The notes under the pieces are model-generated. The model did no database searches. It was given only the letters and a program-made list of their open reading frames with translations, and had not been told where the DNA came from. Shown here one piece after another: positions 1 to 64,000 of a DNA stretch of 64,000 nt. The DNA comes from an uncultured Chloroflexia bacterium (lineage in GTDB: Bacteria > Chloroflexota > Limnocylindria > Limnocylindrales > CSP1-4), in the NCBI GenBank assembly GCA_963721545.1, contig CAVRKB010000007.1:388851-452850 (forward strand), written 5' to 3'. The translations under genes and the position numbers were made by a program. Numbering within the stretch: position 1 is the stretch's first letter; each line of letters starts with the position of its first letter.

Positions 1-1
1 C

Positions 2-154
2 ATCGAGAAGGGAATGGCCGACGCCGACCCGTCCTCGCTCGCTCGCTACGAGGCGGACGTCAAGCCGTTCCTCGTGCCGTTCGACGCGATGTTCGCGTCG
101 AGCTCGATCGACGGCGAGCTCACCAATTCGAGCGTCACCATCACGGTCAAGTAG
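2..154 (+). CDS. 3' end of an unidentified protein-coding gene (partial, runs off the window start)
   Basis: Open frame with G/C-rich third positions ending at TAG 152-154. The tail [50 protein letters not shown] matches no family I recognise and is not the Met-rich Ffh C-terminus that often precedes rpsP. Confidence 0.4.
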
Positions 155-201
155 CGGGGCGCCCCAGCGCTCCGGCCCCCACAGGAGGTTCACCAGCACC
201 C

Positions 202-456
202 ATGGCAGTCCGCATCCGGCTGACGCGCGTTGGCGCGACCAAGCAGCCGACCTACCGAGTCGTCGTCGCCGACGGCCGCAGCGCCCGCGACGGGCGAGCG
301 ATCGAGATCATCGGGCACTACAACCCGCGCACGGAGCCGGTCACCTTCGTCGTCGACGAGGACAAGGCGAAGTCCTGGCTCTCCAAGGGCGCGCAGCCCT
401 CGGACACCGTCCTGCGCCTGTTCCGGAACGCGGGCATCGTCCCCGCCGCCAAGTAG
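202..456 (+). CDS. rpsP: 30S ribosomal protein S16
   Basis: 84-aa [45 protein letters not shown]... is typical S16. AGGAGG lies 13 nt upstream of ATG 202. Confidence 0.95.
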
Positions 457-466
457 GGAGGGCACG

Positions 467-700
467 ATGGCAGCCAAGGATCTGGTCGAGTACGTCGCCA
501 AGTCGCTCGTCGACGACCCCGATGCCGTGACCGTCGAGGTCGTGGAGGAGGACGGGGCGACGGTGATCGAGCTCCACGTCGCAGAAGACGACATGGGCAA
601 GGTCATCGGCCGCAACGGCAGCGTCGCCAAGGCCCTGCGCACCCTGCTCAAGGTGACCGCCGCCCGCGATGGCGAGCCGGTCCAGCTCGAGATCCTCTGA
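467..700 (+). CDS. KH-domain RNA-binding protein (YlqC/UPF0109 type)
   Basis: 77 aa starting at ATG 467 inside ORF 230..700. It has the GXXG loop GKVIGRNGSVAKALR and the conserved position between rpsP and rimM. Confidence 0.85.
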   Translation: MAAKDLVEYVAKSLVDDPDAVTVEVVEEDGATVIELHVAEDDMGKVIGRNGSVAKALRTLLKVTAARDGEPVQLEIL

Positions 701-714
701 GCGACGAACGGCTC

Positions 715-1383
715 GTGGTCGCCCTCGTGCGGGGCGTCCACGGCCTTCGGGGCGCCGTTCGGGCGGAGGTCCTGACCGACCGCCCCGAGGCTCGCTTCGT
801 GGCCGGTCGCGTGCTCTACCGCGAGGGCGATGACCGGCCGCTGACGATCGCGTCGGCGGAGGCCATCGCGGACGGTCCCGGCTGGCGGCTGCGCTTCGGC
901 GAGATCGCCACGCGCGAGGCCGCCGACGGCCTGCGCGGCACCTACCTCGAGTCGATCGTCCGCGCCGACGACGACCTCGCCCGCGGCGAGTACTACTGGC
1001 ACGAGGTCGTCGGCTGCGCGGTGCGTGGCGTGGATGGCGCCGAGCTGGGCACGGTCCGGGACATCTACCGGGTCGGCGAGACGGAGGTCTTCGTCGTCGA
1101 CGGCGGGCCGTTCGGCAGCTTCGACGTGCCGGCCGTCCGCGCGTTCATCCGGATCTTCGCGCCGCGTCGTGGCGAGATCGTGGTCGATGCCGAGTCGCTC
1201 GACCTGCGCGCGCCGCGCTCGCGTGCGCCCGACCCGGAGCGGCCCAAGGCGCCGCGCCGGCGCACCCGGAGCCCGAACCGGCCGGCGACGTCAGGAGGGA
1301 CGCCCGCAGCCGATCCCGCGGCGACCGAGACCGCCGCGCCCGAGACGGCGGCACCCGCCGACCAACCGGCGGCCGAGCCATGA
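715..1383 (+). CDS. rimM: 16S rRNA processing protein RimM, with a ~55-aa Pro/Ala/Arg-rich C-terminal extension
   Basis: GTG 715. [21 protein letters not shown]...[11 protein letters not shown]...[17 protein letters not shown] matches the RimM N-terminal barrel and PRC barrel. The stop overlaps the trmD start (ATGA). Confidence 0.9.
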
Positions 1384-2054
1384 CGCTCGAGATCGACGTC
1401 CTGACGCTCTTCCCGGCGATGCTCGGCGCGCCCCTCGCCGAGAGCATCCCGGCCCGGATCCAGGAGCAGGGCCTGGCGACCATCCGGGTTCACGACCTGC
1501 GCGAGTGGGGCCTCGGGCGGCACCGCTCGGTGGACGACGCCCCGTACGGCGGGGGCGCGGGGATGATCCTCCGGCCGGAGCCGGTCGCGGCCGCGCTCGA
1601 CGCGCTGCGCCGCCCGGACACGACGGCGATCCTGCTCGACCCGGTCGGCGAGGTCTTTCGACAGGCCCGCGCCACCGAGCTCGCGACGCGGTCCCACCTC
1701 GTCTTCGTCTGTCCGCGCTACGAGGGCGTCGACGAGCGGATCCGGTCGCTGGTCGATCTCGAGCTGTCCATCGGCGACTACGTCCTGACCGGCGGCGAGC
1801 TGCCGGCGCTGGTCGTCATCGACGCCGTCATCCGGCTGCTCCCGGGAGCGATCGAGGCGGCCTCGATCGCCGATGAGTCGTTCTCCGAGGGCCTGCTCGA
1901 GTACCCGCAGTACACCCGCCCGGCGGTCTTCCGCGGCCTCGACGTGCCGGCCATCCTGACGTCGGGGGACCACGCCGCCGTCGACCGCTGGCGGCGCGAC
2001 CAGGCGCGCGAGCGCACCCGCACGCGCCGGCCCGACCTCCTTCCCGAGGACTGA
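1380..2054 (+). CDS. trmD: tRNA (guanine37-N1)-methyltransferase TrmD
   Basis: 224-aa ORF: [11 protein letters not shown]...[18 protein letters not shown]...[25 protein letters not shown]. Confidence 0.95.
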
Positions 2055-2067
2055 TCGCGGGGAGGCC

Positions 2068-2077
2068 GTGCTATACT
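2068..2077 (+). promoter_or_regulatory. Extended -10-like box GTGCTATACT upstream of rplS
   Basis: TGn-TATACT motif 80 nt upstream of the rplS start. Near-identical boxes recur at 3878, 20475, 23612 and 27067 in front of other operon-first genes. Confidence 0.45.
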
Positions 2078-2157
2078 CCGCCGCCGACGCGCCCCCGCGC
2101 CGATTCCGAACACCCACCCGCAGCCACGGCTGCCCAGATGAGTCAGGAACCCGACCC

Positions 2158-2508
2158 GTGACCGTGCTCGACGAGATCGTCCAGGACCAGCTTCGCACCG
2201 ATCTTCCCGTCCTCGCCACCGGCGACACCGTCAAGGTGAGCGCCAAGGTCGTCGAGGGCAGCCGCGAGCGCATCCAGGTCTTCGAGGGGACCGTCATGCG
2301 GCTGCGCGGCGGCGGCATCACCCGTTCGATCACCGTTCGCCGGATCGCCTCCGGGGTCGGCGTCGAGCGGACGTTCAAGATCAACAGCCCGCGGATCGAG
2401 AAGATCGAGGTCGTGCGCCACGGCGTGGCCCGTCGCGCCCAGCTGTACTTCCTGCGCGACCGCGTCGGCAAGGCGGCCACCCTCCGCGAGCGCCGCACCA
2501 ACGGCTGA
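2158..2508 (+). CDS. rplS: 50S ribosomal protein L19
   Basis: In-frame GTG 2158 inside ORF 2068..2508 gives a ~116-aa L19: [50 protein letters not shown]...[16 protein letters not shown]. The upstream part of the ORF overlaps the promoter box. Confidence 0.9.
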
Positions 2509-2585
2509 TCCGGCGGCCCGCGCCCGCGTCCGCGGGCAGCATCGCAACCCCACGACCCCGCCCCGCCGGCGGGGTCGCTCGATTC

Positions 2586-2594
2586 CGGTAGGCT
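2586..2594 (+). promoter_or_regulatory. -10-like box CGGTAGGCT; rnhB probably leaderless or nearly so
   Basis: TAGGCT ends 9 nt before ATG 2603 with no Shine-Dalgarno between them. The same 9-mer CGGTAGGCT recurs at 40827 upstream of pirin. Confidence 0.35.
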
Positions 2595-2602
2595 AGTCGC
2601 CG

Positions 2603-3379
2603 ATGGCTCCGATCGTCCCCACCCTCCGCCACGAGCGCCGACTCTGGAACGAAGGCCTCGTGCGGATCGTCGGCGTCGACGAGGTCGGAGTCGCACCGAC
2701 CTGCGGCGCGGTCGTCGCGGCGGCCGTGATCATGCGGCCCGGCTGCCATCGCATCCCCGGCGTGCGCGACTCGAAGACCCTGTCCGCCGGGCAGCGCGAG
2801 CGGCTTGCGCCGCTGATCCGTGCGCGAGCGGTGGCCGTCGGCGTCGGCGCCGCGTCGGTCCGTGAGATCGACCAGCTCAACATCTATCACGCCACCCACC
2901 TGGCCATGCGCCGCGCGATCGCGAGGGTGGGGGAGCACGAGCACGTTCTCGTCGACGGCAACCGGATCGCGGGGTTCGAGGCGGCGGTCGGACCGTACTC
3001 GGCGATCGTCGACGGGGACGCCAAGGTGTACTCGATTGCCTGCGCGTCGGTCGTGGCCAAGGTCGTCCGGGACCGGATGATGGAGCGGCTGGCGATGCGC
3101 TACCCGGGCTACGGCTGGGAGCACAACCAGGGCTACGCCACGCTCGAGCATCGGCAGGCCATCCGCCGGCTCGGTCTCACGCCGTTCCATCGCCGCTCGT
3201 TCCTGGCCCTCCAGCGGACGCTCGCCGGCGACCAGCTCGAGCTCGACCTGCTCGCCGATCCGGGCGCGTCGGCCGAGGCGCACGAGCTGCTCGCCCGCGA
3301 GCTCACGCCGGTGATGGTCGACGACGCGATGCTCGACGCGCTCGACCTCGCCTCGCTGGAGCTCACTGCCCCGGCATGA
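2603..3379 (+). CDS. rnhB: Ribonuclease HII
   Basis: 258-aa ORF with GVDEVG...VVAAAV, DSKTLS, ...VDG...SIACASVVAKVVRDRMM...YPGYGWEHNQGYAT. It has an acidic ~50-aa C-terminal tail. Confidence 0.9.
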   Translation: MAPIVPTLRHERRLWNEGLVRIVGVDEVGVAPTCGAVVAAAVIMRPGCHRIPGVRDSKTLSAGQRERLAPLIRARAVAVGVGAASVREIDQLNIYHATHLAMRRAIARVGEHEHVLVDGNRIAGFEAAVGPYSAIVDGDAKVYSIACASVVAKVVRDRMMERLAMRYPGYGWEHNQGYATLEHRQAIRRLGLTPFHRRSFLALQRTLAGDQLELDLLADPGASAEAHELLARELTPVMVDDAMLDALDLASLELTAPA

Positions 3380-3446
3380 CACGCGGCGGGCAGGCGTCCG
3401 CCCCGCGATACGTCGCGGATAAGGCCCGGCTGCGACGATCCGGTCC

Positions 3447-3845
3447 ATGGCGGACCGACCCGGCGACCCGGAACGGACGCCGGCGCAGCAGGCGGGGGAT
3501 GCCGCCGAGGCGCTGGCGGCCGCACACCTCGCGGAAGCCGGTTGGATCGTCCTGGCCCGGAACGTCCATGTCGGTCGCCACGAGCTCGACCTCGTGGCGG
3601 TCGACCCGGGTCCTCCCGCCGCGCTCGTCGTGGTCGAGGTCCGCTGGCGCGCGGGCCGGGCCTTCGGCCTCCCGGAGGAGACGGTCGACCACCGCAAGCG
3701 CGTCCGTGTGCGCACGGCGGCCTACGGCCTGCTCGACCGCGGGACGCTGCCCGGCGGCGGCCCCGTCCCGCACCTGCCGCTGCGCTTCGACCTGATCGTC
3801 GTCGAGCCCGGGGGCCGGTTGCGCCACCATCGCCACGCCATGTGA
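3447..3845 (+). CDS. YraN-family (UPF0102) endonuclease-like protein
   Basis: 132 aa: AAEALAAAHLAEAGWIVLARNVHVGRHELDLVAVD...LVVVEVRWR...VDHRKRVRVRTAA. Typical position after rnhB. Confidence 0.8.
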   Translation: MADRPGDPERTPAQQAGDAAEALAAAHLAEAGWIVLARNVHVGRHELDLVAVDPGPPAALVVVEVRWRAGRAFGLPEETVDHRKRVRVRTAAYGLLDRGTLPGGGPVPHLPLRFDLIVVEPGGRLRHHRHAM

Positions 3846-3877
3846 CCGGGGCCTGCCGCCGGCCACGAACCCGACCC

Positions 3878-3887
3878 GTGCTACACT
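3878..3887 (+). promoter_or_regulatory. Extended -10-like box GTGCTACACT upstream of rpsB-tsf
   Basis: Same motif class as 2068. It would give a ~165-nt leader before rpsB. Confidence 0.4.
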
Positions 3888-4058
3888 CCCGCCCGGCTCG
3901 GCATCGGCCGCGCCAGCCAACCAGACCGCCCGCGCCACGAGGCGTGGAGCTCACACGCGGACCGTTCCGACCGGGACGGTGCCGGCCAGGCCATCTCGGC
4001 CACCGGCCCCCGGCGACGAGGTTCGCGGAGGAAGAAAACCGACAGGAGGTCGCGCACC

Positions 4059-5042
4059 GTGCCATCCGTTTCGATGCGGCAGCTGCTCGAGGCCGGGGTC
4101 CACTTCGGCCACCAGACCCGCCGCTGGAACCCCAAGATGAAGCCGTTCATCTTCGCCGAGCGCAACGGCATCCACATCATCGACCTGGCGCAGACCGTCC
4201 AGCGCCTCGACGTCGCCCTCGAGTTCGTGCGCGAGACCGTCGCCCGAGGCGACCAGGTCCTGTTCGTCGGCACCAAGAAGCAGGCCCAGGAGCCCGTCGC
4301 CCAGGAGGCGACGCGCGCCAACCAGCCGTACGTCAACAAGCGCTGGCTGGGCGGCATGCTGACCAACTTCGTGACGATCAAGAAGCGGATCGGGCTGCTC
4401 GAGCAGCTCGAGGCGCGCCAGGCCAACGGCGACTTCGAGCGGATGACCAAGAAGGAAGCCGCCAAGCTGACCGAGGAGATGACCAAGCTCCAGGGCACGC
4501 TCGGCGGGATGCGCAAGATGAAGCGCCTGCCCGGCGCCATCTTCATCGTCGACCCGCACCGCGAGCGGATCGGCGTGACCGAGGCCAACAAGCTCGAGAT
4601 CCCGGTCGTCGGCACCGGCGACACCAACGTCGACCCGGACGAGCTCGACTTCATCATCCCGGCCAACGACGACGCGATCCGCGCCATCCGGCTGCTGTGC
4701 ACGCTCGTGGCGGACGCCGCGATCGAGGGCGCCCGCGAGCGCTCCGCGCGAAGCGCGACCGAGCCCGAGCAGATCGAGGCGATGGCCATGCCCGAGGCCG
4801 ACGACGAAGTCCCCGGCGCGACCGACGAGCTCGTCGCCGCGCTGGCCGGCGGTGCCGCGCTGTCGTTCGAGCCCGACGCCGACGAGGACGACCTGCTGCC
4901 CGGCGACCGGGTCGCGCGTGCCGAGGCCGCTGTCGCCGAGGCGCCGCCCGAAGCGACGCCCGAGGACATCGCCGCCGAGCTCGCCCGCGAGGCGGCCGAG
5001 AAGAACGAAGAGGAAAGCCCGGCCGGAGCCCAGGCCGGCTGA
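4059..5042 (+). CDS. rpsB: 30S ribosomal protein S2, with an acidic C-terminal extension
   Basis: GTG 4059 preceded by [43 protein letters not shown]...[27 protein letters not shown]. Confidence 0.95.
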
Positions 5043-5135
5043 ACCCGCCGCCGGCCCGAGCCGGCGAGCGCCAGGTAAACCCACCCCAGCCCGGCGGACG
5101 CAGCTGCCCGCCGCGAGACAGGAGAACGAACAGGC

Positions 5136-5731
<596 letters not shown>

Positions 5732-5735
<4 letters not shown>

Positions 5736-6500
5736 CCGAGGCCGCCCCCGATCCGGCGTCGCTGCGCTACAAGCGGATCCTGCTCAAGCTGTCCGGCGAG
5801 GCGCTGCTCGGCGATCGCCAGTACGGCGTCGACCCGGCGGTCTGCGCGTTCATCGCCCGCCAGGTCGCCGAGATCCACGGCCTGGGCGTCCAGGTCGGGA
5901 TCGTCGTCGGCGGCGGGAACATCTTCCGCGGCCTGGCCGCATCGGCGCGCGGCATGGACCGGGCAACCGGCGATTACATCGGCATGCTCGCCACGGTGAT
6001 GAACGGCCTCGCGCTCCAGGATGCGCTCGAGCGGGCCGGCGTGCCGACCCGGGTCATGACCGCCATCGCGATGAACGAGATCGCCGAGCCATACATCCGG
6101 CGGCGGGCCATCCGCCACCTGGAGAAGGGCCGCGTCGACGATGTTCGTCGCCGGCACCGGCAACCCGTACTTCACGACCGACACGGCCGCCGCCCTCCGT
6201 GCGATCGAGATCAACGCCGAGGTCCTGCTCAAGGCGACCAAGGTCGACGGCGTCTACGACAAAGACCCGATGGCGCACACCGACGCCCGGCGCTACGCTC
6301 GTCTGGACTACGCCGACCTGCTCCGCGACCAGCTCAAGGTCCTCGACGCGACGGCCGTGAGCCTGTGCATGGAGAACGACCTGCCCATCGTCGTGTTCGA
6401 CCTGAACCGCCCGGACAACATCACGCGGGTCGCCGCCGGCGAGGCCGTCGGGACCCTCATCTCGGGCGCCTCGAGCGCCGGGGGAGGTGCGCCAGCATGA
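5732..6500 (+). CDS. pyrH: UMP kinase PyrH (one +1 frame break near 6138 as sequenced)
   Basis: The N-terminal half is in ORF 5732.. ([15 protein letters not shown]...[10 protein letters not shown]...EKGRV). The C-terminal half is in ORF 6141..6500 ([23 protein letters not shown]...[13 protein letters not shown]). GTGA overlap with tsf and ATGA overlap with frr. Confidence 0.9.
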
Positions 6501-7054
6501 GCACCGAGATCATCACCGAGGCGGACCACAAGATGGCCCGCGCGGTCGAGGCCATGGAGCGCGACTTCCAGGGCATCCGCACCGGTCGCGCCTCGACCGC
6601 CCTGGTCGAGCGCATCCACGTCGAGTACTACGGCACGTCCACGCCGCTCAACCAGCTGGCCGGGATCAGCGTCCCGGAGCCGCACCAGATCGTCATCCAG
6701 CCGTGGGACCGGGGCGTCCTCGGCGCGATCGAGAAGGCGATCACCAAGAGCGACATCGGGCTGATGCCCAACGTCGACGGGACGGTCGTCCGGCTCAACA
6801 TCCCGCCGCTGACCGAGGAGCGTCGCAAGGACATCGTGCGGGTCGTCCACAAGCGGATGGAGGAGGCACGCGTCGAGATCCGCAACCTCCGTCGCGAGGC
6901 GGCCGACCAGCTCAAGAAGGAGGAGCGTGACGGCGGCGTCGGGACCGACGACGCGCACCGCCAGCTCGACACGCTGCAGCGCACCACCGACAAGCACATC
7001 GCCGACGTCGACCGCGTCGGGTCCGCGAAGGAACAGGAGGTCCTCGAGGTCTAG
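6497..7054 (+). CDS. frr: Ribosome recycling factor
   Basis: ATG 6497: [46 protein letters not shown]...[33 protein letters not shown]. Confidence 0.95.
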
Positions 7055-7861
7055 TGTCGCGCTCCGCCAACCTGGCCAGACCGACCGATGCGCCGCCCGC
7101 GGCGCACGCGCCGACGCCCGACGAGGCCGGTGCCAGGCGATCTGCGCCGACCGGTGAGGCGGCGCTCCTGCCGCCGGACGAGCTGCCGCGGCACGTCGCG
7201 ATCATCATGGACGGCAATCGGCGCTGGGCCAGGCTGCGCGACCTGCCCGAGCTGGAGGGCCACGCCGCCGGCGTCGAGGCGATCCGGACGCTGCTCAAGC
7301 ACGCGGTCCGACGCGGCGTCCCGGTCATGACCCTGTACGCCTTCAGTCGCGAGAACTGGGCGCGCTCCGATGACGAGGTCACCGGCCTGTTCGGGCTGCT
7401 CGAGGCCGCGATCCGCAGCGAGACCGATGAGCTCCGTGCGCGAGGGCGTGCGCGTCCGCCTGCTGGGCCGCCTCGACGAGCTTCCCGACGCGACGCGGGC
7501 GTCGATCGGCGAGGCGCTCGACGCGACCGCCGGCGGCGAGCGGCTGCAGCTCAACATCGCGTTCAACTACGCCGGGCGGACCGAGCTCGTCGACGCGTTC
7601 CGCCGGCTGCTTGCCAGCGGCGTCGCCCCCGACGACATCGACGAGGGGACGATCGGCGCGGCGCTCTATACCGCCGGGCTGCCCGACCCGGACCTCGTCA
7701 TCCGGACGGGTGGCGAGCAGCGCCTGTCCAACTTCCTGATCTGGCAGTCGGCCTATGCCGAGTTCTACACCTGCGACTCGCTCTGGCCGGACTTCGGGGC
7801 CGACGCCTTCGACGCCGCCCTGCTGGAGTTCGCGCGCCGCCATCGCCGGTACGGGCGCTAG
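7054..7861 (+). CDS. uppS: Undecaprenyl (Z-prenyl) diphosphate synthase UppS (one +1 frame break near 7432)
   Basis: HVAIIMDGNRRWA...TLYAFSRENWARS in the frame of 7054. VRVRLLGRLDELP...IAFNYAGR...DLVIRTGGEQRLSNFLIWQSAYAEFY in ORF 7370..7861. Confidence 0.9.
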
Positions 7862-7881
7862 GCGCCGGCGGGCCCAGCCGG

Positions 7882-8710
7882 ATGCGTGAGCGCGCGATCA
7901 GTGCCGCGGTGCTGGTGCCGGTCCTGCTCGTCGTCCTCGCGTTCGGTGGCGTCGTCCTCGCCGCGGCGGTCGCGCTGGTCACGACGCTGGCCGCCGTCGA
8001 GGTCTTCCGCCTGCTGAAGGGCGCCGGCTACGCCCCGTTCGCGGGGCTCGGCATCGCCCTCGCGCTGCTGGTCGTGCTCGACGCGGCCTTCCCCGAGGTC
8101 CTCGAGGGCAGCGGGATGCTGCTGGCGGCCGTCGGCATCGTCCTCGTCGCGGTCGCTTCGTTCACCAAGGTCGACCCGCACGACGGGCTGCAGGCCTGGA
8201 TGGCGACCGTGTTCGGGGCGCTGTACGTGTCGCTCCTCGCCTTCATCGTCCGCCTCGGGCTGGTCGCACCGGTCGTGCCGGCGGGCGCGCCGCTCGCCGC
8301 CATCGGTGCCGAGCGCGGCTGGATCCTGCTCCTGCTGCTGGCGGTGTGGTCCTACGACACCGGCGCGTTCCTCGTCGGCAAGAACTTCGGGCGGACGAAG
8401 TTCCTGACCCACATCTCGCCGTCCAAGACCCTCGAAGGCGTCGCCGGTGGCGTGATCGCCACCACCGTCGTCGTCGCCGCTGATGCTGTGGGCCCTTGGC
8501 CAGGACCCGCGCCACGCATTGCTGCTCGGGCCGCTGACCGCCCTTGCCGCGCAGGCCGGCGACCTGGCCGAATCGGTCATCAAGCGGGCGGCCGACGCGA
8601 AGGATTCGGGGACGCTGATCCCCGGACACGGCGGGATGCTCGACCGCGTCGACTCGTTCGTGTTCGCGGCGCCGGTCGTGACCCTGTATGTCCTCGCCCT
8701 CCTCTCCTGA
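7882..8710 (+). CDS. cdsA: Phosphatidate cytidylyltransferase CdsA (one +1 frame break near 8478)
   Basis: Multi-TM N-terminus from ATG 7882 (...WSYDTGAFLVGKNFGRTKF..ISPSKTLEG). The signature SVIKRAADAKDSGTLIPGHGGMLDRVDS is in ORF 8483..8710. Confidence 0.9.
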
Positions 8711-9941
8711 CCTGAACGGGGCGGGGGATCGCCGCCCGCGCCGCGTCGCCCTCCTCGGCTCGACCGGCTCGATCGGCCGCCAGGCGATCGACGTCCTCGC
8801 CGCCCAGCCCGACGCGTTCGACGTGGTCGCCCTGGCCGCGGGCTCGAACGCCGGACTGCTCGCCGAGCAGGCGGCGCGCCTCCGGCCGGCGGCCGTCGCG
8901 CTCGGCGACGGATCGGCGGTGGCGGGCCTCGACCTGCCGCCCGGCACGGAACGGGTCGGCGGCGCGGACGCGCTCGAGAACCTGGCGACGCGCGACGACG
9001 TCGACCTCGTGGTCGTCGCAACCGGTGGCGTGGTCAGCCTCCGCCCGGTCCTCGCCGCACTGCGCGCCGGCAAGGTCGTGGCCACGGCCAACAAGGAGAC
9101 GCTGGTCGCCGGCGGGCACCTGGTCATGCCGCTCGCCCGCGAACGCGCCGCCGCGCTGGCCGCGCTCCGACCCGGCGACCCGTACGCCAGCCCGCTCGCC
9201 TGGCTGCGCCCGATCGACTCGGAGCACTCCGCCATCTGGCAGTGCCTCGTCGGCGAGGCGATGGCCGGCGTTGCGGCGCTGATCCTGACCGCCTCGGGCG
9301 GCCCGTTCCTCGACGCGACGCCCGCCGAGCTGGCCGCGGTCACGCCCGAGCAGGCGCTCCGCCATCCCACCTGGACGATGGGCGCCAAGATCACGATCGA
9401 CTCGGCGACGCTCGCCAACAAGGGCCTGGAGGTCATCGAGGCACACTGGCTGTACGATGTCGGCTACGACGCCATCGAGGTGGTCATCCACCCGCAGAGC
9501 GTCGTCCACTCCGCCGTCCGGTTCGTGGACGGCTCCGTCAAGGCCCAGCTGGGCACCCCCGACATGAGACTTCCCATCCAGTACGCGCTGACCTACCCCG
9601 ACCGCCGGCCGTCACCGGCCGCCGCGCCCGACCTGCTCGCGGTCGGCCGGCTCGACTTCCGCGCTCCCGACGAGGCCCGCTTCGGGGCGCTCAGGATCGC
9701 CCGCGAAGCCGGCCGTCGCGGCCCTCGTGCCTCGGCGGCGCTGATCGCCGCGGACGAGGTCGCGGTGGCGCGCTTCCTCGACGGCACGCTCGGCTTCACC
9801 GCGATCCCGGCGCTGCTCGAGGCAGCGGTCGAGCGGTTCGGCGGAACCGGCGGCCCCGATCCGGACGTCGATGAGCTGGTGGCGCTCGACCGCGAAGTCC
9901 GCGAGGCGTACGCCACGGCCCCCTTCGGAGCACCTGCGTGA
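8688..9941 (+). CDS. dxr: 1-deoxy-D-xylulose 5-phosphate reductoisomerase
   Basis: 417-aa intact ORF: RVALLGSTGSIGRQAIDV...ANKETLV...PIDSEHSAIWQC...LTASGGPF...HPTWTMG.KITIDSATL.NKGLEVIEA. Confidence 0.95.
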   Translation: MSSPSSPDLNGAGDRRPRRVALLGSTGSIGRQAIDVLAAQPDAFDVVALAAGSNAGLLAEQAARLRPAAVALGDGSAVAGLDLPPGTERVGGADALENLATRDDVDLVVVATGGVVSLRPVLAALRAGKVVATANKETLVAGGHLVMPLARERAAALAALRPGDPYASPLAWLRPIDSEHSAIWQCLVGEAMAGVAALILTASGGPFLDATPAELAAVTPEQALRHPTWTMGAKITIDSATLANKGLEVIEAHWLYDVGYDAIEVVIHPQSVVHSAVRFVDGSVKAQLGTPDMRLPIQYALTYPDRRPSPAAAPDLLAVGRLDFRAPDEARFGALRIAREAGRRGPRASAALIAADEVAVARFLDGTLGFTAIPALLEAAVERFGGTGGPDPDVDELVALDREVREAYATAPFGAPA

Positions 9942-11047
9942 CCGGTTTCGTCCAGTCGATCATCACGATCGTCCTGTTCATCCTGATCCTCGGCGGGCTC
10001 GTGGTGATCCACGAGATCGGCCACTTCGTGGTCGCCCGCCTGGCGCGCGTCCGGGTCCTCGAGTTCGGGGTCGGGTTCCCGCCGCGAGCCAAGGTCCTGC
10101 GCTCGAAGGGCGAGACGCTGTACACCCTCAACTGGCTGCCGATCGGCGGCTTCGTCAAGCTCGAGGGCGAGGACGGCACCGACGCCGACGACCCGCGCTC
10201 GTTCGCCTCGCAGCGCTACCTGACCAAGATGCTGATCCTGGTCGCCGGCGTGGTGATGAACGTCCTCCTCGCGTTCGTCATCTTCACCGGCATCGCGATG
10301 CTGGCATCGCCCTACGTCGGGCTCCGCTTCTTCGAGGTCCAGCCCAACTCGCCGGCCGCGACCGCCGGGCTCCGGCCGGGCGAGGCGATCGTCGCGGTCG
10401 ACGGCGAGCAGTACCAGTTCATCACCGGCCCGAGCACGCTCAACGGCCTGCGCGACCGGGCCGGCGAGACGGTGGTGCTCACGCTGGTCGACGCCGATGG
10501 CAGCCGTCGCGACGTGTCGGTCGCGCTGCGGCCGGAATCCGAGATCAACCTCCAGCAGGGCGCGCTCGGGATCTCCGGCGCGACCAAGCCGTTCGAGGCC
10601 TACTTCTTCGGCGAGTACGCCCAGAACAGCCTGCCGACCGCGATCCAGGTCGGGTGGGAGCAGACGACCCGCTGGATGGGGCTGATCGTGGGTGGCCTCG
10701 CGGCCCTCGTCGGTTCGGTGGCCAACGACCCGACGGCGCCGCCGCCGGTGTCGGGCCCCGTCGGCATCGCGACCCAGATCGGCGACATCTTCTGGAACAG
10801 CGGCCCGGTGATGCTGCTGTACGTGGCCGGCATCCTGTCGGCCAACCTGGCCGTGGTCAACATCCTGCCGTTCCCGCCGCTCGACGGCGGGCGGATGCTG
10901 ATGATCACGCTCAAGCGCTTCCTCGGTGCCCGGATGACGGTCCGCGCCGAGCAGCTGACCTACATGGTCGGCTTCGTCTTCCTGTTCGCCTTCCTCATCT
11001 GGGTCACCGGGTTCGACATCATCCGCGGGCTGGGCGGCGGGTCGTAG
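9938..11047 (+). CDS. rseP: M50 site-2 zinc metalloprotease (RseP/Rip1 type) with a PDZ domain
   Basis: [11 protein letters not shown] near the N-terminus, TM segments, a central PDZ-like segment and the C-terminal [16 protein letters not shown] motif. GTGA overlap with dxr. Confidence 0.9.
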
Positions 11048-11054
11048 GCCCGCG

Positions 11055-12305
11055 ATGAGCTCCACCGACGCCCTCCGGCCGCGACGCCGGCCGACGGTCA
11101 GCGTCGACGTCGGCGGCGTGCTCGTCGGCTCGGCGCACCCGGTCGTCGTCCAGTCGATGACCAACACCGACACGGCCGACGCCGACGGCACGGCGATCCA
11201 GGTCGCCCGCCTGGCGCACGCCGGGTCGCAGCTGGTCCGGGTGACGGTCAACACGGAGGCAGCGGCCGCCGCCGTGCCCGAGATGGTCCGCAAGGTGCGG
11301 GGCCTCGGCGTCGACGTCCCGATCATCGGTGACTTCCACTACAACGGCCACAAGCTCCTGGCCGAATACCCGGAGATGGCCTCGTCGCTGGCCAAGTACC
11401 GGATCAACCCCGGGAACGTCGGCGCCAAGCGCCACGACGAGCACTTTGCGACGATCATCCAGGTCGCCATCGACAACGACGTGCCGGTCCGCATCGGCGT
11501 CAACTGGGGCTCCCTCGACCAGGCGATCCTGACCGAGCTGATGGACGCCAACGCCGTGTCGGCGGCGCCGCGCGACGCGCGCGACGTGATGATCGAGGCG
11601 ATGCTCGAGTCGGCGATGCGCTCGGCCGAGCTGGCCGAGGCGACCGGGATGCGCCACGACCGGATCATCCTCAGCGCCAAGGTCTCCGGCGTGCGCGACC
11701 TGGTCGACGTCTACCGGTTGCTGTCGGATCGGTCGGACTACCCGCTCCACCTCGGGCTGACCGAGGCCGGGATGGGCGACAAGGGGATCGTGGCCTCGAC
11801 GGCGGGGCTGGCGATCCTGCTCAACGAGGGGATCGGCGACACGATCCGGGTGTCGCTGACGCCCGAGCCGGGCGCCCCGCGCGAGCGCGAGGTCGAGATC
11901 GCCCAGCAGGTGCTCCAGTCGCTCGGGCTGCGCTCGTTCCTGCCACAGGTGTCGGCCTGCCCGGGCTGCGGCCGGACGACCTCGACGTTCTTCCAGGAGA
12001 TGGCCCAGCAGATCCAGGGCTACCTCAAGGAGCAGATGCCGGTCTGGCGCGAGACGCATCCCGGGGCGGAGGAGCTGCGCGTCGCGGTCATGGGCTGCGT
12101 CGTCAACGGCCCGGGCGAGAGCAAGCACGCCGACATCGGGATCAGCCTGCCCGGCACGTTCGAGGAGCCGGTCGCGCCGGTGTTCATCGACGGCCGCCTC
12201 GATCGCACGTTGCGTGGCGACGGGCTCGTCGCGGAGTTCATCGACATCCTCGAGGACTACGTGACGCGTCGGTTCCCAGGACCGGTCGAGCCCGTCGCCC
12301 GTTAG
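11055..12305 (+). CDS. ispG: 4-hydroxy-3-methylbut-2-enyl diphosphate synthase IspG
   Basis: 416-aa intact ORF: [18 protein letters not shown]...LVRVTV...INPGN...ACPGCGRT...[11 protein letters not shown]. Confidence 0.95.
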
Positions 12306-12333
12306 CGTCCGGCGCGGCGCCTCGTCCCGGCCT

Positions 12334-12371
12334 CCGGGAGCGGGCCCCGATTGAGCCGTCCACGCTCCCGG
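12334..12371 (+). terminator. 9-bp GC hairpin (CCGGGAGCG / CGCTCCCGG) downstream of ispG
   Basis: Perfect inverted repeat 12334-12342 / 12363-12371 with a 20-nt loop, 29 nt after the ispG stop. There is no clean U-tract, so function as a terminator is uncertain. Confidence 0.3.
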
Positions 12372-12380
12372 GTGTATACT
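12372..12380 (+). promoter_or_regulatory. -10-like box GTGTATACT upstream of nusA
   Basis: TATACT at 12375-12380 in a locally AT-richer patch, the same hexamer as at 2072 and 27071. Predicted transcription start is near 12387, upstream of the terminator at 12408. Confidence 0.4.
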
Positions 12381-12407
12381 TCGAGCCAACTGAACGGCCG
12401 CTCCGTG

Positions 12408-12434
12408 ACGTGGGTGACCCCCACGTTTCTTTTT
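12408..12434 (+). terminator. Canonical intrinsic terminator inside the nusA leader (candidate attenuator)
   Basis: ACGTGGG-TGACC-CCCACGT followed by TTCTTTTTG. It lies between the promoter-like box (12372) and the nusA SD/GTG (12465/12475). Confidence 0.6.
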
Positions 12435-12474
12435 GAGCGTCGCCGACGACATTGCACAGCGAACGGAGGTCATC

Positions 12475-13943
12475 GTGAGTCGAGACTTCGTCGGTGCCCT
12501 CCTCCAGCTCAATGCCGAGAAGCAGATCTCCCGTGAGCAGCTCATCGGAGCCGTCGAGGACGGCATCCAGTCGGCCTACCGACGGGTGGCCGGTGACGAG
12601 GACATCCACGTCCGGATCGATGCCGAGACGGGCAAGATCCGCGTCTTTCGCGCGCGCCGCGTGGTCGGCGAGATCGAGGACGAGTTCACCGAGATGACGA
12701 TCGACCAGGCGCACGCCATCCAGCCCGACGCCGGGCTTGGCGACCTGGTCGAGACCGAGCAGCTCGACGGCGACGTGTTCGGCCGGATCGGCGCCCAGAC
12801 GGCCAAGCAGATCGTCCTCCAGCGCATCCGCGAGGTCGAGCGCGACCAGGTCTTCGACCAGTTCGCCAGCCGCGAGGGCGAGCTCATCACCGGCACCGTC
12901 AACCGGGTCGAGCCGCGCGCGATCATCCTCGACGTCGGCAAGAACGTCGAGGCGATCCTGGCCACCACCGAGCAGTCCGCGCTCGAGCACTACCGCATCG
13001 GCCAGAACGTGAAGGCCTTCGTGCTCGAGGTCCGTCGCTCGACGAAGGGCCCGCAGATCTTCGTCAGCCGCACCCACAAGGGCTTCCTCAAGCGCCTGTT
13101 CGAGCTCGAGGTCCCGGAGATCCACGCCGGCACCGTCGAGATCAAGGCGATCGCCCGCGAGGCCGGCAGCCGCTCGAAGGTCGCCGTCGCGTCGCGCCAG
13201 GACGGGCTCGATCCGGTCGGTGCCACCGTCGGCCAGCGCGGAGCCCGCGTGCAGGCCGTCGTGGCCGAGCTGTCGGGCGAGAAGATCGACGTCATCCCGT
13301 GGAGCGACGACGCCAGCGTGTTCGTCGCCAACGCGCTCAGCCCGGCGCAGGTCATCTCCGTCGACATCGACGAGGAGCACCGGATCGCCAGCGTGACCGT
13401 TCCCGAGCGGATGCTGTCGCTGGCGATCGGCCGCGAGGGCCAGAACGCCCGGCTCGCTGCGCGGCTGACCGGCTGGCGCATCGACATCCGGAGCGACGTG
13501 TCGGTCGCCGAGGCCCGTGCTGCGGCCGATGCCGCGACGACCGAGGAACCGGCCGCGATCGTCGCCGCCGATGCCGCCGGGGCGACGCCGACGCCGGCTG
13601 TCGCGGAGGCACCGGTCAAGGCCAAGCGCGTCACCAAGAAGGCCGCCGAGCCGCCGCCGCCGAGGCGCGCCGACGGACCGCGGGCCCCGCCGCCGACGAT
13701 GACGACGCCACGACCGCCGCGCCGGCCGATCTCGCCTCGACCAACGGCGTGACCGCCCCGAAGAAGGCGACGACCAAGAAGGCGACGACGAAGAAGGCGA
13801 CCGCGGCGGCTGCCGACGCCGCTGAGACGCCGGCCGCCGATGTGGCCTCCGCGCCGCCGCTGCCCGAGGACGCCCCGGCCGCCAAGCCGAAGCGAACCCG
13901 GAAGGCGGCCGCGGCCGTGCCGTCAGAAGAGGTGGCGTCGTAG
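12475..13943 (+). CDS. nusA: Transcription termination/antitermination factor NusA with a long Lys/Ala/Thr/Pro-rich tail (one -1 frame break near 13660)
   Basis: GTG 12475 lies 5 nt after GGAGG. S1 and two KH domains are present (GELITGTVNRVEP..., GPQIFVSRTH..., IGREGQNARLAARLTGWRIDI). After about 13660 the G/C3-consistent frame is that of ORF 13299..13943 (...TAPKKATTKKATTKKATAAAAD...KPKRTRKAAAAVPSEEVAS). Confidence 0.85.
13761..13805 (+). repeat. Three tandem 15-bp units (AAGAAGGCGACGACC-like) encoding KKATT repeats in the NusA tail
   Basis: Read directly: 13761-13775, 13776-13790 and 13791-13805 differ at 1-3 positions. Confidence 0.8.
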
Positions 13944-13945
13944 AC

Positions 13946-14260
13946 CGGGCCGCCCGGGCGGCCGCCCCTCGGCGCGTCCCCAACCGAACCTGCGTCGCGT
14001 GCCGGACCACCCGTCCGAAGCGCGAGCTCATGCGCGTCGTCCGCACGCCGGCCGGCACCATCGTCCTCGATGAGACCGGCCGAGCGGCCGGTCGCGGGGC
14101 GTACCTGTGCCGGTCCGTCGACTGCCTCGACCGAGCGATTGCCAAGGGCGCCCTCAGCCGGGCGCTGACCACCCCGCTCCCCGCCGACCTGCGAACGCAG
14201 CTGGCCGGGAGCCTGAACACCCCGAACACCATCGAAGGAGGAGCCCGTGGCCAGGAGTAG
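13946..14260 (+). CDS. YlxR/DUF448 family protein (5' end unresolved)
   Basis: The frame of ORF 14030..14260 read upstream gives ...RVPNRTCVACRTTRPKRELMRVVRTPAG...GRGAYLC, the YlxR signature. No ATG, GTG or TTG occurs in this frame between stop 13823-13825 and 14030, so the start is non-canonical or lost to another indel. Confidence 0.7.
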   Translation, partial: RAARAAAPRRVPNRTCVACRTTRPKRELMRVVRTPAGTIVLDETGRAAGRGAYLCRSVDCLDRAIAKGALSRALTTPLPADLRTQLAGSLNTPNTIEGGARGQE

Positions 14261-16151
14261 GAGCGGCACCCGCGGCCGGCGCGGACCGCGCAAGCCGCCG
14301 CGTCGAGACGGCGGGTTCAACGGGACGGGCGTCCAGACGCTCGATCCGCGCGAGCGTGGCGCCATCGAGCTGCCGGGCACGATCACGGTCAAGGAGCTCG
14401 CCGAGCTCCTCGGCGTCAACCCGGCCGACATCATCCGCGAGCTGATCAAGAGCGGCATCTTCGCCACGATCAACCAGCTCATCGACCGCGACACCGCGTC
14501 GCTGGTCGCCGGCGAGCTCGGCTACGAGGTGGCCGAGACCGAGGCCGCCGGACGCCGGCGTCGACGCCGACGGCGACGGCGCCGGTGGCCGAGGCGACCA
14601 AGGAAGTGCTGTACGAGGAGGACGACGCGTCGCTCCTCCAGCCGCGCGCGCCGATCGTGACCGTCATGGGCCACGTCGACCACGGCAAGACCAGCCTGCT
14701 CGACGCGATCCGGACGACCGAGGTCGCGGCCGGCGAGCGGGGCGGGATCACCCAGCACATCGGCGCCAGCGAGGTCACCCACGACGGCAAGCGCGTCGTG
14801 TTCCTCGACACGCCGGGCCACGAGGCGTTCACCGCGATGCGTGCCCGCGGCGCGAAGGTGACCGACATCGCGGTCGTGGTCGTCGCGGCCGATGACGGGG
14901 TCATGCCCCAGACGCTCGAGGCGATCAGCCACGCCAAGGCGGCCAAGGTGCCGATCATCATCGCGCTCAACAAGATCGACAAGCCGGACGTCGAACCCCG
15001 ATCGGGTCAAGACCGAGCTGACCGAGGCCGGGATCGTGGTCGAGGAGTACGGCGGCGACGTGCCGCTCGTGCCGGTCTCGGCCAAGACCCGCATCGGGCT
15101 CGACGAGCTGATCGAGATGATCCTGCTCGTGGCCGACCTCCAGGAGCTCAAGGCCAACCCGAAGCGCGACGCCATCGGCACGATCGTCGAGGCCAAGCTC
15201 GACAAGGGCCGCGGCCCGGTCGCCACGGCGCTCGTCCAGACCGGCACGCTCAAGGTCGGCGACATCATCGTCGTCGGCGAGACGTTCGGGCGCGTCCGCG
15301 CGCTCGAGAACGACATGGGCAAGCGGGTCACCAAGGCCGGGCCGTCGAGCGCCGTCGTCATCCTCGGCCTGTCCGAGGTGCCGGAGGCCGGCGACATCCT
15401 GCGCGTCGTCGACGACGAGAAGGCCGCGCGCACGATGGTCGAGAGCCGCAAGGCGGCGGCCGCCGCGAAGACGGGCGAGGGCAGCGGTCGCGCGACGCTC
15501 GAGGACCTCTACAGCCAGATCCAGGCCGGCCAGGCCAAGGAGCTGCGGATCATCCTCAAGGCGGACGTGTCCGGCTCGCTCGGGGCGATCACCCACGCGC
15601 TCGAGCAGCTCGACCAGGACGAGATCCGGCTCAACGTCCTGCTCGAGGGCGCCGGCGACATCACCGACAACGACATCATGCTGGCGGCTGCGTCGAACGC
15701 GATCGTCGTCGGCTTCAACACCAAGATCACCGACACCGCCCGCCGGGCGGCCGAGGCCGAGGGCGTCGACGTCCGCCTGTACGACATCATCTACAAGCTG
15801 ACCGACGACGTCGAAGCCGCGCTCAAGGGCCTGCTCGAGCCCGAGATCGTCGAGGTCGTCGAGGGTCGCGCCGAGGTCCGCCAGGTCTTCCGTGTCGGCA
15901 AGAGCACGGTCATCGCCGGATCGTTCGTGACCGACGGCCGGATCGTCCGCGGCAACGCCCGGGTGTGGCGCGGCGGCAAGATCATCGCCACCGACCGGAT
16001 CGAATCGCTGCGCCGCTTCCGCGACGACGTCCGCGAGGTCCAGCAGAACTACGAGTGCGGCATCGGCCTCGCCAACTTCCATGACCTCGAGGAGGGCGAC
16101 ATCATCGAGTGCTTCACCTCGCAAACGGTGTCCCGCGTCGCCGCGGGCTGA
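14247..16151 (+). CDS. infB: Translation initiation factor IF-2, short form (frame breaks near 14550 and 14992)
   Basis: Three pieces. 14247.. gives [27 protein letters not shown]. 14585.. gives [19 protein letters not shown]...DTPGHEAF...ALNKIDKPD. 14892..16151 gives [11 protein letters not shown]...[17 protein letters not shown]...ADVSGSLGA.... Confidence 0.9.
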
Positions 16152-16298
16152 TCACGCGTCGGCGACGCATGGACGCCCGAAGCGTGCGTCCGTCCGGTCC
16201 GCGCCGTCGCTCACGCACCTCGGGGTGCGCTCGCTCACGTGCTCCGGACGCGCCTTCGCCTGAACGCCCCTGCGGGCGGCACGGCGGCATCCCGTCGC

Positions 16299-16835
16299 AT
16301 GAGCCAGCGAACAGAGCGAGTCGACGAACTCCTGCGGCAGGAGATCGGCGCGATCCTGGCCAGGGAGGTCGCGGATCCGCGGATCGGCTTTGCCACGATC
16401 ACGTCGGTCGAGACCACGCAGGACCTGCGCCACGCCAAGGTGTGGGTCAGCGTGATCGGCCAGGCGGCCGAGCGCGACGCGGCGATCGCGGCGCTGCGCC
16501 ACGCGATGCCGTTCGTCCGCCACGAGCTGGGCCGGCGGCTCCGGATCCGGCGGATCCCGGACCTGCACGTCCACCTGGACGACACGGCCGAGCGCGGTAC
16601 GCGGATCCTCCAGCTGCTCGCCGAGCTCGAAACCGGGAGCGTGTCGGATCCGGACGCCCCGATCGCCGAATCGCTGCCCACGCCGGTGCCACGCCTCGGC
16701 CAGCCCGACGACCTGCCCGAGGAGCCGCCGTCGGCGGTCCGGCCGCCGGTCCCACCGCGGCCCCGGGCTCGACGCTCGTCCGCCCGCCCGACCTCGCCGC
16801 GCAAGCCGGCCCGCTCGCGCAAGGGTCCCCCGTGA
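16299..16835 (+). CDS. rbfA: Ribosome-binding factor A, with a Pro/Arg-rich C-terminal extension
   Basis: ATG 16299: MSQRTERVDELLRQEIGAILAREVADPRIGFATITSVETTQDLRHAKVWVSV...IRRIPDLHVHLD. Confidence 0.9.
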   Translation: MSQRTERVDELLRQEIGAILAREVADPRIGFATITSVETTQDLRHAKVWVSVIGQAAERDAAIAALRHAMPFVRHELGRRLRIRRIPDLHVHLDDTAERGTRILQLLAELETGSVSDPDAPIAESLPTPVPRLGQPDDLPEEPPSAVRPPVPPRPRARRSSARPTSPRKPARSRKGPP

Positions 16836-17851
16836 CCGTCGCGCTCGACAGCTACGTCGACGCCGTCCCGCAGGCCGTCGTCGACCGGTTGCGCGGCGCC
16901 CGGCGCGTGCTGGCGGTCGGCCACGAGAACCCGGACGCGGACACGCTCGGGGCGACGCTCGGGGTCGTCCGCCTCGTCGAGGCCCTCGGCGGCACGGCCG
17001 ATCCGGTGTGCACGGACCCGGTGCCCGACCTGTACGCGTTCATGGACGGCATGGACCGCTTCAAGACCGATCCGGACCCGGCCGCTCCGTACGACCTCGT
17101 GGTCATCTCCGATTGCGGCTCGCTCGAGCGGATCGGGGAGGTCGGCGTCCGCCATGCCGAGCTGTTCGAGCGGCTGCCGCGGGTCGTCATCGACCACCAC
17201 GCCTCGAACGACTCGGACGGGGCGGCCGACTGGATCGACCCGGATGCGGCCGCGACGTGCGAGATGGTGACGGTCCTCGCGGCGCGGCTCGGGGTCCCGC
17301 TCGATGCCGACGACGGCGCCCTCGCGGAAGGCCTGATGGCCGGCATCGTGATGGACACCGCCACCTTCGCCCATCCGAACGCGACGCCGCGCACGCTGGT
17401 CGTGTCGGCCGCGCTGGTCGAGGCCGGCGCGCCGCTGGCCGACATCTCGCGCCGCCTCTACCGCGTCAAGCCGGACGTCCAGCTGCGCCTGTTCGGGATC
17501 GTCCTCGAGCGGCTCCAGTCATCGGACGACGGGCGGATCGCCTGGTCGAGCGTGACCGACGCGGACTTCACCAGCACGGGCGCCGACCGGGCCCACTCGG
17601 AGGGGATCATCGACCTCCTGTCGCAGGCCGAGCGGGCCGAGGTGACCATCGTGTTCAAGGAAGCCGGCCCGGCCACCCGCGTGTCGGTGCGGACGCGGCC
17701 CGGCGGCGTCGACGCCACCGTGCTGACGGGAACGTTCGGGGGCGGGGGCCACGCCCGGGCGGCCGGCGCGACCGTGGACGCGCCGCTGGCCGAGGCCCGG
17801 CCGCGGGTCATCGCCGAGGCTGCCCGGCTCGTCGCCCAGCTGGCCCGCTGA
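16832..17851 (+). CDS. nrnA: DHH/DHHA1 phosphoesterase NrnA (oligoribonuclease / pAp phosphatase type)
   Basis: GTG 16832 (GTGA overlap with rbfA): VGHENPDADTLG, VVISDCG, VIDHH, GIVMDTATF, GGGGHARAAG. Confidence 0.85.
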   Translation: MTVALDSYVDAVPQAVVDRLRGARRVLAVGHENPDADTLGATLGVVRLVEALGGTADPVCTDPVPDLYAFMDGMDRFKTDPDPAAPYDLVVISDCGSLERIGEVGVRHAELFERLPRVVIDHHASNDSDGAADWIDPDAAATCEMVTVLAARLGVPLDADDGALAEGLMAGIVMDTATFAHPNATPRTLVVSAALVEAGAPLADISRRLYRVKPDVQLRLFGIVLERLQSSDDGRIAWSSVTDADFTSTGADRAHSEGIIDLLSQAERAEVTIVFKEAGPATRVSVRTRPGGVDATVLTGTFGGGGHARAAGATVDAPLAEARPRVIAEAARLVAQLAR

Positions 17852-17853
17852 CC

Positions 17854-18843
17854 ATGGCCCGCTCGTCGCTCGGGCCGGGCCTCGACGGCATCCTCGTCGT
17901 CGCCAAGGCCCCCGGTCCGACCTCGCACGACATCGTCGCGCTCGTCCGCCGGCTGGCCGCCACGAAGCGGGTCGGCCACGGCGGCACGCTCGATCCGTTC
18001 GCCGCGGGCGTGCTCCCGATCTTCCTCGGCCACGCGACGCGGATCGTCGAGTACCACCTCGGCGATCGGAAGGCCTACCGCGCGACGGTCTGCTTCGGCG
18101 CGTCGTCCTCGACCGACGACCTCGAGGGCGAGCTGACGCCGTCGGACGGGCCGCCGACCACGCGCGAGGCGGTCGATGCGGCACTCCCCGGGCTGACCGG
18201 CACGATCTCGCAGCGACCGCCGGCCTACAGCGCGATCAAGGTCGCCGGCCGGCGCGCCTACGCCATGGCACGTGCCGGAGAGTCGGTCGAGCTGGCCGCC
18301 CGCCAGGTCACGATCCACGCCATCGACATCGTGTCGTGGGACGACAGCGACCCGCTGCGCCCGATCGCCGTGCTCGACGTCGACTGCTCGGCCGGGACCT
18401 ACGTGCGGGCGATCGCGCGGGACCTTGGCGCAATGGTCGGTGGCGCAGCCTATCTCGGGTCACTGACGCGCACGGCGTCCGGTCCGTTCACGCTCGACCT
18501 CGCCAGCTCGCTCGACGACATCCGGGCTGCGGCCGCCGACGAGCCGAACGGCCTGCTGCCGCTGCTCCTGCCGCTCGACACCGGCCTCGACGCCTTCCCC
18601 GAGGTCCAGCTCACCGCCGACGAGGTCACCGCCATCGCCCGCGGCCAGTTCGTCCGACCGGCGGGCGGCCTGCCGGCCCGGGCCGATCGATACCGGCTGC
18701 GCGATCCCTCGGGCACGCTCGTGGCAATCGCCACGGCCTCCAGCGGCCGGCTCGCCCCCGACAAGGTGTTCGTTTCCCCGGCCCACGGCCGGCGTCCCGG
18801 TCGCCTGACCGCCGCGCATGCACGTCGTCCAGGGGGTCGATGA
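17854..18843 (+). CDS. truB: tRNA pseudouridine(55) synthase TruB
   Basis: ATG 17854: GILVVAKAPGPTSHDIV...KRVGHGGTLDPFAAGVLPIFLG...YSAIKVAGRRAY...CSAGTYVRAIARDLG. Confidence 0.95.
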   Translation: MARSSLGPGLDGILVVAKAPGPTSHDIVALVRRLAATKRVGHGGTLDPFAAGVLPIFLGHATRIVEYHLGDRKAYRATVCFGASSSTDDLEGELTPSDGPPTTREAVDAALPGLTGTISQRPPAYSAIKVAGRRAYAMARAGESVELAARQVTIHAIDIVSWDDSDPLRPIAVLDVDCSAGTYVRAIARDLGAMVGGAAYLGSLTRTASGPFTLDLASSLDDIRAAAADEPNGLLPLLLPLDTGLDAFPEVQLTADEVTAIARGQFVRPAGGLPARADRYRLRDPSGTLVAIATASSGRLAPDKVFVSPAHGRRPGRLTAAHARRPGGR

Positions 18844-19576
18844 GCTCCGGCCCGCGCTCGGTCCCGTCTTCGTCGTCATCGGCGTCTTCGACGGGATGCA
18901 TCTCGGGCATGCCTATCTGCTCGAACGCCTCGTGAGCGAAGCGGCAACCCGTGCTTCCCGGCCGACCGTCATCACGTTCGATGCCCATCCGGACCAGGTC
19001 CTGATGGGGACGGCGCCGCCGCTCCTGCTCGACGCCGGCGAGCGACTGGAGCGGCTCGAGGCGGCCGGCGTGGCGGTCACCGTCGTCCAGCCGTTCGACG
19101 AAGCCCTCCGGCAGACGCCGTACGACGTGTTCGTCGAGCGGATCCGCGCCCGCGTCCCGCTCAGCGGGTTCCTGATGACCCCCGACGCGGCCTTCGGCTT
19201 CGAGCGCCGCGGCACGCCGGCGACGCTGGGGGACCTGGGCGCACGTGATGGCTTCGACGTCGTGGTCATCCCGCCGTTCACCCTCGATGGCGAAGAGGTC
19301 CGCAGCTCGGCCATCCGCGAGGCGATCGTCGGAGGCGACCTCGCGACGGCGGCGCGGCTGCTTGGCCGGCCCGTGACGATCACGGGATCCATCGGCGGCG
19401 CGGTCGACGGCCGCACGCGACTCGACTTCAGGCTGCCCGTCGCCCTGCCGCCCGATGGCGACTACGCGGCGACCGTGGATGGGGCTCCACTCACCCTCAG
19501 GCTCGTCAGCGGCGATGCCTACCTGCTCGGAGAGGCGTCCAACGGGCGCGTGACGGTCGTTCTCGGCGGGGCGTGA
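18818..19576 (+). CDS. ribF: FMN adenylyltransferase (RibF) with a shortened, degenerate riboflavin-kinase domain
   Basis: 252 aa. N-terminal nucleotidyltransferase motifs are present (VVIGVFDGMHLGHAYLL, ITFDAHP, SSAIREAI). Only ~66 residues follow the LLGRP junction, and the PTAN-type kinase motif is absent. Confidence 0.8.
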   Translation: MHVVQGVDELRPALGPVFVVIGVFDGMHLGHAYLLERLVSEAATRASRPTVITFDAHPDQVLMGTAPPLLLDAGERLERLEAAGVAVTVVQPFDEALRQTPYDVFVERIRARVPLSGFLMTPDAAFGFERRGTPATLGDLGARDGFDVVVIPPFTLDGEEVRSSAIREAIVGGDLATAARLLGRPVTITGSIGGAVDGRTRLDFRLPVALPPDGDYAATVDGAPLTLRLVSGDAYLLGEASNGRVTVVLGGA

Positions 19577-19596
19577 GACTCGGGCCTCGTCGGCCG

Positions 19597-19823
19597 TCAG
19601 CCGCCGCCGAGGATCTCCGGCGCGGCGTCGGGGTTCCTGGTCGTGCCCTTGCCCTGGTCGACCTTGTCGCCGGCCTCCCAGGCCGGCTCGCCGGTCGCGT
19701 GGTGGCGCTTGCGGCCGGCCTCGCGACGGTCGTGTCTCGACGGACGCGTCTCCACGGGCGCCTTCGATGCGTCCGGTTCGGGCTGCCCGACGAACCAGTC
19801 CTTGACCCTCGACACGATCGACA

Positions 19824-19824
<1 letters not shown>
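19597..19824 (-). CDS. Small hydrophilic hypothetical protein (75 aa)
   Basis: Strong G/C third-position bias across the ORF. The start shares one base with the stop of the upstream adenosyltransferase gene (TGATG), which suggests translational coupling. No recognisable family. Confidence 0.55.
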
Positions 19825-20387
<563 letters not shown>

Positions 20388-20474
20388 GGTGCCATTGTGC
20401 GGGATCGGCCCGCTGGCAGGTCGCTGGCCGCGGCCGGCCCCGTCACGCTCGCGAATCGCTCCGATTCCCACTTC

Positions 20475-20484
20475 GTGCTACCAT
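20475..20484 (+). promoter_or_regulatory. Extended -10-like box GTGCTACCAT upstream of rpsO
   Basis: Same GTGCTAnnnT class as 2068, 3878 and 23612. It sits 54 nt upstream of the rpsO GTG. Confidence 0.4.
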
Positions 20485-20537
20485 CCGCCGGTCATAGATG
20501 GAAGACATCACGTCACACGTCGTGTTCGGAGGAACGA

Positions 20538-20807
20538 GTGCCGCTCGCGCGGGAAGAGAAGCAGGAGATCATCACCGGGTTTGCCACCAAGGAAGGTGAC
20601 ACCGGTTCCCCGGAAGTCCAGGTCGCGCTCCTGACGGAGCGGATCAAGGAGCTGACCGGGCATCTCAAGAGCTTTCCCAAGGACAATCATTCGCGCCGCG
20701 GCCTCCTCAAGCTCGTCGGCCAGCGCCGCCGCCTTCTCGCCTACCTGATGAAGAAGGACAGCGCGCGCTATCGAGTCGTCATCGGACGGCTCGGACTCCG
20801 CCGCTAG
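20538..20807 (+). CDS. rpsO: 30S ribosomal protein S15
   Basis: GTG 20538 follows GGAGGA at 20527: [69 protein letters not shown]. Confidence 0.95.
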
Positions 20808-20821
20808 GCGCCACCGCATCC

Positions 20822-20845
20822 GGGCCCCGGCACAGACCGGGGTCC
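20822..20845 (+). promoter_or_regulatory. 9-bp hairpin in the rpsO-pnp intergenic region (rpsO terminator or pnp leader structure)
   Basis: GGGCCCCGG-CACAGA-CCGGGGTCC (one G-U pair), followed by a repeat of CGCATCCGG. By analogy, a processed hairpin in this spacer controls pnp expression in E. coli. No U-tract. Confidence 0.35.
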
Positions 20846-20928
20846 TGTCGCATCCGGCGCCCGGGGCCAGAGTGGCCGACCTGCCGCAGGTCGTCACCTT
20901 CCTCCACGACCAAGGAGGAACGATTCCC

Positions 20929-23514
20929 TTGTCTCAGACATTCGAGACGCAATTCGGTGGTCGCACGCTGACCATCGAGACCGGCAAGCTCGCACGGCTT
21001 GCCGGCGGTGCCGTCACCGTCCGTTACGGCGACACCATGGTGCTCGGGACGGCCAACCGGTCGGACCCGCGCCCAGGCCTTGACTTCTTCCCGCTCACGG
21101 TCGAGTTCGAGGAGCGGATGTATGCCGCGGGCAAGATCCCGGGCGGCTTCATCAAGCGCGAGGCGCGCGCGTCCGAGGCGGCCACGCTGGCCGCCCGGCT
21201 CACCGACCGCCCCGTCCGCCCGCTCTTCCCCGAGGGCTACAAGGACGACATCCAGCTCGTCATCACCGTCCTCTCGACCGACCAGGAGAACGAGCCCGAC
21301 GTCCTCGGCACCGTCGCCGCGTCGGCCGCGCTGACGATCAGCGAGATCCCGTGGGCCGGCCCCGTCGGCGCCGTCCGCGTCGGCCGGATCGATGGCGAGT
21401 TCGTCGTCAACCCGACGTACAGCCAGCTCGCCGACTCGGAGCTCGACCTCGTCGTCTCCGGCACGCGCGACGCGATCATGATGGTCGAGGCGGGCGCCAA
21501 GCTCCTGCCCGAGGCGGTCATGGCCGAGGCGATCCTGTTCGGCCACCGCGCCCTGCAGCCGCTCATCGACATCCAGGAGCAGCTCCGCGAGGCGGCCGGC
21601 AAGCCCAAGAGCACGCCGTTCCTCGAGGCCGGCACGGGCTCCGTGCTTGCCTTCGCCGACGGCGTCGCCGCCGGTGACGAGTTCGTCGTCGTCGACGTCG
21701 AGACGACCGGCACCGATCCGAAGATGGCCGACCTCGTCGAGATCGCCGCGGTCAAGGTCAAGGGCGGCAAGATCACCGACCGCTGGTCGACCTTCGTCAA
21801 TCCCGGCCGGCCGATCGTCGGCAACCAGATGCACGGCATCAAGGACGCCGACGTCAAGAAGGCCCCGAGCCCGGCCGACGCCGCGCGCCAGGCCCTCGCG
21901 TTCATCGGCGACTCGAAGGTCGTCGGCCATTCGGTCGGCTTCGACCTCGGGTTCATCGAGGCCGCGCTCGCGGACGGCACCCACTTCGACTCGGGCCGCT
22001 ACCTCGACACGCTGACGATCGCCCGCGAGGGCTATCCCGACCTCGAGAACTACAAGCTCCCGACGCTGTCGCATTTCTTCGGGATCGAGCTCGCCCAGTC
22101 GCACCGGGCACTGCCCGACGCCGAGGCGACCGCCGAGCTGCTGATCTGGTTCGGCAACGACCTGCCGGGTCGCATCGCCGCCCTGCGGACCGGCATCGCC
22201 GATTCGTTCCGGGCGACCCGGACCGGTGGCGACAGCAAGGCCATCCAGGAAGCCGCCAAGCGCGAGGCGCGTGTCAGCAAGGCGCTGTTCAGCCTCATCC
22301 TCAAGAAGACCGCCCGCCAGCTCGCCCTCGACGAGGGCATCCGCATGGACGGCCGCGGCGTCACGGAGCTCCGCCAGATCTCGGTCGACGTCGGCGTCCT
22401 GCCGCGCGCCCACGGCTCCGGCCTGTTCACCCGTGGTGAGACCCAGGTGCTGACCATCGCCACGCTCGGCTCGTCCTCGGACGTCCAGCGCATCGACACG
22501 ATCAGCCCGAAGACCGAGAAGCGCTACATCCACCACTACAACTTCCCGCCGTACTCGACCGGCGAGAACAAGCCGATGCGCGGCCCCAGCCGGCGCGACA
22601 TCGGCCACGGCAACCTCGCCGAGCGGGCGCTCATCCCGGTGCTCCCGAACCACGAGGACTTCCCGTACGTCATCCGCCTCGTGTCCGAGTGCATGTCGTC
22701 CAACGGCTCGACGTCGATGGCCTCGACCTGCGGCTCGACGCTGGCGCTGATGGATGCCGGCGTGCCGATCTCGGCCCCGGTCGCCGGCGCGGCGATGGGC
22801 CTGATCAGCGAGCCGGATGGCCGCTTCGTGGTCCTGACCGACATCCTCGGCAAGGAGGACTCGGTCGGCGACATGGACTTCAAGGTGACCGGCACGCGGG
22901 ACGGCATCACCGCCCTGCAGATGGACATCAAGGTCCAGGGCATCAACGAGGCGATCATCCGTGATGGCCTCAAGCAGGCCCTGGCGGCCCGCCTCGAGAT
23001 CCTCGACAAGATGACCGAGGTCATGCCCGAGGCCCGCGGGGAGATGAGCGACTTCGCGCCGCGCATCACCACGATCAAGATCAACCCGGAGAAGATCCGC
23101 GAGATCATCGGCAAGGGCGGATCGATGATCCGCAAGATCCAGGAAGAGACCTCGACCGAGATCAACGTCGAGGACGACGGCACCGTGGAGATCGCGGCCG
23201 TGTCCGGCGAGAACGCCCGGAAGGCGATCACCTGGATCGAGAGCCTGACCCGCGAGGTCGAGATCGGCTCGCTGTACCTCGGCAAGGTCACCCGGATCAT
23301 GGGCTTCGGCGCGTTCGTCGAGATCCTGCCGGGCAAGGAAGGCCTCGTTCGCATCGGCGAGCTGGCCGACTACCACGTCCCGACGGTCGAGGACGTCGTC
23401 GCCGTCGGCGACGAGGTCATGGTCGTCGTGACCGAGGTCGACCGGCAGGGCCGGATCAACCTGTCGCGCAAGGCCGCGATGCAGCGCCACCTGGCCAAGG
23501 ATCCGGTCGCGTAG
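20929..23514 (+). CDS. pnp: Polyribonucleotide nucleotidyltransferase (PNPase) with an inserted DEDDh exonuclease domain
   Basis: Probable TTG 20929, 10 nt after AAGGAGGA (the ORF is open from 20872). PH1 (FETQFGGRTL...FFPLTVEFEERMYAAGKIPGGF), PH2 (RMDGRG...HGSGLFTRGETQVL...SNGSTSMASTC), KH (GKGGSMIRKI) and S1 (GKVTRIMGFGAFVEI) are all in one uninterrupted frame. It is ~860 codons long because of the insert at 21673-22167. Confidence 0.95.
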   Translation: MSQTFETQFGGRTLTIETGKLARLAGGAVTVRYGDTMVLGTANRSDPRPGLDFFPLTVEFEERMYAAGKIPGGFIKREARASEAATLAARLTDRPVRPLFPEGYKDDIQLVITVLSTDQENEPDVLGTVAASAALTISEIPWAGPVGAVRVGRIDGEFVVNPTYSQLADSELDLVVSGTRDAIMMVEAGAKLLPEAVMAEAILFGHRALQPLIDIQEQLREAAGKPKSTPFLEAGTGSVLAFADGVAAGDEFVVVDVETTGTDPKMADLVEIAAVKVKGGKITDRWSTFVNPGRPIVGNQMHGIKDADVKKAPSPADAARQALAFIGDSKVVGHSVGFDLGFIEAALADGTHFDSGRYLDTLTIAREGYPDLENYKLPTLSHFFGIELAQSHRALPDAEATAELLIWFGNDLPGRIAALRTGIADSFRATRTGGDSKAIQEAAKREARVSKALFSLILKKTARQLALDEGIRMDGRGVTELRQISVDVGVLPRAHGSGLFTRGETQVLTIATLGSSSDVQRIDTISPKTEKRYIHHYNFPPYSTGENKPMRGPSRRDIGHGNLAERALIPVLPNHEDFPYVIRLVSECMSSNGSTSMASTCGSTLALMDAGVPISAPVAGAAMGLISEPDGRFVVLTDILGKEDSVGDMDFKVTGTRDGITALQMDIKVQGINEAIIRDGLKQALAARLEILDKMTEVMPEARGEMSDFAPRITTIKINPEKIREIIGKGGSMIRKIQEETSTEINVEDDGTVEIAAVSGENARKAITWIESLTREVEIGSLYLGKVTRIMGFGAFVEILPGKEGLVRIGELADYHVPTVEDVVAVGDEVMVVVTEVDRQGRINLSRKAAMQRHLAKDPVA
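21673..22167 (+). other. DEDDh (DnaQ / RNase T-like) 3'-5' exonuclease domain embedded in pnp
   Basis: Exo I is FVVVDVETTG, Exo II is VVGHSVGFDLGF and Exo III is HRALPDAEATAELL, in the canonical order and spacing. PNPase all-alpha linker sequence flanks it on both sides. Confidence 0.85.
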
Positions 23515-23540
23515 GGGCAACGCTCCAGCGCGAACGCAGG

Positions 23541-23570
23541 CGAGCCGCCGGGCAACCGGCGGCTCGTTCG
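23541..23570 (+). terminator. Hairpin terminator downstream of pnp
   Basis: Perfect 11-bp stem CGAGCCGCCGG-GCAA-CCGGCGGCTCG followed by TTCGATTCC, 27 nt after the pnp stop. Confidence 0.55.
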
Positions 23571-23611
23571 ATTCCCCGGCATGCGCGCCCGCCCCGCACG
23601 GCCTCGCGCCC

Positions 23612-23621
23612 GTGCTATATT
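23612..23621 (+). promoter_or_regulatory. Extended -10-like box GTGCTATATT upstream of the ABC importer operon
   Basis: Same motif class as 2068, followed by an unusually AT-rich ~50-nt leader. Confidence 0.45.
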
Positions 23622-23674
23622 CACATCATTCAGGTCGGATTAATGAGATAACCGCACAGGGATTGGAGCGAGTC

Positions 23675-24823
23675 TTGACACGATCGGGGTGGCCGCGAGG
23701 CTTGGCAACCGTTCTCGGCATCGCCCTCGTGGCGGCGGCCTGCAGCAGCGGGTCGGGGAGCAGTCCTTCCGCCGCGTCCAGCGCCGGAACCCCGAGCACC
23801 GCCCCGGCCGGGAGCGGGGCAGTGCCGAGCGGCAGTGCCGGGGCCGGCACGCTGCCCGGACCGTTGCCGTACGACGGTCCCGTCCGCTTCGGCGTCTTCC
23901 CGAACATCACCCACGCGCCGGGCCTCGTCGCGCTCGCCGACGGCGGACCGCTGTCGGTGCTGCTGCCGTCGGCCGACATCCAGGTGAAGCCGTTCAACTC
24001 GGGCACGACCGCGGTCGAGGCGCTGTTCTCCGACGCGATCGACATCACCTACATCGGGCCCAACCCGGCGATCAACGCCTACGCGCAGTCGAAGGGCCAG
24101 GCCGTCCGGGTCATCGCCGGCTCGACCTCCGGCGGCGCATTCCTGGTGGTCAAGCCCGAGATCAACACCGCGGCGGACCTCAAGGGCAAGCACCTCGCCA
24201 CGCCGTCGCTCGGGAACACCCAGGACGTCGCGCTGCGCGCCTGGCTCAAGGCCCAGGGCCTGGCGACGGATACGGCCGGTGGCGGCGACGTGTCGATCGT
24301 GCCCCAGGAGAATGCCCAGACCCTCGAGACGTTCCAGGCCGGCACGATCGACGGCGCCTGGGTGCCCGAGCCGTGGGCGACCCGCCTGATCAAGGAGGGC
24401 GGGGCCAAGGTGCTCGTCGACGAGCGTGACCTGTGGCCCGAGGGCAAGTACGTCACGACCCACCTGCTCGTCGCCACCAAGTTCCTCGCAGGCGCATCCG
24501 GACGTCGTCGAGCGGATCGTGCTGGCCAACATCCAGGCCGTCGACAAGATCAACGGACTCGCCGGCCGAGGCGCAGGCCACGGTCAACAAGGAGATCGAG
24601 GCGTTCACCACCAAGCCGATCGGCCAGGACCTGCTGACCGCGGCCTGGGCGAACCTCACCTTCACCGTCGATCCGGTCGCCTCGTCGCTGCGGCAAGTCG
24701 GCCCAGGACGCCCAGGCGCTCGGCCTGCTCAAGGACCCGGGCGACCTGAAGGGCCTGTACGACCTGACCCTGCTCAACGGATTGCTGAAGGCGCTCGGCA
24801 GACCGGAGGTCGCGGGACTATGA
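23675..24823 (+). CDS. ABC transporter substrate-binding lipoprotein, NitT/TauT (sulfonate/nitrate/taurine) family (three +1 frame breaks near 24488, 24555, 24694)
   Basis: TTG 23675 follows GGAG. Lipobox LVAAAC, then FGVFPNITHAPGLVA...KPFNSGTTAVEALFSDAIDITYIGPNPAI..VIAGSTSGGAFLVV...LATPSLGNTQDVALRAWL. The C-terminal third is spread over three frames (FLQAHPDVVERIV.., AEAQATVNKEIEAF.., AQALGLLKDPGDLKGLYDL..). Confidence 0.85.
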
Positions 24824-25666
24824 CCTCGTTCGCGGCCACCGGCCGCCCCGCCCACGCCGTCGATCCGGCCGCCGCTGACGCGGCGGCCTCGGCGCGTGAG
24901 CCGTCCGTCCGGATCTCGCACGTGACCAAGACGTTCGGCGGCCGGGCCGGGAGCGGTCACCGCGCTGGAGGACATCTCGCTCGACGTCGGGCGCGGCGAG
25001 TTCGTGTGCCTGATCGGTGCGTCGGGCTGCGGCAAGTCGACGCTGCTCAACCTGGTCGCCGGCCTCGAGCATCCGACCAGCGGCACGGTCGAACGCGTCG
25101 GCGAGGCGTCGTTCATGTTCCAGGAGGCGGCGCTCTTCCCCTGGCTCAGCGTGGAGCGCAACGTCGAGCTGCCACTCAAGCTCCGTCACGTCCCGAAGGC
25201 CGAACGGCGTGCCCGCGTCGCCGAGCTGCTCGAGCTCGTCCAGCTCGGCGCGTTCGCCAAGCGACAACCCCACGAGCTGTCCGGCGGCATGCGCCAGCGC
25301 GCCGCGCTCGCCCGGGCGCTCGCCTACGACACCGAGGTCCTGCTGATGGACGAGCCGTTCGGGGCGCTCGACGCGATGACCCGCGACATCCTCCACGACG
25401 AGCTCGAGCGGATCTGGCAGGCGACCCAGCGGTCGATCCTGTTCGTGACCCACAACGTTCGCGAGGCGGCCCGGCTCGGTGACCGGATCGTGCTCCTGAC
25501 CAGCCGGCCCGGCCGCGTCGCCGAGGAGTTCGCGGTCGACATCCCGCGGCCCCGGCGGATCGAGGACCCCGACGTGTCGGCGCTCGCCGGGCGCGATCAC
25601 GACCCGCCTGCGCGAGGAGGTCGCCCGCCACGGCGGCGGCGGCGCCAGCGACCCGGTGCGCCGTGA
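24820..25666 (+). CDS. ABC transporter ATP-binding protein (frame breaks near 24945 and 25595; 3' end uncertain)
   Basis: ATGA overlap with the binding-protein gene. Walker A is GASGCGKST, the signature is LSGGMRQR and Walker B is LLMDEPFGALD. The tail ...ITTRLREEVARHGG sits in a different frame. Confidence 0.85.
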
Positions 25667-26515
25667 CCCGCGCGTTCGAGGTCGCCGGGCTCGACGCCCT
25701 CGAGGCGCCCGGCTTCCGGCGTCGTCGATCGGCCGGCGCGCCTGGGCGGCGACCTGGCCGAAGCTGATGGCGCTCGGCCATCGCGGTCGGCGCTGTGGCA
25801 GCTCGTCGTGTGGTCGGCCTGGCAGCCGGTCTGGGTCCTGCCGGGACCGTTCGACGTCTTCGCGCGGGTGGCCTCCGACCTCGGCCAGGCCGAGACCTGG
25901 GAGGCGGTCTGCGACGACGCTCCGCCGCGGGGTCTGGGGGTTCGGCTCGCGGTCGTCATCGGCGTCGCTGATCGGGATCCTGGTCGGCGCAGTTCGCGGT
26001 CATGCGCTCGGCGATCGGCTCGCTGATCACGGGGCTCCAGACCATGCCCTCGATCGCCTGGTTCCCGCTGGCGATCCTGCTGTTCAAGCTCACCGAGGAG
26101 GCGATCACCTTCGTGGTCATCCTCGGCGCCGCGCCGTCGATCGCCAACGGGCTGATCCACGGCATCGACCACATCCCGCCGGTCCTGACTCGCGCCGGCC
26201 GGGTGCTCGGCGCGCGCGGCATCGACGCCTACCGGCTACGTCATCCTGCCCGCCGCCATGCCGAGCTTCGTCGGCGGGCTCAAGCAGGGCTGGGCGTTCG
26301 CCTGGCGGAGCCTGCTGGCCGGCGAGCTGCTGGTGATCATCGCCAACCAGCATTCGCTCGGTCAGCTCCTGCAGTTCAACCGCGAGCTGGCCGACAGCGA
26401 GGGGCTGCTGTCGATCATGGTCATCATCCTGGCCATCGGGATCCTGCTCGATTCGCTCGTGTTCGGCACGGCCGAGCGCCGGATCCGCGAGAAGCGGGGG
26501 CTGCTCGCGCGCTGA
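25663..26515 (+). CDS. ABC transporter permease (at least 5 frame breaks; 5' end uncertain)
   Basis: Fragments in several frames join into one BPD-type permease: WPKLMAL, LWQLVVWSAWQPVWVLPGPFDVFARV, TLRRGVWGFG, MRSAIGSLITGLQTMPSIAWFPLAILLF...RAGRVLGARG, and MPSFVGGLKQGWAFAWRSLLAGELL...LDSLVFGTAERRI. Confidence 0.75.
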
Positions 26516-26520
26516 CCCGC

Positions 26521-26979
26521 TCAGTGCGAGACGAGCGCGTCCGGATCGTCGAGCAGCGCGAGGACGTCGGGTGGCAGGGTGCTCGCCACGACGTCGGCGA
26601 TCGTCACCCGCTCGAGGACGTGCCGCACGCTGACCCGGTTGGCCAGCCACACCTCGCGCAGCGCGGCAGCCGGCCCGGTGAACGCGAGCGCTTCAGGACG
26701 GACGCCACGGACGTCCGCGAGCGGGCCTTCGACGGCGCGGATGATGTCGGCGATCGAGACCGTCGACGCGGGCCTCGTCATGCTGTAGCCGCCGACGCGC
26801 CCGCGTGACGCCCGCACGAGACCGGCGCGCTTGAGGTCGACCAGGATGTTCTCGAGGAACGACAGCGAGATCGCCTGCGCCTCGGCGATCGTCTCGGCCT
26901 TCAGCGGCGTCGCCTCATCGTGCGCCGCCAGCTCGCACATGGCGCGCACCGCGTAGTCGACCTTGGCCGAGATCCTCAT
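26521..26979 (-). CDS. Rrf2-family transcriptional regulator
   Basis: From the internal ATG (26979): MRISAKVDYAVRAMCELAAH...KAETIAEAQAISLSFLENILVDLKRAGLVRASRGRVGGY. It is convergent with the ABC operon and divergent from asd. Confidence 0.85.
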   Translation of the reverse strand: MRISAKVDYAVRAMCELAAHDEATPLKAETIAEAQAISLSFLENILVDLKRAGLVRASRGRVGGYSMTRPASTVSIADIIRAVEGPLADVRGVRPEALAFTGPAAALREVWLANRVSVRHVLERVTIADVVASTLPPDVLALLDDPDALVSH

Positions 26980-27066
26980 GCCCAGATCGTACGCTGGCAC
27001 CGGTGGCGCGGTGGCTCTGCAGGACCCGCTCGCCCGATGGCCGGAAGCCCGGGTCCGAGGGGCCCG

Positions 27067-27076
27067 CTGCTATACT
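27067..27076 (+). promoter_or_regulatory. Extended -10-like box CTGCTATACT upstream of asd
   Basis: TGc-TATACT lies 48 nt upstream of ATG 27124. Confidence 0.4.
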
Positions 27077-27123
27077 CGCGCGGTGCCCGACCCTGCCAGC
27101 GGACGAGCGAGGCCGTGCCCTTC

Positions 27124-28233
27124 ATGAACCGTCAACCCCTCACCGTCGCCGTCGTCGGAGCCACCGGCGTCGTCGGCCGGACGATGATCCAGATCCTCAA
27201 CGAGCGGGAGTTCCCGGTCGGTGAGTTGCGCCTGCTCGCGTCGGGTCGCTCGGCCGGTCGAACCGTGTCGATCGACGGCCGGACCCTCGAGATCGGCGAG
27301 GCCGTGCCCGAGGCCTTCGACGGCGTCGACATCGCCCTGTTCTCGGCCGGCGCCGATGCGTCGCGGGACCTGGCACCCGCCGCGGTCGCCTGCGGCGCGA
27401 CCGTCATCGACAACTCGTCGGCGTGGCGGATGGACCCGACGATCCCGCTGGTCGTGTCGCAGGTCAATCCCGACGACCTCGAGGGCCATCCGGGCATCGT
27501 CGCCAACCCGAACTGCTCGACGATGCAGCTCGCGCCGGTGCTGATGGCGCTGCGCGACGCGGTCGGCCTCGACCGGGTCGTCGTCGACACCTACCAGTCG
27601 GTGTCGGGCACCGGTGGCCGATGCGATCGCCGAGCTGGAAGCCCAGATCCGGGCGCACGTCGCCGGCGAGGCCCCGGTCGCGACGGTCTACCCGCACCCG
27701 ATCGCGTTCAACGCGCTGCCCGAGATCGACGTCTTCCTCGACAACGGCTACACCAAGGAGGAGTGGAAGGTCGTCACCGAGAGTCGCAAGATCCTCGGCC
27801 TGCCCGACCTGCGGATCTCGTGCACGGCCGTCCGCATCCCGGTCTTCGTCAGCCACTCCGAGGCGGTCCACGTCGAGACGCGCGATCCGATCACGCCCGA
27901 TCGCGCGCGCGAGCTGTTCGCGGCCGTGCCCGGGCGTGGTCGTCGACGACGACCCGGCCGAGCATCGCTACCCGCTGGCGACCGAGGCGGCCGGTCGCGA
28001 CGAGATCTTCGTCGGCCGCGTCCGACGCGACATCTCGATCGCAGACGACCGCGGCGCTGGCCTTCTGGGTCGTGTCCGACAACCTGCGCAAGGGCGCGGC
28101 CACGAACGCGGTCGAGCTCGCCGAGGTGCTCCACGAGCGCGGCTGGATCAAGCCGGCCTCGGCGCGTGGAGCGCGGGCCTATCGCGCCTTGGGCGCCACC
28201 GACAGCCTGGACGCCCCCGAGGCCACGGCGTGA
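27124..28233 (+). CDS. asd: Aspartate-semialdehyde dehydrogenase (three +1 frame breaks near 27616, 27935, 28050)
   Basis: VAVVGATGVVGRTM...IDNSSAWRMDP.IPLVVSQVNP...IVANPNCSTMQ...YQSVSGTG. The sequence then continues in other frames: ADAIAELEAQ...EEWKVVTESRKIL...ISCTAVRIPVFVSHSEAV, then VVVDDDPAEHRYP, then FWVVSDNLRKGAATNAVELAE. Confidence 0.9.
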   Translation: MNRQPLTVAVVGATGVVGRTMIQILNEREFPVGELRLLASGRSAGRTVSIDGRTLEIGEAVPEAFDGVDIALFSAGADASRDLAPAAVACGATVIDNSSAWRMDPTIPLVVSQVNPDDLEGHPGIVANPNCSTMQLAPVLMALRDAVGLDRVVVDTYQSVSGTGGRCDRRAGSPDPGARRRRGPGRDGLPAPDRVQRAARDRRLPRQRLHQGGVEGRHRESQDPRPARPADLVHGRPHPGLRQPLRGGPRRDARSDHARSRARAVRGRARAWSSTTTRPSIATRWRPRRPVATRSSSAASDATSRSQTTAALAFWVVSDNLRKGAATNAVELAEVLHERGWIKPASARGARAYRALGATDSLDAPEATA

Positions 28234-29033
28234 TCGACGTCGAGCGCCGCGTGGCGCTCGAGGACATCGCCGCCGAGGTCCGGGTCTGCACGAACTGCCG
28301 CCTGCACGAGACCCGGACGAAGGCGGTCCCGGGCGAGGGCGACCCCGACACCGAGGTCGTGTTCGTCGGCGAGGGACCGGGCTTCAACGAGGACCGCCAG
28401 GGCCGGCCGTTCGTCGGCCGCGCCGGGGACCTCCTGGTCAAGCTGCTGGGCTCGATCGGCTGGCAGCGGCAGGACGTGTTCATCACCAACGTCGTCAAGT
28501 GCCGCCCGCCCGACAACCGCGATCCGCAGCCCGACGAGATCGCGGCCTGCGCGCCGTACCTGCGCCGCCAGCTGGCCGTGCTCGATCCGGCCGTGGTCGT
28601 CACGCTCGGCCGCTACTCGATGGCCACGTTCATGCCCGGCGCGCGGATCTCGCAGGCCCACGGCACCGTCCGGCCGGTCGATCCCGAAACCGGCGCCGCC
28701 TCCGCCCTCGTGTTCGCGATGTACCACCCGGCCGCCGCGCTGCGGACGCCCGCCATCGAGCGCGAGAGCTACGCCGACATCGCGGCGGTGCCGAGCGCCC
28801 TGATCGACGCCCGCCGCCGACGCGACGGCGCCGCCGTAGGCCCGGCGGCCGCCGTCGAACCCGAGCTGCCGGCCGTGACGGCCACGGCGGCACCGGTCGT
28901 CGAGGCCGCCGCCGTGGTCGAGGCACCGACGCCGGCCGAAGCGGTCGACATCGACGACGCGCTCGCCGCCGCCGAGCCGATGATGCCGCCGGCACCGACC
29001 GACGACGCCGCCCCGCAGCTGACGCTGTTCTGA
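28230..29033 (+). CDS. Family-4 uracil-DNA glycosylase with an Ala/Pro-rich C-terminal tail
   Basis: GTGA overlap with asd. CTNCRLHETR, VFVGEGPGFNED..GRPFVGRAG, FITNVVKCRPP.NR.P...E..AC.PYL and YHPAAALR motifs are present. Confidence 0.85.
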   Translation: MIDVERRVALEDIAAEVRVCTNCRLHETRTKAVPGEGDPDTEVVFVGEGPGFNEDRQGRPFVGRAGDLLVKLLGSIGWQRQDVFITNVVKCRPPDNRDPQPDEIAACAPYLRRQLAVLDPAVVVTLGRYSMATFMPGARISQAHGTVRPVDPETGAASALVFAMYHPAAALRTPAIERESYADIAAVPSALIDARRRRDGAAVGPAAAVEPELPAVTATAAPVVEAAAVVEAPTPAEAVDIDDALAAAEPMMPPAPTDDAAPQLTLF

Positions 29034-29035
29034 CG

Positions 29036-30721
29036 ATGGCCACCGACCGCGTCCCGACCGGCAACGACGAGCCGCTCCGGATCATCCCGCTCGGTGGGGT
29101 GGGGGAGATCGGCAAGAACATGTACGTGTTCGAGTACCGCGACGAGATCGTGGTCATCGACTGCGGGCTGATGTTCCCCGACGAGGAGATGTTCGGGATC
29201 GACCTCGTCATCCCCGACATCACCTACCTCAAGGAGCGCCGCGCCAACGTCAAGGCGTTCCTCATCACCCACGCCCACGAGGACCACGTCGGCGCGCTGC
29301 CGTACGTCCTGCCCGAGTTCCCCGGCGTCCCGGTCTACGCCTCGACCCTGGCCCGCGGCCTGCTCGGCAACAAGATCAAGGAGCACAAGCTCCACAACAA
29401 CCCGCTCGTCGCGCTGGAGCCCGGCGACGAGGTGACGATCGGCGCGTTCACGGTCATCCCGTTCCGCGTGGGCCACTCGATCCCCGACGCGATGGGGATC
29501 GCCCTGCGCACGCCGGTCGGGACCATCGTCCACACCGGCGACTTCAAGTTCGACCACACGCCGGTCGACGGCAAGCTGTCCGACTTCGCGATCCTGGCCA
29601 GGCTCGGCGAGGAGGGCGTCATCTGCCTGCTGTCCGACTCGACGCGCGCCGAGAACCCGGGCTACACGCCGTCGGAGCGGACGGTCGGCGAGGCCTTCCG
29701 CGAGATCATGGAGCCGCTCGAGGGCCGGGTCATCGTCGCGACCTTCGCCTCGAACATCGCCCGGATCCAGCAGGTCCTCGACGCGTCGGCCGAGATGGAC
29801 CGCAAGGTGGCGGTCATCGGCCGCTCGATGGAGCAGAACTTCCGGATCGCGACCGATCTCGGCTACCTGACCTACGAGCCGTCGCGGATCGTGCCCAAGG
29901 ACCGGATCAAGGACCACCCGGACGCCCAGCTCGTGATCGCCACCACCGGCGCGCAGGGCGAGCCGATGGCCGGCCTGGCCCGGATGGCCAACCGCGACCA
30001 CCGCTTCGTCGAGATCCAGCCGGGCGACACGGTCATCGTCAGCGCCAGCCCGATCCCGGGCAACGAGGAATACGTCTCGCGCACGATCGACAACCTGTTC
30101 AAGGCCGGCGCGAACGTCTACTACCACACGATCAAGCGCGCGCACGTCTCAGGTCACGCCAGCCAGGAAGAGCTCAAGCTCATGCTCGGGCTGACCAAGC
30201 CGAAGCACTTCATCCCGATCCACGGCGAGTTCCGGATGCAGGTCCAGCACGGTCGCCTCGCGATCGAGACGGGGGTCCACCCGGAGAACGTGTTCATCAT
30301 CGAGAACGGCACGCCGATCGAGTTCTACGCCGACGGCACGGCCCGGCGCGGCAGCCCGGTCACGGCGGGCTACGTGTACGTCGACGGGCTGTCGGTCGGC
30401 GAGGTCGGCGACGTCGTGCTGCGCGACCGGCGGGCACTGGCCAACGACGGCATCTTCATGATCGTCGTGACCGTCGACAAGCAGACCGGCTCGATCGTCG
30501 GCCAGCCCGAGATCATCACCCGCGGCTTCGTCCACCTCAACGAGCGCGACCCGATCATGGACGAGGCGGTCCGCCGGGTGATGCAGTCGATCGACACGCC
30601 GGGCGACCACATCAGCGAGATCGCCCTGCTCAAGACCCAGATCAAGGACGGCGTCTCGCGCTACCTGTACGAGCAGACGAAGCGGCGGCCGATGGTCTTC
30701 CCGGTCGTCGTCGAGGTCTGA
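29036..30721 (+). CDS. rnj: Ribonuclease J
   Basis: Intact 561-aa ORF from ATG 29036: LRIIPLGGVGEIGKNMYVFEY...ITHAHEDHVGALP...HTGDFKFDHTP...SDSTRAE...VSGHASQEEL.... Confidence 0.95.
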   Translation: MATDRVPTGNDEPLRIIPLGGVGEIGKNMYVFEYRDEIVVIDCGLMFPDEEMFGIDLVIPDITYLKERRANVKAFLITHAHEDHVGALPYVLPEFPGVPVYASTLARGLLGNKIKEHKLHNNPLVALEPGDEVTIGAFTVIPFRVGHSIPDAMGIALRTPVGTIVHTGDFKFDHTPVDGKLSDFAILARLGEEGVICLLSDSTRAENPGYTPSERTVGEAFREIMEPLEGRVIVATFASNIARIQQVLDASAEMDRKVAVIGRSMEQNFRIATDLGYLTYEPSRIVPKDRIKDHPDAQLVIATTGAQGEPMAGLARMANRDHRFVEIQPGDTVIVSASPIPGNEEYVSRTIDNLFKAGANVYYHTIKRAHVSGHASQEELKLMLGLTKPKHFIPIHGEFRMQVQHGRLAIETGVHPENVFIIENGTPIEFYADGTARRGSPVTAGYVYVDGLSVGEVGDVVLRDRRALANDGIFMIVVTVDKQTGSIVGQPEIITRGFVHLNERDPIMDEAVRRVMQSIDTPGDHISEIALLKTQIKDGVSRYLYEQTKRRPMVFPVVVEV

Positions 30722-30723
30722 CC

Positions 30724-33095
30724 GTGGCGACGCGCCGCCGCTCGACGGCCCGCAAGACTCCCGCTCCTCGCCCGTCACGCGCCAAGCGCTCGAATGCCCT
30801 TGGCATGCGCCTCACGCCCGACGTCGTGCGCTCGATCATCGGGCTGACGCTGCTCGTGCTCGGGGCGATGACGCTGATCGCCCTGATGCTCTCCGGTGAG
30901 GGCGCCCTGACCCGCTGGTGGACCGGCGTCTTCGCACCGTGGTTCGGGATCGATGCGCTGGCTCCTGCCGTTCTTCCTCCTGCTCGGGGGCTGGTGGCTC
31001 GAATGGGGTCCTGGCACCCGGCCGGGATCGGGCTGGGGCATCACGCTCCTCGGCCTGGCGATCACGTACGTCGGGATCATCGGCGCGGCGCAGGTGGTGG
31101 CCACCTCGATCGGCGTGTCGCCGGCGACCGGCGGGCGCATCGGTCGGGCGCTGGCGAACCTGCTGACCGACCTCGTGACGCCGGCCGGAGCGTTCGTCCT
31201 GCTGGTCGGCGTCGCCGTGCTCGGCGTGATCGTCGGGTTCGGCATCCCGTTGCGCCAGCTGCTCCACCCGGCGGTCGGGACGGCGCGCTGGTTCGGCGCC
31301 ACCGCGGCCGCCTCGATGCGCCGCCTGCCGACCGATGAGGACGAGGCCGCAACCGCCGCCGCCGCGGCCGCGGCCTTGACCGCCACGAACGGCAAGGCCC
31401 GGACCAACGGCAAGCCGGTCGCGCCGGCGCCGTCGCCCGGGCAGACCGGCGCGTGGGGCGAGAACGAGGAGCTGGTCATCCCGGCGGCGGTCCCGAGCAA
31501 GGGCCAGACCTCGAACACGTTCGCCCCGCCGCGGGGCACGGGCGCCGCCTCGGCCACGCTGGTCGCACCGGTCCGCCCGGTGCGCGACCCCGACGACGTG
31601 ACCGACGCCGGCGACTCGCCGCTGACCAAGGACCGGATCGAGTACACGCTGCCGCCGATCGAGACCCTCGAGGACGTCGCGATCCCGCTCCACGCCGGCG
31701 GCGACGAGGCGGTCCACGCGCGCAACGAGGAGATCATCGTCAAGAAGCTGGCCGGGTTCGGGATCCCGGCCCGGATCGTCGGGCGGAACGCCGGTCCGGT
31801 GGTCACCCAGTACGAGGTCAACCCGGCCCCGGACATCAAGCTCAGCCGGATCGAGGCGCTGTCGGACGACCTGGCGATGGCGCTGGCGGCCCACTCGCTC
31901 CGGATCGAGGCGCCGATCGCGGGCAAGAGCGCGGTCGGCATCGAGGTCCCGAACAAGGACTTCAACGCCGTGCCGCTGCGGCGCGTCCTCGAAGAGGTCG
32001 AGTTCACGCCGTCGGAGTCGAAGCTCACCTTCGCCCTGGGCCGGGACGTCGCCGGCGTCGCCAAGGCCGTCGACCTGGCCAAGATGCCGCACCTGCTGAT
32101 CGCCGGGGCGACCGGTTCGGGCAAGAGCGTGATGGTCAACGCGGTCATCACCAGCCTGCTCTGCCGGGCGACCCCGCACGACGTGCGGATGATCCTGATG
32201 GACCTCAAGCGGGTCGAGCTCGCCGCCTACAACGGGCTGCCGCACCTGCTCGTCCCGGTCATCACCGAGCCCGAGCGCGCCAAGGCCGCGCTCAAGTGGG
32301 CGGTCAACGAGATGGAGGCGCGCTACCGGCGGCTGGCCGGCGCCACGCGCCCGCAACATCCGCGCGTTCAACGAGACGCGGGCCGACCCCGAGGACCGGA
32401 TGCCCTACATCGTGGTCATCATCGACGAGCTCGCCGACCTGATGATGCGCGAGGGCAAGAACGTCGAGGACCCGATCGTCCGGCTCGCCCAGAAGGCGCG
32501 CGCGACCGGGATCCACATGGTCCTCGCCACGCAGCGGCCGTCGGTCAACGTCGTGACCGGGCTGATCAAGGCCAACTTCCCGAGCCGGATCGCGTTCGCG
32601 ATGGCCTCCCAGATCGACTCGCGGACGATCCTCGACGCGCCCGGGCGCCGAGGACCTGATCGGTCGCGGCGACATGCTCTACCAGCCGTCCGACCTGCCC
32701 CGCCCGATGCGCCTGCAGGGCGTGTTCGTGTCCGACGCGGAGATCGCCCGGGTGGTCGACCACTGGAAGGGCCAGATCGAGGATCCGCATGTACGACATG
32801 GCGATCATCGACACCGGCGACGAGTCGACCGGCTCCGTCGACGACCTCGCCGACGAGGACGCCGATCGATTGTTGCCGGATGCCATCGAGGTCATTCGGG
32901 AGTACGATCGTGCCTCGGCGTCGCTCCTCCAGCGCCGTCTCAAGGTCGGCTACGCGCGGGCAGCCCGGATGATCGACCAGCTGGAGGCACGGGGCTACAT
33001 CGGGGCGTTCGACGGGTCGAACGCCCGGCCGGTCCTCCGCCGCGACGAGGCGGCGGGATCGGGCGGTCTGGACGACCTCGAGGGAAGACGGATGA
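30724..33095 (+). CDS. ftsK: DNA translocase FtsK (frame breaks near 30952, 32350, 32646, 32788; 3' end approximate)
   Basis: N-terminal TM segments, Walker [12 protein letters not shown], Walker [29 protein letters not shown] and gamma-domain w[29 protein letters not shown]. As sequenced the last frame has no stop. A TGA at 33093 in another frame would form ATGA with the next start. Confidence 0.9.
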
Positions 33096-34465
33096 CGACG
33101 CGAGAGCAGCTCAAGCGCGCGGTCCGGGTCGACCGGTCCGAGGCCGAGCGAAACGCGGGCGCCGATCCCGGCACCGAGCCTGCCCGAGCGGCTGTACGCC
33201 GCCCGCGAGCGCAAGGGCGTCGACCTCTATCGCGCCGAGCGCGACACGAAGATCCGCGCGCGCTACCTCGGGGCGCTCGAGCGCGGCGACTACAAGGAGC
33301 TGCCCGGCGCCGTCTACACCAAGGGGTTCCTGCGCAACTACGCGCTGTACCTCGGGCTCGATCCCGAGGAGGTGCTGCTCCAGTGGCGGCGCGAGCGCGG
33401 CGACGGCAAGGAGGCCGCGCCCGCGATCGTCGTGCCCAAGCCGATCGCGGCGCCGCGCCAGGGACTGACCTTCTCGCCGAGCATCGTCGTCGCGGCCCTG
33501 CTGACGATCGTGGTCATCGCCTTCGGCGCCTACCTCGGCGTCCAGGTGCTGCGCTTCACCAAGCCGCCGACCATCGCGGTCACCCAGCCGGCGACCGCGG
33601 TCATCGACGTCGACGACTCGACCACCCGCTACACCCTGGCCGGGACGACCCTGCCGGGCGCCACCGTGTCGATCGCGACGCCGGGCCGCGACCCGTACCA
33701 GATCACCGCCCGCTCCGACGGCAAGTGGTCGGCCGACGTCGACCTGCGTCGCGGGCGGAACCAGTTCGACGTGAACGCCGCTGGACCCGGAGACCGGCAA
33801 GCATTCCGAGGACACGGTCCGCGTGTTCATCACCGTGCCGTTCCTGCAGATCGAGGCACCGACCCTGACCGTCGACCAGCCGTCCGACGGCGCGTCCTTC
33901 GAGAACGGTGCGATCCCGGTCGCCGGCAAGGCCACGAACGCCGCGTCGGTCGTGGTCAGCGCGGCCTGGGTCGGCTCGTCCGGACCGGCGCCCGCCGCGG
34001 GCAAGCCGACGCCCGCCCCGCCGCCGACGCCGGCCTCGGTGACGGTCAAGGTGGGCGACGACGGGGCGTTCAGCACGCCCTACGAGCTGACGGCCGGCCG
34101 CTGGACGCTGACCGTCACGGCGAGCAGCCCGGAAGGCAAGACCGCCTCGCTGACGCGCAACGTGACCGTCGCGTACAAGGGCGTCAACGTGGTCGTGACC
34201 GTCAAGGCCGGCGCGCGAGCCTGGATCAAGGTCTGGGTCGACGGCAAGATCGATCCCGGCGTCGGACCGGCCGGCCAGGTGATCTCCAACGGGAAGTCGC
34301 TGTCGTTCACCGGCAGGGAGTCGATCGAGGTGCGCTCGGGCTCGTCCGGCGTGACGTACGTTCACGCTCAACGGGACGTCGCTGGGGACGCTCGGCAAAT
34401 CTGGGGTGCCCGAGACCTGGCTGTTCGAGCCGCCGGCGCCGCCCGAAAAGACGCAGCGGCGGTAG
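33092..34465 (+). CDS. RodZ-like protein: HTH, TM, Ig-like region and DUF4115 (frame breaks near 33175, 33783, 34360)
   Basis: LPERLYAARERKGVDLYRAERDTKIRARYLGALERGDYKELPGAVYTKGFLRNYALYLGLD is followed by the TM segment IVVAALLTIVVIAFGAYLGV. Beta-rich segments follow, then the C-terminal VVVTVKAGARAWIKVWVDGK...SLSFTGRESIEVRSGSSGVTYFTLNG..LG.LG.SGVPETWLF. Confidence 0.75.
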
Positions 34466-34468
34466 GCC

Positions 34469-35012
34469 GTGGCGGACGATCCGCTGGCCGACGTCGCCAC
34501 CCTGGCCGACCTTGCGATCCGGCTCGGCGAGCGCTGCACCGAGCGTGGCCTGCACGTCACGACGGTCGAGTCGTGCACCGGCGGGCTGGTCGAGCCACCT
34601 CATCACCGAGGTCCCCGGGTCGAGCGCCTACTTCGTCGGCGGGTTCGTGACCTACTCGGACCAGCTCAAGTTCGAGGTGGTCGGCGTGCCGCATGACGTG
34701 CTCGCGGCGCATGGCGCGGTGTCCGCGCAGGTCGCGATGGCGATGGCCAGCGGCGGCCGTCAGCGGACCGGCGCCGAGCTGGCCGTCGCGGTGACCGGGA
34801 TCGCCGGGCCGGACGGCGGCAGCCCGGCCAAGCCCGTCGGCCTGACCTACGTGGCGGTCGCCGACGGCGTCGGGGTGGCCGTCCGTCGGCACGTCTGGAG
34901 CGGTGACCGGAGCGACAACAAGCGGCGCAGCGCCGAGGCGGCGCTGGAGCTCCTGCTCGAACGGATCGACGCCGCCGATGCGTCGTCCGGGGTCGCGACG
35001 GAGCGCGGGTGA
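34469..35012 (+). CDS. CinA C-terminal domain / nicotinamide-nucleotide amidohydrolase PncC type (one +1 break near 34595)
   Basis: GTG 34469. ...LHVTTVESCTGGL, then in the next frame ...ITEVPGSSAYFVGGFVTYSDQLK...AVSAQVAMAMA......AVAVTGIAGPDGG...KPVGLTYVAV. Confidence 0.8.
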
Positions 35013-36571
35013 CGTCCGCCGCGGACCGCGTCGGTGCCGGGCTGGCGACGGCCCGCGAGGCCCGCCCGATCCGCCAGCTCGAGCGGATCCACGTCGTCGG
35101 CGCGGCCGGTGCCGGGGCGAGCGCCGCGGCCCTGCTGGCGGCCGGAGCCGGGGCGCTGGTCAGCGGCTGCGACCCGGGCGGGCCGTCGCCGTACACGCCG
35201 GCCCTCGAGGCCGCTCGGCATCGAGGTCGCGCCCGAGCATGCCGCCGAGCACGTGACCGGCGGCCGGCGCCCGGATCGGCTGGCGGTGACCAAGGCGCTG
35301 ACCGCGATCGACCCCGACAACCCCGAGCTCCTGGCGGCACGCGCGGCCGGCGTGCCGGTCGAGCCGTGGCAGCAGGTCGTCGCCGACGCCGCCGTCGGGC
35401 GGACGCTCGTCGGCGTAGCCGGGACGCACGGCAAGAGCACGACGGCCGGCTGGCTGGTCCACACCCTCGTCGCGGCCGGCGCCGACCCGTCGGCCTTCGT
35501 CGGGGCGCTGCTGCCGGGCGACGCTGACCGGCGGCCCGCCGGCGACCGCGCGGATCGGGTCGGGTCCGGCGTTCGTCGTCGAGGCCGACGAATACGCCGG
35601 CAACTTCGATGCCTACCGGCCCGAGTCGCGATCCTGACCAGCGCGGAGTGGGATCACCCCGACGTGTTCGCCGATCGCGCCGCCGTCGCCGACGCGTTCG
35701 AGGCCTGGCTCGGCCGGCTGCCCGACGGGGCCACGCATCGTCGCCAACGTCGGCGACCCCGGGGTCGAGGACGTCGTCGACCGGCTGCGCGGGCGGGCGC
35801 TGCGCATCGTCGCCTACGCGATCGTGGACGTGGAGCCCGGCCGCGGCGGGTACCTGCGCGGGATCGCGCGATCGGTTCGCTTCGGCCGCGGGGCCGGCCA
35901 CGGCGTTGCTCGGCCGGATCGCGGCGGCCGAGCCGGACGGCGACGACGCTCGTGGTCTACGGGCTCGATGAGCTGGCCGGAGCGGTCACCGTGCGGCTGG
36001 CGACGGCCGGACGGCACAACGCCGCGAACGCGCTGGCCGTTGCCGGCGCGCGCCGCCTCGCTTGGGCTCGCGCCCGCATCGATCGCGGACGGGCTGGCGG
36101 GGTTCGCCGGCGTCGGCCGCCGGCTGGAGCGGAAGGGCGAGGCGGCCGGGGTCACGGTGTACGACGACTACGGCCATCACCCGACGGCGATCCGCGAGAC
36201 GCTCGCCGCGATCCGCCAGCGCGAGCCGGGCCGGCGCGTGTGGGCCGTCTACGAGCCGCTGACCTACCACCGGACGGCGGCCATGCTCGACGCGTTCGCC
36301 GATGCCCTGGCCGGCGCCGACGCGGTGGCGATCGCCGACATCTGGGCCGGGTCGCGACCCGGACACGACGATCACCTCGGCGGCCGCCCTGGCCGAGGCC
36401 GTGGCGACCCGACGGCGCGACATCCCGGTCCTCGCCCCGGGCAGCGTCGAGGCGACCGCGGACGCGCTCGCCGCGGCCGTCCGACCCGGCGACGCCGTCC
36501 TGGTGATGGGCGGCGGCCGGTCGTACCTGATCGGGGAGCGCCTGCTCGAACAGCTGGAGGTGAGCCGATGA
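35009..36571 (+). CDS. murC: Mur ligase, UDP-N-acetylmuramate--L-alanine ligase (MurC) family (8 frame breaks as sequenced)
   Basis: Pieces in rotating frames: IHVVGAAGAGASAAALL, LGIEVAPEH..., VGVAGTHGKSTTAGWL, FVVEADEYAGNFD, VAILTSAEWDHPDVF, IVANVGDPGVEDVV, TLVVYGLDE...AGRHNAANALA, GVGRRLERKGE..GVTVYDDYGHHPTAIRETL, VMGGGRSYLIGE. Breaks lie near 35215, 35517, 35623, 35735, 35868, 35943, 36055 and 36350. MurC versus Mpl cannot be decided by eye. Confidence 0.8.
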
Positions 36572-36951
36572 TCGACTACGCGCGTGGCGGCGACCTGCTG
36601 GAGGCGTACGGCGCGGCCCGGGCGTCGTTCGACGGCGACGCCTGGGTGGCGCTGTTCACCGAGGATGCCGAGTACCATGAGGACCCGTTCGGCGCACCGC
36701 ACGTCGGTCACAACGCCCTGCGGTCGTTCCTGCTCGATGCGGCGAACCGGCAACGCGACGTCGACTTCACGGTGGAACGGCACTGGGTCTCCGGTTCGAC
36801 GGTGCTGGCCGCGTGGCACGCCTCGTGGAAACGGCGATCGGACGGGAGTGTCGAGCGCATCGCCGGGTTCCTGACCGCGGACCTGGCGGACGACGGGCGC
36901 ATCAGCCGCCTGCACGAGTGGTGGATGGCCGCTCCGACGACGGCGGGGTAG
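36568..36951 (+). CDS. SnoaL-like / NTF2-fold protein
   Basis: 127 aa from ATG 36568 (ATGA overlap with the murC stop): ...FDGDAWVALFTEDAEYHEDPFG....G..ALRSFL...........FTVERHWVSGSTVLAAWHASW. Confidence 0.6.
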   Translation: MIDYARGGDLLEAYGAARASFDGDAWVALFTEDAEYHEDPFGAPHVGHNALRSFLLDAANRQRDVDFTVERHWVSGSTVLAAWHASWKRRSDGSVERIAGFLTADLADDGRISRLHEWWMAAPTTAG

Positions 36952-36966
36952 GGGACAGGAGGATCG

Positions 36967-37459
36967 ATGGCGGGAGACCAGTCATTCGACGTCGTCAGCG
37001 ACTTCGACGAGCAGGAGCTGCGCAACGCGCTCGACCAGGTCCGGCGCGAGGTCGGCACCCGGTTCGACTTCAAGGGCGTGACCGTCGACCTGACGCAGGT
37101 CGAAGGACGAGCTGATCCTGATCACCGACGACGAGTACCGCGCGTCGGCCGTCAAGGACCTCATCGAATCGAAGGCCATCCGGCGCAGCCTGTCGCTCAA
37201 GATCTTCGACTGGGGCAAGGTCGAGGAGGCCGGCGGCAACAAGGTCCGCCAGCGGATCGGGCTGCGCCGCGGCCTGTCGGAGGAGATCGCCAAGAAGATC
37301 ACCAAGCTGATCCGGGACGAGTTCCCGAAGGTCAAGTCGCAGATCCAGGGTGACGCCGTCCGCGTGTCCGGCAAGAGCCGAGACGACCTCCAGCGCGTCA
37401 TCGCCCGGCTGCGCGAGCTCGATCTGGCCGTACCGCTCCAGTTCGAGAACTACCGCTGA
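36967..37459 (+). CDS. YajQ-family (UPF0234) nucleotide-binding protein (one +1 break near 37096)
   Basis: [34 protein letters not shown] is followed, in the next frame, by [50 protein letters not shown]...[21 protein letters not shown]. Confidence 0.85.
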
Positions 37460-37500
37460 TCCTCGCCCGCGAGGGCACCGACCGAAGGAGCACAGTCGTC

Positions 37501-39552
37501 ATGACCGAGCTCAATTCCGCGCCTCCCGACGATCCCGTTCCCGACACGATCGATCCCGTGGCCGAGTCCGAGGCGGAGCCGGAGCCCGATCAGGGCGTGA
37601 CCGGGGCCACTGAGCCTCAAGCCGCGAACGGAACGGAGCCGGCACCCGAGCCCGAAGCGACCGAGGCCGAGCTGCCGAGCCCGAGACCGCCGAGCCCGAG
37701 GCCGCGGCCGAGCCCGAGACCGCCGAGCCCGAGAGCGAGCCCGAGCCCGACGTCCTCGACGAGACGGCCACTGAGCCCGAGGCGACCCTCGATACCTCAC
37801 CCGAAACGAGCCCCGCGCCCGACGTGTCCGAACCGACGACGGAGGTCGTGCCCGACGCGCTGACCGAAGCGGACCTCGCGCCGGTCGCCGCCGACGGACC
37901 TCGCACGGTCGGCCGGTTCGTCGCGGACGCGCTCCGCGCCGCCGGCGTTCGCTACGCCTTCACCGTCCCCGGCGAGTCATTCCTCGGCCTGCTCGACGCG
38001 TTCGAGGGCGCGGGCATCCGGGTGGTCGCGACCCGCCACGAGGGCGCCGCCGCGTTCATGGCCGAAGCCCACGGTCAGCTCACCGGCCGACCGGCGGTCT
38101 GCCTCGGGACGCGTGCCGTGGGCGGGGCCAACCTGGCCATCGGGATCCACACGGCGCGCCAGGATTCGGCGCCGATGTTCGCCGTCGTCGGCCAGGTCGA
38201 GCGCGCCGTCCGCGGCCGCGAGGCCTTCCAGGAGGTCGACCAGGTCGCCACGCTCGGCGGGCTGGCCAAGTGGGCGGCCGAACCCGCGACGGCCGAGGCC
38301 GTGGGCGAAGCGGTCAGCGAGGCGATTCGCCAGGCACTCGGCGGCCGGCCCGGGCCCGTCCTGCTCTCGCTCGCCGAGGACCTCCTCGACGAGCCCGTCC
38401 CGGACGACGCGAAGCTCGAGGGCACCCGTCCGCCCACGGCGCGCGCGAGCGACGACGAGGTGCGCACGATCATCGAGTTCCTCGCCTCGGCCCGCCGGCC
38501 GGTCATCCTGGCTGGGGCGGGCGTGCTGCGCGCCAGGACGTCGACCGAGCTGACCCGCTTCGCCGAGCTCCTCCAGGTGCCGGTCATCGCCGCCTGGCGG
38601 CGTCCCGACGTCGTGTCCAACGAGCATCCGCTCTACCTCGGGATGGCCGGGTTCGGCGCGGCAGCGTCGGTCCGCGAGCGGCTCGACGGGGCCGATGCGC
38701 TGCTGGTCATCGGGTCGCGGCTGAGCGAGCCGACGACCTTCGGCTACGAGGTGCCGCGCGCCGGGCTGCCGTGGGCGCAGATCGACCTCGAGCCCGGCGA
38801 TCACGCCGGATCGCCGCCGCCGACGCATGTCGTCACGGCCGACGCCAAGGCGTTCCTCAAGGCGGCCAACGAGCGGCTGGTCGGTCGGGCCGTCCTCGAC
38901 GCGGAACGGGTCGCCACCCGCCAGGCGAACAATCGCGACGACCGGGCGGCCTGGGAAGCGGCCGTCGATCGTCGACGCGACGCCGTGGGACGGACCCGGC
39001 GTCCACCCGGGACGCACGGTCGCGACGCTCCGGAAGGTCCTGCCCGACGACGCGATCCTGACCACCGACGCCGGCAACTTCGCCAGCTGGGCCGGGCGCG
39101 GCTTCCGCTTCCGCCGGCCGGGGACGTTCCTCGGCCCCACCTCGGGGGCGATGGGCTACGGGCTGCCCGCGGCGATCGCCGCGGCGCTCGTCCACCGCGA
39201 CCGGCCGGTCGTGGCGCTCGTCGGCGACGGCGGGCTGGCGATGTCGATGGCCGAGCTGGAGACGGCGGTCCGCGTCGGCGCGCGCGTCGTCGTCGTGGTC
39301 TTCGACAACGAGCGCTTCGGGACGATCCGGATGTGGCAGGAGCGGCGCGGCACGGGGATCGGGGTCGCGACCGAGCTCGGTCCGGTCGACTTCGCGGCGA
39401 TCGCCCGGGCGTGCGGCGCTCGCGGGGCGCGCGTCGACCGCGACGTCGAGTTCGAGCCGGCCCTGCGCGCGGCTCTCGCCGCCGATCGGAGCACGGTCAT
39501 CCAGCTCGCGCTCGACAAGGCCTGGCTGTCGATCGACCAGCCGCCCGGCTGA
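37501..39552 (+). CDS. Thiamine-diphosphate enzyme of the acetolactate synthase-like family with an acidic Pro/Glu-rich N-terminal extension (breaks near 37674 and 38965)
   Basis: Core from about 37900: GRFVADALRAAGVRYAFTVPGESFLGLLDA...ATRHEGAAAFMAEAHGQLTG. C-terminal TPP motif GDGGLAMSMAELETAVRVGARVVVVVFDN. Upstream, an in-phase AEPETAEPE low-complexity region links back to ATG 37501. Whether translation starts at 37501 or 37824 is uncertain. Confidence 0.75.
37674..37733 (+). repeat. Two copies of a 27-bp unit GCCGAGCCCGAGACCGCCGAGCCCGAG (33-bp period), coding AEPETAEPE
   Basis: Read directly: 37674-37700 and 37707-37733 are identical and separated by GCCGCG. Confidence 0.8.
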
Positions 39553-39890
39553 TGCGCCCGACGTTCCACCTCGTGCCGGCCGCGGTGTGGGCCGCGACCG
39601 ATCGAGCAGGGCCCTACGAAGCGTCGTCGCTGGCGAGCGAGGGCTTCATCCACTGCACGGACGGACTCGACGAGCTCGGGGCGACGTTCGACCGCCACTA
39701 CGCCTCGGATCCGCGGCCGTTCCTGGCCCTGACGCTGGACCTCGACGCGCTCGACGTCCCGTGGCGGTTCGACGATCCGGGCTCGCCGTACCCGCACATC
39801 TACGGCCCGGTCGCGCCCGCCGCCATCCTCGAGGTCGCTCGCGTCGAGCGAGCCGCGGACGGGCGGTTCGCCGGGCTGCAGCCGGCCTGA
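39552..39890 (+). CDS. DUF952 family protein
   Basis: MRPTFHLVPAAVWA......Y...SL..EGFIHCT...............FLALTLD...L......D...PG...YPHIYGP.. pattern. The start overlaps the TPP gene stop (TGATG). Confidence 0.7.
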   Translation: MRPTFHLVPAAVWAATDRAGPYEASSLASEGFIHCTDGLDELGATFDRHYASDPRPFLALTLDLDALDVPWRFDDPGSPYPHIYGPVAPAAILEVARVERAADGRFAGLQPA

Positions 39891-39930
39891 GGACGACCAG
39901 CGGTCCTGCCCTGCGGGGCGGCCGGACCGC

Positions 39931-40818
39931 TCAGGAGCGCCGCCCGACGACCGAGAACGACAGCGGGACCCGGCCGCGGTCCTCGGCACGCACGTCGTCG
40001 TGGCCGCCCCACCAGTCGACCGGGTGCTCGGCGACGGCCTCGAGCCGCAGGTCGGCGCGCAGCAGCGCGGTCACGACCTCGCCGAGCGTCCACGCCCGGG
40101 CGAACTTCCAGCTCTGCTCGGGCTCGGCGATCGACAGCCGGTCGATGTACTCGGGCGCCCAGCCCTTCGACGCCTCGGCGCCGCCGAAATAGTCGTAGTC
40201 GGTGGCGATCCAGCGGCCGTCGGCGTCGGCATCGAACAGCCACTCGACCGGATGCCCTTCGAACAGGACGAACCGGCCGCCCGGCGCCAGCAGCCGGGCG
40301 ATGACCGCGGCCCAGGCGTCGAGGTCGTGCAGCCAGATGATCGAGCCACGGCCGGTGTAGACGAGGTCGGCGGTCCCGTCGAGCTCGTGCGGCGTGGCGA
40401 GGACGTCGGCCTCGATCCAGCGCGCCGGTGCGCCGGTCGCCTCGGTCAGTCGTCGCGCGAGGGCCAGCATGCGCGGGCTGAAGTCGACGCCGATCACCTC
40501 GTCGGCACCCTGGTTCCACAGCGAAAGCGTGTCGCGACCGCCGGCGCACTGGAGGTGGATCGCCCGGCGGCAGCGCCCGTGGAGGTCGCCGATCAGCTCG
40601 GTCTCGACCCCGAACAGGTTCGTCCCGCCGGAGCGGATCAGCGCGACCGCCTCGTCGAACCACGCCTCGTACCGCTCGGCTGCCTCGTCCCAGGCGGCCC
40701 GATTGGCGTCGTGCATCCCGGCCACGTCGGCGAGCTCGGCGTCGGTCGGCCGGCGGACGAGCCGCTCATCGTCATCCATCGCCGGAGCGTACTGCGCAAA
40801 TAACTGTTGCGTAGTCAA
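39931..40818 (-). CDS. Class I SAM-dependent methyltransferase
   Basis: Intact 295-aa ORF. Motif I-like AIHLQCAGGRDTL, ...VIGVDFSPRML and ...ADLVYTGRGSIIWL. The start may be the internal ATG at 40779. Confidence 0.7.
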   Translation of the reverse strand: MTTQQLFAQYAPAMDDDERLVRRPTDAELADVAGMHDANRAAWDEAAERYEAWFDEAVALIRSGGTNLFGVETELIGDLHGRCRRAIHLQCAGGRDTLSLWNQGADEVIGVDFSPRMLALARRLTEATGAPARWIEADVLATPHELDGTADLVYTGRGSIIWLHDLDAWAAVIARLLAPGGRFVLFEGHPVEWLFDADADGRWIATDYDYFGGAEASKGWAPEYIDRLSIAEPEQSWKFARAWTLGEVVTALLRADLRLEAVAEHPVDWWGGHDDVRAEDRGRVPLSFSVVGRRS

Positions 40819-40826
40819 CGATCTTG

Positions 40827-40835
40827 CGGTAGGCT
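40827..40835 (+). promoter_or_regulatory. -10-like box CGGTAGGCT upstream of pirin
   Basis: Identical 9-mer to 2586. GAAGGAG lies 9 nt downstream, then ATG 40861. Confidence 0.35.
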
Positions 40836-40860
40836 GCGTGCGAGAAGGAGCCTGCCACCC

Positions 40861-41865
40861 ATGCCAGCCGTCGTCGTCGAAGACATCACCATCCTCCCGC
40901 GGATCCCCGAGCCGGACCCGACCGTCGCCCGGCCCCGCCCCGTACGCAGCGTGACGACCTCACCGCGCGGCTTCGAAGGCGAGGGCTTCCCGGTTCGCCG
41001 CGCGTTCGCCGGCGTCGACCTGGCCGACCTCGATCCGTTCATCCACCTCGACCAGATGGGGGAGGTCGAATACGCCCCGGGCGAGCCCAAGGGCACGCCA
41101 TGGCACCCGCATCGCGGCTTCGAGACCGTGACCTACATGATCGACGGCGTGTTCGAGCACGCCGACTCGAACGGCGGCGGCGGCGTGATCACCAACGGCG
41201 ACACCCAGTGGATGACCGCCGGCGCGGGGATCCTCCACATCGAGAAGCCGCCGGAGTGGCTGGTCGTGAGCGGCGGGCTGTTCCACGGCCTCCAGCTGTG
41301 GGTGAACCTGCCCGCGGCGCAGAAGTTCGCGACGCCGCGCTACCAGGACCTGCGGGCGAGCGAGGTGGCGCTCGTGTCGTCGTCGGACGGTGGCGCCCTG
41401 GTCCGGATCATCGCCGGCGACGTGGCCGGGCACGCCGGCCCGGGCTCGACCTATTCGCCGATGACGATGGTCCACGCCACGCTCAGCCCGGGCGCCCGGC
41501 TCACGCTGCCGTGGCGGCCCGAGTACAACGCCCTCGTCTACGTGCTCGCGGGCGACGGCACCGTCGGCGCCGAGGGCAAGCCGATCGGCACGGGCCAGCT
41601 GGCGGTCCTCGGCGAGGGCAACGCGGTGACCGTGTCGGCCGACCTCCTGCAGGAGAGCCGCCACCCCAACCTCGACGTCATCGTCCTCGGCGGCCAGCCG
41701 ATCCGCGAGTCGGTCGCGTGGCTCGGGCCGTTCGTGATGAACACGCGGGACGAGGTGATGCAGGCCGTCGCCGACTACCAGGCCGGCCGGCTGGGCACGA
41801 TCCCGGCGGTCCACAACACGCCGACGACCCTGATCGAGGCGAACCGGCCCGCCGACCCGGCCTGA
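40861..41865 (+). CDS. Pirin-family protein
   Basis: ATG 40861 follows GAAGGAG: ...FIHLDQMG......PG...G...HPHRGFETVTYMIDG...H.DS.G..G.I..GD.QWMTAGAGILH.E. Confidence 0.9.
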   Translation: MPAVVVEDITILPRIPEPDPTVARPRPVRSVTTSPRGFEGEGFPVRRAFAGVDLADLDPFIHLDQMGEVEYAPGEPKGTPWHPHRGFETVTYMIDGVFEHADSNGGGGVITNGDTQWMTAGAGILHIEKPPEWLVVSGGLFHGLQLWVNLPAAQKFATPRYQDLRASEVALVSSSDGGALVRIIAGDVAGHAGPGSTYSPMTMVHATLSPGARLTLPWRPEYNALVYVLAGDGTVGAEGKPIGTGQLAVLGEGNAVTVSADLLQESRHPNLDVIVLGGQPIRESVAWLGPFVMNTRDEVMQAVADYQAGRLGTIPAVHNTPTTLIEANRPADPA

Positions 41866-41999
41866 CCCTCGACGAGCTCGCGCGGCCGCCCTGGCCGCCG
41901 CTCCTGGCGTCGTGACGGGCGTCGTACGGGCGGGGCGTATCGTGTCGCCGCGGGCGCCCCGCTGCCGTGCCGGGGACCCTGACACCGGAGGGCAGGGAC

Positions 42000-43417
42000 A
42001 TGGACGCACGCGACCGACCATCGGGGGGCGGCGGGGCCACGACGGACCGCCGGGCGCCTGACGCGACCCTCATCGACACGATGCTCACCCGGCGCAGCCG
42101 CCGTGTGTCGCTGGGCAGCCGGCTCCACGGCAGCGCCCTGGCGTTCGAGAGCCAGTCGCATCCGGTCCCGCTCGGCCTCGACGAAGAGGCGGTCCTCGCC
42201 TTTGCCGCGTCGGGTGTGACGGGCCAGGTGAACGGCGAGCTGCCGTATAGCCCGGACGCAGGCCCGGAGACAGGCGGCGGCCAGATCATGATGGCCACCG
42301 TCGGCCGGACGCAGTCGAGCGCCGACGCCGTGGCGACGGTCAACCTGGTCATCACCAACGACGACGGGCACGTACCTCCTGCCGCGGCCGCAGGACCTCG
42401 ACCCGGCGCAGTACGAGGCGCTTGTCGGGCTCAACCGCGACCATCGCTTCGGCGAGGCGTACAGGCGAATGCGGATCACGCTGCGCGACGGACGGTCGGA
42501 GATCCCGCGTGAGGTCCCGTTCACGCCGCCGTTCAACAAGTGGTCGGCCAACATCCCGGGCGCGACGTACTTCGTGCCCGTGACCGAGGTCACCGCGCTG
42601 TACCTGACGATCCTGTTCGCGGCGCTGGGCGAGGAGTTCGCCTACTTCTTCCATGACGACAAGGACGCGCTGACGCGCCCGGCCGGGATCGGCCGGTTCG
42701 GCCGGTCGAAGGGCGGCCACCTGCTCGACGACGTGCACGACGGCCGGGTCGGCACGATCGACGAGATCGAGACGTACCTGCTCGAGATCTGCGGCTTCGA
42801 GCAGGGCCTCATGATCCAGAACATCGCGCTCGCGACCGAGGCGCTCGGCCTCGGCGGGTTCCCGCACTACGCCGCGCATCGGTTCGCCTGGACGAAGTCG
42901 CTCGGCTTCCGGATGCGCGACCGCACGTTCGCCCAGGTCCTCCACAAGGGCTTCTTCGGGACGCTTCTCATGCGCCTCCTGGGCAAGAACGTGACGATCC
43001 CGCAGGCGATCGGGCTCGAGCACGACGGCACGGACGCTGCATCAAGCCGTTCGCACCGCCGTACTACCCGACGATGGCGGACGCCGTCCGGGCGTTCGTC
43101 GACTACAAGTTCGCGCCGGGCACCGGGCTTCTTCCGCGACAGCGTGCGGCCCAGCGCGTGGCGCGATCCGGCCACCGTCCAGGCGACGATCCCGGCGGTA
43201 CTCGAAGGCCAACATCGACGCCGTGATCGGCTACTGCGAGTACGTTTACGACCACTACGGGCAGTTCCCGGCGAACTTCGGTCCGATCCGGACGCTGATG
43301 GCGTTCCAGGCCCATCACATCGACACCGCGTTCTACGATCGGTTCTACCGGCCGGGCGCGTACACGGCTGCCCACGCCACGCACTTCGAGCGTTGGCACA
43401 GCGACCCGGCGAGGTGA
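42000..43417 (+). CDS. Large nitroreductase-fold-like protein, function unknown (about 4 frame breaks near 42365, 43035, 43125, 43200)
   Basis: ATG 42000 follows GGAGGG. LIDTMLTRRSRRV near the N-terminus and GLMIQNIALATEALGLGGF later resemble nitroreductase-superfamily motifs. The reconstructed length is ~470 aa. The family assignment is weak. Confidence 0.45.
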
Positions 43418-43423
43418 CGGACG

Positions 43424-44319
43424 TCAGCCGGCGGCCGCGCCGGCATGCCTCCCAAGGAAGGGCTCGATTCGCGCACACAGGGCCGCCGCACAGACCGGAT
43501 CGAGGATGTGGTGGCATCCGGGCAGCGTCTCGGCCGCCACGAGGTCGCCGAAGAGCTCCCGCGCTCGGGGAAGGACGCGGTCCGGCGGAAAGAGCGGGTC
43601 GCGTTCGGCCGCGAACACCATCACGGGTGCGGTGAGCCGCGCCAGCTCCTCGGGCGTCGCCGTTCGGGGCATCTCGGTATCGAGCTGCGTCCCGGCGAAG
43701 GCGAGCGCGGTCGACTCGATCATCATCGGGTCGGGATTCGGGCCGGCCAGCTGTCGCACGGTGGCTGCCGCGATCCCGGGCCGCTGCACGACGCGATAGG
43801 ACAGGTAGCCCGCGGCCAGCGACAGCATCGATCGAATCGGTACGGCCGTCATCCCGGCCGGTACGACCAGCACCGCCCGGTCGATCCGCGTTCGGCGCCA
43901 CCGTCGCCAGGCGGAGGAAGACGCCGGCGCCGTACGAGGCCGCCGATGAACGCCGCGGACCGAAGCTCGAGCGCGTCGAGCACGTCGACCATCCAGTCGC
44001 CGAGGCTGGAGTCGTTCGCCGACACGCGTGGTCCCTGCGTCTTGCCCGGCTGGCCGATCGTGTCCGGGGCGTAGATGCGGCAGGTCGCGACGAGCGGGCC
44101 GAGCCACGCGAGTGTCAGCGGGTTGACGACATTGCCGCCCTGGAGCGCGACGAGCGGCGGGCCGCCTCGTCGGGCCGGCGACGAGCACATGGGTCTCGCC
44201 GAAGGCGTCGGAACCATGCGCGAATCGGTCGGGAACGGCAGACGTGCGCGAGCGCGGTCGTAGAGCTGCTCGACGGCGACTCGGGCGGCGTCGGACCGGT
44301 AGATCGAGCCTGCTCGCAC
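43424..44319 (-). CDS. Alpha/beta-fold hydrolase (about 3-4 frame breaks)
   Basis: GTG 44319 follows GAGGAGG. PPLVALQGGNVVNPLTLAWLGPL, ...IYAPDTIGQPGKT and the C-terminal part ...PVMVFAAERDPLFPP......F......TLPGCHHI are read from ORFs 43849..44319 and 43424..44635. Confidence 0.65.
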
Positions 44320-44553
44320 GGAACCTCCTCAGATCGTACGGCGATGGGCCGGGAGCATAGCGGAGCCGATTGGGCAGACCGAGCCTTGACGCCGACCAGC
44401 GTGAGGCGCACAGTCGGCCAGCGAAGGTGAATGTGCGCACACCCCAGGCGAACGGACGAGGAGTCCGGGCGGGTGCGGGCGACGCGACCCATCCTGGCGT
44501 GCGGGGGGCGCGGCCGGATTGCCCAGGGTCGACCACCTGGAGTGGAGGGTGCC

Positions 44554-46725
44554 ATGTCCCGCAAGCTGGCGGCCATCGTCGCCGCCGTGGCCATCTGCCT
44601 GACCGCCGTGCCGTTGGCGTCCGCGGCCCCGCCATCTCCGTTCCCGGCGGGCTCGTCCGGTCTCGGTGACCCGTACTTCCCGCTCGATGGCAACGGCGGG
44701 TACGACGTCCAGCACTACGACCTCGAGCTCACCTACGACCCCGCCACGGACAGATTGACGGGCATCGCGACCATCACGGCCGTGGCGACGCAGAACCTCT
44801 CGGCGTTCAACCTCGACTTCATCGGGATGAAGTTGCGGTCGCTGACCGTCAACGGCACCAGCGCCAAGACCACGCGCAACCGGCAGGAGCTCACCGTCAA
44901 GCTGGGGACCGGCCTCACGAACGGCTCGGCCTTCACGGTCGTGGCCCGCTACGACGGCGTCCCGGAGCCGATCGTCGAGGAGGGCCTCGGCGAGCTGGGG
45001 TTCCTGCCGACCGAGGACGGCGCGATCGTCCAGGGCGAGCCGCACGTCGCCGCGACATGGTTCCCCGCCAACGACCATCCGCGCGACAAGGCGTCGTTCG
45101 CGTTCCACATCACGATCCCGACGGGACTCGAGGCGATCGCCAACGGCGTCCTCGTCAGCCAGCAGCCGAACGGCGCCTGGACGACCTGGAACTGGAATGC
45201 CGTCGAGCCGATGACCCCGTACCTGGCGATGATGGTCATCGATGACCTGTACATGCGCGATTACGTCGACGACGGGATCGCCTATTGGGATGCCATCGAT
45301 ACCGACCTGATGACCGATGTCGCCCCGTCGGTCTCACCGGTGGCCGGCTCGCAATTCATCTGGTCGCAGCGAGGCGAACCCGCCTACAAGCGGCTGACCC
45401 GGACGATCTCGGTTCCGGCCGGCGGCGCGACGGTCTCGTTCCAGGTCAACCGCGACACGGAGTTCTTCTTCGACTTCCTCTTCGTCGAGTCGCGGACGGC
45501 CGGCGGCGACGACTGGACGACGCTGCCGGACCTGAACGGCCACACGTCGCAGGACTTCGGGGAGTGCCCGTTCATCACCGAGGTCAACCCGTTCCTGCTG
45601 CACTACCTGACGCCGGTCGCGGTCCACACGGGCAACCCGCACACACCCGACGACGACACCTTCACCTGCGAACCGACCGGGACGACCGGTGCCTGGAACG
45701 CCGTCAGCGGCACGGGCGACGGCTGGGAGACCTGGACCGTCCAGCTGGCCGACGCGGGCGGCGCGCCTCGTCAGGTCGAGCTGTCGATCAGCTATGCCAG
45801 CGACTTCTTCGTCCAGGGACGGGGCGTGATCGTCGACCAGATCGTCGTCTCGACCGGCGAAGGTTCGACCGGCTTCGAGGACGACGGCGACACGTTCGAC
45901 GGGTGGACGACGCCCGCGGCGCCGGATCCGGACCAGCCGAACCCGAACACCTGGATTCCCACGGGCTTCGTGCCCCACGTGCCGGGGCCGGGGGAGGGCG
46001 CGTTGCTGTCGTTCGACCGGCAGCCCGAGATCATCGCCTGGGAGGCAGACCTGTTCGGGGCGTACCCATGGACCGCGTCGGGCGGGGTCGTCCAGGAGGG
46101 AGCCGTCCGGTTCGCCCTGGAGAACCAGACCCGACCGGTCTACTCGCCATTCTTCTTCGGGGAGGAGGGCAACGACTTCGTCGTCGTCCACGAGCTTGCC
46201 CACCAATGGTTCGGCGACCTCCTCGCCGTCGACACGTGGAACGAGACATGGCTCAACGAGGGCTTTGCGACCTACACCGAATGGATGTGGGGCGAGCACG
46301 AGGGCTTCTTCACGCCGCAGGACGCGTGGGACGACCTGACATCGATCCCCGCCGACGAGGGGTTCTGGGACCTGCCGATCGGGGACCCCGGCATCGAGAA
46401 CATCTTCGCCGGCCAGATCTACGACCGCGGCGCGCTGACCCTGCACGCGCTCCGGCTGGAGGTCGGCGACGACCTGTTCTTCCAGATCCTGCCGGCGTGG
46501 GTGGCCGCGCAGGCGGGTGGCACGGTGTCGACCCGTGAGTTCATCGACCTGGCGGAGAGCATCGCCAACGAAGACCTGGACCCGCTCTTCGCAGAGTGGC
46601 TGTCCGCCGGCAAGCCCGCGTCACTCGGAGAAGCAGCTGGCATCCAGAATGCTCGGAGCCACGCTGCGAAGCTGAGGACCGTGTCTGCCCAGATCGCCAA
46701 GGAGAAGGCAACCCGGGGTCGCTAG
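44554..46725 (+). CDS. Secreted M1-family zinc metallopeptidase with a ~230-aa inserted beta-rich domain
   Basis: ATG 44554 follows GGAGGG. Signal peptide MSRKLAAIVAAVAICLTAVPLASA, GXMEN-equivalent FALENQT, and zinc site VVHELAHQWFGD...WLNEGFATY. Intact over 2.2 kb. Confidence 0.9.
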   Translation: MSRKLAAIVAAVAICLTAVPLASAAPPSPFPAGSSGLGDPYFPLDGNGGYDVQHYDLELTYDPATDRLTGIATITAVATQNLSAFNLDFIGMKLRSLTVNGTSAKTTRNRQELTVKLGTGLTNGSAFTVVARYDGVPEPIVEEGLGELGFLPTEDGAIVQGEPHVAATWFPANDHPRDKASFAFHITIPTGLEAIANGVLVSQQPNGAWTTWNWNAVEPMTPYLAMMVIDDLYMRDYVDDGIAYWDAIDTDLMTDVAPSVSPVAGSQFIWSQRGEPAYKRLTRTISVPAGGATVSFQVNRDTEFFFDFLFVESRTAGGDDWTTLPDLNGHTSQDFGECPFITEVNPFLLHYLTPVAVHTGNPHTPDDDTFTCEPTGTTGAWNAVSGTGDGWETWTVQLADAGGAPRQVELSISYASDFFVQGRGVIVDQIVVSTGEGSTGFEDDGDTFDGWTTPAAPDPDQPNPNTWIPTGFVPHVPGPGEGALLSFDRQPEIIAWEADLFGAYPWTASGGVVQEGAVRFALENQTRPVYSPFFFGEEGNDFVVVHELAHQWFGDLLAVDTWNETWLNEGFATYTEWMWGEHEGFFTPQDAWDDLTSIPADEGFWDLPIGDPGIENIFAGQIYDRGALTLHALRLEVGDDLFFQILPAWVAAQAGGTVSTREFIDLAESIANEDLDPLFAEWLSAGKPASLGEAAGIQNARSHAAKLRTVSAQIAKEKATRGR

Positions 46726-46762
46726 GCACACCACGCGCCGACGTTCGGTACGGAGATCGGCG

Positions 46763-46993
46763 ATGGCGGATGGCGCGACGGGTCGCCCGTCGCGGCCATC
46801 GTGGGTGCCCGACGACCTGTATCCGTTCCAGGATCGCTGGGCGGACGTCGATGGCAACCTCGTCCACTACGTCGACGAGGGCGACGGACCGCCGCTCCTC
46901 CTGTTGAACGGCAATCCGAGCTGGTCGTTCGGCGCGCTGCGTTCATGGTGGCGTGACGACGCCGCCGGCGAGGCGCCGGGCCGTCAGGCGTAG
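46763..46993 (+). pseudogene. N-terminal remnant of a haloalkane-dehalogenase-like alpha/beta hydrolase
   Basis: Only ~55 residues of family-like sequence remain (YPFQDRWADVDGNLVHYVDEGDGPPLLLLNGNPSWSF). The ORF then degenerates and stops, and the next gene on the other strand begins at 46984. Confidence 0.55.
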
Positions 46994-47807
46994 GGCGTCG
47001 GCCGCCGGCGTTCCTGGATCACATAGAACGCGGCCACCACCGCGGTCAGCAACACCAGCGCGCCGCCATAGCCGGCGATCGTGTCACGGCCGGGGATGAA
47101 CTCGTCCCGAAACACGACGACGGTCGCCAGCAACGCGATCCCGTTGAGCAGGAGCAGCTGGATCCCGCGGCGGATCTCGTCCCAGTCCCGGCGAAGGCCA
47201 TCGTCCCGCACCACACGGACCAGCCGAGGAACCACGCCGCGACCATCCGTGCATCGAGCGGGTTGAGCTCCCATGGCCAGCGCGCCGCGGCGAACTCCGG
47301 GTTGGCGACGAGCAGGAGCCCATGCATGAGGAACAGGCCCGTCAGGAACACCAGCCAGCCCTTGAACAACGGATGGAGCGGACCGCCCGTCGCCGGCGCC
47401 TCGACCGAGAAGATCCCGCGCGGGATGAGGTAGAGCATCGTCACCGGCTCGAAGATGTAGAGCACGATCCAGATGTGGGCCAGCGGGGTCTCGAACGGGT
47501 TCCAGTGGAACTCGTCGATGTGCCAGTAGGTGGCGAGCAGCAGCGTCCCCGTGAACGCCAGGTTGCCCCACACGATCCAGCGCAGCGGACCCAGTTGGGC
47601 TCGCGCGCGGCATTCAGGAAGAACGCCGTCCGGAAGATGTAGCCCGCGCCGATGAACGCCATGCGCGTAGCGCGGCTGCACGTCCCAGGCGAAGTAGTCC
47701 GCCACGTAGCTCGGGAAGAACAGCATCCAGATCGCGAACCATGCGGCCGCCGCCGCGCCCAGGAGTCCCCAGGCGATCTGGGTACGCGGTGGCCAAGCTC
47801 GATCCAT
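46984..47807 (-). CDS. Polytopic membrane protein of unknown function (about 3 frame breaks)
   Basis: Fragments from three minus-strand ORFs join into one hydrophobic protein. They are MDRAWPPRTQIAWGLLGAAAAAWFAIWMLFFPSYVADYFAW.., MAFIGAGYIFRTAFFLNAA.., PLRWIVWGNLAFTGTLLLATYW...WPWELNPLDARMVAAWFLGWSVW.., and DWDEIRRGIQLLLLNGIALLATVVVF.... Confidence 0.5.
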
Positions 47808-47946
47808 CGGACATTCACCCCCGCCTGCTCGCCAGCAAGTTGGAGGGAGGGTACGCCTCGGGTAGCGCCCGCGTCGAGTGCCGCGCGACGATCAGGGCAC
47901 GCCCGGGCGGCCCGCCGGAGCGGACCGCCCTCCGGTTACGCGACGA

Positions 47947-48576
47947 TCAGGCCACGCCGCTGACGGTCTCCTTCGCCCGCGACGAGCTGCGCCGCAAAAC
48001 GGCCCAGGCCACGAGCCCGCCGAGCACCGCTCCGCCGAAGGCGGCGACGAGGAGCAGGCGGCCGTCGACCTGCGTCGCCTGCGTTGCGGCGGCTGGCGCC
48101 GACGCGGCGGTCCCCGTGGTCGTGCCGGTGGTCGTCCCGCTCGTCGTTCCCGATCCCGCGCCTGCGGCCGCCGCGGCCGTCCCGTCGCCCACGACGATGA
48201 CACCCGACATCCCACGGTGGAGGGCGCAGGCGTACGGGTAGACGCCGGCCTGGTCGAAGGTGTAGCTGGCCGTCTTGCCCGGCTGGATCTCCACGTCGCG
48301 CGAGCCCCACGCCTGGTTCGCTCCGGTGATGAGGTGGGTGAACTCGCCGCCGTTCACGAACTTGACCGAGGCGCCGACGTCCACGTTGGTGACCGTCGGG
48401 CTGAAGGCGCACGGCTCGAGCCTGATCTCGGGTCCGGACCCGGTGGTCCCGGACGGCATGCTGAAGCCGTGGTAGCACGGGTCGCCCGCGGACACGAGTG
48501 GCACGGCGACGAGCCACAGGAGCAGGCCGGTTGACAGGACGATGAGCGAGAGGGGAGCGGTGAGGCGTCGGCGCAC
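47947..48576 (-). CDS. Cupredoxin-fold (plastocyanin/amicyanin-like) copper protein with an N-terminal signal/TM segment and a C-terminal TM anchor
   Basis: GTG 48576 follows GGAGG. The type-1 copper ligand pattern is ..GEFTHLITG... and ...YPYACALHRGMSGVIVV (H, C-x2-H-x2-M). A Thr/Gly-rich linker and a hydrophobic C-terminus LLLVAAFGGAVLGGLVAWAVL follow. Confidence 0.75.
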   Translation of the reverse strand: MRRRLTAPLSLIVLSTGLLLWLVAVPLVSAGDPCYHGFSMPSGTTGSGPEIRLEPCAFSPTVTNVDVGASVKFVNGGEFTHLITGANQAWGSRDVEIQPGKTASYTFDQAGVYPYACALHRGMSGVIVVGDGTAAAAAGAGSGTTSGTTTGTTTGTAASAPAAATQATQVDGRLLLVAAFGGAVLGGLVAWAVLRRSSSRAKETVSGVA

Positions 48577-48689
48577 GATCGTGACCTCCAGCGGGGCGAG
48601 ACTGTCGAACCATCTACACCGCGCGGCCGGCAATGGTTCCCGGCGATGCCTGGCGGCCGGCAGGGACTCCCGGCTGGCACCATTGCCCC

Positions 48690-49834
48690 ATGGCCCGATC
48701 CGCGGCACCCGGCGACCGCCTCGACTGGCGTGCGCTCAACCGCGCGACGCTCGCGCGCCAGTCGCTGCTGGAACGCTCGACGACATCGGTCGAAGACATG
48801 CTGGAGCGACTGGTCGGGATGCAGGCCCAGACGCCGCACACGGCCTACGTCGGGCTGTGGAGCCGGATCGAGGGCTTCCGGGCCCAGGAGCTGTCGGACC
48901 GGCTCGTCGACCGCTCGGTCGTGCGGATGGCGTTGATGCGCTCGACGATCCATCTCGTGACCGCGCGCGACGCGTGGGACCTCCGGCGCGCTGCTCCAGC
49001 CCGTCCTGGATCGGATGCACCGCGGCCAGTTCGGTCGGCGCCTCGAGGGCGTCGACACCGACGCCGTGATCGCGATGGGCCGCGCCTTCGTCGACGAGCG
49101 CCCACGGTCGTTCAAGGAGCTCGGCGACCACCTCCTGACGCGCTGGCCGGATCGCGACCGGATGGCGCTCGAGCAGTCGGTCCGTACCGGCGTCCCGCTG
49201 GTCCAGGTCCCGCCGCGGGGCCTGTGGGGTCGCAGCGGGCCGATCGCCCACACCTCGATCGAGGCCTGGCTCGGCCAACCGCCACGCGAGGGAGCGACCC
49301 TCGACGACCTGGTCAGGCGCTACCTCGGGGCGTTCGGGCCGGCCAGCGTGATGGACGTCCAGGCGTGGTGTGGCCTCACGCGCCTCGGCGAGGTGATCGA
49401 GCGGCTGCGGCCCAGCCTGGTCGCCTTCCGCGACGAGGCCGGTCGCGAGCTGTTCGATCTGCCGGACGCCCCGCGACCCGATCCCGACACGCCCGCGCCG
49501 CCGCGGTTCCTGTACGACTTCGAGAACCTGCTGCTGTCGTATGCCGACCGCTCGCGGACGGGCGATGCGGCCGTTGCCCGCGCGATCGCCCCCGTGACGC
49601 AGGAGCCGATCAGCACGTTCACGATCGATGGCTTCGTCGCCGGAACCTGGCGGATCGAGCGGGCCGGCAAGGCCGGCAAGCGCAACGTCCGCGACGCTCG
49701 TCATCAAGCCCGTCGTCCGCGTGGCACCGGAGGCGGCTGCCGCCCTGGCCGAGGAGGGTGCCGGCCTTCTCGCCTTCGCGACCGACGGTGCAACCGACGT
49801 CGATGTCCGCATCCTTGGCGTGGACGACCGCTGA
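48690..49834 (+). CDS. Winged-helix DNA glycosylase-like protein, AlkZ/YcaQ (DUF1006) family, copy 1 (two +1 breaks near 48985 and 49690)
   Basis: LNRATLARQSLLERS...LVGMQAQTPHTAYVGLWSRIEGF....L.....DRSVVRMALMRSTIHLVTA is followed by ...FLYDFENLLLSYADR... and ...GTWRIER. It is clearly paralogous to 56592..57623. Confidence 0.75.
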
Positions 49835-49886
49835 CGATCGCAACCGACGCGCAACCGACGGCCTCTTGCCAGATGAGACGACGCAG

Positions 49887-49895
49887 TGTCACAAT
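49887..49895 (+). promoter_or_regulatory. Extended -10-like box TGTCACAAT in front of the Cys-rich mini-ORF
   Basis: Identical 9-mer to the box at 62538 that precedes the apparently leaderless pip gene. It ends 10 nt before ATG 49905. Confidence 0.4.
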
Positions 49896-49904
49896 CCGCG
49901 AACG

Positions 49905-49979
49905 ATGAACGCCTCGAGTTCGCTCACGTGCTCCTGTCCGCACTGTCACGCCGCCCATCAGGGCCGGTGGTGTAGCTAG
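49905..49979 (+). CDS. 24-codon Cys/His-rich mini-ORF (candidate leader peptide) MNASSSLTCSCPHCHAAHQGRWCS
   Basis: ATG lies close to a promoter-like box with no SD. Four Cys codons are present, three of them within six codons. The stop abuts a hairpin and a terminator upstream of the rhodanese gene. It could equally be a chance ORF. Confidence 0.35.
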   Translation: MNASSSLTCSCPHCHAAHQGRWCS

Positions 49980-50019
49980 GCGTGCGACAGAACTGACCGC
50001 ACGCCCGGACCGCTCCACC

Positions 50020-50046
50020 CCCCTGCAATGGCAGGGGTTTTTGTTT
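50020..50046 (+). terminator. Canonical intrinsic terminator
   Basis: CCCCTGC-AATG-GCAGGGG followed by TTTTTGTTT. It lies 31 nt upstream of the rhodanese ATG and 186 nt after the AlkZ-like stop. Confidence 0.7.
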
Positions 50047-50076
50047 GGGCCTCAACCGTCACGAAGGACCTCCACC

Positions 50077-51392
50077 ATGACGACCATCTCCATCACCGAA
50101 CTGCGCGACCGGATCGACGATCCGACCCTGACCATCGTCGACGTCCGGCCGCTGACCGCCTACAACGGCTGGCGGCTCGACGGCGAAGCGCGCGGCGGCC
50201 ACATCCCGGGCGCCCGTGCGTTTCCGGCCGCCTGGCTGCGCAGCGTCGACGAGGCCGAGATCGAGCGATTGCTCGACGAGAAGGGCGTCGTCGCCGGGCG
50301 CGACATCGTGATCTACGGGCACGGCGACGGACGACGTCACGGCCGTCGACGGCCCGCCTCCATCACCTCGGCATCGACACCGTCCGCTCGCTCGACGGTG
50401 GCTCCCGGGCCTGGGCGGCCGATCCCGAGCTCCCGCTCGACAAGCTCGCCCACCACGACAAGCTGGTCCACATCGACTGGCTCCGCGACGTCCTCGACGG
50501 CGGCCGGCCGGAAGCGGCGCCGGCTGGTGCCTTCCGCCTGTTCCACGTCAACTTCGGCGTCCCCGAGGAGTACGCCGAGGGCCACATCCCCGGCGCCTTC
50601 TACCTCGACACCAACTGGCTCGAGAACCCGGTCGACTGGAACCGCCGCTCGCCGGCGGAGATCGACGCCGCGCTCCGCCGCCTGGGCATCACCCGCGACA
50701 CGACGGTCGTCCTCTACGGCCGCGACACGGAGGGTCACGCCAACGAGAAGTGGCCGGGACGGCGGGCCGGGCAGATCGCGGCCACCCGGGCGCTGATGAT
50801 CCTGCGCTATGCCGGGGTGGACGACGTCCGCCTGCTCGACGGCGGCTACGACTGGTGGGTCCGCGCCGGCAACCCGCTCGAGCTGATCGTGCGCGAGCCC
50901 GAGCCGGTCGAGGCGTTCGGCGCCACCGTGCCGCTCCGCCCGGAGGTCATCGTCGACATCGACGAGGCCAAGCAGATCATCGCCGACCCGGACGGGGCGG
51001 CCCTGGTCAGCGTCCGCACCTGGCGCGAGCACATCGGCCAGGTGAGCGGCTACAACTACATCGGGCCGGCCGGCCGGATCAAGGGCGACGTCTGGGGCAA
51101 CTGCGGCACCGACGCGTACCACATGCAGCACTACCGCAACGTGGACAACACGATGCGCGCCTACCCGGAGATCACGGCGAACTGGGCCGAGGCCGGGATC
51201 ACCCCGGACAAGTGGGTCGCGTTCTACTGCGGCACCGGCTGGCGGGCGAGCGAGACCTGGTTCTACGCCTACCTCCAGGACTGGCAGCGGATCGCGGTCT
51301 ACGACGGCGGCTGGTTCGAGTGGAGCCAGGACCCGCACAGCAATCCGATCGAGATCGGTGAGCCGCTCGAGGCGCTGGCGACGCCGGCCTGA
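50077..51392 (+). CDS. Multi-domain rhodanese (thiosulfate/3-mercaptopyruvate-type) sulfurtransferase (two +1 breaks near 50327 and 50350)
   Basis: ATG 50077 follows GAAGGA. Three rhodanese-like modules (...IVDVRPLTAYNGWRL...GHIPGA; ...FRLFHVNFG.PEEYAEGHIPGA; ...LVSVRTWREHIG). The active-site loop FYCGTGWRASE is in the last module. Confidence 0.85.
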
Positions 51393-51484
51393 TCGCAACG
51401 CGCCCGATACGCTCGGGCGCTCCGTCGTTACACGCGCACCGGTCCAGAGCGGGCTATGGTGACATCGCTCGAAGGAGCCACGAA

Positions 51485-51534
51485 CATCTAGTGATCTGAC
51501 CGTTGTTTACATCGGTTTGGAGCATCTAGTGATC
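51485..51534 (+). repeat. Direct repeat of the 12-mer CATCTAGTGATC (starts 38 bp apart) in the AT-richer region upstream of the serine hydrolase gene
   Basis: Read directly: 51485-51496 and 51523-51534 are identical. They lie between a TATGGT -10-like hexamer (51455) and ATG 51600. Possible operator sites. Confidence 0.5.
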
Positions 51535-51599
51535 GCCGGTTCCTTCGGGCGTTTTCGTGCCCGGCGCGCAGCCAGCCCCGTTCGGTACCATCGCCCGAG

Positions 51600-53412
51600 A
51601 TGGATCGACTCCGGGAGGACACGCTGGCCGCCGTCGACGCCGTGTTCGACCGGTTCTCGGCGCGGGCCGTCGTACCGGGATTCGCCTGGGGCATCGTCGC
51701 CGACGGGGTCCTCGTCCACGCCGGTGGGTCCGGGACGCGACGGGTGGGGGAGGACCTGCGGCCCGACGAGGACAGCGTCTTCCGCATCGCCTCGATGACC
51801 AAGAGCTTCACCGCGGCGACCGTCCTGCTGCTTCGCGACGACGGCCTGCTCGGCCTCGACGATCCTGTCGCGCGACTGGCTGCCGGACGTGGACCTGCGC
51901 GGACCGACCGCCGATTCGCCGGCGATCACGATCCGCCACCTGCTGACGATGTCGGCCGGGCTGCCGACCGACGATCCGTGGGGAGACCGCCAGCAGGGCC
52001 TCGACCTCGACCGCTTCGCCGAGCTGCTGCGCGGTGGGTTCAGCTTCGCCTGGACGCCGGGAACGCGGTTCGAGTACTCGAACCTCGGCTACGGGATCCT
52101 CGGCCGGATCGTGACCCGAGTCGCGGGGATGGAGTATCGCGACGTCGTCCGGACGCGCCTGCTCGAGCCGCTCGGGATGACGCGCCACGACCTACCTTCC
52201 GGAGGACGTCGCGGCCGACCGCCTTGCGCTCGGCTACGTGCGCCGTGACGACGCCTGGATCGAGGAGCCGATCGACCCGTACGGCGCCCTGGCCGCGATG
52301 GGCGGCATCCTGACCTCCGTCCGCGACCTCGCCCGCTGGGTGGCCGAGTTCACCGACGCCATGCCGCCGCGCGACGATCCGGAGACCGGCCACCCGCTTC
52401 GCCGGGCGAGCCGGCGCGAGATGCAGCAGGTCCACCGGCCGGAGGGCGCCGAGCTGCGTCGGTCGTCGAGCGACGCCGCGCCCGAGCTTGCCTGCGCCGG
52501 CCTACGGCTACGGCCTGTCGATCTGGGAGGACCTGCGGATCGGCCGGATCGTGGGCCACGGGGGTGGCTACCCCGGCTTCGGGTCGCACATGCGCTGGCA
52601 TCCGGCGTCGGGCCTCGGCGTCGTCGGCGTCGGGAACGCCCGCTACGCGCCGGTCTACCTGCCGGTCCGCGAGGCGCTCGCCCTGCTGGTCGAGCGCGAG
52701 CCGGCGCATGGTCCGCCGGATCCGTCCGTGGCCGGCCACCATCGAGGCCCGCGCCGGCGTCGAGCGGCTGCTGGCGGACTGGGACGACGAGCTGGCCGAG
52801 CGGCTGTTTGCGATGAACGTCGACCTCGACGAGCCGCTCGAGCGGCGGCGGGCGACCTTCGAGCGGCTCCGCGGCGTGCACGGGACGCTGCGACCCGATC
52901 CGGACGCCGAGCCCGAGTCGGGGACCCCCGCGCACCTGTCGTGGTGGCTGGTCGGGGAGCGGGGTCGCGTCGGCGTGGACATCCTGCTCGACCCCGAGCT
53001 TCCGCCGCGCGTCCAGCGGCTGACCCTCATCTCCGTGCCCGAGCCGCCGGCCGCGCTGGCCGCGATCGCCGCGCGGATCGTCGAGCTGCTCGGAGCGCCA
53101 GGCCCGACCTGGCCCGCCGACCTGGCGCTGGCCGACACGGTCGACACGGTGGCGCTGGGGCGGGCGCTGCGTGCGGCCGAGGCCGGCTGGGGTCCGGTCA
53201 CGCTCGGCCCCGTCGTGTCCGGGGACGGCGATGCCGCCGCGACGTGGCGGCTCAGCGGGCGTCAGGGCCTGCTCGACCTCGAGCTCGAGCGCGACCGGGT
53301 GAGCGGGGCGCTGACGCGCGTGGCGTTCGTGCCCCGGCCCCTCTCGGTGGTGGGCCAGGCGGATGACCTGACGGGACCGCCGAGGGTCCGGCGTCCGCTC
53401 AGGGGATCCTGA
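51600..53412 (+). CDS. Beta-lactamase-fold serine hydrolase (class C/PBP-like) with a long C-terminal domain (four +1 breaks near 51875, 52215, 52480, 52715)
   Basis: SxxK motif FRIASMTKSF, then YSN in FEYSNLGYGILG, then ...GHGGGYPGF. The ~230-aa C-terminal region is of unknown function. The pieces are in ORFs 51600.., 51889.., 52238.., 52488.. and 52564..53412. Confidence 0.8.
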
Positions 53413-54806
53413 CCCGGCTGAAGTTGGTCCCGTTGTAGCGATTGAGGTCCACGCGGCCGCTGATGCCCGGCACCGAGCCGTCCGACGTGTACTGCCAGAA
53501 CGTCCAGCCGTCGCCGCCCCAGGCGCCGCCCGGCACGATCGGCGTGGTGGCGGTGGTCCAGTGGGCGACCCACAGGACGTCGTAGCCGTTGTCCGAGAAC
53601 CAGGTCGTGTCGCCCATGTTGGTCCGCCAGAAGTTCGGCGAGCAGTAGATGACGCCCTGAACCCCGGTCCGCTCATAGATGCGGGCCATGTACTCCTGGA
53701 CCCAGGCGATCAGCTTGTTCTGGCCGAGACCGCCGGTCCGCTCGAGATCCAGGACCGGCAGCAGGTCACCGGAGGCGGGGGTGGCCGTGTCGAGGAAGTG
53801 ATCGGCCTGGGCCGTCGCTGAGCCGATGGTGGCGTTGGGCTGGGAGAAGTGGTACGCACCGACCAGCAGGCCGTTCGCGTTGGCCTGGGCGCGGTTCGTC
53901 GCGTACGTCGGATCGACGTACCAGGTGTCCTCGGACGCCTTCATGTACGCGAAGCGCTTGCCCGCGGCGGCGACCTTGGTCCAGTTGATCGTGCCCTGCC
54001 AGTGGCTGATGTCGATGCCCTCGGTCGTGCCCGGCAAGGGTGTCGGAAGCGGCGTGGGCGTCGGCGTCGGGGCGGCGGTCGGCGTCGGGGTCGGCGTCGT
54101 CGAGCCGGACGGCGTGGGCGTCGGCGTCGGGGCCTCCTGGGTCGTGACCGTCGCCTTGAACAGGCCGCTCGCGGCATACACGGCGCCCACGCCGTAGAGC
54201 GTCTGGACGCTCGTGCCGTCGACGGCCGTGATCCGGTACCACGACGACCCGGACACGGCGGCCCCGGCACACGTCGTATTCCAGCCGCCGCCACTCACCG
54301 TGGCCGCGATGGACACGCGGGTGTTGACGTCGATGATGCCCTCGCGGGTCGCATCGGTGGAGGGGCTCGTCCGGAGACGGACGCTGCAGGCGGCGTACTT
54401 GGTCACGATCGGCGGCGCAACCGCCTTGAACAGCTTCCGTGCGGCGTAGACGTAGCGCACGCCGTACAACGACTTGACGCTCTTGCCGTTGATCGCGCTG
54501 ATCCGCCACCATCCGTGCCCCGAGAGGGCCTCGCCGGCACAGCGGGCCTTCCACTTGCCACCCGACACGCTCGTGGTGACGGTGACCCTGGTGCCCTTGC
54601 TGACGGTCCCCTTGAGCTTCGCCGTCGTCCACGGATTGACCCGAAGGTTGGCGCCGCAGGCGGCGACCTTCGTGCTCGAGGCGCCGAGCACGGCACCTGG
54701 GTTCGCCACCGCGGAGACGGTGAACAGGAACATCGGCACTGAGCAACGCCACGGCGACGAAGGCGAGCGACGGTCGAGCGTGCGGACGGGTGATGACGTG
54801 AGGCAA
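53399..54806 (-). CDS. Secreted GH25 muramidase (lysozyme) with two N-terminal ~80-aa Cys-containing beta-rich repeats and a Thr/Pro linker (one frame break near 54735)
   Basis: C-terminal GH25 signature GIDISHWQG.INW..V...G..FAYMKASE...YVDP.....R..A...GLLVGAYHF. Duplicated module: ACGANLRVNPW...GHGWWRISAINGKSV and ACSVRLRTSPS...GSSWYRITAVDGTSV. The signal peptide ...RPSLAFVAVALLSA is in a neighbouring frame, with a probable TTG start at 54806. Confidence 0.8.
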
Positions 54807-54951
54807 GGGGGATACCTCGTGTGGCAGGGACCCGGAGCATCCCTGACCCATCCAGACCGGACAATCACCCCATAGGGCCACTGGTGACCAGCCCCGATGG
54901 ACCAGTCACCGCTGGTCCCGTGCGCGCCGTTACCTTACATGCCAGCCCGGG

Positions 54952-55881
54952 TCAGGTCAGGATTTCGACCGTGTCGCCGTCGACGACCTCGTGCTCACGG
55001 CCCACGCGTTGACCGTCGAAGCGCGCGGACGGCCCCCACACCCGCGCGCCGCTGAATGCGGCCGCCAGGTCGTGATGGACCCAGTCGGCGACGTCGGTCA
55101 CGGTCGCCCCGGGCTCGAGCGCGAGGGGCTCGGGATCGACGCTGCCGTCCTTTCGCAGCCGGACGCGGATCAGGCCGGTCAGCGCCCAGACCGCGTCGCG
55201 GAACGCTTCGAGCGACGCCTCGTCGAGCACCGAGACCGCGATCACCGGGAGGGTGGGGAACTGCCGTCGGAGCCCGACGATGGCATCGAGGGGGGCCTCG
55301 TCGGCGCGCGTCGCGGCGAGGATGGCCGGCTTGTCGATGCCGGCCAGGGCGATCTCCGCGAGGACGGTCTCGAGCTCGGCCGGATCGCCGCCCGCGCGGC
55401 AGCAGTAGACGATCGCGTCGACCGTGCGCAGGACGCCCAGTAGCGCCCGGCCGCCGCCCCGATCGTCCGTGGCGCCGCCGATCAGACCCGGGATCTCGAC
55501 CAGCTGGACGAGCACGCCGCCGATCCGGGTGAGCGCCGGCACCGGCCGGAGCGTGGTGAACGGATAGTCGCCCGTCTTGATCTGGATCTCGGACAGGGCC
55601 TGCAGCAGCGACGACTTGCCGACGTTGGGCGGCCCAACGAGCGCGACCTGGGCCGCGCCCTCGCGCCGGACGGCGATCGAATCCCGGTGGACGGCGCTCG
55701 AGCGGACGCGCGTGTCGTCGATCTCCGCCAGCAGCCACTTGCGCAGGTCGGCGTATGGCCCGTTCTTGTAGTCCGGGAGCTCGGCCAGGAGCGAGTTGAC
55801 CTCGCGGATCCGCTCCCGTCCCTCCTTGCCCGTCAGTCGTCGCTTCGCCACCTGGGCGAACGTGCGATGCGGCATCGGCAT
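54952..55881 (-). CDS. DRG/Obg-like GTPase with a C-terminal TGS domain and non-canonical G3/G4 motifs
   Basis: G1 is GPPNVGKSS, G2 is YPFTT, G3 reads VEIPGL (DxxG expected) and G4 reads ATRAD (NKxD expected). TGS-like end: GATVTDVADWVHHDLAAAFSGARVWG.SARFDGQRVGREHEVVDGDTVEI. Start chosen 6 nt after GAAGGAG. Confidence 0.75.
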   Translation of the reverse strand: MPMPHRTFAQVAKRRLTGKEGRERIREVNSLLAELPDYKNGPYADLRKWLLAEIDDTRVRSSAVHRDSIAVRREGAAQVALVGPPNVGKSSLLQALSEIQIKTGDYPFTTLRPVPALTRIGGVLVQLVEIPGLIGGATDDRGGGRALLGVLRTVDAIVYCCRAGGDPAELETVLAEIALAGIDKPAILAATRADEAPLDAIVGLRRQFPTLPVIAVSVLDEASLEAFRDAVWALTGLIRVRLRKDGSVDPEPLALEPGATVTDVADWVHHDLAAAFSGARVWGPSARFDGQRVGREHEVVDGDTVEILT

Positions 55882-55948
55882 CGTCATCTCCTTCGCTCTG
55901 GCGGGCGGCGGCGCGCGCAACCACGGCAGCGGTCGCGCGCGCGTCCGT

Positions 55949-55987
55949 CCCGCCCCTTCCTCCGACGCGTGAGCTGGAAGGGGCGGG
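55949..55987 (-). terminator. Perfect 12-bp hairpin downstream of the YdeI-like gene
   Basis: CCCGCCCCTTCC / GGAAGGGGCGGG inverted repeat with a 15-nt loop, between the ydeI-like stop (56110) and the GTPase start (55881). No U-tract. Confidence 0.35.
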
Positions 55988-56109
55988 TCAGCCGTTCCTG
56001 TTGGAGATGGTGGCCAGCCAGGCGTCGCGTGGACGCCGGCCGAGGGGTGTGCTCATGTCGCGGGCAGGGTACACGGCCGGCGACGACGGCGAGGTCATGA
56101 TCGCGTCGC

Positions 56110-56550
56110 TCAGCCGGCGCGGAGGGTCTCGATCGCCTTGTCGACCCGGCGCTGGCGCGTCTCGGGTGTCTTCGCGGCGTCGATCGGCTCCACGATCCGG
56201 CGCTGGTTGCTGTACGACAGCTTGTCGAGGGCCGCCCGCGCGGCCGGATCGGCGGCAAGCAGGGCCTCGAGCTCGGCCGGGATGGCGACCTTGCGCGGCT
56301 CGGTGTCGAGCTCGAGCGTGACGTCGACCTCCTCGCCGGCGGCGACGCCGGCTGCCTGTCGAACGTCGTTGCTGACACCGATCATGAACACGCCGTTGAC
56401 CGTGGCCACGGTGCTGCGGTACTGGTAGCCGTTGATCGTCACCTTGACCGCCGGCTTGCGACTCGTGCCGAGCGCGTCGACGACGGCCACGGGGATCTCG
56501 ATCCCGGTCGCTGTCTTGCCGCCCGACAGGATCGTCGTCCGAAACTGCAT
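56110..56550 (-). CDS. DUF1905 plus YdeI/OmpD-associated domain protein
   Basis: 146 aa: MQFRTTILSGGKTATGIEIP..VV.ALG...KP.VKVTINGY.YRSTVA...G.FMI.VS...R...GV..G..V.V.LE.D....V..P..L...L. Followed by ...LSYS.QR..V..I..AKT.ETR.RR..K.I. Confidence 0.7.
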   Translation of the reverse strand: MQFRTTILSGGKTATGIEIPVAVVDALGTSRKPAVKVTINGYQYRSTVATVNGVFMIGVSNDVRQAAGVAAGEEVDVTLELDTEPRKVAIPAELEALLAADPAARAALDKLSYSNQRRIVEPIDAAKTPETRQRRVDKAIETLRAG

Positions 56551-56591
56551 GGCCCGAGTATGGACCGTCTGGGCGCCGCTATCCTTCGCGG

Positions 56592-57623
56592 GTGGCCGAG
56601 CGGACCCTGACCCAGCAGGACCTCAACCGGGCCCTGCTGGCGCGCCAGCTCCTGCTCGAACGGGCGTCGATGTCGATCCCCGAAGCGCTCGAGCAGGTCG
56701 GCGGCCTCCAGACGCAGTACGCCCCATCGGGGTATGTCGGCCTGTGGACGCGACTGGCGGGCGTCCGGCGCGATGCGCTGACCGACGACCTCGAGACCGG
56801 ACGGGTGATCCAGGCCACGCTCCTGCGGGTGACCATCCACCTCGTCTCGCGACGGGAGTTCTGGCCGTACGCGATGGGCGTGCGCCAGGCCCGCCGGGCG
56901 TTGGTCATGCGGACACCGATCCTGGCTGCCACCGAGCCGGAGATGGTCGAGCGAGCGGAGCGGCTGCGCGTTGCCCTGGCGGACGGGCCACGGACGGTCA
57001 AGGAGCTCGGCGAGCTCGGTGCCGGGTTCGTCGGCAACCTCGGGCTGTGGGTCGACCTCGTGCGGGTGCCGCCATCGGGCACCTGGGAGCGGCGGCGAGC
57101 CGACCGGCTGGCGCTGGCCGAGCAGTGGATCGGACCGAGCGACACGACCGAGGAGGAGGGTCTCCGACACCTCGTCCGCGCCTACCTCCGCGCGTTCGGG
57201 CCGGCCGCCTGGAAGGACATCGCGTCGTGGGCCGGCATCTCGGCGAGCGACGCCAGACGGGCCGGCTCGGAGCTCGACCTCGTCACCTTCCGCGACGAGG
57301 CGGGACGGCCGCTGGTCGATCTCGCCGGCGAGCCGTTGCCCGACGCCGGCGTGCCAGCGCCGGTGCGCTTCCTGCCCCATTGGGATGCCAACCTGCTCGT
57401 CCATGCGCGGCGGACGGGCATCCTGCCCGAGCCGTTCCGGCCGCGGGTCTTCAGCACGAAGAACCCGTTCTCGGTCGGGACGTACCTCGTCGACGGGTCC
57501 GTGGCGGGCGCCTGGTCGATCCGGGAGGGTCGCGTCGAGCTCGAGCCGTATCGGGAGCTCGGCGCACGCGATCGGCGGGACGTGGACGACGAGCGCGAGG
57601 CCCTCGAGGCGTTCGTCGCCTGA
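56592..57623 (+). CDS. Winged-helix DNA glycosylase-like protein, AlkZ/YcaQ (DUF1006) family, copy 2 (intact)
   Basis: GTG 56592: LNRALLARQLLLERA...VGGLQTQYAPSGYVGLWTRL....R..L.......GRVIQATLLRVTIHLVS...RFLPHWDANLLVHA...GAWSIREGRVEL. Confidence 0.8.
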   Translation: MAERTLTQQDLNRALLARQLLLERASMSIPEALEQVGGLQTQYAPSGYVGLWTRLAGVRRDALTDDLETGRVIQATLLRVTIHLVSRREFWPYAMGVRQARRALVMRTPILAATEPEMVERAERLRVALADGPRTVKELGELGAGFVGNLGLWVDLVRVPPSGTWERRRADRLALAEQWIGPSDTTEEEGLRHLVRAYLRAFGPAAWKDIASWAGISASDARRAGSELDLVTFRDEAGRPLVDLAGEPLPDAGVPAPVRFLPHWDANLLVHARRTGILPEPFRPRVFSTKNPFSVGTYLVDGSVAGAWSIREGRVELEPYRELGARDRRDVDDEREALEAFVA

Positions 57624-57640
57624 TCGGCTGAACGCGTCGG

Positions 57641-58750
57641 TCAGGCGTTTGCCGGCTGCGGCGTCCGTCGCCGCGGCTTGCGTGGCGCGCGTCGGATGGC
57701 CAGGAGCGTGACGTCGTCGGCGTTGGGCTGCTCGGCCTGGAAGTCGTGGTACGCCCCGCACACGGCGTCGACCACTTCGGCGGCCGTACCGCCGCGGGCG
57801 GCTTCGACGGCTTCGAGGAGCCGCTCGTCGCCGAAGCGCTCGCCCGACGATGCCTGGGCGTCGGTCACGCCATCCGTATAGAGCAGGACGAGGTCGCCCG
57901 GTGCGAGACGGATGGTCTGTTCCACGAGATCGAGCCGGGTGAACGCCCCGAGCAGCGGCCCGGATCCCTCGAGCCACGTGATCGGACCGCCGTCGGCCGG
58001 GACCAGCAGGGGCGGCTCGTGTCCCGCGTTCGCCAGATGGAGCAGCCCGCGGCGGAGCTCGACGGTCGCGCACAGGGCCGTGATGTAGAGCGCCGACCGA
58101 CGCTCCTCGACGAGGATCCGGTTGACCAGCTCGAGCGCACCCGCCGGCGTCCGGACGTTGTCGATCGCGGAGCGGAGGAGCGGTCGGGCGAACGCCATGA
58201 GGAGGGCCGCGGCGATGCCCTTGCCGGTCACGTCGGCGATGCACAGCGCAAACCGTCCAGATCGGCCGCGCATCCGGAACGCATCGAAGAAATCGCCGCC
58301 CACCTGGCGCGCCGCCTCGTAATGGTCGCCGAGCTCGTACCCCTCGATCATCGGCGGCACGATCGGGATGAAGCTGCGCTGGATGCGCCGCCCGAGGGCC
58401 AGCTCGGCGTCGAGGCGGGCCGCCGTGGCCGCGGCCTCGGCCTCCGCGGGCGCCGGCGCTGATGACGCCACGAGGGCCCCGGCTGCGGCCGCCAGCGCGC
58501 CCACGATCGCCTCGAGCAGCGGCCGGTCGGGCTCGCCGCGCCCGATGACATGGCCGACGATCTTGTCGCCGGACGCGATCCGTTGGCGAACGTCACTCAC
58601 CGCGGAGGGCGCGGCGTCCGAGCCCGCTGCCGCAATGCGCCGCCCTTCCAGGTCCTCGATCGTGATCGACACGCCCGATGCGGGGCTGCCGAATGGGTCG
58701 ACGATGGCCTGCAGGCGATCGGCGAGGGGCGTGAGCCGATCGGCGCTCAC
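57641..58750 (-). CDS. PP2C-family (SpoIIE/RsbU-like) serine phosphatase with an N-terminal sensor-like domain
   Basis: LGRRIQRSF.P......GYEL...Y.AARQVGGDFFD, CIADVTGKGIAAALLMA, NAGH.PPLL and LLYTDGVTD motifs are present. Confidence 0.85.
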   Translation of the reverse strand: MSADRLTPLADRLQAIVDPFGSPASGVSITIEDLEGRRIAAAGSDAAPSAVSDVRQRIASGDKIVGHVIGRGEPDRPLLEAIVGALAAAAGALVASSAPAPAEAEAAATAARLDAELALGRRIQRSFIPIVPPMIEGYELGDHYEAARQVGGDFFDAFRMRGRSGRFALCIADVTGKGIAAALLMAFARPLLRSAIDNVRTPAGALELVNRILVEERRSALYITALCATVELRRGLLHLANAGHEPPLLVPADGGPITWLEGSGPLLGAFTRLDLVEQTIRLAPGDLVLLYTDGVTDAQASSGERFGDERLLEAVEAARGGTAAEVVDAVCGAYHDFQAEQPNADDVTLLAIRRAPRKPRRRTPQPANA

Positions 58751-58767
58751 CGACCCGCCGGCACCGG

Positions 58768-59187
58768 TCAGAACGCCTGGATCCCGGTCGCTCGATCGGG
58801 ATGGATGTGGAACAAGCGGTCGAGCCCGGTCCGCTGCAGGACGCGTTCGACGGACGGCTGCGGCCCAGCCAGCTGGACGAGCGTCTGCGTTCCGCCACCC
58901 GCCACGTCGTGACCGAGCTCGTGCAGCGCGCCCCAGCCGGTCTCGGGGTCGAGCGGCGCCTTGCCATGAAAGATCCGCACGATCGAGCTGAGCGCAACGA
59001 GCCCCGAGCTGGCGAGGAAGGTCAAGTCGGTCAAGTCGAGCAGGAGGTTGCGTGACCCCGCCTCGTACAGGGCGTGCACGTCGTCCGTGAACTGCTCGAA
59101 GTTCGAGGCGTCGAGCTCGCCGTTCAGGGCCACGATCGTGATCGGGACTCGCCCGGTGGCCTCTTCGACCGAGGTGCTCAGCGCCAT
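58768..59187 (-). CDS. STAS-domain anti-sigma-factor antagonist (RsbV/SpoIIAA-like)
   Basis: ITIVALNGELDASNFEQF......Y.AGSRNLLLDLTDLTFLASSGLVAL. The conserved phosphorylatable Ser context is SSGL. An insertion precedes the last strand. Confidence 0.8.
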   Translation of the reverse strand: MALSTSVEEATGRVPITIVALNGELDASNFEQFTDDVHALYEAGSRNLLLDLTDLTFLASSGLVALSSIVRIFHGKAPLDPETGWGALHELGHDVAGGGTQTLVQLAGPQPSVERVLQRTGLDRLFHIHPDRATGIQAF

Positions 59188-59619
59188 CTAACCCTCCTTG
59201 CTGCGTTCGGCTGCCAACGAGCGGATCATCGTCAGTATGTTGCCGCCGCCCGGTCGCGGTCGATAGCTGAACCCGTCGGTCGATTCCCGGATGAGGTGGA
59301 TGCCCATGCCGCCGGGACGACGGTCGAGGGGCGGGATCGCCAGGTCCGGCTCCGGCACAGCCGTCGGATCGAAGGTGGGGGCCACGTCCTCGAGCGTGAT
59401 CACGCAGCGCCCATCCGCGATGTCGACGTCGACCTCCAGCCAGCCGTCCGTGCCGCGATAGCCGTGATTGATGACGTTAGTGGCCGCTTCGTCCACCGCC
59501 TGCACGACGTCGTCGAGGCACTCGGCCGGCGCCGCGGCCGCCGTGACCTGCTCGCGAACGAAACGCCGCACGTCCGAGAGCCGCTTCAGGTCGGCGTCGA
59601 CCCGAAGGTGCGCGCTCAC
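59188..59619 (-). CDS. Anti-sigma regulatory factor, RsbW/SpoIIAB-like serine kinase (HATPase_c)
   Basis: The N-box is EAATNVINHG and the G-box is GGMGIHLI. 143 aa. The stop is directly adjacent to the STAS gene start. Confidence 0.8.
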   Translation of the reverse strand: MSAHLRVDADLKRLSDVRRFVREQVTAAAAPAECLDDVVQAVDEAATNVINHGYRGTDGWLEVDVDIADGRCVITLEDVAPTFDPTAVPEPDLAIPPLDRRPGGMGIHLIRESTDGFSYRPRPGGGNILTMIRSLAAERSKEG

Positions 59620-59717
59620 GTTGAGCTGGGCTCGTTGGGTGGCCGCGATCGGGTCGTCATCGGAACGCGATGGTAGAGGACGAGGGCTCGCGACGGTTGG
59701 TCGACGCGAACGGCCGG

Positions 59718-59921
59718 TCAGAACGCCTTCTTGACCAGCATCAGGCCGACGATCACGACGACCACGCCTGCGAGGAGCGCCAGGGGCGGCATCGTCGACA
59801 AGGTCGTCACCGAGTCGTTGACGGCCTGGGCAAGGGCCGCGCCGACATCCATCGACTGGCCGCCGCCACCGCCCGTGGAGCGACCCGCGACCTCACCGAC
59901 GCCGTTGCCGTATTCGACCAT
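59718..59921 (-). CDS. Small tail-anchored membrane protein (67 aa), hypothetical
   Basis: ATG 59921: MVEYGNGVGEVAGRSTGGGGGQSMDVGAALAQAVNDSVTTLSTMPPLALLAGVVVVIVGLMLVKKAF. Strong G/C3 bias and a single C-terminal TM. It lies 98 nt upstream of rsbW on the same strand. Confidence 0.5.
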   Translation of the reverse strand: MVEYGNGVGEVAGRSTGGGGGQSMDVGAALAQAVNDSVTTLSTMPPLALLAGVVVVIVGLMLVKKAF

Positions 59922-60008
59922 GCGCGGATCATCGCACGGGGTGCAAGGGGGGTCCCGCCAACGACAATGGTTCAATGACACCGCCCCGCTGGCTTCTGGA
60001 GGAACGGC

Positions 60009-60438
60009 ATGGATTACAAGCTCGAACTGGTCGTCGTCCCCGTCACGGACGTTGACCGGGCCAAGGCGTTCTACAGCGAGCAGCTGGGCTTCGTCGTCGA
60101 CGTCGATCGACAGCCCCAGCGATGCATTTCGCGTCGTCCAGCTGACGCCACCCGGGTCGGCCTGCTCGATCTCGATCGGGAAGGGGTTGACGACGGCCGC
60201 CCCCGGCTCCCTGAAGGGCATGCAGCTGTGCGTCGCCGACATCGAGGCGGCGCATGCGGAGCTCTCGTCCCGGGGCCTGCCGATGAGCCCGATCCAGCAT
60301 CACGACGGCAGCGGAATGGTCGACGGCAAGGGTGACGACTGGAACTCGTTCATCTTCTTCGACGACCCGGATGGCAACAGCTGGGCGATCCAGGAGAGCC
60401 CGACCATGCGCGCGGCGGCCAGTCCAGGCGCCGGCTGA
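60009..60438 (+). CDS. VOC (glyoxalase/bleomycin-resistance/dioxygenase) family protein (one +1 break near 60110)
   Basis: ATG 60009 follows GGAGGA. MDYKLELVVVPVTDVDRAKAFYSEQLGFVVDVD is followed, in the next frame, by ...FRVVQLTPPGSACSISIG...MQLCVADIEAAHAEL...FIFFDDPDGNSWAIQE. Confidence 0.8.
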
Positions 60439-60545
60439 TGGTTGCTGACCTGCGTTGACGCGCTGCTCGCTGTCGCCCAGCCGACAGCCAGCGTGTAGCC
60501 CGCATGGCAGACCGATGCGTGCATCGGCTCTTAGCGTGAGCGCCT

Positions 60546-60594
60546 GGCGGTCCGACTGAGCCTCGTTCCCCCGGCGGCGTGACGTCGGACCGCC
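60546..60594 (+). terminator. 11-bp perfect inverted repeat (GGCGGTCCGAC / GTCGGACCGCC) followed by GGTTTCC
   Basis: Read directly, with a 27-nt loop. It lies downstream of the VOC gene and upstream of the aac(2') promoter-like box, so it is most simply the VOC terminator. Confidence 0.35.
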
Positions 60595-60642
60595 GGTTTC
60601 CTCGTCCCGCGACCGGTCGAGGACGGGTCCCGTGCGGCGCGC

Positions 60643-60648
60643 CACAAT
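60643..60648 (+). promoter_or_regulatory. -10-like hexamer CACAAT; aac(2') appears leaderless
   Basis: The hexamer ends 7 nt before GTG 60655 and there is no SD. Same CACAAT class as 49890 and 62541. Confidence 0.4.
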
Positions 60649-60654
60649 GCCGGC

Positions 60655-61230
60655 GTGGACGAGCATCGATCACTCCCCGACGCGATCCGGCTTCGTCGGC
60701 TGTCCACGCCCGAGCTGTCGCCCGAGGCGACCGTCGCGATCCGCGCGATGCTCGACGCGGCGTTCGGGAACGACGAGGAGGAACGGTTCACCGACCACGA
60801 CTGGGAGCATGCGATCGGCGGGCTCCACGTCGTGCTCGACATCGACGGCACGATCGTCAGCCATGCCTCGGTCGTCGAGCGCATCCTCGAGGTCGACGGC
60901 CGGCCGCTGCGAACCGGCTATGTCGAGGCGGTCGCCACGGCGCCGGCCGAACAGGCTCGCGGGTACGGGACGCTCGTCATGCGCGAGATCACCGCGGACA
61001 TCCATGCGCGGTTCGAGCTCGGCGGCCTTGGCACCGGCAGCCAGCACTTCTACGAGCGGCTCGGCTGGCGAACGTGGCGCGGTCCGTCGAGCGTCCGGAC
61101 CCCGGACGGAGACCACCGCACGCCCGACGACGATGGCTACATCATGGTCCTGCGGACCCCGTCGACGCCGGCCGGCCTCGACGAGACCACCCCGATCAGC
61201 TGCGACTGGCGTCCCGGCGACGTCTGGTGA
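60655..61230 (+). CDS. aac(2'): Aminoglycoside 2'-N-acetyltransferase, AAC(2')-I family (GNAT)
   Basis: 191 aa. It aligns by eye along its whole length with mycobacterial AAC(2')-Ic as I remember it: ...DWEHAIGGLHVV..., GYVEAVAT, RTPDDDGYIMVL and the C-terminal CDWRPGDVW. Confidence 0.85.
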   Translation: MDEHRSLPDAIRLRRLSTPELSPEATVAIRAMLDAAFGNDEEERFTDHDWEHAIGGLHVVLDIDGTIVSHASVVERILEVDGRPLRTGYVEAVATAPAEQARGYGTLVMREITADIHARFELGGLGTGSQHFYERLGWRTWRGPSSVRTPDGDHRTPDDDGYIMVLRTPSTPAGLDETTPISCDWRPGDVW

Positions 61231-62427
61231 GCGGCCGGCGGCCTCACGCCCTGCCCGACGGCCGCCCAGCGCACCGGCAGCGAGCGCGGCTTGCGGAAGA
61301 TGACCCCGCTCGGCGGCGTGGCGGCCGGGTCGAGCCTGAGCTCCGGCCATGCGTCGAGCGCTGCATCGAGCGCAGCGCGGGTCTCGAGCCGGGCCAGGTG
61401 CAGCCCGATGCAGGCGTGCGGACCCTGGGCAAACGTCACGTGCGATGTCGCATCCGGGCGCCCGAGGTCGAAGCGGTCCGGGTCGCCGAACGTGGCGGGA
61501 TCGCGGTTGGCCGCCGTCAACGACACGATCACGAGGTCGCCGCGCCGGATCTCGGCGTCGCCCAGCGCCACGTCGTCGGTGGCGTAGCGGTCCACGCGGG
61601 CGGCCGCCGGTTCGAGGCGGAGCGACTCCTCGATGGCGTTCGCGGCGAGCGAGCGGTCGGCTCGCAACGCGGCGAGCTGGTCGGGGTTGCTGAGCAGGTG
61701 CCAGAACAGGCTGGTCGTCATCCCCTCGCTGGTCTCGATCCCGCCGAACATCATCACCGCGGCGTTCGACACGACCTCGGCCGAGGCCAGGCTGGCAGTC
61801 GCCCCGGCAAGCATCCCGCTGCCCCGGTCGAGCGAGCCCGCGACGTGGCCCGCCAGGGCAGCGACCGCGGCCTCGGCGGCCGGACCGACGGAACCGCCCG
61901 TGGACACTCGATCGACCGCGGCCACGATCTCGTCATACCAGCCCAGGACGACCGCGGGGTCCGTGTCGCCGAGCTCGAGGGCGAGGGCGACCACCGCGAC
62001 GGCCAGCGGTCCCGCGAGGTCGCGTCGGATCTCGGCCTGCCCGGCCGGTGTCAATGCCGCGACCATTCGGCGCGCGGCGGCGTCCACCGAGGCCGCGTAG
62101 GCGGCCGTCGACCTCCGGCCGGCGGTACGCGGCGGCGAACGGGTCGCGATGCCGCCGGTGCTCGGCGCCGTCGAGCGAGAGCATGCTCGGCCCGACCACC
62201 TGGGCCGTCGAAAAGCGCGGGTCGTCAACCGTGAACCGGTCTGCGTCGCGCATGACCGCGATGCACAGGTCGCGGCGGGTCACGAGCCAGCCGTCGAGGG
62301 CGGGGACCCACGACACCGGCTCGTGCTCGCGAAGGCGGGCGAGCGGCTCGTACGGATCGGCGTCGAGCTGGGCGAGGGTCAGCGCGGCGCCAAGCGGGTA
62401 GTGAGGGGAAGGGGCGGTTCCGGTCAA
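61137..62427 (-). CDS. Cytochrome P450 (one frame break near 62105; 3' end uncertain)
   Basis: TTG 62427 follows GGAGG. EESLRLEP (ExxR), heme loop FAQGPHACIGLHLAR, and C-terminal ...SLPVRW. As sequenced the frame runs on to 61137, overlapping aac(2') by 94 nt. A TGA at 61244 in a neighbouring frame would give a more normal end. Confidence 0.85.
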
Positions 62428-62537
62428 TCGGCCTCCGGTCGGGCGGGGTTTCGGGGCCAGTATCGGCGCGGCGGCGGGACGCGGTCCAGCGCGACCCGAG
62501 GCCGCGGGCCGACGCCTCGGGACCGGCCTGGCGCCGG

Positions 62538-62546
62538 TGTCACAAT
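62538..62546 (+). promoter_or_regulatory. Extended -10-like box TGTCACAAT; pip appears leaderless
   Basis: The box ends 7 nt before ATG 62553 and there is no SD. Confidence 0.45.
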
Positions 62547-62552
62547 GCCCCG

Positions 62553-63812
62553 ATGAGCGAGATCACCACCCCGGTCGCGTCGCCGCCGCTCACGTACCAC
62601 GTCCCGGGAGCCGTCCTGACCGAGCGCGAACACGTCGTCCCGCTCGACCACGGCGATCCCGGCGGATCGACGATCACGGTCTTCAGCCGCGAGGTCGCGG
62701 CGCCGGACGGGCTCGACCGGCCGTACCTCCTGTTCCTGCAGGGCGGCCCCGGGTTCGAGGCCGCCCGGCCGACGAGCCCGCCGATCGGCTGGCTCAAGCG
62801 AGCCGTCCTCGACTACCGCGTGATCCTGCTCGACCAGCGCGGCACCGGCCGATCGACGCCGGTCGGCTCGGTCATCCCGGGCGACGGGCCGGCCGAGCAG
62901 GCGGCGTACATGACCCATTTCCGCGCCGACTCGATCGTGCGCGACGCGGAGCTGATCCGCGCCGAGCTCGGCGTCGACCGCTGGAGCGTGCTCGGCCAGA
63001 GCTTCGGCGGCTTCACCACGATGACCTACCTGTCGATCGCTCCGGACGGGCTTCGCGAGGCGTACATCACCGGTGGCCTGTCGCCGATCGGCCGGCACGT
63101 CGACGACGTGTACGGCGCGACGTACCGGCGGGTGATCGACGCCAACCGGCGCTACTTCGAGCGCTATCCCGACGACCGGGCACGGGTCCGCGACATCCTG
63201 CGCCGCCTCGAGGCGGACGAGGTCCTGCTGCCGAGCGGCGAACGATTGACCGGCCGTCGCTTCCGGCAGCTCGGCCTGTGGCTCGGCGACAGCGCGGGGT
63301 TCGAGCTGCTCCACCACGTGATCGAGCTGCCGTTCGGCTCGCCGGCGTTCCTGCACGACGTCGCCGGCGGCGTCCGCTTCAACCGCAATCCGATCTACGC
63401 GACCCTCCACGAGTCGTCGTACGCCGACGGCGTGGCGACCCGCTGGTCGGCGCAGCGGCTGCTGCCCGACGAGGTCGAAGCCGAGGGCCTGTTCACCGCG
63501 GAGCACGTCTTCCCGTGGATGTGGCAGGACTACGCCGGGCTGCGGCCGCAGCAGGCCGCCGCCGAGCTCCTCGCGGAGCATCCGTGGCCGGCCCTGTTCG
63601 ACGCCGACCGGCTGCGCCGGAACGAGGTCCCCGTCGCGGCCACGATCTACGTCAACGACCTGTTCGTCGACCGCGACTTCGCCGAGGAGACCGCCTCGAC
63701 CATCGGCCGCCTCCGGACGTGGCAGACCGACGAGTACGAGCACAACGGCCTGCGGGCCGACGGGGAGCGAGTCCTGGGACGGCTGATCGACCTGATGCGT
63801 GGGCGGGCCTGA
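62553..63812 (+). CDS. Alpha/beta hydrolase, proline iminopeptidase (S33) family
   Basis: Intact 419-aa ORF: ...YLLFLQGGPGFE..., LLDQRGTGRSTP and nucleophile elbow VLGQSFGGFTT. Confidence 0.8.
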   Translation: MSEITTPVASPPLTYHVPGAVLTEREHVVPLDHGDPGGSTITVFSREVAAPDGLDRPYLLFLQGGPGFEAARPTSPPIGWLKRAVLDYRVILLDQRGTGRSTPVGSVIPGDGPAEQAAYMTHFRADSIVRDAELIRAELGVDRWSVLGQSFGGFTTMTYLSIAPDGLREAYITGGLSPIGRHVDDVYGATYRRVIDANRRYFERYPDDRARVRDILRRLEADEVLLPSGERLTGRRFRQLGLWLGDSAGFELLHHVIELPFGSPAFLHDVAGGVRFNRNPIYATLHESSYADGVATRWSAQRLLPDEVEAEGLFTAEHVFPWMWQDYAGLRPQQAAAELLAEHPWPALFDADRLRRNEVPVAATIYVNDLFVDRDFAEETASTIGRLRTWQTDEYEHNGLRADGERVLGRLIDLMRGRA

Positions 63813-63848
63813 CCGGGTGTCCGATTGGCGATCGCCGCCGGCCCGTCG

Positions 63849-63854
63849 CATACT
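63849..63854 (+). promoter_or_regulatory. -10-like hexamer CATACT; the downstream ORF appears leaderless
   Basis: The hexamer ends 7 nt before ATG 63861. Confidence 0.3.
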
Positions 63855-63860
63855 CAGGCC

Positions 63861-64000
63861 ATGGCTTCCTACACGGTCAACGAGCGCGCCGTGGCCCGCG
63901 CTCGCCGGCTCATCGATGCCCGCCAGTACGTGCTCGCCAGCGACTGGGGCGAGGCGCAGCCACGCGCCGAGGACGAGAACGCCTACCTCGAAGCGCCACT
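63861..64000 (+). CDS. 5' end of a hypothetical protein gene (partial, runs off the window end)
   Basis: ATG 63861: MASYTVNERAVARARRLIDARQYVLASDWGEAQPRAEDENAYLEAP.., with G/C3-biased codons. Family not recognised. Confidence 0.4.
   Translation, partial: MASYTVNERAVARARRLIDARQYVLASDWGEAQPRAEDENAYLEAP

Follow-up and report, generated by a model that had tools for sequence, protein, structure and literature searches.

Few RNA enzymes keep their domain architecture as rigidly as polynucleotide phosphorylase (PNPase) does, from bacteria to human mitochondria. In the canonical enzymes (E. coli, 3GCM and 7OGK; S. aureus, 5YJJ; S. antibioticus, 1E3P; human, 3U1K), two RNase PH-like cores are joined by an all-α domain and followed by a KH and an S1 domain. 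The helical domain is the least understood part. In E. coli PNPase it is dynamic, lies on the face opposite S1/KH and lines the pore to the active site, and it is thought to control the access of NDP and phosphate (PMC2723993). All solved PNPases have at most 730 residues.

The eukaryotic exosome comprises a PH-like Exo9 ring and an S1/KH cap together with the hydrolytic Rrp44 and the DEDD-family Rrp6. In human mitochondria, PNPase-SUV3 works in RNA decay with the DEDD hydrolytic 3′ exonuclease REXO2 (PMC7261184), and the Caulobacter degradosome contains PNPase and RNase D (PMC4245959). DnaQ-like exonucleases, such as those of PolC (2P1J, 9QPC), DinG (N-terminal, 8ZEF), Cas2-DEDDh (8FYC) and Pol III epsilon (1J53), are monomeric modules which recur as fusions or insertions in DNA polymerases, helicases or integrases; the PolC module is likewise internal.

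Here we describe a PNPase whose all-α domain harbors an exonuclease domain of this DEDDh type. Its gene, pnp, lies within a window of 64,000 nucleotides from an uncultured Chloroflexia bacterium of the class Limnocylindria, where a sequence-only reading had first pointed to it. The open reading frame runs without interruption from 20872 to 23514 (880 codons), so the absence of a frame break stands. Since the homologue consensus begins with MSQTFETQ at a downstream TTG codon and most homologues have 860-864 amino acids, this TTG is taken as the real start. The product then has 861 residues, in line with the approximately 860 codons reported before. The gene order nusA-infB-nrnA-like-truB-ribF-rpsO-pnp is matched in an independent assembly, and the canonical truB-ribF-rpsO-pnp locus indicates that the fused enzyme is the housekeeping PNPase of Limnocylindria. 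Canonical PNPases have the same rpsO-pnp locus. The codon bias of the insert had been described as that of its flanks, and the figures agree: with a GC3 of 0.96, the insert falls within the range of its flanks (0.93-0.97), and its codon-usage cosine to the rest of pnp is 0.947, control chunks giving slightly lower values (0.869-0.940). The features are collected in Table 1.

Table 1. Features of the pnp locus, with positions in the window and residue numbers in the 861-residue protein
Feature	Position	Strand	Basis
NrnA-like DHH/DHHA1 gene, 3 kb upstream of pnp in conserved cluster	16832-17848		
rpsO (ribosomal protein S15), directly 5′ of pnp	20538..20807	+	Pfam Ribosomal_S15, E=3.4e-35
Shine-Dalgarno AAGGAGGA	20912-20919	+	read directly from sequence
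TTG start codon of pnp	20929-20931	+	homologue consensus begins here
pnp, polynucleotide phosphorylase with embedded DEDDh exonuclease domain, 861 aa	20929..23514	+	Pfam, NCBIfam, alignment to solved PNPases
First RNase PH-like core, aa 1-215	20929..21573	+	Pfam RNase_PH + RNase_PH_C; aligns to S. aureus / E. coli PNPase residues ~17-235
N-terminal part of all-α domain: helices aa 195-207 and 210-223, loop 224-236, short pre-exonuclease helix 237-248	21511..21672	+	AlphaFold secondary structure
DEDDh (DnaQ-like, Pfam RNase_T) 3′-5′ exonuclease domain, aa 253-405	21685..22143	+	PF00929, TIGR00573, Foldseek, AlphaFold
Exo I motif FVVVDVETTG	21682-21711	+	as quoted in the sequence-only reading
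Exo I catalytic D256 and E258	21694-21696, 21700-21702	+	234/234 family members
Exo II motif VVGHSVGFDLGF	21919-21954	+	as quoted in the sequence-only reading
Exo II catalytic D339	21943-21945	+	233/234 family members
Exo III motif HRALPDAEATAELL	22102-22143	+	as quoted in the sequence-only reading
Exo III H392 and D397	22102-22104, 22117-22119	+	both 234/234 family members
Unbroken 39-residue helix aa 394-432, from Exo III into α domain; then helices 436-447 and 451-469 toward second PH core	22108..22335	+	AlphaFold, pLDDT 89-96
Second RNase PH-like core, aa 479-700	22363..23028	+	Pfam RNase_PH 1-130/130
Phosphorolytic R555-R556	22591-22596	+	second PH core; matches E. coli / S. aureus motifs
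Phosphorolytic S594-T595-S596	22708-22716	+	second PH core; matches E. coli / S. aureus motifs
Phosphorolytic D648-M-D650-F-K652	22870-22884	+	second PH core, with D644 also present
KH domain, aa 714-771	23068..23241	+	Pfam KH_1, E=5e-11
S1 domain, aa 777-848	23257..23472	+	Pfam S1, E=5.1e-18

The protein is clearly recognized as a PNPase. The equivalog model TIGR03591 scores 937 bits (cut-off 525), its match falling in two stretches with the insert between them, and NF008805 scores 932 bits (cut-off 471). Pfam finds two RNase_PH, two RNase_PH_C, KH_1 and S1 domains, collinear with those of solved PNPases, as had been read from the sequence. Identity to E. coli PNPase is about 40%, with target-normalised TM-scores of 0.74-0.87 to the canonical structures. 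The phosphorolytic residues are identical to those of canonical PNPases. R555, R556, S594-T595-S596, D644, D648, D650 and K652 are invariant in a 90-sequence family alignment, and the E. coli equivalents of the phosphate- and metal-binding residues of the second core are R398/R399, S437-S439, D486, D492 and K494. Judged from these residues, the phosphorolytic site is intact. By homology to other PNPases, the enzyme is presumed to be a homotrimeric ring with a central channel.

The all-α linker is where the protein departs from its relatives. Homology to solved PNPases ends at about residue 245 (E. coli ~252) and restarts at about residues 435-442, which places the insert within the linker as previously proposed; only the first and last helices are recognizable in the alignment. 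A DEDDh domain and a long connecting helix, together about 190 residues, take the place of about 30-45 residues of middle α helices, a net gain of about 150 amino acids over E. coli PNPase (711 aa). Nothing occupies this position in the solved PNPases. The Pfam α-domain family PF03726 has no match in the fused protein and is seen in only a few homologues. The split α domain is a point of difference and no argument against PNPase orthology. The region first marked out, 21673-22167 (residues 249-413), encloses the Pfam exonuclease domain.

That the insert is a complete DEDDh domain with three motifs was well founded. The RNase_T family PF00929 matches over its full profile (1-164 of 164; E=1.3e-28; 101 bits, gathering score 24), at residues 272-424 of the 880-residue frame, i.e. 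253-405 of the protein, and the significant DEDD match on which the claim depended is thus present. TIGR00573 gives 78.9 bits with the whole protein and 83 bits with the insert alone (cut-off 71.5). Exo I, II and III follow in canonical order, exactly as quoted, and H392 and D397 form the H-x4-D motif which defines the DEDDh subtype. The five catalytic residues (D256, E258, D339, H392 and D397) are invariant in 233-234 of 234 family members, among clades only 57% identical in the exonuclease domain. From these features we infer that the insert is a 3′-5′ exonuclease, predicted to be metal-dependent.

Among known exonucleases, the insert shares fold and DEDDh catalytic set with the modules of PolC, DinG, Cas2-DEDDh and Pol III epsilon, although its host is an RNA phosphorylase and theirs are enzymes of DNA metabolism. 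Matches to these proteins in the PDB, by sequence and structure, show 25-34% identity and rmsd values of 2.1-2.9 Å. By family and by structure, the insert best matches DNA enzymes (PRK07883 DEDD exonuclease, DinG, PolC, epsilon, Cas2-DEDDh, ExoX); the nearest structural neighbors (DinG, PolC, epsilon, ExoX) are monomeric, and the nearest non-PNPase relatives occur in VRR-NUC/FAN1, DinG, PolC and GIY-YIG architectures. Orn and RNase T chains are absent from the PDB sequence matches at E<=1e-5, as are their models from the best 25 NCBIfam matches; RNase T is a structural neighbor, weaker than DinG, PolC and epsilon. The catalytic set had been likened to that of Pol III epsilon, RNase T and oligoribonuclease. 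The PDB, NCBIfam and fold matches uphold a DnaQ/PolC/DinG type and not the RNase T/Orn type. As the nearest relatives are DNA-metabolism modules, homology does not imply an RNA substrate.

Structure prediction supports a normal RNase H-like α/β DEDDh fold for the insert. It is modelled by AlphaFold at pLDDT 85-96 within a full-length monomer of moderate global confidence (pTM 0.69), and a separate junction model (pLDDT 84) superposes on the PolC exonuclease domain and Pol III epsilon with an rmsd of 2.1 Å over 163-172 columns (Foldseek, E ~1e-9 to 1e-12). In the model, the last exonuclease helix is continuous with the α-domain helices, which points to an exonuclease rigidly mounted on the α domain rather than loosely tethered. 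A fold search with the full model returned ordinary PNPases only, none informative on the orientation of the insert. The model being a monomer, the position of the insert relative to the channel is derived from homology to E. coli PNPase. On this basis, the presumed trimer would carry three exonuclease domains on the PH-ring face opposite the KH/S1 RNA-entry face, each beside a side pore leading to the phosphorolytic site.

Independent assemblies (JGI, ENA, NCBI, Logan) yield over 230 distinct full-length homologues with the same architecture, on contigs of up to 2.8 Mb. Among the matches listed, all named sources are Chloroflexota or Ca. Limnocylindrales, and PF00929 is present in 240 of 240 clusters at 90% identity. 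Ca. Limnocylindrus, about 70% identical, is the one full-length clade among them that is really divergent. The fusion is widespread, but within one class, Limnocylindria. A literature search found no description or characterization of a PNPase with a DEDDh insert. The architecture had been called undescribed, which holds for the literature; nevertheless it already sits in hundreds of automatically annotated public database entries and is thus undescribed rather than unseen. We conclude that the fused PNPase is a real, lineage-wide and uncharacterized variant of a known enzyme.

Three apparent extensions of this distribution were rejected. In Coriobacteriia (Slackia, Eggerthellaceae), the junction query matched past the exonuclease domain, but the open reading frames encode ordinary exonuclease-helicases of the DinG type with 1026-1045 aa (two loci were examined, and two more were rejected by analogy). 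Deeply divergent fused clusters were suggested by many representatives of the 50% clustering, which are 37-53% identical, but these are frameshifted or fragmentary calls of the same PNPase family; their ‘SSSSTSRRPA...’ stretches are the +1 frame of the pnp region. Finally, fusions in MAGs labelled Verrucomicrobiia, Patescibacteria and Polarisedimenticolia lie on short contigs (2-16 kb) and are 65-84% identical to the window junction, so that bin contamination is the simplest account, and they were excluded from the taxonomic spread.

Published KO lists of the CSP1-4 lineage provide some context on other nucleases. K00962, the PNPase KO, is absent from them, which argues against a second, ordinary PNPase. 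The pooled lists lack RNase II (K01147) and RNase R (K12573), and two lists lack dnaQ (K02342); Orn (K13288) and NrnA (K06881) are listed for freshwater CSP1-4 genomes. These lists are noisy and incomplete, the essential prsA and dnaN being likewise missing from one, so absences of RNase R/II, Orn, NrnA or DnaQ are weak hints.

Taken together, the sequence data are best explained by a single housekeeping Limnocylindria PNPase. Probably, an ancestor of this class gained a monomeric DnaQ/PolC/DinG-type DEDDh module in the middle of the α domain, and catalytic competence has been kept since. The enzyme would then combine three Mg2+-dependent hydrolytic 3′-5′ sites, releasing NMPs with no need for phosphate, with three phosphorolytic sites, which release NDPs reversibly. 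Single-stranded RNA 3′ ends are the most likely substrate of the hydrolytic sites, which would be the phosphate-independent, irreversible partner of the phosphorolytic ring. They would trim tails or fragments which the PH site has let go, on which it stalls or which it would extend again, in a lineage possibly devoid of RNase II/R. Their RNA might arrive by way of the central channel or directly out of solution. REXO2, which works with the human mitochondrial degradosome, is a precedent for a DEDDh partner of PNPase in trans (PMC7261184). REXO2 (an Orn-type dimer) and RNase D (DEDDy) are separate partner proteins, whereas the Limnocylindria pairing is covalent and stoichiometric.

A more ambitious picture, which we consider rather unlikely, is that of a bacterial ‘mini-exosome’ in a single chain. 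The KH/S1 cap would capture RNA and feed it through the PH ring, to be shared between the phosphorolytic sites and three hydrolytic DEDDh sites held rigidly at the distal face, an independent and covalent reinvention of the Exo9-Rrp44 geometry; the same sites might also act on DNA 3′ ends where a separate DnaQ is lacking. The exosome likewise joins a PH ring and S1/KH cap to a hydrolytic 3′-5′ exonuclease. Its Rrp44 is attached to the ring on the side away from the cap, and it is on this side that the PNPase α domain lies and the insert would hence be placed. However, the exosome ring is catalytically dead and its nucleases are separate subunits (RNB/PIN; DEDDy), whereas the Limnocylindria ring is predicted from sequence to be phosphorolytically competent, with the DEDDh domain in the same chain and three copies per ring. 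Were this picture true, the cell could switch between reversible, NDP-yielding decay and irreversible, phosphate-free, NMP-yielding decay.

The insert might instead be a dedicated nanoRNase which finishes the 2-5 nt limit oligonucleotides of PNPase and replaces a missing Orn/NrnA-type oligoribonuclease. PNPase does leave a short oligonucleotide product (PMC11572968), the DEDDh enzymes Orn and REXO2 do such work in trans beside PNPase (PMC7261184, PMC6521605), and the insert would adjoin the side pore of the phosphorolytic site. Finishing of short oligonucleotides had already been suggested for this protein. The idea of a replacement is weakened by the NrnA-like gene 3 kb 5′ of pnp, in the same conserved cluster, and by the Orn and NrnA KOs in the freshwater CSP1-4 lists. 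Moreover, the insert is not Orn-like, its structural neighbors being general single-strand exonucleases. Both Orn and REXO2 form obligate dimers and have a 5′-phosphate cap, an arrangement not obviously open to one domain per protomer. A nanoRNase role is, on balance, improbable.

Equally doubtful to us is a DNA-end module which trims or proofreads DNA 3′ ends together with the Mn2+-dependent DNA polymerase/phosphorylase activity of some bacterial PNPases, or substitutes for DnaQ where dnaQ is missing. The affinities of the insert to DNA enzymes and to VRR-NUC/FAN1, DinG, PolC and GIY-YIG proteins, as well as the missing K02342, speak for it, and PNPase takes part in DNA repair in both Bacillus and Mycobacterium. 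On the other hand, the host protein retains all its RNA-specific features, with KH, S1 and an intact phosphorolytic site, and an rpsO-linked, translation-associated locus. Cleavage of RNA is also common among DnaQ-like domains of this clade, and sugar specificity is thus not fixed by homology. The KO absences are unreliable, and many bacteria without DnaQ rely on the PHP domain of DnaE.

An exapted DEDDh fold without catalysis, a structural, regulatory or RNA-binding module that rebuilds or gates the α-domain pore, would suit the proposed control of NDP and phosphate access by the α domain (PMC2723993), the insert taking the place of its middle helices. We regard it as very improbable, as the five metal-binding and general-base residues, which usually decay in inactivated DEDD domains, are invariant here across divergent clades. 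Furthermore, omega is well below 1, and the insert is, from the codon comparisons, under purifying selection (omega 0.12-0.34 in the exonuclease and 0.05-0.11 in the PH cores). These values stem from the nine closest comparisons only, since a GC3 of about 0.96 compresses dS and makes dN/dS unreliable at larger divergence. Lastly, an assembly chimera or recent foreign insertion confined to one contig, for which no support emerged and against which the sequence-only reading had already argued, is practically dismissed by an identical protein in a second, independent ENA assembly, the full junction in at least 18 GTDB species representatives, the more than 230 full-length homologues and the native codon usage.

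With a housekeeping PNPase carrying an active module as the favored reading, a whole bacterial class appears to have rebuilt the PNPase helical domain around a second nuclease. A published survey puts Limnocylindria members at up to tens of percent of certain communities in soils, sediments and lakes (PMC13212565). Phosphate-dependent and water-dependent 3′-end nucleases in one predicted chain seem new to the literature. If the domain is active, the enzyme would be a natural fusion of phosphorolytic and hydrolytic 3′-5′ decay at fixed 1:1 stoichiometry, tractable by recombinant work and cryo-EM. It could then address how two chemistries are coordinated, what the α domain and pore do, and how PH rings recruit hydrolytic nucleases, a step toward the eukaryotic exosome.

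The fusion also affects annotation. Many JGI records list the protein as ‘DNA polymerase III epsilon subunit family exonuclease’, and KEGG annotation apparently fails to assign it to K00962. For these two reasons, PNPase can seem missing from Limnocylindria genomes.

The sequence-only reading had described an uninterrupted pnp frame with a complete DEDDh exonuclease domain inserted between the two RNase PH cores, and it holds in every detail: the ORF, the Pfam and NCBIfam domains, the motif positions and the codon bias. The true start of pnp is TTG 20929, with a Shine-Dalgarno sequence (AAGGAGGA) nine bases before it, and this codon corresponds to the first residue of the homologue consensus. 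The product has 861 aa; residue numbers follow this protein and equal those of the earlier 880-codon frame minus 19. Pfam recognizes two RNase_PH, two RNase_PH_C, one KH_1 and one S1 domain. The profile search proposed with that reading also returned a significant DEDD match between the PH cores, an RNase_T/DEDDh domain covering profile positions 1-164/164 (E=1.3e-28, 101 bits; gathering score 24). The NCBIfam PNPase equivalog scores 937 bits (cut-off 525) in a match split into two stretches. The insert alone exceeds the cut-off of the DnaQ-family model TIGR00573 (83 bits vs 71.5), and its top-scoring models are DEDD-exonuclease, DinG and PolC. All three quoted exonuclease motifs were located (see table). 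The codon bias is shared as claimed: GC3 is 0.96 for the insert against 0.93-0.97 for its flanks, and the insert is indistinguishable from the remainder of pnp in its codon usage. The protein displays the sequence and fold features of a PNPase and of a DEDDh exonuclease, save an uninterrupted alpha domain.

Features of the pnp region (nt, window coordinates) and of the modelled insert (aa, fused PNPase)
Feature	Position	Strand	Remark
nusA	from nt 12433		upstream of infB
infB	from nt 14585		before DHH/DHHA1 gene
DHH/DHHA1 gene	nt 16832-17848	+	just upstream of truB, 3 kb from fused pnp
truB			between DHH/DHHA1 gene and ribF
ribF	nt 18818-19576		after truB
cob(I)alamin adenosyltransferase	nt 19824-20471	-	between ribF and rpsO; Pfam E=4e-63
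rpsO	nt 20538-20807		next before pnp
pnp ORF	nt 20872-23514		without interruption
Exo I	nt 21682-21711		
Exo II	nt 21919-21954		
Exo III	nt 22102-22143		
Antisense ORF	nt 20779-23520	-	913 aa, covers whole pnp
ABC transporter, then asd			downstream of pnp, before RNase J
RNase J	nt 29036-30721	+	metallo-beta-lactamase, beta-CASP, RMMBL and RNase_J_C domains; ~5.5 kb downstream of pnp
ftsK			after RNase J
Short helix	aa 237-248		AlphaFold model
DEDDh alpha/beta fold	aa 251-405		AlphaFold model
Exo III helix, unbroken	aa 394-432		AlphaFold model
Two further helices	aa 436-447, 451-469		AlphaFold model; entering second PH core

The alignment to solved PNPases ends at about aa 245 (E. coli ~252) and restarts at about aa 435-442, within the final one or two helices of the all-alpha domain. 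Therefore, ~190 residues take the place of 30-45 residues in the middle of the helical domain. An AlphaFold monomer built on a 90-sequence alignment reached a mean pLDDT of 76 and a pTM of 0.69, with residues 231-470 at pLDDT 85-96, and a model of the junction only (pLDDT 84) agrees with it. The low-confidence stretches are loops of PH1, PH2 and S1 and are probably owed to the shallow alignment (69-92% identity). In the model, the continuous Exo III helix suggests that the nuclease domain is held rigidly in place and does not hang on a flexible tether. A fold search with the full model retrieved no solved PNPase with anything comparable to the insert. The helical domain of E. coli PNPase is dynamic, occupies the torus face opposite S1/KH and lines a pore that offers another way into the active site, thought to serve the exchange of NDP and phosphate (PMC2723993). 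By homology, the DEDDh domains should form an additional crown on the distal side of the ring, beside the side pores.

We infer that the fused PNPase is very probably an active bifunctional 3′-5′ exonuclease, in which three phosphorolytic and three hydrolytic sites would be united in one presumed trimer. The predicted hydrolytic sites most likely work on single-stranded RNA 3′ ends, a reading to which we give about an even chance or slightly better. They would then form a phosphate-independent, irreversible partner of the reversible phosphorolytic ring, perhaps coupled to it, and would trim released fragments, tails, or ends which stall the PH site, possibly in a lineage devoid of RNase II/R. 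Activity, substrate, trimer geometry and any coupling are thus predictions, while the architecture with its conservation, integrity, locus and fold is shown by the data.

The gene lies in an orthologous housekeeping locus, a classic translation-associated cluster. The minus-strand adenosyltransferase gene breaks the otherwise co-directional truB-ribF-rpsO-pnp cluster, and it is likewise found between ribF and rpsO on an independent contig (L081). RNase J was taken to be the last part of a 1035-aa mechanical ORF that is too long and also holds the end of asd. Three RNA-decay genes are present inside the window: NrnA-like, PNPase-DEDDh and RNase J. The ORF antisense to pnp is typical of spurious ORFs at ~70% GC and GC3 ~0.96. 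The best NCBIfam match of the DHH/DHHA1 protein is the bifunctional oligoribonuclease/pAp phosphatase NrnA (NF053633; profile 9-300/317, 89 bits, below the equivalog cut-off of 350), which makes it a candidate nanoRNase. Alternatively, the insert itself could be a dedicated nanoRNase, compensating for a missing one. This is unlikely: the idea is weakened by the NrnA-like gene within the pnp cluster and, as far as the published lists go, by the Orn and NrnA KOs entered for freshwater CSP1-4 genomes (PMC13212565).

In the same source (PMC13212565 Source Data, 'Figure 2a,b CSP1-4 KO IDs'), the pooled freshwater and sediment lists skip K00962 (PNPase), which suggests, within the coverage of these lists, that the fused PNPase escapes KO assignment and that CSP1-4 genomes have no second, ordinary PNPase. 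As far as the lists were read, K02342 (dnaQ) and K01147 (RNase II) are missing from both and K12573 (RNase R) from the freshwater list (PMC13212565), but the lists are noisy and lack essential genes as well (prsA and dnaN from one list), so that these absences are hints only.

A role of the insert at DNA ends is improbable too. The closest solved sequence relative is the T. maritima PolC exonuclease (E=1e-23), followed by PolC, the S. aureus DinG exonuclease, Cas2-DEDDh, Cas-associated DnaQ and Pol III epsilon; no RNase T or Orn chain is found among PDB sequence matches at E<=1e-5, and the insert does not qualify as RNase T- or Orn-like. In the structural comparison DinG ranks first, before PolC, Cas-DnaQ and epsilon (rmsd 2.1 Å over 163-172 columns), with RNase T and ExoX behind them. 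Outside the PNPases, the nearest homologues share 41-47% identity and form part of DinG helicases, of PolC, or of fusions with VRR-NUC/FAN1 or GIY-YIG. Since its nearest sequence, structure and fusion relatives lie there, the insert is a member of the promiscuously fused, monomeric DnaQ-like clade, which leaves an RNA or a DNA substrate unfixed.

A non-catalytic role of the insert is highly improbable. D256, E258, H392 and D397 are invariant in 234/234 full-length members and D339 is kept in 233; the phosphorolytic residues R555/R556, S594-S596, D644, D648, D650 and K652 are invariant in the 90-sequence alignment. Between the two deepest clades, identity amounts to 57% in the exonuclease domain, 76% in the PH cores and 47-58% in the alpha helices. 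Compared at codon level with the nine closest GTDB loci, the exonuclease has an omega of 0.12-0.34, the PH cores one of 0.05-0.11 and the helical parts one of 0.19-0.57; these values are likely too high because a strong GC3 bias compresses dS. Given the conserved catalytic residues and the low omega, both catalytic centres appear to be maintained.

That the junction is an assembly artefact is very unlikely because it recurs across assemblies, and an artefactual fusion carries next to no weight. PF00929 and PNPase domains occur together in all 120 of the best 90%-identity clusters (84-93% identical to the window protein, 845-866 aa), drawn from JGI, ENA, NCBI and Logan assemblies with contigs up to 2.8 Mb, and an independent ENA contig encodes the identical 861-aa protein. 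When the junction region was searched exhaustively against 1.84 billion 50%-identity representatives, ~60 clusters matched at E<=1e-30, the majority fragments or frameshifted calls of the fused family; matches ranking below have unrelated architectures. One full-length fused member is clearly divergent (P0124, 864 aa, Ca. Limnocylindrus), and the insert is present in all of its best 120 relatives. Among 185,579 GTDB species representatives, the whole junction is covered at at least 18 loci, of which the plausible ones are all Chloroflexota/Limnocylindrales. The proposed search for PNPases with the same insert found many, and neither the clustered proteins nor the plausible junction matches listed among GTDB representatives place the fusion outside Limnocylindria. 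Judged from these sequences, the fusion is a trait of class Limnocylindria (NCBI lineage). A second lineage in Coriobacteriia was rejected, the extended junction matches there being DinG proteins. Three short contigs of 2.2, 4.8 and 16 kb (L008, L014, L016), found in GTDB representative MAGs assigned to Verrucomicrobiia, Patescibacteria and Polarisedimenticolia, bear a fused pnp of Limnocylindrales type that shares 65-84% identity with the junction in the window; these are probably bin contamination of soil MAGs.

The absence of an uninterrupted alpha domain is what sets the fused PNPase apart from ordinary PNPases. In the eukaryotic exosome, hydrolytic nucleases are attached to a PH ring capped by S1/KH, with Rrp44 opposite the cap. 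The likeness is topological (PH ring, S1/KH cap, hydrolytic nuclease); unlike the exosome, the fused PNPase appears to retain a catalytic ring and has the nuclease in the same chain. Functional likeness is offered by human mitochondrial PNPase-SUV3, which pairs with REXO2 (PMC7261184), and by the Caulobacter degradosome, in which PNPase is paired with RNase D (PMC4245959), but both pairings are in trans. Neither full-text searches of the openly accessible literature nor one inside the principal genomics paper on Limnocylindria turned up any account of a PNPase fused to a DEDD domain, although an earlier account may exist.

The fused sequences themselves are already abundant in public databases. 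Frameshifted 50%-identity representatives (P0133, P0137, P0150, P0172, P0177, P0178 and P0188 among others) contain Ser/Arg/Pro-rich stretches, which are out-of-frame translations of the insert (window 21647-22015, +1 frame), and such gene calls inflate the apparent diversity of the family in clustered databases. Automatic annotation names the fused protein PNPase or, in many JGI records (P0003, P0004 and P0005 among them), 'DNA polymerase III epsilon subunit family exonuclease'; the insert is the cause of this systematic misnaming.

Follow-up and report, generated by a model that had tools for sequence, protein, structure and literature searches.

The classical transcription attenuators are the trp, his, leu, thr, ilv and pheA leaders of Escherichia coli and Salmonella, described by the Yanofsky model. 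To our knowledge, experiments have established Cys-sensing short ORFs only in mycobacteria, and there their effect is on translation. The mycobacterial polycysteine leaderless short ORFs (Ms5788A/Rv0815A and others) are collectively termed the 'Cys ribulon' (Canestrari et al., 2020, Mol Microbiol 114:93; bioRxiv 10.1101/834739). Ms5788A exerts translational control: its tract of Cys codons pairs with the Shine-Dalgarno region and there is no terminator (bioRxiv 10.1101/834739). A ribosome-mediated attenuator was also predicted upstream of cysS in Rhodobacterales, the uORFC-8-2 motif (Brewer et al., 2021, RNA Biol, PMC8632094), and candidate Cys leader peptides were described before cys/cbs operons in Mycobacterium, Propionibacterium and Bifidobacterium (Seliverstov et al., 2005, PMC1262725).

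In this work we analysed a short Cys-rich ORF located upstream of a triple-rhodanese sulfurtransferase gene in a Candidatus Limnocylindrales genome (Chloroflexota), that is, in an uncultured soil lineage and not in an actinobacterium. We computed the conservation of the leader, its reading frame and codon content, the complementarity of its segments, its alternative folds and its linkage to the gene. We conclude that this element is probably a ribosome-mediated transcription attenuator that senses charged tRNA-Cys and controls the triple-rhodanese gene.

Organization of the locus

The features of the locus are listed below; coordinates are those of the window, which is the whole stretch of 64,000 nucleotides that was analysed.

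49866–49895, + strand: sigma-70-like promoter, TTGCCA-18 nt-(TG)CACAAT, consensus match
49866–49871, + strand: -35 box TTGCCA, separated from the -10 box by an 18-nt spacer
49887–49895, + strand: extended -10 box TGTCACAAT, within the sigma-70-like site
49905–49979, + strand: leader short ORF MNASSSLTCSCPHCHAAHQGRWCS, 24 codons plus TAG, ATG at 49905, unannotated
49929–49946, + strand: Cys-codon cluster TGC TCC TGT CCG CAC TGT (CxCxxC), proposed stall site
49953–49964, + strand: small 1:2 hairpin GCCC-AUCA-GGGC, present in the minimum-energy fold of the window
49959–49970, + strand: region 2, putative antiterminator 5' strand (CAGGG pairing with CCCUG of the terminator 5' arm, GGUGG pairing with CCACC)
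49979–50005, + strand: P2 hairpin GGCGUGCG-loop-CGCACGCC, which abuts the stop codon and would form the tip of the antiterminator
50015–50019, + strand: CCACC flank, directly 5' of the terminator stem
50020–50037, + strand: intrinsic terminator CCCCUGC-AAUG-GCAGGGG, 7-bp stem with six G-C pairs, 4-nt loop
50038–50046, + strand: U-run TTTTTGTTT, 3' of the terminator stem
50056–50062, + strand: CCGTCAC motif, 5' of the rhodanese start
50063–50068, + strand: rhodanese Shine-Dalgarno GAAGGA, about 25 nt 3' of the terminator stem
50077–51392, + strand: triple-rhodanese sulfurtransferase gene, the presumed regulated gene, ATG at 50077

All the coordinates given by a previous reading of the same DNA, made from the letters alone (hereafter the sequence-only reading), proved correct. 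This applies to the -10 box, of which a second copy, TGTCACAAT at 62538, lies 6 nt 5' of an ATG; to the 24-codon ORF with its four Cys codons (49929, 49935, 49944 and 49971); to the 8-bp hairpin GGCGTGCG/CGCACGCC (49979–49986 with 49998–50005), whose first G also closes the stop codon; to the terminator CCCCTGC-AATG-GCAGGGG followed by TTTTTGTTT (50020–50046); and to the rhodanese ATG, 31 nt past the U-run.

Two sigma-70-like sites of this kind were found in 2.6 kb, versus 0.2 expected, and among orthologous leaders the TTG of the -35 box and a -10 box of the form NANNNT are conserved. The -10 box is separated from the ATG by only 8–10 nt in 49 of 53 unique leaders. Because no Shine-Dalgarno sequence fits in this gap, the ORF start is probably leaderless or nearly so, and the spacing predicts a 5' untranslated region of 0–3 nt.

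The rhodanese gene itself is broken by a frame shift near 50320–50337 in this assembly. An intact ortholog encodes 440 amino acids with three PF00581 stretches (E = 8e-37), and among NCBIfam models it fits 3-mercaptopyruvate sulfurtransferase best, with a score under the curated cut-off; the C-terminal domain pair of the sulfurtransferase resembles 3-mercaptopyruvate sulfurtransferase/SseA. In 22 of 54 unique leaders the hexamer CGTCAC precedes the start codon, and in 15 of 54 it falls in the 5' part of the short ORF, in all three frames, for a chance expectation of about 0.02 per 40 nt.

Conservation of the leader

The sequence-only reading had proposed a comparative search, and this search was positive: promoter, short ORF, hairpin and terminator precede the triple-rhodanese ortholog in 14 of 18 genomes of the same genus. 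More than 55 unique orthologous leaders share one set of features: ORF, Cys cluster, intervening hairpin, terminator, and a 3' end of the ORF that is complementary to the terminator 5' arm. Of the 80 nearest rhodanese loci, 51 reach 54 bits or more with a covariance model; with this model the leader, single-copy in each genome, is found in 14 of the 22 genomes of its own genus and in five further genera of the family. Weak matches to the model in other genera (22–27 bits) are ordinary terminators, three of them belonging to ilvB leader peptides, and were not retained as members of the family.

When the 3.8-Mb assembly was scanned for the joint occurrence of a -10 box, a short ORF containing C.?C and a terminator with a perfect stem, only this locus was recovered; the combination of features exceeds chance. 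A scan for a promoter followed by a short ORF with at least three Cys codons gave four matches, the other three of which were unconvincing and were set aside. No such leader was found before the cysH-like gene or before six other rhodanese genes of the same genome, the YeeE family is absent, and our scans of this assembly, scored 60.7% complete, found no second Cys-leader locus. Regulon-level support is therefore absent, this being the only Cys-leader locus found in the genome. Orthologs of the triple-rhodanese gene are preceded by at least three different designs of Cys-ORF leader and, in other lineages, by operator-like palindromes, which makes the locus suitable for studying how one regulatory device replaces another.

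The short ORF is clearly kept as a reading frame. Of 53 unique leaders, 51 have the ATG nearest the promoter in frame, the two exceptions being long-read bins, the distance from the ATG to CAGGGC is 45, 48, 51 or 54 nt with zero in-frame stops, and all alignment gaps inside the ORF are multiples of three. Judged by these sequence features, the leader ORF is not a chance open frame. At least two Cys codons are present in the cluster of 55 of 59 unique short ORFs, most having two or three, in the patterns CxC, CC, CxCxC, CxCC, CCC and CCCC. Cys accounts for 14% of the codons of the short ORFs versus 0.8% genome-wide; both TGT and TGC are used, TGT amounting to 67% of the leader Cys codons versus 14% genome-wide. 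TGY triplets are most numerous in frame (128), and they are also above random in the other two frames (55 and 59), the sequence being rich in TG. The last Cys codon of the cluster is mostly 18 nt upstream of CAGGG (range 12–18), and the GCAGGG downstream of the cluster is invariant across leaders. A further Cys codon, two codons 5' of the stop, is conserved; stalling at this position would favour termination, contrary to the attenuator model. In one clade the leader peptide is rich in His (HHHCMCH).

Alternative RNA structures

The terminator stem is 97% paired across 59 orthologous leaders; its core is invariant, with one compensatory change, C-G to U-A, in leader L072. P2 is 93–94% paired in 59 sequences and covaries (nine changes from U-A to C-G, five from C-G to G-C, and further types), while its loop is variable in sequence and length in the alignment. 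The small 1:2 hairpin, which in most relatives reads CUGCC-GAGCAG-GGCAG, is 93% paired over 59 sequences and shows few compensatory changes.

The sequence-only reading had noticed that CAGGG (49959–49963) is complementary to CCCTG (50021–50025) and GGTGG (49966–49970) to CCACC (50015–50019), and had taken both targets as the 5' arm of the terminator, so that the two structures would be mutually exclusive. Both complementarities are real, and the proposal holds for CCCTG, which is in the 5' arm. It does not hold for CCACC, which lies upstream of the stem and not inside it, so that the GGUGG:CCACC pairing can coexist with the terminator and is indeed present alongside it in the minimum-energy fold. 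Mutual exclusion in the window is thus limited to the 5-bp CAGGG:CCCUG helix.

Among 59 unique leaders, the putative GCAGGG:CCCUGC antiterminator is 99.2% paired and nearly invariant, its few changes being compatible with wobble pairing. True covariation in this helix is almost nil in these 59 leaders, and the support for it comes from conservation and from the wobble-compatible changes. The changes in region 3 preserve both alternative helices: in L002 a C is replaced by a U that can pair with G in either helix, another C-to-U replacement, in L072, is offset by a change in region 4 and wobbles with region 2, and UGGGG in L100 retains two pairs via wobble. Synonymous sites are frozen in the 3' block of the ORF (GCC in 59/59, GGC in 59/59, TGT in 58/59), whereas the third positions of Gly and Ala codons of the rhodanese gene vary in the same genomes. 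Because these synonymous sites are frozen, and because the residues change together with their RNA partners, we rejected the idea that QGRWC is a peptide motif; it reflects a constraint on the RNA.

Constrained folding of 30 leaders gave the alternative states that the sequence-only reading had predicted. With a ribosome placed at the stop codon the terminator forms in 30/30 leaders, and before the terminator 3' arm is transcribed region 2 pairs with the 5' arm in 30/30. With a stricter count on the nascent transcript, this latter pairing is found in 28/30 folds versus 25% of shuffles. The energy of the region 2:region 3 duplex is less discriminating when compared with composition-preserving shuffles (median z of -1.2, 15 of 57 below 0.05, some rows deriving from a mis-picked ORF): with a G-rich region 2 facing a C-rich region 3, shuffles pair fairly well too. 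The antiterminator of the window is the weakest of the family: its exclusive helix measures 5 bp, against a terminator fold more stable by about 6.6 kcal/mol. For about half of the relatives, folding the full-length leader with no ribosome gives the antiterminated state.

Proposed mechanism and alternative explanations

The comparative data support the leader-peptide attenuation proposed by the sequence-only reading, and from them we infer the transcription start site, the translation of the ORF, the stalling and the regulation by cysteine itself. The transcript would start at the leader ATG or within about 3 nt of it, so that translation of the ORF would do without a Shine-Dalgarno sequence. 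With ample Cys-tRNA, the ribosome would reach the TAG, which overlaps the first base of P2, and would mask region 2 (CAGGG...GGUGG) and the 5' arm of P2, melting P2. With region 2 masked, the terminator 5' arm would be free, the terminator hairpin would form and transcription would stop at the U-run, 31 nt before the rhodanese gene. When Cys-tRNA is scarce, the ribosome would stall in the Cys cluster, covering only the 5' arm of the 1:2 hairpin; region 2 would be free to pair with the terminator 5' arm once this arm is transcribed, extending the P2 helix. Formation of this antiterminator would prevent that of the terminator, and RNA polymerase would read into the sulfurtransferase gene.

Several other explanations can be considered. 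The simplest one, already envisaged by the sequence-only reading, is that the ORF is fortuitous and that the terminator just ends the upstream AlkZ-like gene, which is on the same strand with its stop at 49834; the terminator does lie 3' of this gene, and GC-rich DNA contains many spurious open frames. This explanation is refuted by the distribution of the leader, as the AlkZ-like gene is the upstream neighbour in only three leader-bearing loci and nearly all relatives have another one there, while the leader stays with the rhodanese gene. A conserved promoter moreover separates the AlkZ-like stop from the ORF, and the in-frame counts given above also argue against a chance ORF, which we regard as extremely improbable. 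It is unlikely that the ORF instead encodes a functional Cys/His-rich peptide, for example a metal- or persulfide-binding partner of the rhodanese, with the terminator setting a high peptide-to-enzyme ratio, with or without attenuation. Such a peptide would account for an ORF that is kept in frame, rich in Cys (and in His in the HHHCMCH clade), constant in its spacing from CxC to the terminal Cys and always beside a gene for a sulfur-transfer enzyme. However, the only residues strongly conserved outside the cluster (A-E-Q-G-R-W-C) correspond to the synonymous sites frozen in RNA helices, the terminal Cys is lost where its pairing partner in the helix is altered (L038, L106), no residue is conserved in the N-terminal half, and the Cys of the cluster vary in number, from one to four, and in spacing, which fits a codon counter better than a metal site. 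We consider it decidedly unlikely that the leader is both an attenuator and the gene of a real small Cys/His-rich protein (CxC...C; HHHCMCH in one clade); if so, this peptide might accept persulfide sulfur from the triple-rhodanese or deliver metal to it, and the sensor and the partner would be the same 24 codons.

The very high nucleotide conservation that runs from the ORF's 3' block as far as the terminator, with its frozen synonymous sites, the covariation of P2, and the recurrence of CGTCAC at two places irrespective of frame could also suggest that the block GCAGGGCAGGUGGUGU, P2 and the terminator form a ligand- or protein-binding RNA switch, in which the ORF would be incidental or secondary. 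This appears quite improbable, as no relevant Rfam family matches positions 49000–51000 even at E = 10, and the structure is a plain extended hairpin plus terminator, with a variable P2 loop and without conserved loops or junctions for a pocket. An RNA switch would in addition leave unexplained why an in-frame ATG keeps a set distance from the promoter, as well as the insertions and deletions in threes and the Cys codons. Finally, in a mycobacterial-type translational attenuator, the leader RNA would mask the rhodanese gene's ribosome-binding site unless a ribosome stalls on the Cys codons. The nearest experimental precedent, Ms5788A before the cysA2 operon, acts in this way (bioRxiv 10.1101/834739), but we judge such a mechanism very improbable here: an invariant canonical hairpin with its U-run stands between the ORF and the gene, and in the window the GAAGGA sequence is located about 25 nt beyond the terminator stem, pairs only with the U-run in the fold, and lies in a region to which the Cys codons are not complementary.

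The principle of attenuation is textbook, while this leader family, in this phylum and with this target gene, was not found described in the literature that we searched. If transcription attenuation is correct, Cys-sensing short ORFs extend to an uncultured soil lineage of Chloroflexota, and leaderless translation and classical attenuation are apparently combined in one sequence, which would show how easily such devices arise in GC-rich bacteria. The seemingly empty 240-nt gap would become a regulatory gene in annotation, and the triple-rhodanese would be marked as belonging to the way these abundant soil bacteria respond to cysteine limitation.

Comparison with known systems

Like the classical attenuators, this leader has a short ORF with clustered codons for one amino acid, and four segments able to pair as 1:2, 2:3 or 3:4, the 3:4 pairing being the intrinsic terminator. 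The stop codon is likewise set so that a terminating ribosome would mask segment 2, and the putative antiterminator is less stable than the terminator and would have to win kinetically. It differs from them in that cysteine would be the amino acid sensed, the regulatory codons are mostly spaced (CxC) and not tandem, and the ORF apparently starts without a Shine-Dalgarno sequence, at or next to the 5' end of the transcript. Segments 2 and 3 are set apart by a separate covarying hairpin, P2, a single sulfurtransferase gene takes the place of a biosynthetic operon as target, and the host belongs to the Chloroflexota.

The members of the Cys ribulon resemble it in being unannotated, apparently leaderless Cys-rich short ORFs that open, as first cistron, a transcript serving sulfur or cysteine metabolism, and the best-studied mycobacterial case also precedes a rhodanese (cysA2) operon. 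The signal would also be the same, ribosome stalling on Cys codons, which we presume here. However, the output differs from that of Ms5788A, being an intrinsic terminator, and the rhodanese Shine-Dalgarno sequence of the window (50063–50068) is downstream of a complete terminator and not complementary to the tract of Cys codons. The Cys ribulon was searched for with at least two consecutive Cys codons, which are absent from the window copy (C-S-C-P-H-C) and present in some relatives (CC, CxCC, CCC, CCCC). In contrast with the Cys ribulon, no multi-locus regulon was found in this genome, and the two systems belong to different phyla, without sequence homology.

The uORFC-8-2 motif shares with this leader conserved Cys codons in an upstream ORF, followed by an intrinsic terminator with a U-run; it differs in that its Cys codons are tandem, at positions 14–15, inside the first stem, and in that it targets a cysteinyl-tRNA synthetase and occurs in Alphaproteobacteria. 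The leaders of Seliverstov et al. (2005) similarly consist of a short upstream ORF with Cys codons, in their case runs of Cys near the stop codon, before cysteine genes. Those leaders have no conserved terminator hairpin and a Rho-dependent mechanism was suggested for them, whereas the leader described here pairs its Cys codons with an apparently complete terminator/antiterminator set, the component that was reported missing in the earlier actinobacterial surveys.

Organization of the leader

A base reading of 49500-50400, together with an ORF listing, was used to check the coordinates given in the sequence-only reading, and all of them were correct. The promoter-like site, the short ORF (sORF) and the two hairpins that precede the rhodanese gene are arranged as follows.

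Features of the leader (window positions)
49866-49895, + strand: sigma-70-like site TTGCCA-18 nt-(TG)CACAAT (consensus match)
49905 (ATG) to 49977-49979 (TAG), + strand: sORF of 24 codons, MNASSSLTCSCPHCHAAHQGRWCS (ORF listing)
49929, 49935, 49944 and 49971, + strand: Cys codons of the sORF (sequence reading)
49979-49986 with 49998-50005, + strand: P2, an 8-bp hairpin that begins on the final base (G) of the stop codon
50020-50046, + strand: terminator CCCCTGC-AATG-GCAGGGG followed by TTTTTGTTT (terminator scan)
50077, + strand: start of the rhodanese gene (sequence reading)

The terminator is the sole terminator-like site within the 2.6 kb scanned. The sequence-only reading had proposed that two segments at the end of the ORF, CAGGG and GGUGG, exclude it by pairing with its 5' arm. 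The first pairing stands, as CAGGG:CCCUG competes with the terminator, and the second does not: CCACC (50015-50019) lies outside the stem, upstream of it, so that GGUGG:CCACC is compatible with the terminator, and the minimum-energy fold of the window RNA contains both. CAGGG:CCCUG is thus the sole helix predicted by folding to exclude the terminator.

The window contains a second TGTCACAAT, at 62538, and 6 nt after it an ATG (62553) begins a long frame; 0.03 nine-mers of this kind are expected per window. This 6-nt gap would fit the earlier suggestion that the gene following it is leaderless.

The source assembly is metagenome-assembled (13 contigs, 3.8 Mb, 71.5% G+C, scored 60.7% complete), and many of the nearest relatives are long-read assemblies (soil bins). 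Frame shifts break two genes, the AlkZ-like gene that lies upstream (at about 49680-49700) and the rhodanese gene itself (near 50320-50337); both shifts are most simply base-calling indels rather than true pseudogenes. The window leader ORF has the length and frame usual for orthologous leaders. A one-base discrepancy of the same kind as the window frame shifts was seen in two leaders of relatives, L073 and L122.

The sORF and its cysteine codons

The ATG was picked by its position after the promoter alone, blind to frame. Of 53 unique leaders, 49 have it 8-10 nt past the -10 hexamer and 51 have it in frame with an invariant CAGGGC, at distances of 45, 48, 51 or 54 nt; the two out-of-frame leaders come from long-read bins and are plainly off by a single base. 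Over 915 codons, frame 0 contains no stop, frame 1 contains 43 and frame 2 contains 2, and every MAFFT gap within the ORF is a multiple of three. The interval before the ATG is too short to hold a Shine-Dalgarno sequence, so we infer that the sORF start is leaderless or nearly leaderless.

At least two Cys codons precede the CAGGGC anchor in 55 of 59 unique sORFs, in the patterns CxC (27), CxCxC (11), CxCC (7), CCxC, CCC and CCCC. Cys accounts for 14% of sORF codons versus 0.8% of those in the genome's long ORFs. As a caveat, the stretch is rich in TG, and TGY triplets exceed random expectation in the other two frames as well (55 and 59, versus 128 in frame). TGT, a rare codon in this genome of 71.5% G+C (14% of Cys codons in its long ORFs), makes up 67% of the sORF Cys codons (59 leaders), a preference that slower decoding by wobble might explain, or simply a constraint at the RNA level. 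The last Cys codon of the cluster lies 12-18 nt, mostly 18, before CAGGG, with variable codon choice and flanking residues. By established footprint geometry, a ribosome with a codon in its A site reaches about 12-13 nt further; a stall at the final Cys of the cluster would place it over the 5' arm of the small 1:2 hairpin (49953-49964), with its edge 3-4 nt before region 2 (49959-49970). In this scheme the transcription start, sORF translation, the stall and a cysteine response are all putative.

RNA pairing and alternative folds

Pairs were counted in 59 unique leaders aligned to the covariance model. P2 is 93.6% paired, with compensatory changes from U-A to C-G (nine), C-G to G-C (five) and of other types, and the terminator is 97.4% paired with an invariant core. 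The antiterminator, GCAGGG with CCCUGC, is 99.2% paired and almost invariant, so that its support is conservation, not covariation. The few substitutions retain pairing: the leader L002 has a single change in region 3 (the terminator 5' arm), U for C, and this U can pair with the G of either alternative helix; L072 also has U for C, which is compensated in the terminator (U-A) and makes a wobble pair (G-U) in the antiterminator; L100 reads UGGGG for CAGGG and retains both pairs through wobble. Such near-invariance fits a three-way constraint and is expected of a segment with two obligatory pairing partners.

Alternative states were folded for the 30 unique leaders of alignment A2. With a ribosome at the stop codon (masked to 10-13 nt past the stop) the terminator formed in 30 of 30, and with a ribosome at the last cluster Cys, in the nascent RNA lacking the 3' arm, region 2 paired with the 5' arm in 30 of 30, both as the sequence-only reading had predicted. 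A stricter count, which asks that five or more of the six bases of GCAGGG pair with the 5' arm, gives 28 of 30 for the latter state; 25% of composition-preserving shuffles pass it too. When the 3' arm has been made, the states lie 0-6.6 kcal/mol apart and the terminator is usually favoured; the window copy has the weakest antiterminator (5 bp, 6.6 kcal/mol difference). In the E. coli trp leader the antiterminator has to win kinetically, and by analogy these modelled energies imply that it would have to do so here. Folded at full length with no ribosome, the leaders of about half of the relatives form a single long hairpin (1:4 plus 2:3), so that either state may be the default when the leader is untranslated.

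Conservation and linkage to the rhodanese gene

Among 24 same-genus genomes searched, 18 have a rhodanese ortholog, and 14 of these 18 loci show the same upstream arrangement (for example MDRFTHAMRRCLCPATAEQGRWCS, MTRVTLRCACPCRPSAMQGRWCI and MDRHHAHHCMCHAAAEQGRWCR). A strict 26-nt pattern over the ORF end occurs in 23 of 401 family genomes, in single copy in each, versus 1 match for its reversed control. Thirty unique leaders were used to build a covariance model. Of the 80 closest rhodanese loci in a species-representative collection, 51 reach 54 bits or more with it. Within the genus of the window it matches 14 of 22 genomes, and it gives strong matches in five further genera of the same family. 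The window's genome carries a single copy (104 bits; next match E = 0.5), and genome-wide scans together with the model found no second Cys-leader locus in this assembly, which is scored 60.7% complete. Weak model matches elsewhere turned out on inspection to be unrelated terminators.

That the terminator simply ends the AlkZ-like gene would suit the gene order of the window, and this gene lies upstream in just three leader-bearing loci; being so rarely the neighbour, it argues that the promoter-ORF-terminator unit belongs to the rhodanese gene. The conserved end of the sORF could be read as a peptide motif, QGRWC. This was rejected because synonymous sites in the 3' block of the ORF are frozen (Ala GCC 59/59, Gly GGC 59/59, terminal Cys TGT 58/59), which makes QGRWC the protein shadow of an RNA helix; in the rhodanese gene of the same genomes the third positions of conserved Gly and Ala vary freely and the Cys codon is TGC in 58 of 58. 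In the leader L038, where the terminal Cys is lost, the helix partner is changed as well.

For the gene placed under this putative control, an intact ortholog shows a product of 440 aa in which rhodanese domains (PF00581, E = 8e-37) occur three times. The sequence of the active-site loop is CGTGWRAS. The C-terminal pair of domains is closest to 3-mercaptopyruvate sulfurtransferase/SseA, a match below the curated cut-off.

Other leader designs and side motifs

Six upstream regions of rhodanese orthologs (L016, L018, L019, L111, L116 and L133) carry a second, unrelated design: a GTG start 6 nt after a TAGGGT or CAGACT -10 box, an sORF MIAH(R/T)SSRDMC(T/M)(C)... that contains one Cys codon or two, and, 3' of it, the hairpin GGCCCCG...CGGGGUC and a terminator unlike that of the window (GCxGCGGC plus U-run). 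This suggests that the Cys-ORF leader has been replaced, not lost, within the same genus. In L012 (= L091, G009), also upstream of the rhodanese ortholog, the usual sORF is deleted and a GTG 9 nt past the -10 box opens 32 codons, MSARARLAQHPCVAGGCCLRRP..., that cross the retained terminator; a Cys codon thereby falls within the 5' arm and a tandem pair of them within the U-run (GGUUGUUGUUUG).

Of 54 unique leaders, 22 have the motif CGTCAC (about 0.02 expected per 40 nt) immediately 5' of the Shine-Dalgarno sequence of the rhodanese gene, usually as CCGTCAC (window 50056-50062), and 15 have it near the sORF 5' end, in all three frames and, in many relatives, at codons 3-5 (e.g. L006, L013, L051). 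Possible readings of the motif are an operator, a standby site and an RNA motif.

In more distant lineages (L103, L107, L109, L110, L114, L123, L126; and L112, L113, L115, L117, L118, L120, L121, L132) the rhodanese ortholog is present without a leader ORF. A long palindrome, TTGACTATTTGGATTG-N-ATAGTCAACAAT, precedes it in distant Dormiibacterota- or Chloroflexi-labelled bins, and a conserved TTTACTTTGTA(A/T)AC box in Gaiellaceae- or Actinomycetes-labelled ones; both look like transcription-factor operators. Weak model matches in small genomes of the same order (L164, L166, L167) are acetolactate synthase (ilvB-like) leaders in which a Leu/Ile-rich short ORF (e.g. LLLIGLLIQPKRG, LLGSLIRPRRG) is followed by a strong terminator, so that classical branched-chain attenuators seem to exist in this order too.

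Comparison with known systems

No Rfam family matches the leader element, no published account of Cys leaders of this kind in Chloroflexota was found in the literature searched, and Limnocylindria is not mentioned among the matches listed for leaderless translation. Because of the first two results, we regard the element as a switch of a familiar type that represents a new family and comes from a new host lineage. Predicted tandem-Cys uORFs with an intrinsic terminator precede cysS in Rhodobacterales (Brewer et al., PMC8632094), and the Cys leader peptides of Actinobacteria were described as "without obvious terminators" (Seliverstov et al., PMC1262725). The mycobacterial polycysteine leaderless sORFs act through sequestration of the Shine-Dalgarno sequence and do not have a terminator as output (bioRxiv 10.1101/834739), whereas the window leader carries one. 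The predicted rise of a sulfurtransferase at low cysteine agrees with the mycobacterial Ms5788A-cysA2 case.
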